Shown here: one piece after another, positions 1 through 64,000 of the stretch
Position numbering within the stretch: the first letter of the stretch is position 1
Layout: each line of letters begins with the position of its first letter
Assembly: GCF_964204865.1 (NCBI RefSeq)
Contig: NC_135254.1
Location: forward strand, 16,182,001-16,246,000
Direction: 5' to 3'
From: Styela clava
Lineage: Eukaryota
DNA: 64,000 nucleotides
The notes under the pieces: model-generated
The model's input: only the letters and a program-made list of their open reading frames with translations
Told to the model about the DNA's origin: nothing
Database searches by the model: none
Position numbers and translations under genes: made by a program

Positions 1-643
1 TTAATTTTATTTATAGTGTGTACGATATCATTTCGATTTTTAAATTACCCTAACGCGCACCGAGAATTTAAACTTGAAAAAAATTTTCGTTGTCCCAAAA
101 ATCGAAATCCCACTGTCGATTGATGTTCACTTTACGTTGGAAGGGTACATTTACGAGCAGAGATAAGTCGGTCAGTCGCACAAGAGATAAAAACAAGGGT
201 CGAATTGTCGAACTTTCAATTTCCAGTTTTAGTATTTCTCTGTTGACAGTCGGAAATTTGGACTGCGGACTTACTTTTGCTTATTTTCAACGCCTCGTTG
301 CCGATGTTCGTCTAACAGCGCATGAGCCTGGATGAAAAATGGTCACATATGTGCCGTTATCTGTGTATAGTTTTTACATTATAATCAGAAGTGAAAGAAA
401 AGAAATGTAACCAAAGGCGAGATAAAAAAAGGTAAAAGGGTCAAGCTAAGAAGGCAATGAACAAGCTGCTATTGAAGCGAAGCAAATAGCAACAACTCCT
501 ATTCAAAGTTACTGTCAATCTGCGGTCATAAAGAATAGAAGAATTTTCTGTTCCTAAAATAATGTCATTCAAAAACTAATCTCCGCACATATTAATATTT
601 TTAAAATCAATTTCGGATAATGCTCAAATAAAAAAATTCATAA

Positions 644-3032
644 TTAGCAAATAGGCCCATTGTGAAAATTCTTGTTAACATGCGGAAATAACGAAATTAA
701 AGAGTCTTTGTTTTGGTTAACCCAGTCGTAAAACGACTGTATTTCTGGATGTAGAATCATTGTAGTAGACAAATTGTTGCGCTGAACTGATCTCGTTAGA
801 TAATCGAAATAATTTGCCATATCCTCCGCTCCAGTTACATCAAATACCTTCAAGAAGTCTTCTGGTGACAACTGGAAAATTTTAGACTGTTATAAATACC
901 GGTATATTTTCCGTTAAATGCATGTAGATAATAAAAAAAGACGAGACGAAAACCAAAATGTGTAATATATAAGCCAATTGCAGATTATAAAATATATTAA
1001 TATGCGATGTATAAGCTGTATTAATGTCTACTATTAAATATGTTGCGACTCAAGTGTCATCGTCAACAGCAGGGTATATCAATTCGATTTCTTACTCACT
1101 TTTCCATCTCGTATAATTATCGGATATGTTGTTTCTGTCATTTGTGTGGCATATTCATGCAACGTCATCCTATCACCTGATAAAGCCACAGTTTTGCCGA
1201 CCCAATGAGTCGAGTTTTCAAACAAACTTTTTACACAAACTCCTACATCCCTCATTGACATCATGTCCATTGCAATGTGGCCGATGGGTGCCTCTGAAAT
1301 GCGAAATTCGCGTTGCAATGGTAGACTTCAATTGCCGCTTTAGGAATTCAAAACTAAAAATTCTGTGCTAACCTATTTTGTGAATGCTTGGATTCTCTGT
1401 TCTCATCGGTTTCATAAATCCATTTGTGAAATCTTCATATAAAAATGGAACATATAAAATTGTCTTTTTTAGTTTTATTTTGTCCATGTAATCAGAAATA
1501 TGTGCTTTTGCATCACAGACATCAGAACGAAGTCCAATAGCCGCATTTACATGAACTAATGAACTGTAGATAACATGTGGAATGTCTAGATTCAGACATA
1601 CATCAGCTATCAAACGCCCCCTTTTGACTTCATCCTGAATAAATGGTTTATAATATTGTAAAATATATATGTTTTTAAAAAAAACAGCTACAATTTTAAC
1701 AAAATTAGTGATTTTAATCATATCCGTAACATAAGTTTATGTTGCCAAAATACCCTAAGCAGACTATAGGTTTTTAAATCCTATAGGAGTTCAATTTTAA
1801 AATGAAGATTATTTATAGTAAAATGATGCTATTCGTTCAACCAGTATTCCAAACTAAGAAGGATTTGTTGGTTTATGCATATATTTTTACACATTACCAA
1901 ACTATTTTCTTCAATGGAATGGTGCAGGTTAAGTCATACACTGGTAACAGTAGTAATAATACAGTTAGCATATATAGTTGAATATCAATTATTTGGATTT
2001 ATCGATTGACACTGTCTCGTGCTTTGCAGACTTTTCCACAATGAATACCTACATTTAAAGGTTGATGCGACTTGTAATTGAGTTCTGTAATCACAAATAC
2101 GCCATATACACCTTTTACTGCTTCGTTCACCAACACGGAATCACTGAAATCGATACCGGTAACAATGTCATCGATCTTCCACGCAGCAAATTTTTCTTCA
2201 AAAAAAAACCAAAAAATATGAATTAAAAAATTCAGTCATGGTTAAGCAATGCTGTAGGCTAGTCAGAGAGCTGCATATCTTGGTCTTCCCTGACACAATT
2301 TCAAAGTACATATAGTTTCCAAACACGTTTGAACACATTTAAAATGAAATTTAAATGAATATTTTAAAATGACCTATTTTTCGTAGGCTACTATAAAATT
2401 CATATCCCTGCCAATTCGCCTACTGGACGTTACTCAAATTCGAATGAGAAACCTAAACAATGATCAATTGATCATACCGGTGACTAGGAACTTATGTTTT
2501 ACGAAGAGTGCTTTCTGGTAAAATGACATTACATGCATGTTTTATTACAGCTTTGATCCTCTAAGAGTCTAAGCCGGTTTTCAAATCTAATCGTTTTCAA
2601 GAATACTTGCGCATTTTTTGTATATTGCATAAAATTTTAAACAATATGATGGAGTCTGGAGATGAATGGAGATTGGAGAATATAATGTAATTATAGGAAA
2701 AATAGCCTATGATACGAAACAAATTTTTAGTTATATTTATGTCCCCTTCGACGAAATCCTCAGTACGCCACTGATCACGATAAATAAAATTTACCCGGTC
2801 GTAGCCTCCCAAATTTAAATTAATAAATAAGCATTTGCTTTACAGTCTTTAAGAATCTTTTCTCACCTTTCTGTACCGATGTTACTAGTTTTGTGGAGAA
2901 TGATTCATGTGATTGAAGTACATCAATAACTGATTTAGCATGATTCAAATAAGTTTGACGCCACCATTCAACTATTTCAGTCCCGTCATTGTCTTCCGAT
3001 AAAGCAAGAATCACTACAATCGTATTTTTCAT
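644..3032 (-). CDS. NMRAL1: NmrA-like family (atypical SDR, NMRAL1/HSCARG-like) protein, 5 exons, about 330 aa
   Basis: Phase-consistent GT-AG model complement(join(644..871,1100..1293,1373..1634,2053..2195,2867..3032)), 993 nt. It has NmrA-type segments: AVKGVYGVFVIT, EVKRGRLIADVC, PHVIYSSL, DAKAHI, PFLYEDF, RDVGVCVKSLF, GAEDMANYFDY, SFYDWVNQNK. The protein is divergent, so the symbol denotes family likeness. Confidence 0.85.
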
Positions 3033-4408
3033 AGTTTTAATTCTTTATATCCTAATCTTTATCAACAGAGCAGATATTGTGCTTAGAGGTAGTTTCAGTT
3101 ACCTATTTACGCTTAAGGAAGGAAGTGGAAAATGATCACTGTCTTTGAGATGCCTAAACTAATCTACTCCTTCAGAAGTTGTGAGTTGAAGCACTATGTG
3201 CATTACTATAAGCTAAATGCTGGATACTGGATACTAAGTGATGTTCCGCAAATACCTCTCGAGTACCTACCGACTTTCATAACCTATATATATTTGATTT
3301 ATTACATGATTCGTAAACTTTTTTCTCTAAAAAATATTTGAAATTACATCTTTTGCGAAAAAAATATATTCTATCTTGAGATCTAACATTTGTTGCCAAA
3401 GCTTGTAATCCTGCTTTCCGTCACACTTCGTTCTAATTGTGACATAACAAAAGCGAAAATAGGCGTATAAAAACATCACGTTTACAAGGGCAAACTAACA
3501 AAAGAAGCGAACGAATTGTAAAAAGAGCTAATGTTCTCATAACAATTGCTCGATAAACATCTTATTGTCGATAGGAAACGTGATAAGTACATTCGAATAA
3601 ATGAAACAGACGTCTCATGAGCGTAGAACGCAAACCGCTAAGCCTATCAATCTACTTGAAAGAGATGTGGTCTCCATCTTACTTGAACTATTCAAGAATT
3701 TTCTTTTGTAATAAAACAAGAATCTAATCGATAACGAAGCAATGTATTACAGTAATTACACGATCAAAAATTTAACGTTGATAGTCACCACTCACCAGCA
3801 ACTTTTTTTTTATTTGCTATAGCTGAAATTCAGTAGGAATGATTTTCGAAATTTATCCATTGTTAATTGCAATCACCCAAAATACATAGAGGCGGGTATA
3901 ATATTTTTTGGTGATGACTTACTTGAAACATACATTATCTGTACATTATACTATTCCACGCTATCACCAAATATTTTTGTTTCGTATGCTTTGCATAACA
4001 TTAATATTAGTGTTCAAAATTTAAGAAGTTATAGTGAATTATTCAACAATATACGGTTTGGCGTTTTGAATTGCGTTTATTAGCAAGTTATGCTATATGT
4101 TTACATTTCGTTGCGTTAATAAAGCAATGTGCACATATACTTTAGGACCATCGTATACATTCGAATATCTTCGAACTTTGACTGGCCATTACAATCCAGC
4201 TACTTTTTATACGATTTCTAGTATGATGTAAACATTTGAGCGTTTTTGATTGAAATCTCATATTGTCAAACGTATATTTGTACATAAATTTAAAAAAAAA
4301 ATAGAATAATAATGGCAGCTCTCATTTGATTTATGAATATTATGATACAAAACGAGGTGCAACAATATTTGTAGTTGAAGAAACAAATCACGAAGTCTTG
4401 CATACATT

Positions 4409-5551
4409 TCATACTTCTAAAACCGCTCCGGTGTTTTCAATAGTAACAGCATCTCTTTTCCGAGTCTTCGTTATCAACACTACATTTATTTGGAAAAAAA
4501 ATCTTTAATTAATTGTAATAATGCCTTAAAATATGATTACAGAATAGAGCAAAATAGTATGCTTTTGTAAGTATATTTATATTCATGCTTCGAAATAATG
4601 CTCAATCTACCAAAACAGGGATTCCCCGGTACAACCGAGTAGCGAAATGGAAAGTAAAGGTATTACAGTGGTCCCCAATCTTTTCGGTGCAACGGACACT
4701 TGTAAAATAAAGTTGTGGATCCTTTTATGTGCAACCACTTGTAGTATATTTTGCACAGATAAACCACTGGAATTTGGCGGATGATATTGACATGAGGTTT
4801 GGTCTAACAGAAATCTCGTACAAATAAGCTACTCAAGAAATAACTGTATCCAATTTTTGAAGTAAATAACCATGTTCGTTTACGTCATCAATATCGTGTG
4901 ATACATAATATCCTGATTTACAGAGTTATCCTTGTTTTGTCGTTTTTGCAAGCTGGATTCTTTCCTTTTACTATTTTGTTTTCATTTTATGAATGAAAGC
5001 GCATACCCTCAAAATGTTTTTGGGAACGCCAGCTTGGGGTCGCCGTTCTTAGGCAAAAGTGTTTACCAGGGGATGTATGTGTTGATACTGTATTAGAAAA
5101 CTGGTATTTAAGGCCAGACCATTTAAGTCATGTGAGGGACTGCTTGCAGTAGGACGCATCTCTCAAAAAGGGAACACCTATAAAATTATTACCTTCATCA
5201 ATAACCTTCTTTTCATCTTCTTTGTCAGTCTTGTTATCTGTATATGGTGCCATTGGTGGCTCAGCCACTAGTTTGACGTGTGTGAACCTTTGACAAACGT
5301 AAGAAAATTCATGTGACAAAAATCAGTAAGTTCAATAGCATTTCGTAACCATTCGAACAAAATGCTAGACACTAAATGAGCCTTAAACCACGACTCATTT
5401 TTAATTCTTGTTTATTATGAGAAAAGCATGTACATGAGTGTACGAAGTCAAATATTGAATAGAAATGTCTAACCATACAAGGCAATGAAGTTTAGCGGAA
5501 CATTATCTAGGGAAGAAAAACCTAGCAATCTTTGAAATTTTTATTATTATT

Positions 5552-5583
<32 letters not shown>

Positions 5584-8500
5584 GATATACTACTCACTTT
5601 CTTCTGTGAACGAGTGCAGTCGCCAACAATATGCTAAGTATGAAGAAGATGAGGGCCGATGTCATCAAGTAAGTACCGAGATTGACGTTAGGAACTGCAA
5701 AATGAAATAAAACAATTATGATGAGTTGTAATTAAGGGAAAGATGAATTCTAAAGATGAAGTCTCAATGTCCTCCAATTGATCGCGGATTAAAGCTTTTT
5801 CAATGGTTAGCTTTTTGTGTGTTAACTTGAGATAGTGGTAACCGGAGAAGATGCCAATGACCACCAATATATGAAGTTATCTTGTCGAATTCTTTTTATC
5901 CCAAAACTAATATGAAAAACTGTATCATAAAAAACGTGATTTTGTATGTGATATATCTACAGTTCCAACACGTTTCAATAAAATTGCTTTCAGATTTTAT
6001 TTGTGAATATATACCGTAATAATACTTGTTTTACTAATACTTGTCACATATGATAAAATGAAGAGAGCGATGCTCGAATATGTGGACACGAAATCCAAAA
6101 CGAAAAGGTACGGGTATCAGATATGCAATCTGTCGCAGTACACCACCGGTACCGCAGTTTTCAAGACTTCGCATAACCACGAACGCGGAACCTCCACAAA
6201 GTGCGCAATTTTTATGACGTCATCGCACACAAAACAAGTAAGCTACGCTCTAATATATGGACACGTAGCGCCACCTATCGGTAAATTCAGATGGCGTCAT
6301 CGCACTCGAAAAAACGAATCCCATGCTGCTCACCGGAATATTTGAAATAAATAAAAGTAATAGCCTTCTAGGGAAAAATTCCATCTTCAACCACTGAAAA
6401 TTTCAAATCAAATGGTCCAGTAATCAATGAGAAAAGCGTTTTTTTCGTAGCGATAACAAGAAGAATTTGAATAACAAGAAGAGTGCCAGCATAAAATGCA
6501 AAACGATCGTTATGTCCGGTTACGTTTCCAAAAAAACGAATCCCATGGAGCCCCCAAAAATGTTTGAAATAAATAAAAGTAAGGCTTCTAGTGACAAATA
6601 CAATCTCCAAACAATGAAAATTTCAAAGCTACTGGTCCGGTAGTGAATGAGAAAAGCAATTTTTTCACAAGAAGAAGAAGAAAGCGATACATATTCACAC
6701 TTTGTGTCTGATAACGCAAACGTCATATTTAGTAAAGTATCTCACTACGCATGCTACATTAATATTACACGCTTTACATAAATCTTATACAGAACTTTTG
6801 AAACACCGAATATAACGCTAGCCGTCAGCTGCAATGTAGCCTACATTTCGCTGCAGTTGTCTGACGTCTAAAAAAACGGATTCGTTAATAGATACGAACC
6901 TCCTGAATCCTATCACTGGTTAAAGTTACTGCAAAATTGATTGATTATTAGTATTGGGCGCTAAAATAATAAGTAATATTATGATAAATAGGTCAGACTG
7001 TATCTTTGTATTGTTATCTCACCTGCTTCACCAATTATTCTTTGACAAATATACCATCTTTTCGCAACACAGGGAACATCAAACCATTTGTAGTCATTCT
7101 GCGATGCGAAAGATCCCATTGTTACACAGTCTTCAGCTATACTGTTAAAATCATTTGGCTCGCCATCAGACCATTGCATAGGAGTTCCGGATATAAAATG
7201 CAAAAAATCACCGTTTATCCACTGAAAATTGGAATTTCCTCCACTGTAATCATGTAGTCCAATGTAATACGATCGATATGGTGGACCTGAAAAGAACGTT
7301 TTCAAAATACGTTTGCTTCAGATAACCGTCGTTTCGGGCTACCAGCGTAGCAACCGCCGACGATTTCATTCCTAAATAATCAGTTGACCTCCGACTTATA
7401 CCGGGCGTGTTAACATAATCCATGTATAACTGGAATTACCATTGGTTACAATTGTTTAGGCGCGAATCCCCCAATTTTCGAGTAATCGCTAGTTTCAAAA
7501 TGATAATTTTCAGTCACATAATTGTGAGGCAAGGCACATTAAATATGGATTTCGCATAAGAGGAGTAAATCAACTGAACAGCAGAAACTTTGGCTGCATG
7601 TGCGATGTTTTAAATTACATTCATTTGAACAATACCAAATTCAACCTCAAATCTGTCATGTATTGAAATAAGTGTTTTTTTTTGTATCGCGCTTTTGCAT
7701 ATATATGTTTGTATTTTTCTATATTTATTAAATATACATATATCAAATTAGACAGATTCTAAGTACACGAAAATCTAGGCTGAAAGCTTTATTTTCTTGA
7801 AATCTCTCAAGAGTTTTCAAGGCAGTCCAATTTAATTTCTAATTGTGTCAAAATATTGCATCAAGAATGACATGCACAAAGCCTATTTCTACACTACTTA
7901 AATAATTATTTTCCTGCTATCTATGACGAATTGGTTGCGGTAATAACACCATAAGTTTTTGTTATGATAACTTTGCTCTCAATTTCAAAGTATAAACAAC
8001 AAAATATGTTGTTTTAGGGAAAAATGTTCAAAAAACGTTCGTCATTTTTTGTAAACAACGTAGTATATGCATATCCAGACCATACATGTAATTCAGTTTT
8101 ATAATGAATACTCACCGTTTTCTTTATAGCCAATCTGTTTGATCACGTCTTTGACGTCACGATGCAGTTCGTCTGTGGTGGGCATCACCAGGTGGGAATC
8201 CATTTCTTCGCATATTTTGAGAGCTTTTGCATGATTTACTACGAGGGAACCGTTGTAAATAAAATATTCATGTACACCGCGTGCGATCCAAGTAACGGGA
8301 TAATCTAATAAAAAAAAAATTATATATAGTTAGCAAAGAACATTTGGGACTAACTGCGGTTGAATGTGTGATCTTAAGCTCCGAATGAAATAAAGTATTA
8401 AAGAATACAATAAATCTTACTAAATACTAACCACGTTTCAAAGGTTGGTCGTATTTTAGATTTTTACGAAGCCATTGACAAAATAAACAAATAGTTATGT

Positions 8501-9346
8501 CATAATACCAGAAACGTGATGTCATAACATTATAAAAGCGTTAGGAGAAAAGTGTGGCCCAATTAATACGTTACGGACATAATTAATCCTGTATTATTAG
8601 TTTTATTTCTTCTAGAAAGGGTGTATTTCATCTTAAATTTATATAATTGTTGTGAGCGGTCATCAAATGCAATAATTGTCAATCATTTCTGTCAGCTTTT
8701 TTGACTGCTTATTGAATTGTGACATGCATTTTCTAACGCAATGTTTTATGATTCACTCATGCATACAATTCTTTTTAAATTATTTGGACGAACTATTCAT
8801 CGATTTGATGATAAAACGCTGCAATTATTTAAAAATATGAATAATAGTTTTAGTCAGTTTAATTGGTAATAAGATTTGTAATTCGTATAAATTACTTTGC
8901 TCGGATAGATGACAAAATTATGTTTTCTAATTTTCCGAATGTGGCCAAGAACTGGTTATTTACCCATATGATTTTGTTCTAGGTTTCTAGGCTTTTCATT
9001 AAAAATAGTCTAAACGTTAATGTCTTAACTTAAATGTCTAAATTTTAAACATATTTTTTTAGGGATCAGTTTTATTTAATATCGGAGTGGTAACTATGGT
9101 TCTAAAATAATTTTATTCAATTTTTCAATCTTAAAATAATGATGCATATACCATTAAAATTACTCTGGATAACGTACAGTAATTGGCAATCCTAGACCAA
9201 ATTTGGATATAGGCTACATATATATATATATATAATATATTCTGTAGAAAAAAAATACAGTGTGTATACAAAACTTTTTGAAACACAAACATACCTTTTG
9301 TTGCAGAAGATATTTCCAAAATCACAAGAAGCCAGATCAACGACAT
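4409..9346 (-). CDS. Type-I transmembrane C-type lectin receptor (signal peptide, single CTLD, TM, cytoplasmic tail), about 255 aa
   Basis: complement(join(4409..4479,5193..5287,5598..5694,7023..7286,8116..8304,9295..9346)), 768 nt, all phases match. Signal peptide MSLIWLLVILEISSA; CTLD with KIC, YYIGL, FQWING, WSDGEPND, EDCV, WFDVPC, YICQ; TM segment YLMTSALIFFILSILLATALV followed by HRRK. The last two exons are less certain. Confidence 0.85.
5563..5584 (+). repeat. G22 homopolymer
   Basis: 22 consecutive G, preceded by a T-rich tract and lying just inside the intron that follows the lectin TM exon. Confidence 0.95.
6311..6720. repeat. Two tandem copies (period about 222 bp) of a dispersed repeat
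   Basis: AAAACGAATCCCATG...TTTGAAATAAATAAAAGTAA..GC(C)TTCTAG...TGAAAATTTCAA recurs at about 6311 and 6533. A third copy lies at about 51314-51660. Confidence 0.8.
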
Positions 9347-10685
9347 AATGTAGCTTTGAAAGCAGCAATTAGAGTTGCACAATTGACTTCCTTATCTAAA
9401 CAATTAAGGTTCGATGCGATGACTTATCCATTATTCACACTGCAATTATTCCGCAGACTCTCTCAAGGTAAACATCTCAGCCAGTGAACACAAAATATTA
9501 TTAGTGTCATCAAGCTAGTATTGCATTTAAAAAGTTCATTGTCATCAACTTATGTAAATTAGAAACACTGGTAAGTGCTGATAAAGACAAGCGACATCAA
9601 ATCATGGGACAGTTAATTATGCCGCGATATTTTAATGTTGAAGACAGATTTTAAAGTTATTCGGAATGTTAATAATTGTATCGAGAAATTAGTATCTAAT
9701 ATTAAAACAGGTTATCATAATTATGGTATTTTGAAACCTATTGCCCAATGTTCGTCGGGAAATACAAATGACGATGAATTACAATTTACTTTTATTATGC
9801 ATGAATGGGAAGGGCTATACAAGCGGGTACGCAAATATTCATATATTAACTATACTTTAACTATATAATCAATATTATTCCAGGAAAAGTAAGACATTTC
9901 ACCATACTTCGCTTTTATCGATATATATTATATATAAAACAAGCCAACGGGCGGTTTGATTGAATAGCAACAATAGATGATTCCTAATCAAGCAATAGAT
10001 AATGAATTCGTCGTTTATGCATATGTACAAGATATATTTGTACCGGAAAGACGTTCTTGTTCTAAGAATAGAAGGAATGTGCTATCTATGCCTGTGTATC
10101 GCGCCTGTCTATGCGTGCTTTCGCCATAGTCGATAACTTTTGTGTAACCACATAATTCTTTTTACTTTTAAGCATCAAATACCTAGTTCTTTCTATATTC
10201 CTTACCTTAGCAGCATGCTTAGTTTCTTCCTATATAGGCATTCCCTTAATTAACGCCGAAGAAATTGCTTATTATATTCACCCCAACAAGCAGGTGGTTC
10301 TCGGTTTCATATTATTTGGGCATGGCCACTAATGGGTGAACTTTTTAGCTGTGATTTATCACAGGATCAAGCTTTTTTGATCGTTTCGTGATGATTAATT
10401 ATTGAGTCACACTTGACAGATTCATCAATACGTAGATTGATAAAAGGCGGAATTTAACTGAAACCTCATAAATCAGCGCCGAAAAGTTTTGTGACGTTAT
10501 CCAGACTAATCAAAAAATTTTGTTCGCAATAGAGAAATATTCATGCACGTAAGCTCATAGTAATACTATGAAAGAGTGATAAATAATAACGAATAAATTT
10601 ACTTCGCGTCTGGAGCAAAGATCGCGATTGCGACTTTAGTGACAAAAATACTCTGAAGCATCATCGTTATCATTCGGCCCATAGT

Positions 10686-12620
10686 TAGGGTTGCCAACTT
10701 TGACAAATTTCTATAAGAGATACTGTGTCAAATATTTTAAATTCATTAATCCCCATCACTTCCATGAATTACGAATAAAAGCTTAAATATTTTATTATTG
10801 CTTACATAGAAACAGTTGTAGCGAATGTGCATTGTGTAACTATGGATTATAATGTATTTAACCCTTTTATATTAATAGCATGTAATATTTCACAAAATAG
10901 GCCGCATTATGTTTGGCAACAGCGATAATGCATTCCCTCCATGTATTGCCTTTCTCGTTTCGACCAATTTGATAACGTATCGTTTCCGGTTTGCCGAGAA
11001 TGCTCTATAATATTGTGTTTTTTGTTTCACTGGATATATGACTTGTGATCTGATCGTAATCTTACTGCATTAGGAATTAAGTGTGTACAATTTTATCTGT
11101 ATTTGGAATTTGGATCGTGCATCTTTTCAATAATATACAACAATTCGACAATCATCATCGTGTGCTTATTATCGTCTGAGGGAATCCAGATTGGGGTCAC
11201 ATTCCATAACACGTGAAATTAATAACGTGGGAATCGAACTTTGAATATTAGGGTGAACAGTCTTTATCCCTAAGACCGCACCTCGTCTCCCTATACAGTA
11301 AAACGTTTAAATTAAATAACATTGTGAAACATCCCCGTGGCAACATCTTAACCGAACTTGATCAACTTCTAGGGCTAGGTCGTTCTCCCGCCAATAGCAT
11401 ACGAAACGCTCATAACGAACGACTGAAAAAAAAGAAATAGTTCATTGTACAATGAACTATTTAAAGGCAGGGGTGGCCAACACGTCGATCGCCACGTCTC
11501 GAGCAGTCGATCGCGTCTGTTGTTGAGTGTAATTTATTGAAATACCACCAAAAATTGCCTCGAACCAGTTGTGTGGTTTACAACAGGAAGAATACAGTAC
11601 TTTACATGAGCAAAATACAATACACATACAGTAAATGAGTCTGGACAAGCCAGAAAAAGCATATTATTACGTGACAAATGCAAGTTTTTCCGCTGCCAAG
11701 GTTTAAAAATGAAGTGTCGAATATCGCGTTTCTAGACTAACAAACCATCCTACAATAACTTCCGCAGTATGTGAAAGTTGTTGTTTCCCTCCAAGAGTGG
11801 TGTAATAAATTTTATTTGCAATGGTAGCAGTGGCATTAAAATACCCAATTTGTTCTGATTCTAAGCAAGCGAGGAAATTGTTAGATAGGCTACTGAAGTT
11901 TGAGCATTCATGTAACATTCATTCAATATTTATTTTTCGCTGTTTGGATACAATTACATAAACAAATATGATTAACAACAATTAAATATTCAAACTAGAT
12001 AGCGATCAGAGACCACCGACTTATCGATCTTGCGGGTTCGATTCCCTCGCTCTGATTCAATAGCGACACCGCATGTCCCATCACTGATTAATTATTAATT
12101 CGCTAATTATACGACACATAATTCATCCGAAACTAATAGGTCTGGTCCGAGATATGATGAATGCACATGCAAAATTTTGAGGAGATTCAACCCCGCTTTC
12201 GTGAGATATCGAGTAGTATACGAAATTGAAACAAACAAACAGACAATTACCTATCAACATAGTTACCGATCGAAATCGATAAGTCGCAACAATTTGAATG
12301 GAACACAAAAAAATACAAATTTTGTGTCGATTTTAATAATAATGTGCCCACAAAGCCTTCTTATTGGCATCGGTGGAATTTTTTGTATGGGTGTGTGCAA
12401 GGTATCTGCACATCCAGTGCCCATTCATTTTTGTGTAGGACCTTATTACCGATCAGTCGATCGCGATCTATTTTGAGCATTTCAGTCGATCGTAGTCGAA
12501 AGCAGGTTGGCCACCCCTGCTATACGGTAAATATTTAATATTTTATTTACAGTTAAATGTTTTGCAACTCTTATAGTAAAAGCAACTTTCCTTTGAAATA
12601 AATGACGGTTGGCAGCCCTA
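10686..12620. mobile_element. Non-autonomous hAT-type DNA transposon, about 1.9 kb
   Basis: Terminal inverted repeats TAGGGTTGCCAAC / GTTGGCAGCCCTA, flanked by an 8-bp TSD CCCATAGT (10678-10685) / CTCATAGT (12621-12628). No intact transposase ORF. Confidence 0.8.
11468..12519. mobile_element. hAT (Charlie-like) non-autonomous element nested in the previous element
   Basis: Perfect 14-bp TIRs CAGGGGTGGCCAAC / GTTGGCCACCCCTG with subterminal GTCGATCG repeats at both ends. The TSD is degenerate. Confidence 0.8.
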
Positions 12621-15600
12621 CTCATAGTAAAACTTGAATGAGATTTCAGCATATCGTCGCAATAGACTTGAATAGATACAAGTATAGATATACATGTACC
12701 TGTGTATGGCGTTACTCAATTCGGACTTCTCAGACACGAACTAATTACCACGTGTTACTCCAATGATTATTCAACACCAAAACAGCTTTTATCAAAAATC
12801 GACATCTCGTTATACCGAACTACAGAATTGTTGAATGTAATTGACAGGGTCATTTGGCAGCGGATATATAGCCTACGCGGTTGTTTTATATCATTTCGAC
12901 ATTTCGGTTTCAAATTTGCTGAAAATCATAGTCAATAGTAATTAAGCTCATCATTTTAGTCAAATAATCTTAATATCTCACATTAAAATAAAAACAACAT
13001 ACATCGATTGGATGTGTGTTTAACCCTACCTAAAGCCGACATCCTCAACGCGTTATAGGAAAAAATAAATGAACTCAACGAGGGCATATTGATATACAGA
13101 ATATAATATTGTTATGCACAAACTAGGAACTCAATTTGAGTGCTTTCCGTAAATATTTTCATTCACTTTCTGTATTTGGAGATTTTCTGAGATTTGATTT
13201 TGGTTAGATGGCAAATGTAGCTCAATAATAAACGTATACTTGTTGTGTGCCACCGATAGGGATGGGAAAACTGTTGAAGCCCACGTTCTCAAGCGTCGTG
13301 GGGCTTAAAAATCCAACAGATGTCCTATGCCACGCAGAACTTGAAGACGGTACCTGAATATTCGCATATCTATTTCGGATGATCATCCGTTTGTCCAAAA
13401 TGGTGTACATCCGCATTCAAATATGACAAATAAGAACTTGTTAATTAACTAAAAGGACGGATACTGTGCTAGCGTCCAGCACCGCTCAAGATTGGGAAAG
13501 TCGTTTCAAAGACGGGTGTATGAAGCAGAAAAATTTTACAAGTTACAATTTTCGTGAAAATCTGGATATTTGTCGGAGAAAGCCAGTTAATATTCCTAAT
13601 ATTTCCTACACAAAACCATTTGACAAAAAAGAAGTTGATAAATGAAGGATGCTCCATATATTTGAAATTGTATTTATTATAAGAAAGTGGAATGTTCTGC
13701 AATATTTGCGCATAGTATGATGCATGCTTACAATTTCGCCGTCGAAAAAATATCAATAATTCAAAATTGATAGTACAAAATCAAGGTTGGACAAAATAGC
13801 TGGGATTAAACTTCTATATAGTTAGTCAATCTATTAGTCAATCTTACACAGAATAAATCCCAGTTCCAAATGTATTATATATCATATATCAATGTTAAGT
13901 AGCGAGGTTGGTGTCAAACGTCTATCCATTAAAATTAATTGATTCCATAAGTGAATGAATTTAATTTTTTGACCACTGGGAATAAAAGCTGGCTCGCAAT
14001 TACGTAAAAACGTCATACCTGTATAATTTGATAAGTTTTGGTCCGAATTCAAATATGATTCTGTTTACAAGGCACTGTGAAATCGACAAAGCCAGCCATC
14101 GACCAATAATAATTCTTAATAACAAAAAATAAATTCCTATAAATATGCTAATGCACATTTGAACTAAAAGCATTGTTGACTCCCTAAGCCAAACAATGCT
14201 TTTTTAATAAAGATTTAAATAGGCAAGAATAAAATAACTATGCATATAAATAATCTTTCAGAAAAATTTGTTCATCACCAATGTATAATTGGACAAAATT
14301 ATATCGTATCAATCAATTATCCACGAGAATAAAATATGTTATTAGGTTACAATTCAGCATGCTGCAACCATTATTCAATCCTTTGTATTTATGAATGTAG
14401 CAATGTTCAAAAATCGACCAGTAGCTGGAACTACCCTCACTGTACCAACACCAAATATGGGCTACTGATAGATACGCTCTGACTGGAAAATCACAGAGTG
14501 GGGTTGACATGTCCATTAGTCATTAGTCCAATCACTTTGGCATAATATGTATTAAAACTCGAAAATTACTGTATTTTGTTGTTTTCTTTGTGTGTCTGTC
14601 GATACCAATCAAAACATATGCAGCGATTATAAATGAAGATTGATAAAATGATTTTTTCAAATGACCCTATTTCTATAAATTCTCAAAAAAATTTTCATAT
14701 ACCGAATTGTATAGAAATACTGATTTCAGAAAACTTGCCATATTTTTTGAATCTCAAATCCACCATTTACAAATAGATGTTTAACAAAGTAACATGTTCT
14801 GTAATAGACACAGTCTGAAGAATAAAATTTGTTTCTGTCAAAGTTGACTAATAGAGAGAAACATAATATGCTTTTTATAATTTTATAACCCATGTATGAA
14901 AAAAAAAGAACAGAAGAAATTGCAAATAAATAGTCCACCCTATATTAGGAAATTTGCAGCCCATCTGGCTAACAGTATGATAGATAATATACAAAAAATA
15001 AGAAAATTATGCGAAAAGAAAATCATATAAATAATAGCAGAAAGATGCAAGAAAGAGTACTAAAACTTTAAAAATTAAAAACACCAAAAATATTGTTACA
15101 TAAATTAAATCATATCATAAAATGTCAGTCCAAAATTCAAATTAATAAAAAAATTATAATATTTATAGCAGAATATTTTTGAAGGGAAGTATTGAAAGTG
15201 AAAATACTATTGTCTTGTAACAGCATTTATTTTTCAAATCAAATCATTAGAAGTCACTTTTAATTTTTTAATAATTTAACTTAAATGATATACCAAATGT
15301 TAATTATTTTTCTTTGTCTGTAAGGCAGGGGTAGCACATACTTTGCTAAGTTTTTTATCAAAATTTGGGGTGGCAATGGATTGTTTTAATTCAATAATGA
15401 CAGTATGGTACTCATTAAAGAGGTAAAGCTCTGTACACCTAAAATAATATGAGCAGCAAAGTTCTGAAATTCCACTTTTAGATTTTTAACTATGTAAAAA
15501 AAAAAGCAAAAATTATTTTCAAATGAAATTAAACACTTTTGAATATGTGATCTGATTGATTACAATTATTATTTTATTACACCAATTATTTTATTAATTA

Positions 15601-16405
15601 TTACTTCCTATAGTTCCTAATGACAGTAATTAGAATAAAGCAAAATTTGAAGATTTTGATAACGAGGTGAGAATACTGCTCAGAATAAATCAGGAAAAAT
15701 AAAATCAGCTTCAATAATATTTCATTTCAAAATTGAATATTTTTATATATATACATACAATATAAAAAGCTTGAGGCAATCATGGATGCTTTTGAAGTCA
15801 AATAGTTAAAATCAATATCAGTAATACAGCAGAGTTTAATGAAGGCATTAAAAATATTATTAGTCCACTTTAAAGTTAATTACACAAATTAAAATTTACA
15901 ATGATTTTAATTAGGGTATCTCATGGTGTCTTGGGTATACTTGTGTAACATTTTCAGCCCATATTCATTAAACCAAAGACAAGTCTTCAATTCAAAACGG
16001 CTTACGCTCGATTTATTGTCGAGAACAATTTATCAGAAAGATTATTAAGAAACATCACAAACTCTCAAAAATCATACACTACACACAAGAAAAATCACTG
16101 AAATGAATTTGAGAAAACAAAAAAATTTTCCCCAATTTTTTTTAACAATTGTGGGAGATTTGTACTAAAATGATCTATTTATTTGGCAAAAATGCAGTGG
16201 CAGAATAAGTTTCCCAGATTTAATAAAATAGTATTACGTAAAGTATTATAATATGGGAGAAATATAAGCAATATATCAACAATTAAATACATTACCATAG
16301 AGTAATATTGATAAAGTTAAATAAAGTAAAGAACAAGAAAATAAATGTATTACAAGTAAATAAATGGATTAAGAACTAATGTTTCTTTAAAACTAACGAA
16401 CAAAC

Positions 16406-18046
16406 TTAAAATTTATAAGGTACTTTTCTTCTCTTATCTTGTGAAATATGACCATTATGGCCTGACAATGGCTTAGGTCGTTTCATGGGAGTTAAAGAGC
16501 CTGTGTCATTAACAACAGATTTAGGTTGTAGCTTCATCTTTGCACACCATAATTTGAAACAATTAAGACTCGCATCAACCTTGTCATCACTTATGCAATA
16601 AATTTGAATCTCAGATTCTTCGAATACATCGGGTAGCATAGGTGAAACATCTTCCTTACGAATATGATATGGTTTCCCAGGATCTGATTTTGAGAAAAAC
16701 TTGAATGAATCTATCGGATTTTTATCATGCATACCATAGCTGAACTTTGTGGTATTTGCAATCAAGTCACCTTTCATCAGTATTCCAGATGTATCGAATG
16801 CAGCAATTTGATCGCATACTTCGTCTAATTTCATAGGCGAGATAGGCCTTGCTGCCCCAATGATTTGATATAGTTGCCTTCTTAAAATTCTTTCCAAAAT
16901 TTTGCGAGCCGGTTCCAACTGTTTTTCATTTGAGTGTAAAATTTTATCAAAAATATTATCATTCAGTTTCGTAAAAGCAACTGGATCATTAACACATTCA
17001 GAGACCGAGCATTCTACTCCACCGGTACCAACATATTTTATATACGGCTCCGCGAGAACCATAGCGTCACAAATCATGTGGTCAATAGCATTGGCAACTC
17101 TATGTTGGTATGCCCTGCGGTGTAAAACACTTCGAGTGTGAAACATCTCATATAGATTGTAACTTTCTTTGTCTCTTGCACAAATTTGTAACCGTTCACC
17201 TTCTACTTTTAAAACTTTGATGAACTGCATAAATCGATTGTGATCAAAACTATTACGAATTCCAAGATGATAACAATCTCTAGCAAAATAATCCCATTTA
17301 TCGACATCTACCTTGTTTCTCTCATTTGATACGATTTCATAAAGAAAACTTTTATCTTCACCACGACCTTTATATGGCCAAATACCATTTGTTACAGATC
17401 TATCCACACCAGCAATCATCTCTTTCACAAATGTTACATCGGTTTGAGTTATGCCATACATATCAAATTGAGATTCTAAACAATTTGCTTTGATTAAATG
17501 ATCGATCATCATGCATGAACCTTTTTCATGCGTCCATGTCGAGTTCGGTTTAACACTAGGTAAAAAACGCCCATCAAACATGTGAGAAAATGGGCCATGA
17601 CCTAGATCATGACACAATCCCGCCATTTCAACACATAGAACATCCGTATTAGTAATATTCAAACTTCTCTGATTCTTTTGAAGTAATCTTGCTAACTTAC
17701 CAGCTAAGTGTGAAGTGCCAATACAGTGTTCAAAACGATTGTGTGAACCACCAGGATAGACAAAATAAGTAGCGCCAAGTTGTTTCACATTGCGAAGGCG
17801 TTGAAACTGGGGGGTGTCAATAATTTTCACTAAAAGTGGGTGCAGCATAATATGACCGTGAATAGGGTCATTAAAAACTTTGTATACAACTGAATCGCTG
17901 ACAGAATCATCATCATCATTATTTACAAAGTGAACACTGACTTGACTCTCTTGACTTAAAGTAATGTCATCATCATCATCCAAAATATTACTTAATAAAT
18001 CATTGCCACCATTTCCAACAGTTTCAAATAGTTGATTATCTTCCAT
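16406..18046 (-). CDS. SAMHD1: Deoxynucleoside triphosphate triphosphohydrolase SAMHD1 (HD domain, no SAM domain), single coding exon, 546 aa
   Basis: Uninterrupted ORF with KVFNDPIHGHI, IIDTPQFQRLR, HNRFEH, LCHDLGHGPFSH, WTHE, DVDKWDYFARD, ICARDKE, HRRAYQH and GMHDKNPI motifs. A splice acceptor lies at 18115-18116 in the 5' UTR. Confidence 0.97.
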   Translation of the reverse strand: MEDNQLFETVGNGGNDLLSNILDDDDDITLSQESQVSVHFVNNDDDDSVSDSVVYKVFNDPIHGHIMLHPLLVKIIDTPQFQRLRNVKQLGATYFVYPGGSHNRFEHCIGTSHLAGKLARLLQKNQRSLNITNTDVLCVEMAGLCHDLGHGPFSHMFDGRFLPSVKPNSTWTHEKGSCMMIDHLIKANCLESQFDMYGITQTDVTFVKEMIAGVDRSVTNGIWPYKGRGEDKSFLYEIVSNERNKVDVDKWDYFARDCYHLGIRNSFDHNRFMQFIKVLKVEGERLQICARDKESYNLYEMFHTRSVLHRRAYQHRVANAIDHMICDAMVLAEPYIKYVGTGGVECSVSECVNDPVAFTKLNDNIFDKILHSNEKQLEPARKILERILRRQLYQIIGAARPISPMKLDEVCDQIAAFDTSGILMKGDLIANTTKFSYGMHDKNPIDSFKFFSKSDPGKPYHIRKEDVSPMLPDVFEESEIQIYCISDDKVDASLNCFKLWCAKMKLQPKSVVNDTGSLTPMKRPKPLSGHNGHISQDKRRKVPYKF

Positions 18047-18566
18047 ATTCCCGTAAGGTATTTTAAACTGTTCTAGTTATTAGCATTCAGATTTATAAAG
18101 TACAATACCTTAACCTGTAAAAGCTAAGAAGCAAAAGTTTCATGATTATAACATATACAGATATAAAGCTAGCATTTCATCAAACAGTTATTTTTAATAA
18201 AAAGTCTGCCTTCTGGCTTTCAACCCACCAAGTCTGCAAGTAAACGAATTGAATTTTGCAGTTTTGTATATTTACCTCACTTACAGACTAATGATAATCT
18301 GAATTATTACAGAAATTTCTCACAGATTTGCTGAATTTCCATTTATCAGTTTATCCTCAAACTGTTAAAAGAGTATTAAAAAACAAAGTGAAAAAATGTC
18401 TTAGAATTAGGGTTTAAGTTAAGTGAAGGAATTCGTTTTGAAGATCGCTATCTTCATAATATTTTATTGCTAGGCTGGTCGTATAGGCATGTTGTTGTAT
18501 ATTTTCAGATTAATATGGTAGCCTACCTGCCTACTGTACCGGTATACCGGCTGGCTGACCGGTACG

Positions 18567-18904
18567 GTAGGATTTACATATTTATCGCGGGGAGATGAAA
18601 AGTCGATAAGACGGCTTATCCATATGGCGAACCAAGGCCTCTCGTCCGGTTACCATTCCAAGTCGGGTATGGGATTAGTTATATTGTTTGTTTTCGGAAG
18701 CATTGACTTGGTGGTGGAGGAAGCTGTAACCGACCAGCGGTTACGTGAACCACCCAACGACGGCGAGGAGTCCAGCAATCGTCTCGCACATAACCATCTC
18801 TGCATGGGATTCGAACCTACGAACCCACACAGAGTAATTAGAGGTGCGGTGGCGAGCGTATTTCTAACGCTCAGCCTGTCTGGCCTGTTGAGCCACACCG
18901 CCGC
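18567..18904 (-). mobile_element. tRNA-derived SINE, near full length
   Basis: The minus strand begins GCGGCGGTGTGGCTCAACAGG (Pol III A box) and contains GGTTCGAATCCC (B box). Decayed copies of its 3' half occur at about 20015-20075, 22340-22430, 58800-58895 and 61030-61160. It does not form a clean cloverleaf. Confidence 0.8.
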
Positions 18905-19188
18905 TCCAAATTACTGTATTACAGTATTACAATACACAGATACAGCAATACGGTACCGGTATATTACCATGCAGGTACTGATAAGTACAGTACCGTACAT
19001 ATCACCTCTGCCATCTTTGAATATTTAGAGGCTCATACCCGTACCAAACACTAACACCGCTGCACATGGACACAGAAGTCTTACAAAAAGCTGACGTCTG
19101 GCAGGAGACAACCTCAAACCTTACTTGAGGTTAAATTTGCTCTACCGATTCTATAATCAGTTTTGTTTTTATCAATTAGATTTATTAG

Positions 19189-19321
19189 AGGGTGCATGCC
19201 GCACATTCGCGTGTTTTAGTCCATTATGATCTTGTGCATACATCCCGTCTTCAGTATTGATAATTACTAACTCTTTTATATTGTTTTTACGAGACGAATA
19301 AACATACATAAATACATACAA
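19189..19321 (+). mobile_element. 3' end of a non-LTR retroelement with (CATA)n tail
   Basis: About 130 bp ending AATAAA-CATACATA..., closely similar to 51461-51589. Confidence 0.7.
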
Positions 19322-20203
19322 TTATTTCATCGTCTATTATGCTATTATGGAGTCGAAAAAAATTTATACTTATGTACATGCGAAACGTTAACAGAAATAC
19401 CTAAACTACCGGTACCGTACAAAACTATAAATGCCCTACCTACGTCTATACGTGATCGCAGCAAACCCGTTCGAGTCATTTGAATAAGACAAGACATTCA
19501 GACTTTTGAAATCAGGCGACGTAGGGGTTATTTTGCTGATTTTGCTTGCTCTAACACGCCCCCTTATGTAGCAACATTTTCCACAGGTCACTTGGCTGCT
19601 CGACCATATAAAATACCGGTAACAAATTTTATATAAAGGCAGTACTGAGAGTTTCAATTAGTAGTACGCACACCAATGTAATATTTTCAACGGTCGGCTG
19701 TTTGAAACACATATTACGTCGTTCTGCTTCGCAGTTTTGAATCTTATGGGAGAACGATGTGCGAGATTGCTGAACTAGTTCGAGATCGCGGTCGGTATTA
19801 TTTTTAGACGTTGATAGCGCTGTATACGAGTCTACTTTCTTCATATTCGAGGAATTTAGCATATAGGTAAGTCGCATTAATTTTATACCTCCTGACGTCA
19901 TACTTATTGACTCATACCTGCAACCAGTACCAGCTTTGAATTTCAGTCTCGTACTTCGTGGAATTGAAGCCGTTGTAATTTGATTGCAATGTCTGCCTGA
20001 CCTCAAATTTCGCGATATGATTAGGCTGTCTAAATGTCTTTCCTCTCCCCCGGAATAAATACGTGAATCCTATCTTTATTATCAGGTATCCAAAATTAAT
20101 TAAAAAAAAACGTTGGCCACTTGAAAAATTGGTTGTGAGTCACTAAACCTATCTCTACCAACCACCAACAAAAAGACAATTATATTTTAAGATATGCAAA
20201 CTT

Positions 20204-23200
20204 TCAAACTTTTTTCAACACAAATTTACAAAAAACAGTAAACGGTAATTTATCATTGCGTCGCTGTAGATGTGGATGAAAAACATTAAAATCTCCCAGT
20301 CTCAAACGTTCCAGATACCAGTCCATAGAGGCCTGCAAAATAATGGAATCGATTCAATTTTATTGCAGTTGCTTTTAGGCAGGTCACTTAGTTGGAAGTC
20401 ATGGAAGAATCAAAACTAGTTATTTATCATCATGTCTCATCAGGCACATTGCTACATTAAACTCACCAGTAACAGTCCGATCTCATTCATGTACTAGGGA
20501 AAATATGTCTGACCTTGACTAAAACGGGCGCGTCTAGTGAAGTAAACGCTGTAACTGCCCAAATAACGTCAACAAAAATGTGATGTGAAATTTTATTGTA
20601 ATAAAAAAGTGTGTTTGTCCCAGAAATATATTTTTGAAACACGCGTTTAGTTTAAATCAAACCATGCCATTTAGGGTCTTGTGTTCACGCAAGTTGTACT
20701 TTTATTTTTTATTTAAAATGAAAATTTTGGCTAAATTTTCACATGAGATTTTTATTTGGCGTTATTTAAGCACTTATTAAACTTTTAAAGCAGGGGTCAA
20801 CAACCTCCGGCCCGCGACGCCTAATTATAGTAACAAAACAGCTGTTTTGACGACTATATTCTTTAGTAAAAGAATTTATTTTGAGACACGTGTTGACTTA
20901 AATTATATTATAACCTAACAAGTATATAATTCACAATTACGCGATTAATTAATTTAAATATAATTAGACAAATGGCAGCAAAACGCAGGAAAGTTGATGC
21001 TGAGTGCAAATGGTTTATTGGCGCAGAAAATATTCAAATGGTCAGTTTTCGCGCGCTGCTTAAAATTTAACTTCTGATCTGTGTGAAAAAGTGATTCATC
21101 GCTCATCCGTTCGATTTTTAACTTTCTAAAAATATGTGCGGCTTGCAATGACTTGCAACCTTTGATGTTGGCCCAGAGTGACAAAAGGTTGCCGACCGCT
21201 GTCTTAAAGCACTCATTTTTACACCACATTTGTGTTTGGCGTTATTTGAGAAGATACCGCGTTTCCTTCGTGAGATCCATAAAGGCAACCACAAAGAGTT
21301 TGTGGCTTGATATAATAATATATATTCTGGTTGACTTTTATGAATAACAAAATCGATTACATTGTACATGTTAAATTGGTAAGAATTGAACCAGTGGCAT
21401 ACACAATGCTTTTTAAATAGACTTTTCAGAAAGTCTATGCTTTTGAGTTTTTAAGTTTACTGTTGATTCTAGCACAGACTCTTGACTCCAGCTTAATTCC
21501 AACCTTATATACCAGGTTGATAATAGTGCACTATTCGATGTGAATGAAAATTGCTCCAAATTAGGTAATGTGTAATTAATTACTGGGATTCACAAGCATT
21601 TGTTATAAGTATAAGACTAACAAAATGCAGAACAATTGATTCCTCTACTTACTGTATTTAAAAAAGCAATTTTTGCTTTCCTTGGGATTTTTATAGCAAT
21701 ATCTCGTGCATGTTGAAGGTGGATATGAGCCTGCAAAAATATGCAAAGTGAAATAAAAAATCAAAACAATTTTATATTTACATGTGATTGGATTGCCCTA
21801 TGTTAAATACTACTTTTTACTGATATCGAACCATGATAAAATTTGATAAACTTAAAAAGTCATATTTTGCTTACCTGGCTTGCGAGATCATAAATTAAAT
21901 CTCGAACATTTTGTTCCTCACTCCCTCGAAAAATTTGTTCTTGTGAGACTAAATGCTATGAAACAACAGAAGAATGATATTATAAACAATGCTGTAAACG
22001 TCTCCAAGTAATTCATAGAGCGTCAACAATAATATATTTTCAGCATTGGTTAGTATAATTGCTTAAAATAAAATAAGTGGAAATTTTATATGTATCCCAG
22101 GGGACAGGAAAGGCAATAAAATTCAAAAATTTACACGCGCACAGTCAGCAGTCTAACTTCGCTAACGTTACAACAGAAAGACCCCAGTTTCGTCAGTATA
22201 CTGTATTTGTTCATCATGAGCAAAATATGACACTTATACACATAAAAATAACGGGTCTAGTGAAATGAACACCGTAACTGCTCAAATAACGCCCAACAGA
22301 AATGTGATGTGAAAGGCAATGAGGCAGAAGATATAATGAACCATGTCCTCTTGTCCAATTACCAGTCCATCTCAGGCATGGAATTAGTTAACCAGTTATT
22401 CATTTCAGATGCATGGACTCGATGGTAAACGAATCTATATAACCGACCAGCAGTATGGAGATACCGAACCACAGAAGCAAGATAACACGCTTTTCTCATC
22501 GCTCAGCACGGTGCGATAATTTGAAGAATATGAAAAAAGCCATGAAAAAATTTTCTAATGAATCTGAACGTATAATTCAGGGGTGTGAAAGACAACTCAA
22601 TTCGGGAATATCTCGTCCATTTCTGAGTTTGAATTAAATATATTTCCATTCCAAATTTTCAGTTATCAAATTTTCGACTATAAAATTTGACATTGGCCAG
22701 CCATATTTTTAATTTGGTTTCGATTTCCCACTCTCGATAGAGAGTTCAAAATTTTGACTCTGATTTAAGCAAGCTCAGAAGGAGTAAGAAGAATGCAGAA
22801 GATTATCACCAATGCTGAAGAACTAATTCGAAAAAAAAAATTCGAGAAACCACCATTCAACCATTTTAGTTTTGTAAACATTTGATCAGTAACAGAAACA
22901 TACTTTTGAAAAAAATTCTGTCGGTAATTGAACTTTTCTTCTGGCAGCATGATATGGTGTAGATCTGATGGTGGTTATAATACCTTGCGCTTTACCAATG
23001 TGACTCGCTACATGATCGCTGTTAACATCTTCGATACCTAAGAAAAATTGATAATATCTTGACCGATATTCTAAACCAGTGAGTGGTACTCAAATTTGGA
23101 TTATCTGTGAAATCTATAAAAATACCTGGTTTTGCTCTGAGGCATTTCCATCAGTCCGGCACGTAATAATAATGGAAAGGCAACAAACAAAAAAAATACT

Positions 23201-26200
23201 ATTTGGTAGTCATTGCAAATGGTACCTAGTAAAAGCCATTGCTAGTTTAAGAAACACTGTTATAACCATTTGTAATTCGAGATATTGCAACATCAAGAAT
23301 GCATGTTCCTAATTCCTATATTCAAAAGGTATAGATTGTCTATCAAAGAAAAATCTATTTATTTCATTAACAGAATGTCGGTTTAAATCAAGTTAGCATC
23401 TCCCCTACATCATGGCAATTGCCAACTCTCTACCTCACATAATTATGGTACGTGAACCTGGGAATGCACACAGCACAGGGTATGATGGCAAGCATAAGGC
23501 ACGCTTTAAACCCTTTTTCTATCAGAAATCGATCGTGCTCCTCAAATGCTGGTGCGCCCATGGATCAGGTAGTGCTTTATGCTTTATTGCCTACACTCAA
23601 AACCAATACTATTCTTTTAAAAACACAGTTACAAACAATAGTATGTTTCTTACGAATAAAATATTGAGATTTTTTGTTGAATGAGCCTTGTATCGTAACC
23701 CGATCCTGAAAAACCATTGCGTCTTACAGCCCGATGCATCTTATGTATGGATAAAACTCCAATCGAAACAATTTATTGACGATGCTCTTGGTCCATAAAA
23801 TTCGATATTCTAAGCACCTGGCATGATGCACGAACTGCCGAGCTGATTTCAAAGATTTCATGAAATCAGACAAAACGAATAGGAATAAATCAATCAATTT
23901 AGATATTCTGATATTTCCGAAACAGAAACATATTGTGACTTGGGTTAATTCCTTCCTATTGTACCATTTCTATATACTAAACTTATATTATAAGTTACCT
24001 AAGCATTGTAATGTTAGACAAAGTTGAGCAGTGGAAGTGTTGTCAGCATAATCTTCTAATTCTCGAATACTTTTAAATCCTTGACCCTCAATGTAGTCTT
24101 CCTTTCAATAGAAAAAGTCATCGCTTAGTTACCAATTACAGTTGAATAAATGAACGAACACATTAACAAATTCATTTCTCATATTCTGATAATTTCAAAG
24201 ACATTTCGATTCACAAAATATCTATGGTCATGGTCAGTGCCAAGGAAAATACTTTCAGAAAATACTTTCATCAAACAAAATAAGGTAATATGGTAAGTAT
24301 TGAAGTAAATATTGTAGTAATAGGCTAGGGTAGGGGTGTGCACCTACGGCAACAGGCATAATCCGGCCAACAGGATTGTGCAGCCCGCGAAACGAGTTTT
24401 TAATTTAGTTAAATCTGGTATGTGCAGGTAATTCCATTCCCATTGTGTTTCAAGGCCTATACCCAAGTCCAATTTATTATCTATGCCTATGACGATGCAC
24501 AGCCCTAACGGCTAGCTTGTGCGAAGCGAACAGAAATGACTAGAAAGCTTATGTTAAATAAAGGTGCGGTTTGTATCTGTCCCTCCTGTATTAAAGGTTG
24601 GGGCTAGGGGTTTCAAAATCAAAAAGTTCCTCTAAGTATGAAACAGAGTTGATTATGCAGATAACCACATGATGAGTAAAGCGTTAGAAGCATATGATGT
24701 CATCGCAGGTTAAAACCCCATGCACATCACTCCACCCAGGGTGAAATAAATTGGGCAAGGCAATGCCGAACCGGTAAGATTTCGGTACTTGTACTTTTCG
24801 GTACAAACTAAGAAACTATAGCATTTACTTTCGGGCTAGTTTGGGGCGACGAAAGGCATACAAATACATCATATAAAAAATTATGCAAGTCACAATTAAT
24901 CCCAATGCAGAATCACGATACCAAACTGATATATAAATTGCTCACTCTTGCTTCTATCATTCGTTTCATCCATATTTTTGAAAGATTATGAGCTGTGATT
25001 GCTCTGTGTAGTTCAAGTGCTACAGGAGACTCTGGTGGTTTCCCATCATAAACTGATTCTAAGCATTGTTTCCAGAAATGCAGTCTCATGTGTCCGATAG
25101 CTACTTCTGATACTGAACCACCGATCTAGAGGCAGAGAAAAGGTAAAAAAGTTTTTTAACCACTGAATGAATGAAAGTTATCATATTGTATCAGGGTATA
25201 GACGGGAGAATATCTACAATCGACTCAAACCAAGTTGGAACTCAGACTCCAGCTCTGAACTCTGATATATGTAAGCCTTCTTGGAAAACTTCTCAATCAA
25301 TAATCACATTATAATTTCTTAGCAAATAACAGCAAAGATTGGTTTATGTGCTTTGATGCCCGCCAAGGCAGATAGATACAAGTTACTACTGAGTGACCCC
25401 AAAAATAAAACCAAGGTCATTTGGAACATATTCTAGAGAGAAAATGGATTTTAGGTGAGGCATCCTAAATTACTGAAACTTTTGGGTACAATCACACAGG
25501 AACAGGAGTTCAAGTGTTAAAATAATTTCTTCAATTTTCATAGAAGTAATTAGGGAACTTCTGTGTTCTGTTTGTTTTTGGTTCACTTATGTATATATGG
25601 GGCAATGCCACATCAGTTCTTTGATTGTTTTCTGTTCGTAGTGTGTCTGTTTCATTTCCAATGCATCTACTCCAAAAAGAGGGGTGACCAACCATATATA
25701 TGCAATACAGCAGTGGTTTTCAACCTTGTTAGCCGAGAGGTACCCCAATGAGACATTTCAGATGCCCAAGGAACCCCAGTGTAATAGTAAACCTTCCATT
25801 TATTGACTGAATTGTATAAACTATACATATATATTTATATTATAGCAAACCTTAAAATGGTAAAACAAAATTATCTTTAAATTTTAGCAAGTTCAATAAT
25901 AGTGGCTAACCTAATAGGTATTTCGTTATATTTAAACAAATACACATATTAATATAGACTTTCGGAGTTGGATGAAAACTAGAGGAACTCTGAGGTGGTT
26001 GACAGCGCTACTGATTGAAAACGCAAAAAAGCTTAGTGTATAATGATAGTAATGAATTATTCCAATCAATTTTGCCTGAAATTTCCACTGCATTCAAATC
26101 ATTGTCAACCCGAAACAAAATTCATGATAACAATTACCAGTGAAGGTCGACGACCTGTGAAAGTTCTGAGTTGAAAGCTCGAATCGCAAACACGGATCTC

Positions 26201-26679
26201 CTGGACGATTTTGGAAGCAGAAGTGATGCTATATAACCTTCCCAATCCCTCTTCCTGAAATAGAGAAAATATGTAAAAAACAGACGAATACAAATTGTCA
26301 TCTTCACTCAATACGAACACCCACTGCGAAGACATTTCTGATTACCTAACGACAGAAAAACGATGAAGTTTATTTCCAAAAATTGTGACATAAGCTACAT
26401 GGGTTTTACAACGGTCCTTCAACTTGTAATAGAAACTGCTTTTTGATCATAAGCACAAAGTAGCACAGAGTCTCAAAAAAATTCAAAGGTTATTCATCTC
26501 AGATAATTGAATATATCATGTCCAACATACCTCCCAAGTTCCATACAATATACTTCATGACTTTGACTTGATGATGTCTTTTGGTTTTGTGAATTCAATA
26601 GTCTTTTGGTTAAATTATTTGAATAATTTGTTCCACATTTCTGCAGGTTTAACCAGTACGATCGAATCACAGTATTCAT
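20204..26679 (-). CDS. NDUFAF6: NADH:ubiquinone oxidoreductase complex I assembly factor 6 (squalene/phytoene synthase fold), 8 exons, about 317 aa
   Basis: complement(join(20204..20332,21653..21730,21875..21955,22904..23037,23999..24101,24946..25125,26155..26254,26531..26679)), 954 nt. Motifs [78 protein letters not shown] and [10 protein letters not shown]. The N-terminus is basic and presequence-like. Confidence 0.95.
20791..21201. mobile_element. hAT MITE in the last NDUFAF6 intron (same family as 50096-50538, opposite orientation)
   Basis: TIRs CAGGGGTCAACAACCT / AGGTTGCCGACCGCTG; 8-bp TSD TTTTAAAG / TCTTAAAG; the body matches the reverse complement of 50096-50538. Confidence 0.85.
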
Positions 26680-27329
26680 TTTTTCCTTTTACAATCTATA
26701 CTCAATAACTACGCTGTGATAATAAAAACAAAAACTGCATTATAAAAGAGTCATGCAAAAGATAAAAGCATCACCAAGCAATACTGGATTCATACTTGAA
26801 TCATACTTATTATGATTAATGATGAAATTGACTCTAAAGTCAAAAGTTAGGACTATCCTCGTACAATTCAACCTCACAAAAGTGAATCAAAAATGTGTTA
26901 AACTAGCAGAATCCACATGCCTGTTTTTTAAAGGAATAATTCCGACCAGCTATGGACCTATGCAATTGTCAATGAATTTACTGAGCAAAGTCACTTCTAT
27001 ATTTCAAGTTAACTAGTCAGAATGCTAAATAAACAATACATGGAGGACGGCCATCCTACATATGATTTAGTTCAATATTTTATTTTGTTACTAACGAAAA
27101 TTGTTGAAATTCAATCTATAAAAGACAGCAATACCAGTATTTTTTTTTTATATAGGATAATCACGCCAGTTGCTTCGAACATAATTACCCTTAAATTGAA
27201 ATCAGATTTTCAGTAACCCATAAATTGAGATAAGCTCAGTAAAAATATAATGTTATGGGAATGGCACAATCTACAATATCAATACAAATATAACATAATA
27301 GAAAAAGTATCCTGATAGCAAGAAGAATA

Positions 27330-27657
27330 CAGAGAGTCCTCGACTTACGACGATGTTCCGTTCTCGAGACGCGGTGTCACCCGAATTTCAGTGTAAGTCG
27401 GAACATTATTCTGTACAGTACATAAATTACTCTATATGGTACTGTAATAAAATGTACGAATAATCCAAAAAAGTACTTTATTAAAAAACAGAAAACAATT
27501 CCATATCACATGAATAATACGAAATACTGTACAGTACAGTATTATCTTTTATATTTTTTATGGAGTGCGTTCGTAACCTCGAAACAGAGTTATAGAGTGC
27601 GCGTTCGTAACCCCGAAACAGCGTAAGTCGCGACCGTCGTAACCCGAGGACTCCCTG
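27330..27657. mobile_element. Tc1/pogo (Tigger-like) MITE
   Basis: TIRs CAGAGAGTCCTCGACTTACGACG / CGTCGTAACCCGAGGACTCCCTG flanked by TA on both sides, with internal repeats of GCGTTCGTAACC.CGAAACAG. Confidence 0.85.
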
Positions 27658-29089
27658 TACACCAATAATATAATAACTTCTTAAAAAAAAAAATATACAG
27701 AAAAATTTGAAAAACATAAATATCTATATAGGTTAGGTAGAGTTGGAGTAGACATCCAACAACTGCAATGCTAATTGCATCTTCCTGAGTGAAATGAGAC
27801 TGCCAAAAATTCTGACACACAATAGATATACATAATTATGCAGAAGAATATGCAAATCAATCGGACTTCTAATTAAGATAATTGTAATCATTTTGCTTTC
27901 AGTTTTGAGGGTTACAAATCAAAGTGGCAAATGTTGAAATATGGATTTTAAAAGAATTTTTAGCCGAATGCTTACGAAAAAATTAGGCAGTATGTAGGCT
28001 GGTATCCAATGATGGTTCGAAACAATACTCACTGTAGTATTTCAATAAAAAAGTACAGAAGTATAAAAATCGAAAACATTTTTTTCAAAAACGTATTTTT
28101 GAAGTTTCGCTCTTTTGAGGTAATCAAAGCCCTCAAAAAACATTGCAGCAAAAAAGACTCAATTAGAATACTAGAATGACTATGAAACATAATTAATGAA
28201 GAACGCCTTGTAGATAGACATGCTCATGTGATGTTGATCATAAAACAAGAGAGCATTGCTCATTTATATGGCCATGGATGTCAAATGGCCAAACATTATA
28301 TACTAGTTGCTTATACTGCCTTTGCAGAAATCTGATATGGTTCTTCCTCAACAACAACAATAAGTTTGCAAAATGATTCATATGTAACCTTCGTGTCCAA
28401 TAACCTAGTCTATAGAATACAATAATACATTTGAAAATATATCAACTGAATATATGTGCTGTACATGCAATATATATATAATAACAAATACATATTTATA
28501 ACAATAGTAATTACAATAATTACAATATAATTTGTTTGCAAATGACTGGCAGATTGAGTAAAAACAAGAATCCAGTAAAACTGAGTAAGAATTGTGTTCA
28601 TTGCTCACATTTGATTTCTGCAATGTTTTAATAAAATTAAGAACAACTGCATACATAAAAATAACATAGAATAGCCTACAAGGCTACAACATAAAATATT
28701 AGAACTTAAATTTCCAAATCAATAATCATAGAATGCAACACAACATAACGAGTCAAAATATCTAACACAATTTGCCACTGATATTTAGTAACAAGAAATC
28801 TTATATGCGGATGGAATGAAAATAATGCCATTGGATACGGAGGTCAAGAATCAATTTTGGTCAATTACAATGTAAATCACAAGATCGAACCAGTTTTATA
28901 AAATCCAAATTCCCTGACAACTTGAGAAACCATTTTTATAGAAGAATTTTGAATGCAAAATTTACTGTATAATAGCTTGTAGGTTTCTTGTATAATTTTT
29001 TCTCTTATAAATATAACAAATGGCGACATGTGAAAAATATCTTGAATCAAATCTTTCATGAGGAAAAAATACCAAAATTCAAGAAAAAG

Positions 29090-32000
29090 TTAAACAGCAG
29101 TGCCCTGGGGCACACGAAGTGCAGGACCAACATTAATATGAGCTCTTCCAACTGCGTTAGAAGCTTGAGGTCCACATCTGAGGGAAGGCTAATGAAGAAA
29201 AGAAATAATGAATTGATTAAGATTAGATTGTTATAATAAGTATGTTGTTTACAATTACTGACATAAAAAAAATGGATGGGTACATGAATGGTTAGAGCAG
29301 CAACAGCCAACCGGGGCAAGTGGCAATAATGTTAGGCGCAGAACCGATTTTACTTTTCACTATACCAGAAAACTCCCAGTTCTTGCTATTTCCATTACTT
29401 GATAATGTAATTTCACAATCACAGGGTAATTACACATTGTTGAGCATGAATTGATTGAACACCAATCAAAGTAACACTTTAAATACCACTGGAATGATAA
29501 ACAGGGGGTCATGATTGTTAAAAGTCCGACACAAGCCATAAAAGGCTGGGAATCACTGGACTAAAGAGTAAAAATATGGAAAACAATAAAATTTAAGACG
29601 AAATACAAGATCCATAGTGAAATTCCAAAATTCTTCTGAAAGTCAAAAATCAAGATTTAAAATTTTCAACCGACAAAAATGGAATACGTTTTCATGACGA
29701 AAATTTGGTTAATGTTATCCTGAAGTCTGAAATCAATTTTTTTAACCAGCATTCAGGATCAGATTCTTGAACGACTCTGAGAATAATAGAGCCATGACAA
29801 TTTTTCAAGTACCACAACCTTGGTCTTGAGTTGTATTTATTTTCACCCAACAAGGATGTCAAAAATATGAAGAATTTAGGAATTAGGTACCAAACCCCTA
29901 AAAGGCAAAATCAAATTACCTGGGGTCCATTTCTGTTGGAGGCATTCGGACCTGCAGGACGTATACGAGTAGTCTGTAACAATGAATAATTCGGTCCATT
30001 CGCCAATGATGGATCAGGTCCAGATGGAGTTATTCGATTAGGTGATACATAGCTGGCAGGCAGAGTTTTTCTTTATAAATAACAAATATGTAGTTAGAAA
30101 ATAAGGTTTTATTGCTCAAAAGTTTGTGGAAACTTATAATAAAAAAATGTAGTCTTAAGGTATTTGAACTTTACTTAATACCCCACACAAAACCCTTTAG
30201 AACACCATGAAGATTGCGACAACGAATTCCGCGGATCAACGCTAAATTACCTGATTATGGGAACTCGTTTAGCAGGTAGATAATCTCTCAAATGCTCATA
30301 TTTCGGTGTCTCAATCTTTGGTGTTAATTTGGTTGTAGATGTTGTTGACGCGTTTGTTGTTGTGCTAAAGGTTGTTGTTGTTTTTACAGGTGACGATTTC
30401 TTTTTCCTTTCGTCCTCCTCTTCAGCTCCAAAAATCACAGGACTGGACGTTGTGAAATTTAACAATATTAACAAAATTTGACTGCGATCTACTATATTAT
30501 TTCTACTCAAATCCATGTTCAAGAAGCAAGTATACAAATACAGGTATGGTACATTTTTCAATACTCTCGTAGTATGTGTTAGGGTTAGGCCATAATTTTA
30601 TTCCGGATTTCCTCATTTTAGTTCTATTACGAGTTCAGGGACCGTCTGTGTTAGCCAAGTGAATATACTCTCTGCCCACAGGTTTCAGTTCTTTTACACA
30701 ACTTGATGTAAAATAGGCAAACAAAATTAGTTATCTCCATATTGGTACACATACTTCGTACTTCTGGAGGGCCCATTTTTCACTCCTTGTTTTAACAATA
30801 ATACTACTTACGCAAAACTAGTCGAAGTTGAGTAGCTAGTCTCAGTAGTTGAAGAAGGGTATTTTGTGGAAGTAGATGCACTAGATGTGGCATAGGACTT
30901 CTTTGATTTCACAGACTCAATGGATGATTTCAGGACAACTGAAAAAGAATATTAAGAAAATTTCTTATTTATTTTCCGTTCACCGTAAAATGTATTTTAC
31001 GCAAACAAAACTGGAGGTCACATAAACTTTTGGAAAATTTCTATTAGCATAATTCGGATTAAAAATTACTGTGTTTCCTCTTGCATTGGCATTTTGATAC
31101 AAAAATCATTATTTATGTCTTTGGCAATTGGCATGAATGAAAAATTTCTCGTACAATGAATCTATTTATATTTCAAGATAGAAAAATAGTCCAATACTTC
31201 AATAAACCAGCGATTCCCAACCAGAAAAAATTTCATGTTTTTTTTGGCAGGGGGGGGGAAGATATTTCACTTCGCATTTGTGTGTAGTATTGCTAACATT
31301 CTTCACTTGAAGAGTATTATTGTAATACACATTACTTATGACACACATTATAAACAAAAGCGAGAGCGCAAGCACACATCGCTAGCTAAAGATCTACTAA
31401 GGGTTGAACATCAAGCGAAAAAAAAAGGACTTTATATGGACCGACAATAAAACTATTGGAAAAATCTAAATTATTCTAGTTGCCTTTAGAGAGAATGGTT
31501 TATATCATCAAACAAAATTTATACTATTAATATGAGCAGTAAATATCTCATCTATATTGTTCAAACAATAATAATCTTATACCTGCAGCAAGCTTAACAT
31601 CATAGTCAGTTCCTTGTAGTGATAACTCAATGAGAGATTTGTCAAGTGTCGGAAACTGTTTTCTTAGCTCTTCGTTCCCTAAAAAGAAAAATATAATTTT
31701 GCAGATGACATATTTTAATTATACATTCACAAAGTTGAACATAACTCGAATTAGAATATATTCGATAAGCTACACTATAATTCCTCATAGTCTCAGTAGA
31801 TCTTGGATTTTTACCAGTCTACAGCAACTCCGCACAGAGATTTATGTACGTCCTCATTAATTTCGGATTGAGTGTACGTGCTAATATCCCCCACCCCCCT
31901 TGTACTTATTACTAAATGAACATATTGTCATCAATATACTTACTTTGTCTCTTTGTGTGCTCACTCAGTTTTGCCGGTTTTGATGGTGAAGTGGATGAAG

Positions 32001-35000
32001 TTGCTTTCTTAGCTGTGGATGGACGGGACACTGAAAAGCAGGAAATATTAGTATACAAACAAAAGAAAAAATAATTACAATACTTTTTTCCCCCTCAAAG
32101 ACAAGCTGACCTATCTATCCACCAGAAACTGGGCCAGGGTTGGCATGGCAATTGGCAATAATAATAATACAGAATGACCAGAAAATAAAATCCATAAAAC
32201 GTTAATTACCTATAAAAATGAGAAAACTTCATTTAATATTTAAGAATTTGAACTATAGTTTGTGTATGATTGTACCCAAACGATTATGTCCCAATCTGGG
32301 ACACTTCCTACAAAATTTATGTTCCAATATATATATGTTCCAAATAATCTGGGTTGTGTTTCTGGGGTGTCAGCCACAGCTACTATTTCAATGTTACAGA
32401 TGCATTAATATAAAATGCGAATACTGCAAATAGTAGATTACTTTAACCACCCTGACAGCCCCTTCACACACATATTGTGAAATAATAACCAGTGGCGCAG
32501 CCAGGGAAAATTGTGGCTGCGTCCCTGTTTATAACCATGCAATGACGAAAACTAATGTAATTTCATTGAAAGAACACCAAAAAGTACTCAATAAGTACCG
32601 GTACTGCAAACTTTTGCATTCTACCTTTTTATTTAATTCATATCTACCATTGCAATGCAATTACCAATTTAAATATTTTTATTACTGACCTGGCTGTGAT
32701 GCTGGTTTTAAAGTTGCTTTTTTTACTGGACTTTGAGGTGTCTTCTTATACCCCATTGCTTCAAGACTTGCACGAGCACCTTGGAAGCTATTATTGGTGC
32801 TAACAAGAATCTCCCTGTAAGTCAGTATAGTATAATAAAGTATGATTGAAATTTCAACGAAATACAATATCATAAAGTTACGGGTGTTTCATGCAGTGTT
32901 GGTCGAAGTCCCTGAACACTGAGTCGTGAGTAAAGTCGATCACAATCTCCCGAGTCTGGAAACGAGTCCATCAGTTAATTCTCACAAGCAGTTAGTTGAT
33001 GACCAGTCCAAGTCATTCTATTTAGAACACTCGAGTCAATTCGAGTCTTCGCTAAATGGTGACTCTAGTAAAGTCGAGTCACTGACTCAAGCTTTCCCAA
33101 CACTGGTTCCATATACTATTGCAAAATGATAACAATAAGCAACAGAACAGTTTGCCGATATCGCATCGACTAACTAATTTATTACAGTTAATCCGGATGG
33201 GTTTTAAACTGAGATGTGGACAAATGAATTCACTGGCATGATTCTGAATATTACCTCAAAAAATAAATATCGGGTGTCACACCTAATTAATCGGCCACGC
33301 AACAATATCAAGATGATAGATCAGGCTTTTTTGAAATGATACTTGATCTACTTACATTGCTACCAGGGCATGGGGAGCGGATTAGAAATCACAACTGCTC
33401 TGGCGCCACAGTATATTTACCATGTGGCACGGATTCCCAGTCCTGGTTGCTATTTGTTTGGAGTTTTGCTATGAGCAAAAAATATAGAATATAATCAAAT
33501 GCTTACTTTATTACATCCTCAGACGCAGTTGGATATTGACCTTTTAGTGATGCTACAAAATGTTGTTTTGGAACAACAGTCTTTGAAAAAATAAAGAGAG
33601 CATTGGAAAGAATATGATATAAATTAAATTCACAATATTTTACATCTATCGTCTGACATTCATTTAAGAAAAAAACAGTTCAGATCAAATAAAAAATATA
33701 AAATTGGGATATTTATTTATTAAAATTAAAAATTTTGAGAGATTACTAATAAGATATTCTAAGATATTACTAATCAAACTAGCCATAGGTGAGTTATGCA
33801 ATTTCACAAATTAAATTCAAGCGCAATACTCGAATAACAATATAATGATAATTTGTGCATTGTGCAACCTGTATATTTATTGCTGATCTATATTCTTGCT
33901 GTGATCAAATTCTCCCAGAACCAAAAGAATAGTACAATTTAAAGCAGACTTTCGACAATACACACTTATGAAAAAATAGTAAAATTCAAAAGAAAATTGA
34001 ATTTCTGCAACACTACACACATATGTCATACTCATAATTAGGAATATTCATAATCTATAAAGTTTGTTATTCAGAATTCAGAAGTATTTTTTTTCTCAGA
34101 TATCACTGCAAAAATGGCAAAAAGCATAGGAGCAACAATAGTTTGACATAACATAACAAGATATTAATAACCGAATTCCTTTGTACATTCATTATGCATG
34201 ATATCAGAAAATTATTAAATCAAATTGTTGCAATTGCCGTACATACAAAATAGGACTTTTCTTACCGATTTCTTCCGATATCCTTTCTCATGCAACGTTC
34301 TTCTCACCGACTCAACATTGTTCATGTATACTCGAAGCAAACTCCTGGAGAATAACGAATTATAAGTTTTTATAAACGATCAAATACTGAAATTTGAAAA
34401 TTCAATCCCATATCTGATCAGGTTTTTACACATACATCGAACCTAATATCCAAAATTACCGTATGATACAGAATACAGAGTGAACCCGAAAAAACAAAAC
34501 CCATAAATTTCTCAATTGCTGCTATGGAAATTCATATTTAACCCATGAACTTATGTTTGTGTTATTGTGTATGATTGTACCTGTAATTTTCAGTAATCCA
34601 GGATGGTTTGCACAAAAGTTACTCTCTCTCTAGAATACATTCCAAATGACCTGGGTTCTATTTTTTTTTATCACCATGTTCTTTTAAATATGCTATATAA
34701 TATAATACTTTACTTTAAAAGAAACTAAAATTTGAGCGCCATTGTTTTCTTGTTGAAATTTCCTATAGTGGAGAAAAGTCTTCATATATTTTTAAAACTG
34801 ATATAGAGATTTTCTCACAAAATTGTCGATAGAAATACAAGGAAAATCGATAGTGTAGGTTTCCTAATTGTACAAGTCTGATACAATTTAAGTATAAAAA
34901 GATTGAAAGATAATCATACTGAATATATTCTTCCGTAACACCTTCATATTCTGACATTATAGTCTTTACATTCTGGGCGTTGTTGTCAATAAAACTTGTT

Positions 35001-37415
35001 GTAGTCAATTTTGGAACAGCGGTTGGTGCAGGACGATTGTATTGAGCCTGAAAAACGAAAACAAACTAGAATATATAAAATTAAAAGTAGGATAAGAAAT
35101 TCTAAAAAATAGCTAAATACCAGTTTCTCTCACAGTATCAAGAAATAAAATAGCATGAAATTTAAATTAAAGTTAGGTGAAATAAGTGTTTTCTAGTCCT
35201 AGTGACTGCAATAGATTCATATTACTAGCGTATTCACTCTTAGAAAAAACAGGAAGATGTCTGTCACTCTGACAGCTTGTTAAAGAGGTTCGAAACTGAA
35301 AAAAGTTGGGTATCAAATATCTACCTACACACACAATCATGTATTTTTATTTATTTCTCTAGTAACTTAGTAACACATTTATAATATAGTCATGTTTTTC
35401 TTATCAATCATATATAAGTATTACCTCCATTTGGATTATGAAGTCAAACAAAATAGCCTATAGGGATTTCATTGACCCCAAAATTTGTCATTATCAGAAT
35501 ATTTATTACTTTTTATCAGTAGTTTTCAAACGCTATCATGCAGCAAGTTTGTGATACAAGATAAGCATTGCAAATTATCTATATTCTAAATGACCACCAG
35601 TTCATGGCAGCAATTCTCAAGGAAAACAAATTCATGTTTCATTCATTCATGCTTAATTTGTAGTTTTTAGAATAAAAGTATTCTAAGGAGAGTTCCATTG
35701 ATAATTTCTCTGGACCAAAGTTCGAAAAAAGTTTGATGTGGTCCAATCCCCAAAACCTTTTGCCTACATAATGGTTAACAGCTAGTTTGTAACTTAATCA
35801 TTGATTTGATGATTGTGCAAAATGCATGACATATAGGCATGTGATTTTTGTACAACCAAAAAAATTAAAATTTTACGATTCAGCTCCGGTATTTAAATTA
35901 TTTCTCCAGTGCTACTAATTTGGGTGTAAATCAAATAGAAGGCAAAAATTAAACAGACCTCCTTCGTATACCGTTTGAGAACTACTCCTTCACTTTTTGG
36001 CATTGTCTAAGTAAATCAATAACCCAATTTTCAGCAAATCGCCAATAAAACCACAACCTCTCCGGCTTTTATCAGCAATTCATCAATTACGAAACATGGG
36101 TGAACAAAATTTTGCTAATGATCAACCAAATTATTCAACAGACTGCCAGTCTAAACCTTCTCACATTACTAAAGATGGCCGAATAACTTTCTCTCCAAGA
36201 TGTACGAATAGAGATGATTTTTCACATTACTAAGTATGGCCAAATAACATTATGTACAAATGTACAAGATGTACAAATACAGATTCTGAGTTCTAGCAAT
36301 GTTTGTACATAAGAAAGGGTTTATTTACATTGCTGTTACTTATTATCCAACAACCATATTTGATACAAAAATCTGCTGTAGTTGTGTTTAATTAGTGATT
36401 CATTTGATTTACGCAATGTAACTATCACTGACTAGTGACTAGTCTATTAAGGGCAATACCAACGAAGCATAAAAAGGGAGATACTCCTACAGTACCAGAT
36501 CATGGATCCATAACAGCTAAGAATAGAGACACTGTACAGCAAAAATGTATGTTAGACATAAGTTATAAAAAATTCAGGTATATATCAAAAAGAGTATCTG
36601 AATATGATTGCGATAGGCTTATTTTATAAACGTATAGCCAGGGATGACCATTTCCTAATAATTCACTTTTCGATAAATCAGATTATTTTTTCAAAGGAAT
36701 CCAATTGGTGATGTTTTTTAGTTGCACTTCTTTGATAGTTTGTTTGGAGGCCCAGACTGTCTCATAAAGAAGGGGTTCGCAATCACTGTTATAATTGATG
36801 TCTTTTAATGTGGGGACCATTCCTGGAATCGGAGAACTGTGTCCGACTGGATAGTTAAACATCAGATGCTAGTTGTGCAGAATTCTATTTTTCAAATGAA
36901 AGTATTCTAAATTCTGACTGAAATAAAATATTTACAATCCCAAATATAGCTAATTTCAAATGTACTCGAATTTTGGTATTTCTGTATTTAGTGCAGGGAC
37001 ATCGCTGTATTGTCACTATACAGACTTTTCATGCTACAAATATTTCGCTCCACAATTTTTTGTGGGCCAAGACTGCAAGAGGTGAAATGAAAGTAGTCTA
37101 TGCAAAGGCTGAATGTCTACCTGCAGCCGACAAACCACAAAAGTTGTTAACATAAACATATTGCGGTTTGGTTAATTTGAGTTATCATTCGACCAATTCA
37201 CCAAATAAAACAATATACCGATACAGATATAGGATTCATACCACATTTGCTACTGGAGCCTCCCATTGTGTCGTCTTGGTTGCATGGTTAATGTAAAACC
37301 ATCTGCTACTTCCAGGATCCCATTTTGCTTCCCATCCAGGAGGAAGTCGAGGTTGCTGTTGCTGTAATTGGTTCCAGCCTGCTTGTTGGTTGTACTGTTT
37401 ATTATAAGGATACAT
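29090..37415 (-). CDS. Uncharacterised WW-domain protein with three CUE/UBA-like helical repeats, Ser/Thr-rich linker and C-terminal Gly-Pro repeats, about 459 aa
   Basis: complement(join(29090..29188,29920..30070,30251..30442,30812..30938,31583..31678,31944..32030,32690..32814,33507..33580,34266..34344,34920..35047,35959..36006,37242..37415)), all phases consistent. WW domain LPPGWEAKWDPGSSRWFYINHATKTTQWEAP; CUE-like segments LKGQYPTASEDVIKEILVSTNNSFQGARASL and LRKQFPTLDKSLIELSLQGTDYDVKLAA; tail with GPDPS, GPNYS, GPNAS, GPQPS and GPQAS. Confidence 0.85.
30562..30773. mobile_element. MITE related to the TTAGGG-containing family
   Basis: Begins TACTCTCGTAGTATGTGTTAGGGTTAGGCCATAATTTTATTCC, as in the 42560 and 61501 copies. 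The body matches 41420-41580. Confidence 0.7.
32894..33105. mobile_element. hAT-like MITE rich in GAGTC/GACTC motifs
   Basis: TIRs CAGTGTTGG / CCAACACTG; imperfect 8-bp TSD GTTTCATG / GTTCCATA. A related copy ends at about 61439. Confidence 0.7.
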
Positions 37416-38490
37416 TTTCCAATTGAACTAAGTTAGCTGTTATGGAAGTCTGCAAGTTCAGAAGTTCACTATTCAGCTATTCGTGCAACTTTATGCGTGG
37501 CTGTGTGCAGTGTTTAATATAATGTTAAATTAAAGTAAATGAAGAACATTTAACCAGTAACGATGGTAAGTCTGGAAGTGTGTATTGGAAGTCAAGTGTA
37601 AAATTTCAAATACTAAAATGTGAAAAATAAATGCAGACTAGTGATGACTGGATGAGTACCGGTACCGGTATCCGTATCAAAAGCTTACGGTACGGTACGG
37701 TGCGCAAAATGAGATAAAAGAATCTCATATTTTTCACTTACAGACTTACCGGTATATCATTCATATGGCAGTACAGCGATTGCAGACTAGTATCGGTACC
37801 GGTACGGTACCGGTACCGTACCGTATCAGTATTGCAAACGAAGACACAAAAACGCAAGAAGCATACCGGCACATAATTTAGTTTAACTTTGTTAGGTACA
37901 CCAAGTGGAAGTTTAATGGTTTTGTGAAAAAAGTATTCATTTTTGGGGTCTAACCGTAAATATATACTACTACGGTCTAACGAAGTACGGTACACGCCAG
38001 AAACGCTCGAATACCGCCAAGCAAAAATTCGATGTAAAAAAACAAGTGAGCAACGCTCAAATATATGGACACGTGGACCAGAGCGAAGCAGTACCTAGTC
38101 CCTACCTTTGAAGAATATCACCATGATCATGTTCATTGAACAACAACATAATATCAAAACGATCCAGAGGTCCACTCACGTGTCCAATAAATGTTTTAGA
38201 TGCTTAAATAACGTCAAATAAAAATGTGAATAAAATACAGCCCAATTCACTTTTGAGTGAAGTCATTATGTCACAGTGGTATACCGGTACGTCCTCATCA
38301 GACCGGGTCCTCCACGTCAAAGTCTACACTACAAGTTTGCAAGTGACGTCATCAACGCTGTGCCCTATGCTTACTGGCACAAGTACTGTCGCGGTAAACT
38401 GTTTTTCCTATTCGGATGTGAATGTCAAAATTTGCTAGTTGTCAACAACGGGTTAAATATCTCTACCTAAAATCAATGGTTGCATTAATC

Positions 38491-38755
38491 CAGGGGTTCT
38501 CAACCTGGGGTTTGCAAACCCCCAAGGGTTCACCAGAAAATTGTCAGGGGTACTTGAATGGCAGTCGATTTTTGTGTGTTGCTGTTTTTAATATCCTTTA
38601 TTACTACCAGAGGAAAATGCGTGCCCATTGAAACTAGATGTCAATCGGGAAGTAGATTTTACCAGATCTTGCGTTGTTGTGATTGTGACGCAACAATGTG
38701 AAATTCACGGCTCTGCAGGCAAACTGTGGAATCTAAAAAAGGTTGAGAAACCCTG
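38491..38755. mobile_element. hAT MITE in the divergent promoter region
   Basis: TIRs CAGGGGTTCTCAACCT / AGGTTGAGAAACCCTG with a perfect 8-bp TSD CATTAATC (38483-38490 / 38756-38763). Confidence 0.9.
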
Positions 38756-39599
38756 CATTAATCTGTGAACTTTCATCTATGATTCAAATTTACGATACTC
38801 ATTCACCTTTAAAATTCATTGCGAATGAAGCTTAATCTCAAGATATACAGCATTCTACAGTGTTAACGTTAGAGAGAGATTTATTATTTATCAGCCAGAA
38901 TATATAAAACAGTAGCCTAATACCCGTAGCCTAATAGAAATATTACAACCATAACATGCGGGAGCGATACGACCACGCGGTCAACGAAGTCTGTTTCCTC
39001 AAGTTCCAATTATAAGTTCATACAATGATTGATTGGTTCACACTAGAATATAGTTATTATAAACTGTCTATATTTTCTGAAGATATTTGAACAAAATATG
39101 CATGTTTTCAAACAAATGTACAGGTTGAATATGGACTATAATTTTTATAGAAGTGAAAACTTTCCCGAAAATCTCTACTGTCTGACCATTGATACCTGAC
39201 TGTGCGTGTGTCTAGAATTAGATGCATTATAGCGAAGACCGAAATAAATTGTCTATCTTTCGTTTCGAACAAATGCTTCTGGTCATATAGCAAAGAGTCG
39301 TTATAAGGATCTATTTCTATCAGATTTTAATGTTGTTGGATTTAACTTCGAGCTATGATAACAGTATGGTCACTGTCTATCCTATCACAACAGGCACTAT
39401 TTGAATGTGTCTCCCGGGGAGAACGACGTTGAAAATAGGGTAATTTCATCCGAATTCGGGCTCTTTACAGTAGTTATTTGACTTTCGTGGATATATATTT
39501 GAGCATCGATCAGTGCTCTCGTTTTATATATTCTTAATATAAATGAACGTAGTTTTAAATTTTATTACAGTATTAGTCCAATATTTTGCTATATATATT

Positions 39600-42500
39600 A
39601 TGAGTGCTATAAAAACGAATCAGCAACGCCGTCTCACGTCGTCACTCATGGAATTCTTAAAAGAAGGTGTGCTAACTGATTTTGAGGTCAAGGTATCCGG
39701 AAAATCTTTCAGTGTACATCGCAATGTTTTGGCGGCAAGTTCTGACTACTTTAAAGGCATGTTCTTAAGTAAAATGAAAGAAGTTTCCGCCGGTTACGTC
39801 GACATTAAGAACGTCGACGCCGATGCAATGGAACAATGCATTAAATTTATGTACGAGGGCTGCGCCGACATAACCTTGAAGACGGTGCAAAATATTTTGA
39901 TCGCAGCGGACTTGTTACAATTGGATGGATTGAAAACACTCTGCTTTCAATATTTGCCAACTCATCTTTCACCAAATACATGCATCTTCGTTATCAAGTT
40001 AGCAAATATGTTTAGCCATAGCGATATCAAAAAAAAAAGCTGAGGGCGAGATTATGAAAGACTTCGAAAGCGTTACTCGCTCTGACGATTTTCCATCAAT
40101 CACATTGCCAGATCTCTTGCGTTATATTAAAATATCTACAGGAAATCAACGGATAAATCACCGTCTATCTTGGAATGCAATGTTGAGATGGGCAACAAAC
40201 AAAAAATTGAATTCAGACGACGTTTGCGAACTTATCCAAGGCATCGGGTTAACAAACTTTCCGTTTGATTTTTTACTAGACATTGTATTCCCAGACCAAT
40301 TCTTGAAGGATAATGACGCTGCCAAAAACGTCGTGATCACTTCTCGGTTTTCCGTTGCTAGCAAGGTACAGAACAACATTAAAGTCGATAACTGTTTTGC
40401 ACTAAAGAATTTATGCGAAGATTACAAAATAAACAATTATGATGAAATTAAAATCATAATTGATAAATTTTTCGAAGAAAATTTTGAGCAAATATTTGAC
40501 AAAACAGAATTTTGTCACATTTCCAGAGAAGACATATTTAGACTAGTCAAATCTGAAAAATTGAAATGTTCTTCGGAAGAAGTGAAATGGAACGCCGTGA
40601 TAAAATGGATCAAACACGATAGTAAAGTAAGGAAAAGGGAGTTTGAAGAACTTTTCGCTGTCATCAACCTTTCAAAATTTTCCCGGATGTTTCTTGAAAA
40701 AGTAGGACGTGAAAACTTGGTATTACAATCAGAAAAATGTATTCTTCTAGTTTTTCATGAGTACGATTTAAGGTTGCAAAGCATTTGTGGAAATGAAGAG
40801 AGTAAGTATCAAAATAGCTATAGGAATAGCTTGTGGAATTCAATTGTAAGTCTAACGCAGGGATAGGCGTTTTCTAAACTTTACTCTTCGTATTTCGTGT
40901 AAAATAATATACTTAGTGCGCGTTCAGCATATGCTCCGATATCTTTGGTGCCTTCGGTTAATTACTTAATATTTGCGGATTCCACACGAGTGGATTATGG
41001 ACTGAACTTGGGGTGCCGTGAAGGCTTATCCGGCGGTCTAAAAATAATACACTCTTATCTAAAAGTAATCATTCAGATTTTTATTTTCAGCAACACGAAG
41101 TGCAGCAAAATATCAGCCAATTGGCAATATTGTTATTGAAAAATTAGTATTTGAATCACTACAAGGCTGCAAGAAAAGCGAATGTATTGAGATTGAATAT
41201 TCTTTCCCCAGCGGTACATTAAACGTAAGAAACATTTAGGTAAAAGTGTTGCTAGAGACTTTTTTTGGTTTTATATGCCTATATCATCAATGCCTTTACC
41301 ACCTATGTTGCAAATGAATTATGCGTCATTTCCTCGACCCATGACCCCTAAAAATTTTTTTGGTATACTTTGCCACTACAAATTTCGTATGGGTATTTTG
41401 AGAGCATTTACTCGAGTTAGTTAGATTTCCTTATTTTAGTTCCATTACGAGTTCGGGGACTGCCTGTGTTAGCCAAGTGAATATACCCCCTGCACATAAC
41501 TTTCAATCCCTTTACACAACTTGATGTTAGGAGGCGAACAAAATTAGTTACATACATACTGGAACACACACTTCTGGCCCTAATTTGTGTCTACTGTAAC
41601 TAAACTAAAACTCTTCGTACTGACCATCCAGCTAATTGGTTTCTAACTGAAGTTCCCACGCAGAAGTAAATTCTGGTAAATACCAAGCAAAACCAGGACA
41701 ACGATCAACTTTATCAGCGTAAAAATCGTGTCTGAGCCATCCAGGTGCTCAAGCTAAACGATCTGAGCGGCAGCCGAATTTTCAACTCTTACATCCTCGT
41801 TACTTTACTGCTTGCTGGTCATTACCACCAAAATAAACAAAGAAGTCGATTATTGGGGAAATATTCATTGGCGGCAATCCCACATTTTCATTGCGACTTT
41901 TGTGCCTAATGTGGTTCAGGTAAAGAAATTTATTTGCGAGGATGGTCGATACGCTGCGCCTATCGCACGGCTGTTGCTAGACTCATTATACAGAATCGAC
42001 CGCATTTGCGTTGGGCAGTGATATATATAGTAAATTTAAATGAAATTGAATCGCATATTATATTTAGGGGATTTCTTATCTAAGCAAAGAATTCACTGCT
42101 TATTTGCCCAACGATCCCACTGGAGAACATCTTGCCGCTCTTTTAAGACAAGCCTTTATAAATGGCCTGACTTTTAAAATTGATGAAGTCGCAAGCGGAC
42201 AGGGAAGAATTGTCTGGAATGATATACCACATAAAACAAGACAAGATGGAGGACCAGAAAAGTCAGTACTTACTTTGTTATGTCCATTTATCGCCGTATT
42301 ATTAATTAAAAGTATCGTTAACCCGTCTTGTTGTCAATTAAGCCAAGGGACGTAAGACAAACGCAAAATTCGATAACGTAATGTACCTCAAAATATTGAG
42401 TGATCGTTGGCTGATAAATACTTTAATCAGACATCCTCTTGTCAAACTTCTTTGTATGTTTATAAATTGAATTTGTGCTGTATATATATGAAGTCAAATG

Positions 42501-42977
42501 CAAGCTCTTAATAAATTCTTTTCAATTTTTAAGATTGATAGTAGGTCTACTGATAATTGGGTACTCCCGAAGTATGTGAACCAAGATGGCGGACACCGGA
42601 ATGTAGTATGTGCCAGGTTAGGGTTAGGGTATAATTTCAGGTACAAATACTACGGGAGTCACTTGGCTAGTCCCCGAACTTGTAATAGAGTTAAAATAAG
42701 GAAAATTGGAATAAAATTATGGCCTAACCTGGTACACATACTACGTTCCGGTGTCCGACATCTTGGTTCACATACTTCGGGAGTACCGGTAATTGTTATT
42801 ATCAGACTAAAAAAACTTTCCGGTGCTTTCAATATTGTCTCATTGACTGTTTTTTTCTAGTTCAAAGTATTTTCAATATTGCAATATATATTATTATATT
42901 TTGACAGCAATGGATACCCAGATCCAAATTATCTCCCTCTTCTTCGTCAAACTTTGGAAGCGAAAGGAATAAAATGA
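39600..42977 (+). CDS. BTB/POZ-BACK-BACK protein fused to a Deltex C-terminal (DTC) domain; +1 frameshift at an A10 run; about 532 aa if corrected
   Basis: join(39600..40801,41091..41224,42068..42261,42908..42977). BTB: LTDFEVKVSGKSFSVHRNVLAASSDYFKGMF...AADLLQL. Two BACK-like repeats (LSPNTCI...DFESV...WNAMLRW and IKVDNCF...ENFEQI...SEEVKWNAVIKW). DTC: YQPIG...ESLQG...IEYSFPSG...TAYLPNDPTG...AF...[26 protein letters not shown]...LEAKGIK*. Splice phases 1, 0, 2 match. Removing one A from 40029-40038 restores KKKAEGEIMKDF. Confidence 0.85.
41420..41580. mobile_element. MITE fragment (same family as 30562-30773)
   Basis: Shares TTTTAGTTC.ATTACGAGTTC.GGGAC...GTGTTAGCCAAGTGAATATAC...TTTACACAACTTGATGT with 30610-30760. 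Confidence 0.7.
42560..42787. mobile_element. Long-TIR (foldback) MITE containing TTAGGG repeats
   Basis: About 65-bp inverted repeats GGTACTCCCGAAGTATGTGAACCAAGATG.CGGACACCGGAA.GTAGTATGTG...GGTTAGG. A second copy lies at 61501-61738. Confidence 0.85.
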
Positions 42978-44770
42978 GCATCCTGTAAAATGTGTACCAT
43001 GCTTTTTGAATTGTTGCCATTAGTCAGCTAAAATAGCATGCAGTGCCTTTATTGAATTAAGTTAATATTTGATTCAAAAATTAGAAAATTTTCGAGATGG
43101 TTTTAACTTCGTGCTAAAATAATTAGCAAATTCCATTTGGACTGTTTGATTTTTATGCGAATTAATGCTATAAAAATGCCATGCAGACAATATTGGTATA
43201 TATACTGTGTTGCGTCAAAAATCGTTAATGCCACTTTTGTGAAATTTTTTCTTAAATTTCTTCCTAATAATTAAATCGATTCATTTTTCTCAAAGACTAT
43301 TTGAAATATTTAATATTGACATCATTCGAGTTTTGAATTCTTCATTATTATTCGATACATATATGAGCTGTTTTCATATCGTATCTCCGAACAAAACACC
43401 CGGACTAAACAAACATCTTTTGGGTTTGTCTTAGCTTACTTATTTAGTTATCACTTGAATGAGATGTGGGCCTGGTTTGACCAGTAAATACCAGGCTGAT
43501 CTTGAGATTGGCATATTTGATTCGTTTTTAAATTTATTATTTTGACTTGATACATTTATGCTTTTTGCAAATTTAGAATAATTGTATTTCAGAACCAAGT
43601 GCAATCGAATGTGTAACATGCAATGACTTACTTATTTTTACAACCTTTGCCCAAATTCTTGCAGCTACGCGCAGTTATAAATATTTATATATTCATCCAA
43701 TCCATGTGAATTCGCATTTTTAGTCTCCGTTTACTTATTACTTACCTAATATACATTTGCATCACCGATGCTTCTTGCATTTTAAAAGAAACGATATTTT
43801 GTTGCATACACAGTATGCTTAATTAACAGGAAGAAACAATATGTACTAATTGAATGTAAATACGAAAATTACAATGCGTGTTAAATAATTGCTAAATTGT
43901 GGATTTTTGTTTTGGTGATGATAAAGACAAACAAATTTGCGCGGATTAAGTGTTTATCAGTTACAGCTTTAATTAAGAATTTTTTTTAAGAAAGACTATT
44001 GTTTGCTTGTGATTGTTTCTTTGCAAAGATTATTATAAAAATAAAATTTTTAATTTAAACTGTATAAGTTCTAAATGATTTTGCACAACTACGGTGAATT
44101 AGAATCTATAAATAAAATTATTCGTATTTAAGGTAACGTTATACACATATACTGTCATTTGAATAATTTAAATACACAGTCAATGGATTTTATGGGCAAG
44201 TATTGTATGTACTTGCTTGACTCTACGTCTGACATGGGCAAATTACGGCCCGCGGGCCAAATCCGAGGCCTATTGTTTTCCACTATGACTTTTGTAACAC
44301 TGAAATATTGTTCATAAAATGTAACTTTTTACGTCACACTTAGGTGGCCCGCCAGTGTAGGTGGGCAAATTGTTTGGTCCCCGGTCCGAAAACGTTGCCC
44401 ACCCCTTCAGGCTACATGATATGTTTGCAAAAAATTGGAAATCAAATCGAAAATTAGTATACACGTTCTGATTCCGTGATGACGAAAACTCTATTATTGG
44501 CTTTTCGGAGGAGTACATTTGAAAACACTCACGACATCACACTTCAAAACAATCAGAAAACAACACACTATATCCAGACAGGTTGATTCAACGCTGGGCA
44601 TACATATTCATGGACAATTTTGACGCGTCGTTTTTGTATGAATCACATGCTTTTTGCCACCAAACTGTCGCGCCATCTTGAATTTGAAAGTTCTTCGATT
44701 TAATAGGAAAAAACCGATAGTTGATTCAAGTAAAGGGAGACGTACATAGATTCGATACCACATAAATTTT

Positions 44771-44828
44771 CTAGAGTCTTTTAGACAAATGTCTAGAGTC
44801 TTCTAGACAAATGTATTTAGACAAATGA
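44771..44828 (+). repeat. Short tandem repeat, 22-bp unit
   Basis: CTAGAGTCTT(T/C)TAGACAAATGT twice, plus a partial third TAGACAAATG. Confidence 0.8.
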
Positions 44829-45985
44829 ACAATTTCGCAAAAGTATTTTCGCTCAGACTCTGTACCTTTGACGGGGTATTGGGCAGTCCCCACGATGACG
44901 TATATGTGAAAAATCAATGCATGTGCAGGCGAAAGATTTAATGACAAAAAATCAAACATTGCGCGATAGCAGAAATGATAACTAGTTTATAAATCACATC
45001 AGTATAATACTAGGTTGAGACATTCAAAATTTGAACGGTAATGACATAGTCTTTTCTTGACTTGGATAATCGTAACATTTTCATTGAGTATTACGCAGAA
45101 CAAGGTCATAATCTTTCAACTCAAAATGAAGCGCCTCTGCATAGACAAGCCCCGATCGCGTATATATATATTTCCTACTGATACAGTTTCATATCTGTGA
45201 CCGCTACTGAAAAACTATTTATAATCATAATTGCACTTTAATAAATAAGAAAGAGCATTAGCTGCACTCTAAACAGTGTGTAATTACGTAAATATGAGCA
45301 GTATATTCATTCAACTTCTAAACATGCGAATATTATTATAATGCACATAAAGTCTTAAGGTATCATTTATTATACATTTGAAAATGAAAAACCCCATATA
45401 ATAAATCACAAATTAAACTCTTTATCTTGGAGAAGTGTGTTGCTTATTTTGCAAGCGTGCTCACTAAGTATTTTCATATACATATAGACTTATATTCAAG
45501 CTTGTCCATTTGTATTAAATGCATGGGACACGAAAACCGTATGGTTTTCAGGGAAATAATGGTAAAACATATCGATATGGACTTTGTGTCCATATATTTG
45601 AGCATAGCTGTCTTGTTAGTTATAAAGAGCAAAATATATTCAGCAACAGCATGGACACATGTATAATAGTTATGAATATAAAGTTGACAAATCCTGTAAA
45701 TTTTGTTGTTTTGCAGGTCTCTTCGTACATGTAGTCCTATATTTAGTAGACGCTAAAACTAAATTTAACATTTTTTATTGAATTGTATTCCAATGGGAAT
45801 CCCATAGGATGGGAATGGGACAGAAAAATATGTTCCATGGACAAGCCTGCTTATATTACATTTGCGATTAGGGAATTTATTTATTTATTTATTTTTTAAT
45901 CAGTAGCAAGACAACTGAAAATCATTTTAACAAATCAGCAATTTTGTAGATACTTGGTGATAATCGAATTGAGCAGTCATTATAT

Positions 45986-48900
45986 TTATGATATAATCAA
46001 TTTAACATCTTCGTTCAGATATTTTGTTTTGTGTTTGTTGAAAAGTTCTTCCAATTTTTCTATGTATTTCTCCCGCAAGGCCACAAGCTCTTCACTCGAT
46101 GGATTTGGATCCTTTTCCACTTCGATTGGGGCTCCAACTGTAGAATAAAAAATACAATCAACCAAATTGATATCGCGATAGTAGTAGCAGTAGTTTTGTC
46201 AATACTAACTGCAAAACATATTTTTCCTCGAGACGAGTTTTCTATATTTGAGTGTATATGCATTGAGCTGAGTATTTACTCTTAAAGTACAGGATTACAA
46301 TTGAACATACCTGCCTAATGTCATTGACTGTGAAGTCATTTATTTATAGGATTCGTCCATTACAACCTTCTTACTAATCAAGTACACTAAAGTTTCTGTT
46401 ATACAACCTAATCTGGTACATAATTTTAGTATAAAATTATACAGTGTCTCCCATATTAAGACGCATATATGCTTACCAACAAAGTTCAAAGGTCGTCTTC
46501 GTGGGAGTAAGCCGTAGTTGTATTGAAATATTCCTCTGGCATGAAACGCTGGGAAAGCCACGTCTAAATACTTCATGGAAAATTCCTGAAATTTTCTGAG
46601 TTTGGATCCTGGTGGATTTTCTGCTTGATCCCACAATTCGTGGTCTCCAAAGGAAAAGCAAGGAACGAGGGGAACACTGAAAAGTCAACTCTCGTCAATA
46701 ACAAAATACGGGCAATCTAAATAACCACGCTTTAACTGCAACTGAAGTTACCGGGTTGAAACGTTGACATTTGAAGAACATTACTAAAGGACAAGATGAA
46801 CTTAATAGCAACACATTTGATAAAATCCTAAGTACATTAAGATGCCTATAAATTATAACATATAAAAAAGAATAAAGAAAAACATTCGCAAGGCTTCCGC
46901 TTATGAACCGCAAGTATATAAGACTTGAATACTATATCTCCAACGCATGTTGCTAACATAAACACCCAGCATTCTGACAGTAAGGCATTGCGACAAGTAT
47001 GCTATAAGGTTGATGACATGAAAGCTAACATGCACAAGTCAAGTTTATTTTATCCAATCAGCAAAAGACAATCGCATACAACATTCAGAAAAGAGATAAT
47101 CTTACAATTTTACCGAGGAAGGGGGGAAGTCGCGAGGAACCAAAGCTAGTTATCGAGCAGCGACACCCAAAATCATTCAAAATCTTTTACCTAAATCCTT
47201 CTTGATTAATGAAAAGAAAGGTTGCCCATAGATAATAGTATTCACCCGTGTACTTTAGCCATTTTCACGAATCCCATTCTTTGTCGAACAATAATTTTTA
47301 CATCGCCTGGTCTGGCGTCAAGAGATTCTGGTGCACCGCCTAAATGTTTATGATTAGTTTAGTGATCAAGAAATTTCAGCATGCATATGCTTACTCAATT
47401 CTCAATAACTCTAGACACAGTAAATGATTTTGCTGTAACATTTATGCGTATATGGTAAATTTTCAATTACTTTGTTGTTGATAGTTTAAATATACACTAC
47501 CCAAGGGGCGATTGTAGTCGATGCGAAATTCAAGGAAGTTCAGATCCTGGGGTGTTTAGCAAGGACACAGGGCTGTCATCTACACAAAACATATTGAGCT
47601 AACGTCTGCACGGTTTAGTGTCGTATGTCACTTAGTCTCAGTTTTCACTTTCACAAAAGAGTGAGAATAAACTGTCTGTATTGGCCATATAACAAACTAA
47701 ACGAGACCATGGCTATATTGAACAACTCCGGACCGTGATTCACCTTTTGTTTGCATAACCCCAGATTGCATTGATGCTAAGTAAATATCACAGTTATATT
47801 CAATATCAGTGGGATCGGGTTACAAAACGGTAACTGCCTTGTTCTTGACATAATTTTTCAAAACTGATTGAACAATCTTTGTCGCCGTAAAAGCCTTTGA
47901 TCCAGAAAGCAAAAAGAGTCAAGGTTACAACAACTCAGATGGTTATTAATCTGCGATTACTGACACAGGACGAAAATGGAACTTTGAAATATTTCGATCA
48001 GAATTGTGATATTTGAATTTCTTTAAATAAAAACTTGATGTTAAACAACAAAATGGGTCACCTGGCAGAATTCCCACTAAATTCCCTCCTTTGGGTTTAG
48101 TGATAAGGTGCTTTATTGAAGCCTTTGTAGAGGAGACCAGAGCTGCATAAAGTTATTAATTGCCAATTAAAAATTCCTTAATATAACTCGTACGAGTAAA
48201 TTGTATCGGGTGAGCGACCATATTATAATGATTGCAAAACAATATAATTCCAATGTGAAACGCACTGATAAATAATGAATCAATACCTACTTTCATAATA
48301 ACTGTGTGCTTTCAATTACGATGGATGGATTTAATCAAGGATGATAAAATTAATAGAACATGCAGGTTTGAGCCAGTACCATGAAATAAATTGTCGTTCA
48401 AACTTTACCTGCGAAAACTCCGATGAACTCTTGATGAAACTCTTTATTCGACAATATATATATATACATTCAATATGAAATAATTTAAGGTTATAAATAT
48501 TTGAAAAGGCGTAAGTTGAATTGAAAACGTTAATAAGAATAAGTAAAAATGTACTCACATCCTGACAAGATATAATCACGAAATAGTGGAATCCTGAACC
48601 AGAAAGGCAACATTGTTAGGTAACTGTCGAAGCCCGGAAATAATTTGTGAGTGTCGGTTACGGCACTAGTCAAATTGAGAAATGTTCCAGGACAAAGTAC
48701 CCCGTGCGGGTAACAGATCAGCAGATAATTCCGACGAGGATCGAGATCAGCAGTTTTGTGAATCTGCAAATAAGCATGATCAAATCACATAACTTAAAAT
48801 CGAGTAACTATTTATACCTCGTATATCCAAATACCTGGCGTAGATCCAAGTTAGGTAGATTTATAAAGAAATTTGAACTTTCTAAGATTTTATAACACGG

Positions 48901-49761
48901 GCATATCCCAATATTCCTGCCTTCGACAGGGCTGTTTTTGCTGATATTTTTTGAATTGTTGAAATAGATTAATATATTAATATTTTATTTTCTGTAAATT
49001 CGTTGATTTGGGTGGACAGGAATCTTTCGTTTGATTATGAAAATGGAGTCGTTCGGTTCCAGTAATGTCGATTTAGTTCTAAATGTACACTGACTCTGAA
49101 CAGTTTAATACCGTTTTCCATCTATATGAGTAATAGATTGATGTCTACCCACCTTTATAGGAAAGTAATCACGCATTCCATACCAAATCCCCCAATTCTT
49201 TATAGCGTAGATTGGCCTACCACCGCGTTCCGGCGTTTTCCAGTCAAACCACATGTAAACAAGGTATATCACCGAGAGCGGCCATATTCTAGTGAAGAAT
49301 GTGTACACGAAAAATGCCAGACAAATTTGAGCTGAAAAGTGAAGTTGTGTAAATAATCGTAGCCCATATAAAAGCTATTTTATCACAGAGCCTTGTAGGT
49401 ATTGTAGGCCTAATTGGTAGAGTTCATAACGGTAAATAGCGCCTGAGTATTATCACGGGATACTGAATATAATTTAATCCGAAAATGCAACGTTTCTGAA
49501 GCAGTAATAATGAATTTAGTCGTTTCTTTATCGATGTCGTTACTTCTGATTGTCCCACAACTTCCCGATATCATGTGAACATTCACATTTTTAGACAAAA
49601 TACTTTTCCGTAACCAGTAAAATTTGGAATAGAACAATGCCATATGGCATATATCAATATTATAACAACTTACCGAGAAATACGAAGGATACTACGTAAT
49701 GAAGAGCTCCAAGTGTCTGAAATCTTCTTGCCCACGGTGTTGTCAGAGGAGCGAATTGCAT
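45986..49761 (-). CDS. MOGAT2: 2-acylglycerol O-acyltransferase (MOGAT/DGAT2 family), 7 exons, about 332 aa
   Basis: complement(join(45986..46137,46477..46676,47246..47339,48062..48142,48559..48763,49153..49331,49674..49761)), 999 nt. Motifs MQFAPL..PWARRFQTL, DWKTPERGGR, RDYFPI, YPHG, GGAPESL, RMGFVKMA, LVPCFSFG, RGIFQYNYGLLP and VGAPI. The specific paralogue assignment is tentative. Confidence 0.92.
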
Positions 49762-50095
49762 ATTGGAAACCAAGTTTTCCTGCTATACAAACGCTGCAGC
49801 TTATCGACTCTTGAATGCACACGACCAAAGGTTAGTCGCGAACTGCTCGCTTCAAAATCAGGAGAGTAGTTAGTTATTAACGCAAGCTAAGCGATTTACG
49901 CGTCGCAAGTCTCACTTGACATCAATCTGCATTGTTTACTATCTCGTAACGAGACGCGGAATACGCTTACGTTATTTTGTGAAAAACAATAGTCTGCTTA
50001 TCGCGCTATTATCCTTCGTTAATCATGATCGATACGGTTTGGCAGCGTGCACTGACTCAAGCAATTGTTATAAAGCACAATGCAAAAGTGTAAAT

Positions 50096-50538
50096 CAGGG
50101 GTCGGCAACCTTTTGTCGCTCGCGGGCCAAAATTAAAGGTTGCAAGTCATTGGCGAGCCGCACATATTTTTAGAAAGTCAAAAATCGAATGAATGACCGA
50201 TGAATCACATTTTATCACACAGATCATTTTGATATTTGCGACCATTTGAATATTTTTTTGCGCCATTAAATCATTTGCACTTAGCATCAACTTTTCTGCG
50301 TTTTGTTGCCATTTGTCTAAAGTATATTTAAATTATAGGCTCATTAAACGAGTAATTGTGAATTTTATACTTGTTAGATTATAATATAATTTAGTCTACG
50401 CGTAAATTCTTTTGCGTAAAGAATATAATCGACAAAACAGATATAATTTGTTACTATAATTCAGTGAAGCGTCGCGGGCCGGATTATATTGCTCCGCGGG
50501 CCGGATGCGGCCCGCGGGCCGTAGGTTGCCGACCCCTG
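50096..50538. mobile_element. hAT (Charlie-like) MITE, intact
   Basis: Perfect TIRs CAGGGGTCGGCAACCT / AGGTTGCCGACCCCTG, perfect 8-bp TSD GTGTAAAT (50088-50095 / 50539-50546) and subterminal CGCGGGCC repeats. Confidence 0.93.
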
Positions 50539-51460
50539 GTGTAAATGTATGCTGACTCCGAAACTATGTGGGACAATAGTGTACATTCGGACCTGCTTTC
50601 AGAAGCTTTAAGTTATCCCAGCTTCGATTCGACTTTCCCACCTTGTTCATATCTATAGTGTGTACAATTAAAGTATACTGTATATACTACCGGTACATCC
50701 ACTAATCTCTAAACCTCAATTAAACCATTTTACATGTACACAAAGGTCTACTAGAAATTTAACGCTTCATTCTCGGGGCTCCGAATACAATATAAATTAG
50801 GAAAATAATTATTCATGTTAAAAAAGGGATTGTTTTGAGTTAGTAATTAGCGTCCATAAAAGCACTACTACATTTAAAAAATCTTGGTCGCTTGAAGAAA
50901 GTTTGGAAACCACTGGACTATTAAGATCGAGCTCAAGTCGTCAAATGCTTCGTTTTTTTACAACACATGACAACACATTTTATATTTCGAGATTATGGCG
51001 ATTGATTGATGACGCTAAGATTCATGTGCTGAACGACCTATGACCTTGGTTGGCCCAAAATGTTTCATCTATGATCTGTAAATATGATATACTTTTTGTT
51101 TAAAATTTGCGTGCTGGAAATAGTCGTACATTTTTCAACCTTTAATAGGTCAGTTTTCAAGAAGCTCAAATTGAGAGACCGATTTATATGAAATCCGATT
51201 TGTATCACTAGTGAAAGACTATTGTCATTGACTTTTCGATCTGCTCCAATTGGACAACAAATTTATGTCATATAATACGGCACAAGGTGTCGCTATTTTT
51301 TATTCTGACACATAAAAAACGAATCTCTTGAAGTCCACAGAAATTTTTGAAATAAGTGAAAGTAATAGCCTTCTGGCGAAAAATCAATCTTTAACCACTG
51401 AAAATTTCAAAGCAATTGGTATAGTATTCGAAGAGAAACGCGATTTCATCATGACGAATG

Positions 51461-51589
51461 GGGTGTATGCCGCACATCTGTGTTTTAGGCCAATATGGTC
51501 TTGTGCATACATCCCGTCTTCAGTATTTATAAGTACTTACTCTTTTATATTGCTTTTACGAGACGAATAAACATACATACATACATACA
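51461..51589 (+). mobile_element. Retroelement 3' end with (CATA)n tail, inserted within a dispersed repeat
   Basis: Matches 19189-19321 and interrupts a copy of the 6311-6720 repeat unit. Confidence 0.7.
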
Positions 51590-53270
51590 ATGAGAAGAAA
51601 AACAAGAACAACAACATAATATTGAAACGATCGTTATGTACACTGACGTGTCCGATAAATTGTAAGTTGCAATGTGGAACTAAACATTTTTCGCAGCATT
51701 TTAGCCAGAGGCAAGATTCATGGTACAGGCATGACATCACACTTCCATTCCTAACTAAAATTAATTGTATTTGAATATCCAAAAGCGGCCTAAGTGTGCA
51801 GATGGTCAGTTATATACATAACATATTTCTACAAGTTACCAATAGTTTTATCCTCAATATAAATTTCATATGAGACGACTATCGTCCTTAACCCGTCAGT
51901 CCACTGCGGGCCACTTGGAACTTGAAATCTTTGCATGACTGGGAGCAACGACTAACATACCGACTGGAAGTAATCAATCGTGAAATAAATGGTATTATTT
52001 TCAATTTTATTCAACGTTGTCCAGTTTTCGGCTGACAAACGACTGTCCTGAAAATGAGAATATTTAGTACATATTTAATCGCACTAAAGGTAAAGTGGAA
52101 GATGCAATGTGGAACTGAGCATTGCTTTATCATGGTAAGATGGACGATACGCAGAATTGGGCCGGAGGCAATTAATAAATGGTAACTACGTGTATAAGTA
52201 AGCAGTGTGACGTCACATTGCTTTACATCATAGATACAGATCCGGTCGGGGAAACCCCTGGTTATATTCAAGCCAAGTAAAACTGCTCACTAATCAATTT
52301 GGTGATAATTGAACAACGGATTAATATTATAAAATTGAAGCGATAACTGGGTCACTCAGTGGGAGGGCTCTCCTTCTTGATACATTCTTTGTTTTAGCGC
52401 TTCGCTACCTTTTGCACTGCGGACGTGATTCAACCGGCGAACGCAATGTAGCGTGCTGATTTTTTATCAGACGTTGCAGGAAATCGGTCTCGCCAAACAA
52501 TGTTGCGGTCTCTTGTGAGGCTTCGCACGGACTTAGCGATTGAGTCTTGCTATAGACTCGTTAAAATTGACCCATATAAATGGGACGCAACATTTGTGTA
52601 TTTAGTCAACATTGTTACGCTATGATGGTACTGAGGTATATAATCTTAGTATAGCGCATTTTAATAAGGGATAGTTGGGAAAGTACTGAAGTATGAAATT
52701 GATCGCTCTATTCTATTGCAGTATTGCAACCCAAAATACAGAACTTCGATACCGGTACTTGTTAAGCCGTGTTCAACCGCAGACTGAATTTTTACAGTCC
52801 AACAGTTTTGCCCATGAAGCAAAATATGCGATTTCAGTGCGTCATTACTGCATTAGCATTACACAATTTATACAGTACAACAATACAAAAATACTTGTTA
52901 TATTGTAGACAATTCTAGAGAATGGCTATTGCTGTATCTGGGTATTGAAACGTTTGAGATAGACTTTAAATACAAGCGAGTTAGCAATTATAATAATATC
53001 CAAATACAGGAATACCCTAATAATAGGCTATGTTAGTTTTATTTTGACTTAATTGATCATCTGTGGAAGCAGTTAAACATTTAACAAAAACATAATGAAA
53101 TAGTTAAAATAAAAAATAGTGCAATTAAAATCGTAATAATACCCAAATACCAAATAATATTGCCAAATTTCACCAGTCTTTAATTTTTCTTTATTTCACT
53201 TCATACTTGTAGCCTAGTTTTGTAGCAGTTTGTTAACAGAAACAAATTGTACATTATATAGCAAGGCAAA

Positions 53271-56200
53271 ATGCATGGAATTATAGCCATCATGCTTTTT
53301 GTGAGCGTGCTCCAGTCTTTTGCACAAGATCATAACCCAGGTAACATTTTGAGATGTTGTTTAATCATTTTTTTCAACTGTTACCAGTAATGTACCAAGC
53401 ATATTTATCAAAAGCTAGTGCGTTTATTTTCTGCCTTAGCCAAAATTTATCTTCTTACACCAAATCTTCTTACACCATGCAGCCAAACTTAGTTACAAAT
53501 ATTTGTATATAGGCTATATATCTATGTATTAGGTGTTTTATATTTGTAAATTCTACATCCAATACATCATTGAATGTTAATTTTATTTCAGGAGAAGTGA
53601 AATTATTGATCGTCACTGTGGCAACTGAACAAAATGATGGTTATAAAAGATTTATGCATACTGCTAAATACTTCAAACATGATGTTTTGGTGAATACGGA
53701 ATTTTTTTTTATTTCATGTTAATTTATGAACAGGGTTTTTATAAAACGTATTTATATTATCGAAAAATCTTGATACAAATGGCCAAGTACAAACCGCCAT
53801 AGTTTGATTTGGTGCACCCTCGGTGAGGGGATGTGCATGGGATTCTTAAACATTACTTCTTTCTATATATTCAGGTTCTGGGAATGAATGAAAAGTGGCT
53901 TGGCGGCGATTTGGTAAATTCAGTTGGGGGTGGACAAAAAGTTCTTTTTCTTCAAGAGGGATTAAGAAAATATAAAGATTCTGAAGATCTTGTAATCATG
54001 TTTACTGACAGGTAAACAACATTATGATCAGCTTGAAAAATCTAACTACGGTAGCTCCACAATATTGACTTAATTTCATCCTCAGTTATAAGGAAGTGAT
54101 TCACATTTTTGCTATGGATAAATTTCAATATACTGTAAGCAATAATGTATTTACTTTTTATAAGCAGGCAATAACGCCAACATGGTGCAAAACCAGGAAG
54201 GGGCGGTAAATATTTTTGAGGATGTTTTTGTAGAAAAAGTTGTTGTAAACCTATTTCTATAAAAACGGAGAAATCAATTTTTCATTAGCGAATGGGGTAA
54301 TTTAAGACTTACTTGTTTATTTGAGTTTGTAATAGCTTTTTTTTTGTATTGTTGGTAGGCATTGATGATGTGTGTAGTGGACTAGTGGTGTGAGGGAAAT
54401 GGTAGATAAACGTTTGAGAACCATTGATCTACTCAAGTGTTTGTACTCTTAGTCAGGCATTGGAAATTTGATAATTTTTGCAATTTAACCATCACTTTAA
54501 ATATCTTCAAATTACCGTCAGAATAATTGGGCCAATGCACTACATACTTAGAAAATTTAATTTTTAAAGTAATTGATTGTCTGTGAAACGGGAAAACCTC
54601 AAGTATTTAATGGTTTTATGGTTTATAATATTTCATATTATTTATTGCATGATACAGCTATGATGTAATCCTACTTGGAGACACAGAAAATATTTTGAAC
54701 AAATTTTTCGAATTGAATGCAAGGATGGTTTTTTCAGCTGAGAATACTTTGTGGCCTGATAAAAGTTTACAGGTAAAACTTTATATTTGCTCCATTGTGT
54801 TTAATATTTTGAATAGTCTCTAGTAAGGCCAAATTGTTATTAAAAAATTAGTAAAAATATGTCAATGTTAAAGGTTTATTCTACATTATAAAATATAACA
54901 TTATATATATCAAATTTCCCCCATTCTATTTTCAAAGAGTGATCAATGTAACAATATTTGGGGTTATGATCAACTAACTACCGAATTTTGTCAGTGCCTG
55001 TTCATATATTGCAATACCATAGCAAGAACCGAGAAGACTATTCTATATCATTGCATGCTTACTACATGTCTAGCAAACACAAATTTATTTCTTGTACAAG
55101 GAAACATAATCTTGGTCAAATGAAACAATACACATTTGTGTCAGTGTGCAGCAAGGCGATTACTTTCCAGTGATTACTTCTTTATTTGCATTTTAAAGTT
55201 ATTTCTGTCAACCTCATGAATTTCTTAACAAGTTCAATTTTGCTTTTCAGAGTAAATATCCAGTAGTTCAAAGAGGAAAACGCTTTTTATGTTCTGGGGG
55301 AATCATCGGATATGCCAAAGAATTTTGGAAAACGATTAATCAATGGAAAGTTTCTAATACAGATGATGATCAATTATATTATACTCATGTTTATTTAAAT
55401 GCTACTTTAAGGGTTAGTCTTATATTTGATGAAAGTTTTTAAAATTGTACTTTTTGATTCAATTTTTCAATTTTACTCTAGTTCTATTGGACAAAATATT
55501 TGTGGATTGCCCTCTTGTTCAATATTAATTGACCAGTCAATTTAATGTTCCTCTTAATCGTCAAATAGATAGACATAGTATGTGTCTAAAATTCATTTTT
55601 AATATTGTACATGAAAAAATCACAGTTTGTATAGGGTATTTTTACATATTGGTATTAATATCTTTGGATTATTTTTAATATAAACTTCTAAAATATTATT
55701 CAATGTTTAAATTTTTTTCCAGACTGAACTGAATGCAACATTGGATCATACCAGTCATATATTTCACAACTTAAATTTTGCTAAGGGTAAGAATTGTAAC
55801 GATAAATATCAACATTTTGTTTACAATTAAGAACAGTGTGTGTTTTTACTGGTGTAGGCTACAATTTCAAGTTTGCTTCGTGACAAATGGAAACCATGTA
55901 ATCCTAAAACTCGTTGAAGTAACCAACTGACTATATAGCTGAGATTTTCATGTGAATTATACTAGACAAATCATAATATCAGCATATTTGACAAAATTTT
56001 TTTTGAAGTTTGGAACAAATTCTTGAGAGAATTTACCATATGTGCAAACTTTTGGGTACAATCATACACAAACAGAATGTTAAATAAATTTTCTTAATAT
56101 TCGTAGAAGTAGCAGACTTTTTTGAGCCACCCCGTATGTAATAGTGACTACTTGTTCAGAACTTTTTTCCGAGGCAATTTTAAAAAGTATGTAAAATTTT

Positions 56201-59200
56201 ATTTATCAGATGAAATTGATCTTGAGGTTCAAGACAAAATGATGGTCATTAAAAACACTAAATATGATACGATCCCACCAGTTATCCATGGCAATGGACC
56301 ATCAAAGGTAAGTACTTGTACCACATAGTATGACAATAAAAGTACAGAAAATATTTGGGTCCATTCTAAATACAACAGAATCATATTTTTTATTTTGTTT
56401 ATCATATGTTTCTATGTGTGATTGTGATATTTGTCGGTCATAATTTGTCTCTTTCAGTGAGGTGTTACCGGTCCAGCTTGACTAATACCAGACTTTGTAT
56501 CAGCAGCCATTCAAACTTTTCAAATTAAGAGGCTTTGGTCCACGAACTTTTCGTACCATCACATGGAAAACAGGAAAATTTGTGGTTTTAGGGTTATATT
56601 TTCAGTCACCTTGGGGTTTGTTTGAAAATAATAATATTTAATAATAATATATATGTAAATTCATATAGTATTTTAGCATATTCGCCACCAGGGTGACATA
56701 TATCGTTAACCTGCTGGCACCAGTACACTGCAGTTCTTAGTCACACAGAAACTATGCCTAAAATGTCCTATAAATTCATGTGTATTTGCATATGAGTTTG
56801 GCCAGCCCCTTTGTGGCCCGAAAAGTCTGTATACCACACCATTTACACATACTAAGTTACTACCCCTGAAATGCCTGGAGTACTTGAGCTTATTTCAACA
56901 CAATTTCCCACACTCTGATTAAAGTGATCCGAGTTACATGAATGAACTTTAAAGGATCACTTTCAAGATCTTTAAACTACTATTGTAATCTATATATAAT
57001 GCTTTATTAAAGCCAGTATATTGAAAATTAGATTTCTGATTTGTACTTGATTTGTATAAATATTTTTTAATATTTTCCATTTTAGTTTCATCTTAATTAT
57101 CTTGCGAATTATGCACCTGATGGTTGGCACCCTGATCATGGCTGTCAGAATTGTGAAGATGATCAAATTATTTTTGAATTTGAAGACGAGGTTTGTGCCA
57201 ATTTCACTTTCATTTATTTTAATACGCTCTGTTATTTTGACAGTCTATTACAAACTTAGTTTAATAACAAATAGCTAAATATGATTGCGAGAGTTTCTCT
57301 AGAAAACACAAGGAACTAAAGAGAGTAGAGAGTACAAAGAGTATGGTACAAGTGAAAGCGTGGGTCTCTGATTGATGAATAATGTAATCAAAATGCGAAA
57401 ATCGCTGCGCAATGTCAAAAAGGCATAAACCGAATCCCATTATCTCACTGATACTTCTAGATCCAAGAAACTTTCCGTCATATTCTTATTAATTGCCCAT
57501 CCCTACATGATACATTTTTTGAGAATTTGCTCAAAGCTGTTTCTAAACATTATTTGGTAAATAATAGAGGGATTGTCAGAGCTATTCATGTTTAGACGAA
57601 CAATGCATATCCTGTCATTTTCATTGACTTATCTCTGGTATTAGACTTTTAGAATGTGTGTTGACTGTGATATTTTAGTACTCTTGCTTTTACAACTACA
57701 TGGTGACATAAAACAGCAGAAACCATGTCATTTGGAGCATATACTAGAAAAAACATAACTTTGTGCAAAGGATCCTAGATTACTGAAATTTACAAATTTA
57801 CAAAAACGGAAATTCAAGTGTTAAATAAAATTTCTACCATTTCCTGGAAGTAATTAGGAAATTGATAAGTTCTGTTTTTTTTTATTTTTTTTTATTTTTT
57901 ATTTTTTTTTATTTTTTCTATTTTCGATGAATTAAAATATCTTGACATCTTTTTTTTTCTATACGTATATATTTATATTTTTCAGGATTCAACTCCACAT
58001 GTTATGATGGGTATATTTGTCATTGAGGGAACACCATTTCTATCAAAATTTTTCGAACGAATTGCCAACATAAGTTATGCAAAATCAAGAATAAGTCTAT
58101 TCATTCATATCACGGTAAGATATACAAGTGGTTCATAAAAAAGTCTCGTTATTTAGGGGGTTAAATAAACTTGATGTGCTTCATGCAACCAATGGTGCAC
58201 ATATAAAGGTATTTAAAGGAAGTGAGAGAAACTCAAATAAACACTTGTTGAAACGAAAGAAACTTGGGTAATTCATGTTTAGTTTAGTTGAAACAGTAAC
58301 TGGACATTATGATGGCATAATATAATTGTTTGGTTACATCCAAAGCAGATTCGAAAATTTGACTCTATAAGGATTTTTTCGAAACACTGGGTATAAAAAA
58401 ATGCGCTTTGAATACTGCAACTGCTGCTAGTTCTCATTTTTAATTACGGTACTATGGCATAACAGGGATTTTGCTGTTTATTAACTGATAAGTGGTATGG
58501 AGCTTCCCTGTGTTTCATTTTCTGAATATGCTATGAAATGATTTTTTTTCAATCATAATGTATATTTTGCTGCCTAATTGCAGTAACATTAAGGAGTAGA
58601 TATTTTACCGACCATTAGTAGATGTACTCTGATTTGCGGCATTGCATTTTCCTGTTGCGGATGATTTCTGAATCCTTACAGAGATATGTTTGTGTCCCTA
58701 AACTCTATTAAAACTCAAATGAGCATATCGCTCTACTCTGCAATTGTTATAGCTACTTTACATAAGTTGTTCATGTACTGTTTGATTGGTTAGGTTTCCT
58801 CCACCATTAAGTCTATGCATATAAAACAAACTAATATTAACTATTCCCATACCTGTCATGGACTGGTAACCATATATTAGGTCATGTTTGCCATACAGTT
58901 AGGCTATCTGTTGGATGTGAAGTGACCTATGAATGAATTTTTCATTAACTAATTGCTTTGAAATTTTCTGTGGTTAGATTTCTTGTTGTTGTCACTAGAA
59001 AGCTATTACTTTTATTTATTTCAAAAATATCTTTAGACTCTATTGGATTTGTTTTTCACATCAAAATTTGTGTGATGATGTCATCAAAATTAAAAATTGT
59101 GTGCTCGTTTTCCATAATCACATCTCCGTGCTCTGATGGTCAGACTATCGATAGTGAAAAGATTTGATACTTTTATGTTTTGACCTTTGTGTCCATGTAC

Positions 59201-62200
59201 TATTGTATCGCTCTCTTATTGTCTTTTCTCCGAATGGATATGGACATCTTATTCTATCTTATCATCAATTTTTTTTCTTAAAAAATACTATATACTTTAA
59301 TACTTTAACGTTTTTCATTAGTAACTCTTTTTATTTGTATATTTTTGTAATACACTTTTCGTTTTACTACATGTTGATGCAGTAACAATCATGCCACACT
59401 GAGCTTCCATTTATCAAAATCAATCTTATCGCAACTCCCCCAACTCTTTCTCATTTATCTATTTTATTCACGCCCTCTGTAAAATTAATTGTATTATTTG
59501 TTTTCAGGACAAAGTAGAGGAAAGAACAGTTTCGCAATTTCTAATGAAATACAGAAGCTCCTATAACAATGTACACACAATTTCATATCATGATAACATT
59601 GATGATTGGACTGTGAGGAACTCAGCTGTGTAAGTTACAAACTAATTTTTTTCTAATTGAATTATAAGGCTTCTATATTCTATAAAAGATAGCAATTTTA
59701 TTCTGCGAAAAACTGGTTCAATTAAGCAATATCGGTAGAACAGTCAATTTCTCGCTGTGTGAAGTGTTCAAATGTGCACTTCAATAGACCGGACCTATAT
59801 GTCAGTGTACATGCCTCAATTGTTAGAAAGCTTACTTACACTTTTCCCTCGTAACTCAACCCAGTACAAACATCCATAGATATGTAATCGTGCTGCAATT
59901 TTTTCCTCTTTTTATGATTGTTATGTTTTTCACTCTGAATAAGGCCCTGTGCAAGTTTACAAATATCCACTAATATTTAATAATATTTAAGGAGGTACTT
60001 TTTTTGAGTGGACTCTAATCTTTTTTGTTTGACATTGCCTACCCAATTTACTCAACTCTGGAATGGGATTTGAATCGGGCATGTGTTAAGGATGGCCCTG
60101 GATGAATGCTAGACTAGAAAGGAAATTTATGGGAACTTGGAATCTGATCTTTTTATTTCCATAAACATTAAATTTCATTTTGTTTGAGAAGCTTTAGTAC
60201 CTCTCCCCGAAAAAAAAAACACAAATCTGCTAGAAATATAAATGATTAAAGACATGTAGTTTTTCCCACTCTGCAACGTACCATCATCTTGATAAAACAT
60301 ATTTTTTTATACAGTGATCACTGTCTCCTGATAAAGTGCGACTACTACTTCAGTATTGATTCAAATGTTCAACTGACAAATGCTAACACTCTCAAGTATT
60401 TGATGAGAAAGAACAAGCAGGTAGTAACTTTAAAATGTTGGTTCTTTTTACTGTGTTTTCAGAAATATTTCTGTTATTTGTGTGTAATAGTTGGACTTGG
60501 CCACTTGGCTTCAAAAAGTGTTGAAAAAATAAGATCATTGAAATGTAAAAACAAATTCCCAAACTTATATTTGATATATCGTATTGAGATTTTTTTCATC
60601 AAAACAAATTTATTGTGCTTCCACAAAAGCAGCTAATCAACTTTGTTCATTAAGACAGAATTATTTGGCACCAAAAAAGACAGCTGTCAAATAGGGTGAC
60701 GATTTGAGAGTACCATAAACTTGTGCCAAAATGTACCCTCAATTTCATGCAAAAATGATTATCAGCTGAAAATTAAATATTTATATTGAATAAATCTTTC
60801 TCTATTCTATTATTTATGCGTCTCATTTTTCCAGATCATTGCACCTTTAGTAAAAAGACCTGGGAAATTATGGTCCAATTTCTGGGGAGCTTTAAATCTC
60901 GATGGTTTTTATGCTCGATCTGATGATTATATGGATATTGTCAACAATGAAAGAATGTAAGTAACAAATTGCAAATTATTTTCTGGTTTCATCATGTGTA
61001 ATGCGTGTATCAAGTCGATGCATCTCAAACACATAACCGGCTAACTCTTTCAATACCCAACATGGTCTGGTAATCGCACAAGAGTTGGTATTTTGTCATA
61101 TGATTAAGACTTCTTATCAACTTTCCTCTATCGTGGGATGGATATGAAAGTCATATCCTGTAATCACGAAACTGGATGTTACACTGCCCCATCTCTTTCC
61201 CTTGGAAGTTGTTGTTGGTAGTGCACAGGTTGTCCGGGTTTTTGCAGAGATTAGTCAAAGTCTCTAAATCTTCAGTCGCGAGGTGCGGGTCATCCGAGAC
61301 TGAGTCCAAAGTCAATCACTGAGGTAACTCTAAATCTCACTGGCGATTAGTTGAAAATGAGTCCGAGTAATTTCATTTAGATGACTCGAGTGACTTTGTG
61401 AGTCTTTGGTAACTGGTGACTCGAGTGCCTCCAACACTGAGATTGCGAATGCCTCTAAGTTGGAAATTTACATGCTATTTTGGAGTCGAGTAACATTTTT
61501 GGGTACTCCCGTAGTATGTGAACTAAGATGGTAGACATCGAAACATAGTATGTGTACCAGGTTAGGGTTAGGCCATAATTTCAGGTCAAATACTACGGGA
61601 GTCACTTGGCTAGTATCCGAACTCGTAATAGAACTTAAATAAGAAAAATTGGAATAAAATTATGGCCTGACCCTAACATGGTACACATACTACGTTCTGG
61701 TGTCCCGCCATCTTGGTACGCATACTTCAGAAGTACCCATTTTTGTACCTGAACTTGGCGACTGCCACCAAAAGTAGAAATTCTTATTCAAGCTTGTTCT
61801 AAAAAAGTTAATATAAATATTGCTGACTACCTGACTTCAAATTTTAAACACTGGTTTTCAGTTATAGTTCTATTTTTTACCAAATTGTTTTCATTTTCAG
61901 TGGTGTATGGAATGTCCCTTTTATCAACTCTGTGTATTTGGTGAAAGGCACCACTTTGAAAAATTTAGCAGAAAAAGTCCCGCAACCTTATACATATGGA
62001 AATTTTGATTCTGATATGGCATTTTGTGCAAATGCAAGAGATAAGGTAAGAGAGATTTTTACATTTCATTTATAATAACTGACATAGAATGATTTAAAAC
62101 AGTCGTTTGTGGTTAGCTGATTTTTTTTCCTTTTATATCTGCTCAATATGCTTTTCGTAAGCAGCCAATGGCAAGTAAGAAAAGCTTGCAGGAAAATACC

Positions 62201-62649
62201 AAAGACATAAATAATTGCGATTATCTTATTGCATCAATAAATGCAAGATTGCAGCTACAGAGTGGCCCCCCTCCCCCCAAAAAAAGTCAGGTCATTCGGA
62301 ACTTATCCTAGAAAGAACATAACTTTTGTGCAAAGCATCCTAGGATACTGAGACTTACCGAGTACAATCATATACAAATCCAAGTTTTACAAAAATTTTC
62401 TTCATTTTTCGTAATTAAGGTAATTAAGAAATTTGGAAGTTTTGTGTTTTTTGGGCTCACCCCCGAGTACACACAACCCTAGTAGTTTGTAGAGAAAAAA
62501 CATGCAACAAATTGTTTGTTTTTTAACAGATTTTGTTCCTGTACTTGTCCAACGAAGCTAATTTTGGAAGACTTCTATACATTGATGAAGAGAAAACTAA
62601 AACGAGAAGAATCAATGCAGATTTATGGGAAATTGAAATCAATAAGCCG
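53271..62649 (+). CDS. PLOD3: Procollagen lysyl hydroxylase/glycosyltransferase (PLOD/LH3-like); 5' 14 exons, 3' dioxygenase domain beyond the window
   Basis: join(53271..53340,53592..53689,53875..54011,54658..54772,55251..55412,55723..55786,56210..56307,57086..57190,57986..58114,59508..59629,60315..60420,60835..60956,61901..62045,62530..62649,...). Signal peptide, then [80 protein letters not shown] and [13 protein letters not shown]. It is probably the single invertebrate-type PLOD. Confidence 0.95.
61501..61738. mobile_element. Long-TIR MITE with TTAGGG repeats (second copy)
   Basis: GGGTACTCCCGTAGTATGTG...CATACTTCAGAAGTACCC; homologous to 42560-42787. Confidence 0.85.
62257..62465. mobile_element. 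Degenerate Tc1/mariner-like MITE family
   Basis: Starts TACAGAGTGGCCC and ends GGGCTCACCCC. The internal ACATAACTTT.GTGCAAAG.ATCCTAG...TACAATCA block recurs at about 25390-25580, 56040-56137 and 57750-57880. Confidence 0.55.
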
Positions 62650-64000
62650 GTATGTGTTATTACCAATCATGTATCACAAGTACAACGCATGTCCATAAAT
62701 AGAGAAATTTGAATGCAAAAAACTTACGTCTAAAGAAGAAAAAACAGTTGAAAATAACATACGCTTTATCAATTTATTAATTTTAATGGGATGGCCAAAA
62801 TCAAATGATCCAGTATTCCAAATACATTCTAAATATATATTCAAATATAGAATAGCAATTAGCAATTATATTCTATTTTAGGTCGTTTTCAATTGAGCAT
62901 GTCTTTGTCAATGTATTTTTTTTCATACTACTCTTATTCACAGATTTTGCTCTGAACAAGGCCCTGAATAAGCAGCCAGTAATATACAAGAAGTTACTAT
63001 TTTTAGAAGCTCTGAAACCCTCACGGTTTCACATTCCTTCACTTCATAAAATGATATTTTTCAAATAAAACTATTATAAAGTATTCCTAAAACCAAGCAT
63101 TTTAATTGTCAAAACTAATCTATTTTGCTAATTCCTTTTGTTTCCGGCATCCCAGGTTTTAACTTTACACTCATGCGTAGCTCTCTACATCTATATGATT
63201 ATGCTTTAAAGCTTTATTAGACACTTCGTAGACAAATTCGGGCCCGGGCAAGTAATTATTCCCCTTGCTGGCCCATCCACATTTATGCTCAAATTTTCAA
63301 GCTAAAATACATTTTGCTTTTGAAAATGAAACATTCAATTCAATTGCGTTATATCTCATAGATAGAACGAATGCAGTTTCCGTTATATAATGAATTTGCA
63401 TATGAAATTGATTCTTTATTACTTAATTAAGATTGTTAATTGTTATTACAAAACGTTCTCTTTATTCGAAACGTTTGTGCATTTATATTATAGGTTTAAT
63501 TGATTTTGGCTGTTCTGCACAAAATAGAAATTAATTTGGGGGGAATGCCAATCATAAGCATTCAATATTTGCAATAAAAAATTGATTTTTTGATTTTATT
63601 AATTGCTTCGTTAGACATAGCTGATCACAGATGTTCAAAACTTTGGCTTCCTTCCTACTATTAGTATAAAAATTGAAAACTGATTTTCTTTTTTTAAGGA
63701 TCCCCCTATACAAGACTATGGATTTAGAGTTGATTTGAAAAATATTATATTTGATCCTGCTTGCCAGTTATTTTTGATTTCTACCTTGCGAATAACAATG
63801 CAATTTAATTATTACAGATACAATTCGTCTCTGAAAACTGCCAAAAATTAGAAGTGATTAAATCCGCTGTTGTCGCTTGATTTAATATGGTCTATTGAAG
63901 TAGCATATTTAACTTCCTCACTAGGATTAGTAAAATTACATTGAATGTTAAAAAGACATCCATATAAGATTATTATTTATCTTGAAATTATCCGTATCTA

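Follow-up and report, generated by a model that had tools for sequence, protein, structure and literature searches.

Gene structure and reading frame at the locus

The window, a stretch of 64,000 nucleotides of Styela clava DNA, carries on its forward strand a four-exon gene model in which a BTB domain and two BACK stretches are followed by a Deltex C-terminal (DTC) domain. Exon 1 (39600..40801) contains the ATG, the BTB domain, the first BACK/3-box region, the second BACK and a short linker, and it ends in phase 1 at 40801, directly before GTAAGT. Pfam placed the BTB domain at about 39648-39965 (PF00651, profile positions 2-109 of 110, E-value 5.7e-25) and identified BACK in two stretches (E-value 3.3e-20), the second of which lies at about 40432-40701. 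The DTC profile PF18102 is spread over the remaining exons, with the start of the domain in exon 2 (41091..41224, profile positions 4-37, ending in YSFPSGTLN), its core in exon 3 (42068..42261, positions 46-110, with AYLP and WNDIPHKT) and its end in exon 4 (42908..42977, positions 114-133, running from GYPDPNYL to AKGIK and the stop codon TGA at 42975-42977).

Homology searches used single exons and public paralogue proteins as queries. Exon 3 matched the DTC profile with an E-value of 1.4e-11 and the DTC of DTX3L (3pg6) with 1.4e-6 in phmmer, and exon 4 matched the profile with 6.5e-4. Exon 2 alone gave a weak DTC match (E-value 0.11) and was 41% identical to exon 2 of the paralogue P0070 (tblastn, E-value 4e-4). 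The first-pass annotation had described a BTB domain and two BACKs in one exon, a complete DTC in three more, and neither RING nor Kelch repeats; this domain content was borne out, including the AYLP and GYPDPNYL motifs, and no RING or Kelch was found in the ORFs of the locus or by Pfam in the window pieces, nor in the paralogue P0001. The C-terminus had been read as AKGI followed by a stop; the stop is indeed TGA, but the last residues are AKGIK.

All three introns have GT..AG ends and polypyrimidine tracts, and their phases (1, 0 and 2) are mutually compatible, so that in-phase splicing of the four exons would hold, with canonical sites, in the in-frame form of the gene described below. Intron 1 (40802..41090, 289 nt, GTAAGT...TTTTCAG) contains the previously noted in-frame TAG at 40864-40866. 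Intron 2 (41225..42067, 843 nt) harbours, at about 41426-41560, a repeat of very high copy number, with a depth of 10^3-10^5 in all read runs, and this repeat matches in inverted orientation a MITE-like element at 42560-42787 in intron 3 (42262..42907, 646 nt) that has 53-nt terminal inverted repeats with 96% complementarity.

Two runs that we guess to be RNA (X5 and X6) cover exon 3 at depths of 26 and 8, respectively, and one X6 contig spans 42917-43091 in exon 4. For the junction between 40801 and 41091, the phases fit, but read support for the joint was not found: exon 2 and intron 1 had no cover in X5 or X6, and the joints listed were repeat-driven only. This gap, together with an in-frame TAG only 63 nt into intron 1, is what would be expected if a gene for BTB-BACK-BACK and a second, small one for the DTC had been wrongly joined, both by eye and by gene predictors. 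We regard that explanation as scarcely credible, given phase compatibility at three of three introns and the repetition of the same pairing and order at no fewer than 33 places. Moreover, exon 2 lacks a start codon context; in paralogues, it starts inside the linker, shortly before the DTC. For a related protein (P0068, see below), a single ORF on a contig of 2175 nt encodes all the domains.

The first exon had been presented as a single open frame, which the assembly contradicts. A homopolymer of ten A residues (A10) at 40029-40038 on the forward strand introduces a one-base frame shift inside the BTB/BACK junction. Because of this run, BACK lies one frame off BTB in the assembly: the frame from the ATG at 39600 ends at a TGA at 40041-40043, right after the run, and BACK goes on one frame over. 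The exon lengths total 1600 nt, and only at 1599 nt, with nine A residues (A9), do they form 533 codons; thus, A9 is needed for BACK to be in frame with BTB and for a frame open from the ATG at 39600 to the TGA that ends at 42977. The A9 product is 532 aa long, whereas the A10 reference allele yields at best a 147-aa BTB stub.

A10 is found in the assembly, in a DNA contig of X1 with a depth of 10.9 and in two X10 Hi-C reads, and A9 in one X5 contig from another individual (39780-40104, depth 3), where it is the sole difference over 325 nt. At least one other individual thus appears to carry or express the in-frame form. The assembly has one DNA copy of the gene, and no second copy or haplotig with A9 was found in it. 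Among RefSeq proteins of 142-451 aa, none scored for the locus with a 258-aa BACK query; a full-length model would exceed this range.

Since A9 comes from one contig of depth 3 and all DNA evidence carries A10, this copy may simply be dead. We consider it unlikely, however, that the species has fixed a plain pseudogene here and that the A9 contig is a slip of assembly or transcription, a reading that leaves the paralogues aside. It would agree with the A10 run in every DNA source, with the lack of a short RefSeq protein for the locus and with the frequent loss of copies in large tandem families, but the extra A is all that interrupts the four exons, each splice site is canonical and ten of ten family-invariant DTC residues are kept. 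In addition, cover confined to exons in X5 and X6 suggests transcription, and the A9 contig is otherwise identical over its 325 nt.

A tandemly arrayed family with a variable DTC

The first-pass annotation had proposed counting paralogues, and the S. clava genome contains at least 50 with four exons, in tandem arrays. A genome screen counted 33 pairs of a BTB-BACK exon and a downstream DTC exon. Two paralogues, P0001 and P0055, have the identical four-exon layout, and a further array lies on contig C6 at 21.8-22.5 Mb, where RefSeq models carry the DTC. The window locus is a divergent member of this family of at least 50 genes and is single-copy in the assembly. DTCs of the same type are also fused to kinase domains in neighbouring genes.

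That the architecture was uncatalogued, as previously supposed, is wrong for sequence databases, because RefSeq contains dozens of models with BTB, BACK and DTC under the name "uncharacterized protein". The wide cataloguing that would speak against novelty is thus there in part, as dozens of models; our literature search found no paper describing BTB+BACK+DTC proteins, RING-less Deltex or Deltex in Styela. The family extends to another organism: P0068 is a 546-aa BTB-BACK-DTC protein from a 2175-nt Logan contig, which probably represents one mRNA. With every S. clava copy it shares no more than 41-42% identity and, for that reason, it is assigned to a different organism.

From one paralogue to the next, the DTC varies and BTB-BACK is conserved. 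Within one array (C5), BTB and BACK are under purifying selection: dN/dS is 0.22 in BTB and 0.33 and 0.23 in the BACKs, and the linker stands at 0.81. These are descriptive pairwise estimates, blurred by gene conversion among tandem copies, with exons 1 and 3 differing in dS. For the ten codons after YLP, a loop picked post hoc from the alignment, dN was 0.41 versus a dS of 0.058 (ratio 7.1), and the remainder of exon 3 had a dN/dS of 0.97. A sliding window peaked at this post-YLP loop, and its pN was reached by none of 5000 random 10-codon sets.

Because a variable DTC sits on a conserved BTB-BACK, the pattern is the one expected of a substrate-recognition head on a constant adaptor. The nematode MATH-BTB and F-box genes are lineage-specific, positively selected families of cullin-RING ligase adaptors. 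They resemble the present family in their dozens of tandem copies, conserved docking part and concentration of amino-acid change in the target-binding domain; here, however, the recognition domain would be a DTC, not MATH, and the host is a tunicate.

Loss of Deltex pocket and catalytic residues

The DTC keeps the Deltex fold, as judged from profile PF18102 for the window exons and from a predicted structure of the paralogue P0061. The AlphaFold model of this paralogue has a pLDDT above 90 across the DTC, and its top Foldseek match is the DTX3L DTC (3pg6), with a TM-score of 0.83 and an rmsd of 2.0 Å. The fold and the motifs YLP, W..HKT and GYPDP are common to the window gene and the Deltex E3s (DTX1-4 and DTX3L), but the latter have a RING in cis and WWE or KH domains, none of which the window gene has.

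In DTX2, Arg535, Ser566/567, Trp578, His582, Thr585 and His594 form the ADP-ribose/NAD+ pocket, in which Trp578 and Thr585 contact adenine (PMC7442474, PMC7500938), and His582 and Glu608 are the catalytic pair of Deltex (PMC7615817). The window DTC has lost five of seven ADP-ribose-binding or catalytic positions, the His-Glu pair included. Arg535 is replaced by Phe, the pyrophosphate-binding Ser566/567 by Val in a loop that is two residues shorter, the catalytic His582 by Pro, the second stacking residue His594 by Asn and the catalytic Glu608 by Thr; the two catalytic and three ligand-binding residues of Deltex are thus gone, whereas Trp578 and Thr585 are kept. The Glu608 equivalent was placed by counting residues, without gaps, between GYPDPNYL and the C-terminal Gly-Ile, and not from a structure. 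In the array copies, the His582 equivalent is Pro (sometimes Ser) and that of Glu608 is Ala, and one DTC loop is, in contrast to Deltex, hypervariable. Because the pocket replacements are conserved across the family, they point to a new pocket rather than to decay.

These losses bear directly on the proposal that the gene encodes a Deltex-like ligase rebuilt on a cullin, in which the DTC would still bind ADP-ribose, NAD+ or nucleic-acid 3′ ends and the RING of CUL3-RBX1 would act in trans to ubiquitylate such non-protein acceptors. The kept fold and the retained adenine-contacting Trp578 and Thr585 equivalents would suit this proposal, and BTB-BACK would bring in an RBX1-bound E2. However, Pro takes the place of His582 and Thr (Ala in the arrays) that of Glu608; Arg535, the pyrophosphate Ser and His594 are likewise replaced, and these replacements are conserved family-wide. 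Mutants of DTX1 and DTX2 at His581/582, His593/594 or Glu608 are crippled in binding or in ADP-ribose/NAD+ ubiquitylation (PMC7442474, PMC7500938, PMC7615817). We therefore consider such chemistry improbable. Of the earlier view of the DTC as a substrate-recognition module, the recognition role fits the pattern of variability and the ADP-ribose or nucleic-acid-end chemistry does not; most likely, the DTC picks targets rather than modifying ADP-ribose.

A gene of S. clava that combines RING and DTC, at C1:11.0856-11.0879 Mb, shares IPHKT (Pro for His582) and LRQTL (Thr for Glu608) with the window gene but, unlike it, keeps the RING, the counterpart of Arg535 and an aromatic side chain where DTX2 has His594. 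The window DTC has its introns at the places found in two RING-DTC genes of S. clava, the C1 gene among them; in a tree of exon 3, a 100/99 split sets the C1 gene with the RING-bearing sequences. By its sequence and intron positions, we consider it donor-like for the DTC of the family, which would derive from a Deltex paralogue that was already without the His-Glu pair.

A putative CUL3 receptor family

The best PDB relatives of the BTB domain are KLHL22, KBTBD2, KLHL3 and SPOP, and its phi-x-E motif reads MKE, aligning with LKE of KLHL22 and LSE of KBTBD2. In the SPOP-CUL3 and KLHL-CUL3 structures, phi-x-E in the BTB contacts CUL3. The gene model supports a cullin-3-type BTB-BACK fused to a RING-less DTC, and its sequence would predict CUL3 binding. 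As in the KLHL and KBTBD adaptors of CUL3, an N-terminal BTB with phi-x-E is followed, in frame in the A9 form, by BACK and a C-terminal domain that would recognise the substrate; those adaptors have a Kelch propeller, whereas the window gene has none, its BACK is doubled and its C-terminal domain is a DTC. We know of no case in which the DTC serves as a recognition domain of CUL3-based ligases (CRL3).

Many BTB proteins do not bind CUL3, and BTB-BACK might instead serve for oligomerisation only, while the dead DTC would regulate genuine Deltex or PARP partners or act as a decoy for them. A catalytically dead domain could well compete, and the DTC-kinase fusions indicate hosts that need no cullin. 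We nevertheless hold this to be highly improbable: a BACK is present, the BTB is nearest to the KLHL, KBTBD and SPOP adaptors and not to transcription-factor BTBs, phi-x-E and the 3-box-forming BACK are kept, and a hypervariable loop with a dN/dS far above 1 is not expected of a decoy.

Our preferred reading, to which we assign a probability of roughly 0.6, is that the family members are substrate receptors of CUL3 whose DTC head is non-catalytic and diversifying, and that the window copy is a frameshifted member that is intact as A9. Docking on CUL3-RBX1 would fall to the BTB dimer together with the first helices of BACK, and the DTC, at the end of the doubled BACK stalk, would serve as a non-catalytic head that binds a target and brings it near the RBX1-bound E2 for ordinary lysine ubiquitylation. 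In the tandem arrays, the loop beside the former ligand pocket would be diversifying in the manner of families that keep pace with rapidly changing targets, which may be pathogen or other non-self proteins. The analysis shows directly the domain and exon structure, the frameshift, the size of the family, the lost residues, the fold and the selection pattern; CUL3 binding, the recruitment of a target and the kind of target are all inferred.

In the literature covered by our search, the DTC appears solely as the RING partner in Deltex ligases, where it binds and activates ADP-ribose for ubiquitylation. In this family, the fold has lost the Deltex chemistry and the RING and occurs in dozens of copies, mounted on a cullin-3 adaptor and on kinases. 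More tentatively, and as a possibility rather than an expectation, S. clava and at least one other organism may use the dead DTC as a plug-in hypervariable recognition cassette, with at least 50 CUL3-adaptor copies and the kinase copies forming a repertoire of receptors for target-specific degradation or signalling, possibly against non-self or pathogen proteins; if true, this would be a new function for the DTC fold.

For annotation, the reference allele at the window locus is frameshifted, and the BTB-BACK-DTC models that RefSeq names "uncharacterized" or "kelch-like" belong to one coherent family. If docking on CUL3 is true, the CRL3 repertoire would gain a new recognition domain, and the family would offer a natural experiment on which other ligands the DTC pocket can hold.

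Exon structure and the state of the gene copy

The BTB frame of the gene opens at the ATG at 39600 (+ strand; Pfam BTB, E 5.7e-25), and a BACK part of 258 codons, matched by Pfam in two stretches (BACK, E 3.3e-20), is read from 40027 on the same strand. The Deltex C-terminal domain (DTC, PF18102) is distributed over exon 2 (41091-41224, profile positions 4-37), exon 3 (42068-42261, positions 46-110; E 1.4e-11 by itself) and exon 4 (42908-42977, positions 114-133), all on the + strand, and exon 3 also matches the DTC of human DTX3L (3pg6, E 1.4e-6). Introns 1 (289 nt, GTAAGT...CAG), 2 (843 nt, GTAAGA...TAG) and 3 (646 nt, GTCAGT...CAG), likewise +, have phases 1, 0 and 2, so that the reading frame is carried over all three. 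No RING or Kelch family was detected by Pfam in any piece of the gene. The Pfam matches and splice ends thus bear out the architecture described in the first-pass annotation, a BTB and two BACK domains with a RING-less, Kelch-less DTC in three exons of fitting phase.

The BTB-BACK-BACK part had also been taken for one open exon, which it is not in the assembly. The frame from the ATG at 39600 stops at a TGA (40041-40043) directly after a run of ten A (40029-40038), and the BACK part is open one frame over from the BTB frame. The four exons total 1600 nt; minus one A, the resulting 1599 nt are 533 codons that are open from ATG to TGA. Besides the extra A, the gene, which is single-copy in the assembly, carries no other lesion, and ten of ten family-invariant DTC residues are present. 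The ten-A run is kept in a DNA contig of the public run X1 (depth 10.9) and in two Hi-C reads of run X10, and a contig of run X5, which is from another sample and is guessed to be RNA, differs over 39780-40104 solely by one missing A. Our reading is that the reference individual carries a null allele and that an intact allele exists elsewhere; it is possible that the gene is a fixed pseudogene and that the nine-A run in the presumed RNA contig is a slip. Of a second contig from X5, 1256 nt long (depth 31.6), only 538 nt match (40100-40637, with three mismatches), and the other 718 nt match nothing in 39500-43100, although the assembly has a single copy; allelic divergence, structural variation or a chimeric contig may account for this.

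Cover by runs X5 and X6, both guessed to be RNA, falls on parts of exons 1 and 3 and of exon 4 plus its 3′ flank, and is absent from the introns save for two high-copy repeats, an exon-limited pattern that fits spliced RNA. Exon 2 and the final 165 nt of exon 1 have zero cover in these runs, and no exon-exon joint of the gene is among the joints obtained from them, the proposed 40801|41091 joint included. One of the repeats is a MITE-like element in intron 3 (42560-42787) with 53-nt terminal inverted repeats that are 96% complementary and 122 nt apart; its depth of 10^4-10^5 in every run indicates a very high copy number. The second very high-copy repeat lies in intron 2 (41426-41560), and over its first 36 nt it matches the interior of the intron 3 element in inverted orientation. 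About 22 kb upstream of the gene, an intronless ORF of 546 aa on the - strand (16406-18046) encodes an HD domain (Pfam E 6.5e-9) with motifs that, by eye, we take to be of the SAMHD1 type, making it a candidate SAMHD1-like dNTP hydrolase.

Family members in Styela clava and in databases

The DTC profile and the BACK piece gave 52 and 148 matches, respectively, in the S. clava genome (377 Mb). Pairing both sets identified 33 loci at which a BTB-BACK exon is followed on the same strand by a DTC exon within 0.5-12.5 kb; the open frames of the paired BTB-BACK exons span some 370-520 aa, with a few copies shorter or interrupted by stops. Most pairs form tandem arrays on contigs C5 (2.6-4.8 Mb) and C19 (1.45-1.66 Mb), and an additional array of about 20 copies, the RefSeq models of which carry the DTC, is located on C6 (21.8-22.5 Mb). 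The gene studied here stands alone at 16.2 Mb of C5, outside the arrays, with only about 44% identity to its nearest paralogues in the BACK part. With exon 1 of one paralogue as query, 64 database relatives were obtained, all but two of them from S. clava; 45 of the 64 have PF18102 and BACK, and most also BTB, in precomputed Pfam annotation, under RefSeq names such as 'uncharacterized protein LOC...'. Two such models, mapped to their own loci, have four exons in the same layout.

When P0061, a paralogue comprising DTC and linker, was used as query against 1.84 billion representative proteins, 850 matches were obtained, and among the best 150 of these BTB and DTC occurred together in only four, namely P0031, P0055 and P0077 of S. 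clava and P0068. The latter is a complete BTB-BACK-DTC protein of 546 aa encoded on a 2175-nt Logan contig, most likely an mRNA because the whole ORF lies on so short a contig; with at most 42% identity to any copy in the S. clava genome, it stems from another organism. No paper on BTB with DTC, or on a RING-less DTC, was found in the literature searched. The architecture is therefore, as far as searched, catalogued in sequence databases and undescribed in the literature: the claim that no such protein had been described stands with respect to papers, but not with respect to the dozens of unnamed RefSeq models and the large family.

Several RefSeq models of S. clava (P0065, P0070, P0081) join the same RING-less DTC to a protein kinase domain. 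Fourteen exon 3 matches in the arrays, including that at C5:3898579, lack a BTB-BACK exon in the 13 kb upstream of them, and the exon 3 peptide of P0065 is identical to the one at C5:3898579. These cases may correspond to genuine genes, reflect the use of alternative first exons or be chimeric. P0089 of the hemichordate Saccoglossus kowalevskii (837 aa) combines a macro domain with a canonical DTC of the IHHKT type, and neither Pfam nor a RING pattern found a RING in it, making it another RING-less DTC architecture.

Deltex fold, site residues and origin of the DTC

In DTX2 (DTX1 numbers are one less), Arg535 and Ser566/567 bind the pyrophosphate, Trp578 and His594 stack the adenine, Thr585 bonds its N1, and His582, which contacts the ribose, acts together with Glu608 to activate the 3′ hydroxyl; mutating His582, His594 or Glu608 cripples the reaction (PMC7442474, PMC7500938, PMC7615817). 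Trp578 and Thr585 are kept in the gene studied here, which has Phe for Arg535, Val for Ser566/567 in a loop two residues shorter, Pro for His582 (WNDIPHKT), Asn for His594 (NNGYPD) and, as located by ungapped spacing from GYPDPNYL to the C-terminal Gly-Ile, Thr for Glu608 (LRQTL). These replacements recur in the arrays, where the Glu position is occupied by Ala, and are conserved family-wide. Judged by its residues, this DTC no longer contains the active site of a Deltex. The Deltex fold is nevertheless retained in the family DTC as modelled for P0061 (46 family sequences), with a pLDDT above 90 across the DTC and the DTX3L DTC as best structural match (TM 0.83, rmsd 2.0 Å).

At least three RING-type Deltex genes are present in S. 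clava, two with the canonical IHHKT (C19:4.66 Mb and C1:1.36 Mb) and a third at C1:11.0856-11.0879 Mb (L061:7650-7961 and L002:504-2200), the RING of which is split by an intron. The third has IPHKT and LRQTL, hence both catalytic losses, and its introns lie at the same DTC positions as here. Ubiquitylation of ADP-ribose would not be expected of this Deltex, which is likely the donor type for the RING-less DTCs. In a tree of exon 3 peptides, all RING-less DTCs, including the one studied here, the kinase-linked ones and P0068, form one clade (support 100/99), and across that split the third RING gene is the earliest RING-bearing branch under midpoint rooting. In the simplest history, a Deltex paralogue would first have lost the catalytic pair, after which other genes would have captured its DTC exons. 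Exon 2 has a new 5′ edge, since its counterpart in the RING gene also contains the RING end.

Selection within the arrays and proposed function

Alignment columns within each array show almost no entropy over the BTB and little over the BACKs, whereas three spots of the DTC have high values. Across eight copies of the C5 array, dN/dS was 0.22 for BTB, 0.33 for BACK 1, 0.23 for BACK 2 and 0.81 for the linker; across 16 copies, it was 7.1 (dN 0.41, dS 0.058) for the ten codons after YLP in exon 3 and 0.97 for the remainder of that exon, where the loop was chosen post hoc from the alignment, the pairs are non-independent and gene conversion is likely. The sliding-window peak coincides exactly with this loop, and none of 5000 random ten-codon sets matches its pN. 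One Gly and one Cys are invariant inside the loop, which begins three residues past the former pyrophosphate-binding Arg position and thus probably borders the old pocket.

The nearest relatives of the BTB are the CUL3 adaptors KLHL22, KBTBD2, KLHL3 and SPOP, and the phi-x-E motif, through which such adaptors contact CUL3, is kept. A conserved docking end combined with a diversifying far end is the signature of a substrate receptor and favours a CRL3 receptor, in which the DTC would most likely act as a non-catalytic binding head; this head would hold the target, lysines of which RBX1-E2 would then modify. The first-pass annotation had proposed ubiquitylation of ADP-ribose or nucleic acid, with the RING supplied in trans by RBX1, which is unlikely because the ligand-binding and catalytic residues are lost. 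Still less likely are a scaffold or decoy role without a cullin and a mis-joined pair of genes. What is supported of the earlier interpretation is the DTC as recognition module on a CUL3-type adaptor, in line with the conserved and diversifying ends, and not the Deltex-like chemistry. With the earlier observation confirmed in part and its interpretation supported in part, the gene would encode a BTB-BACK adaptor whose recognition domain has no precedent.
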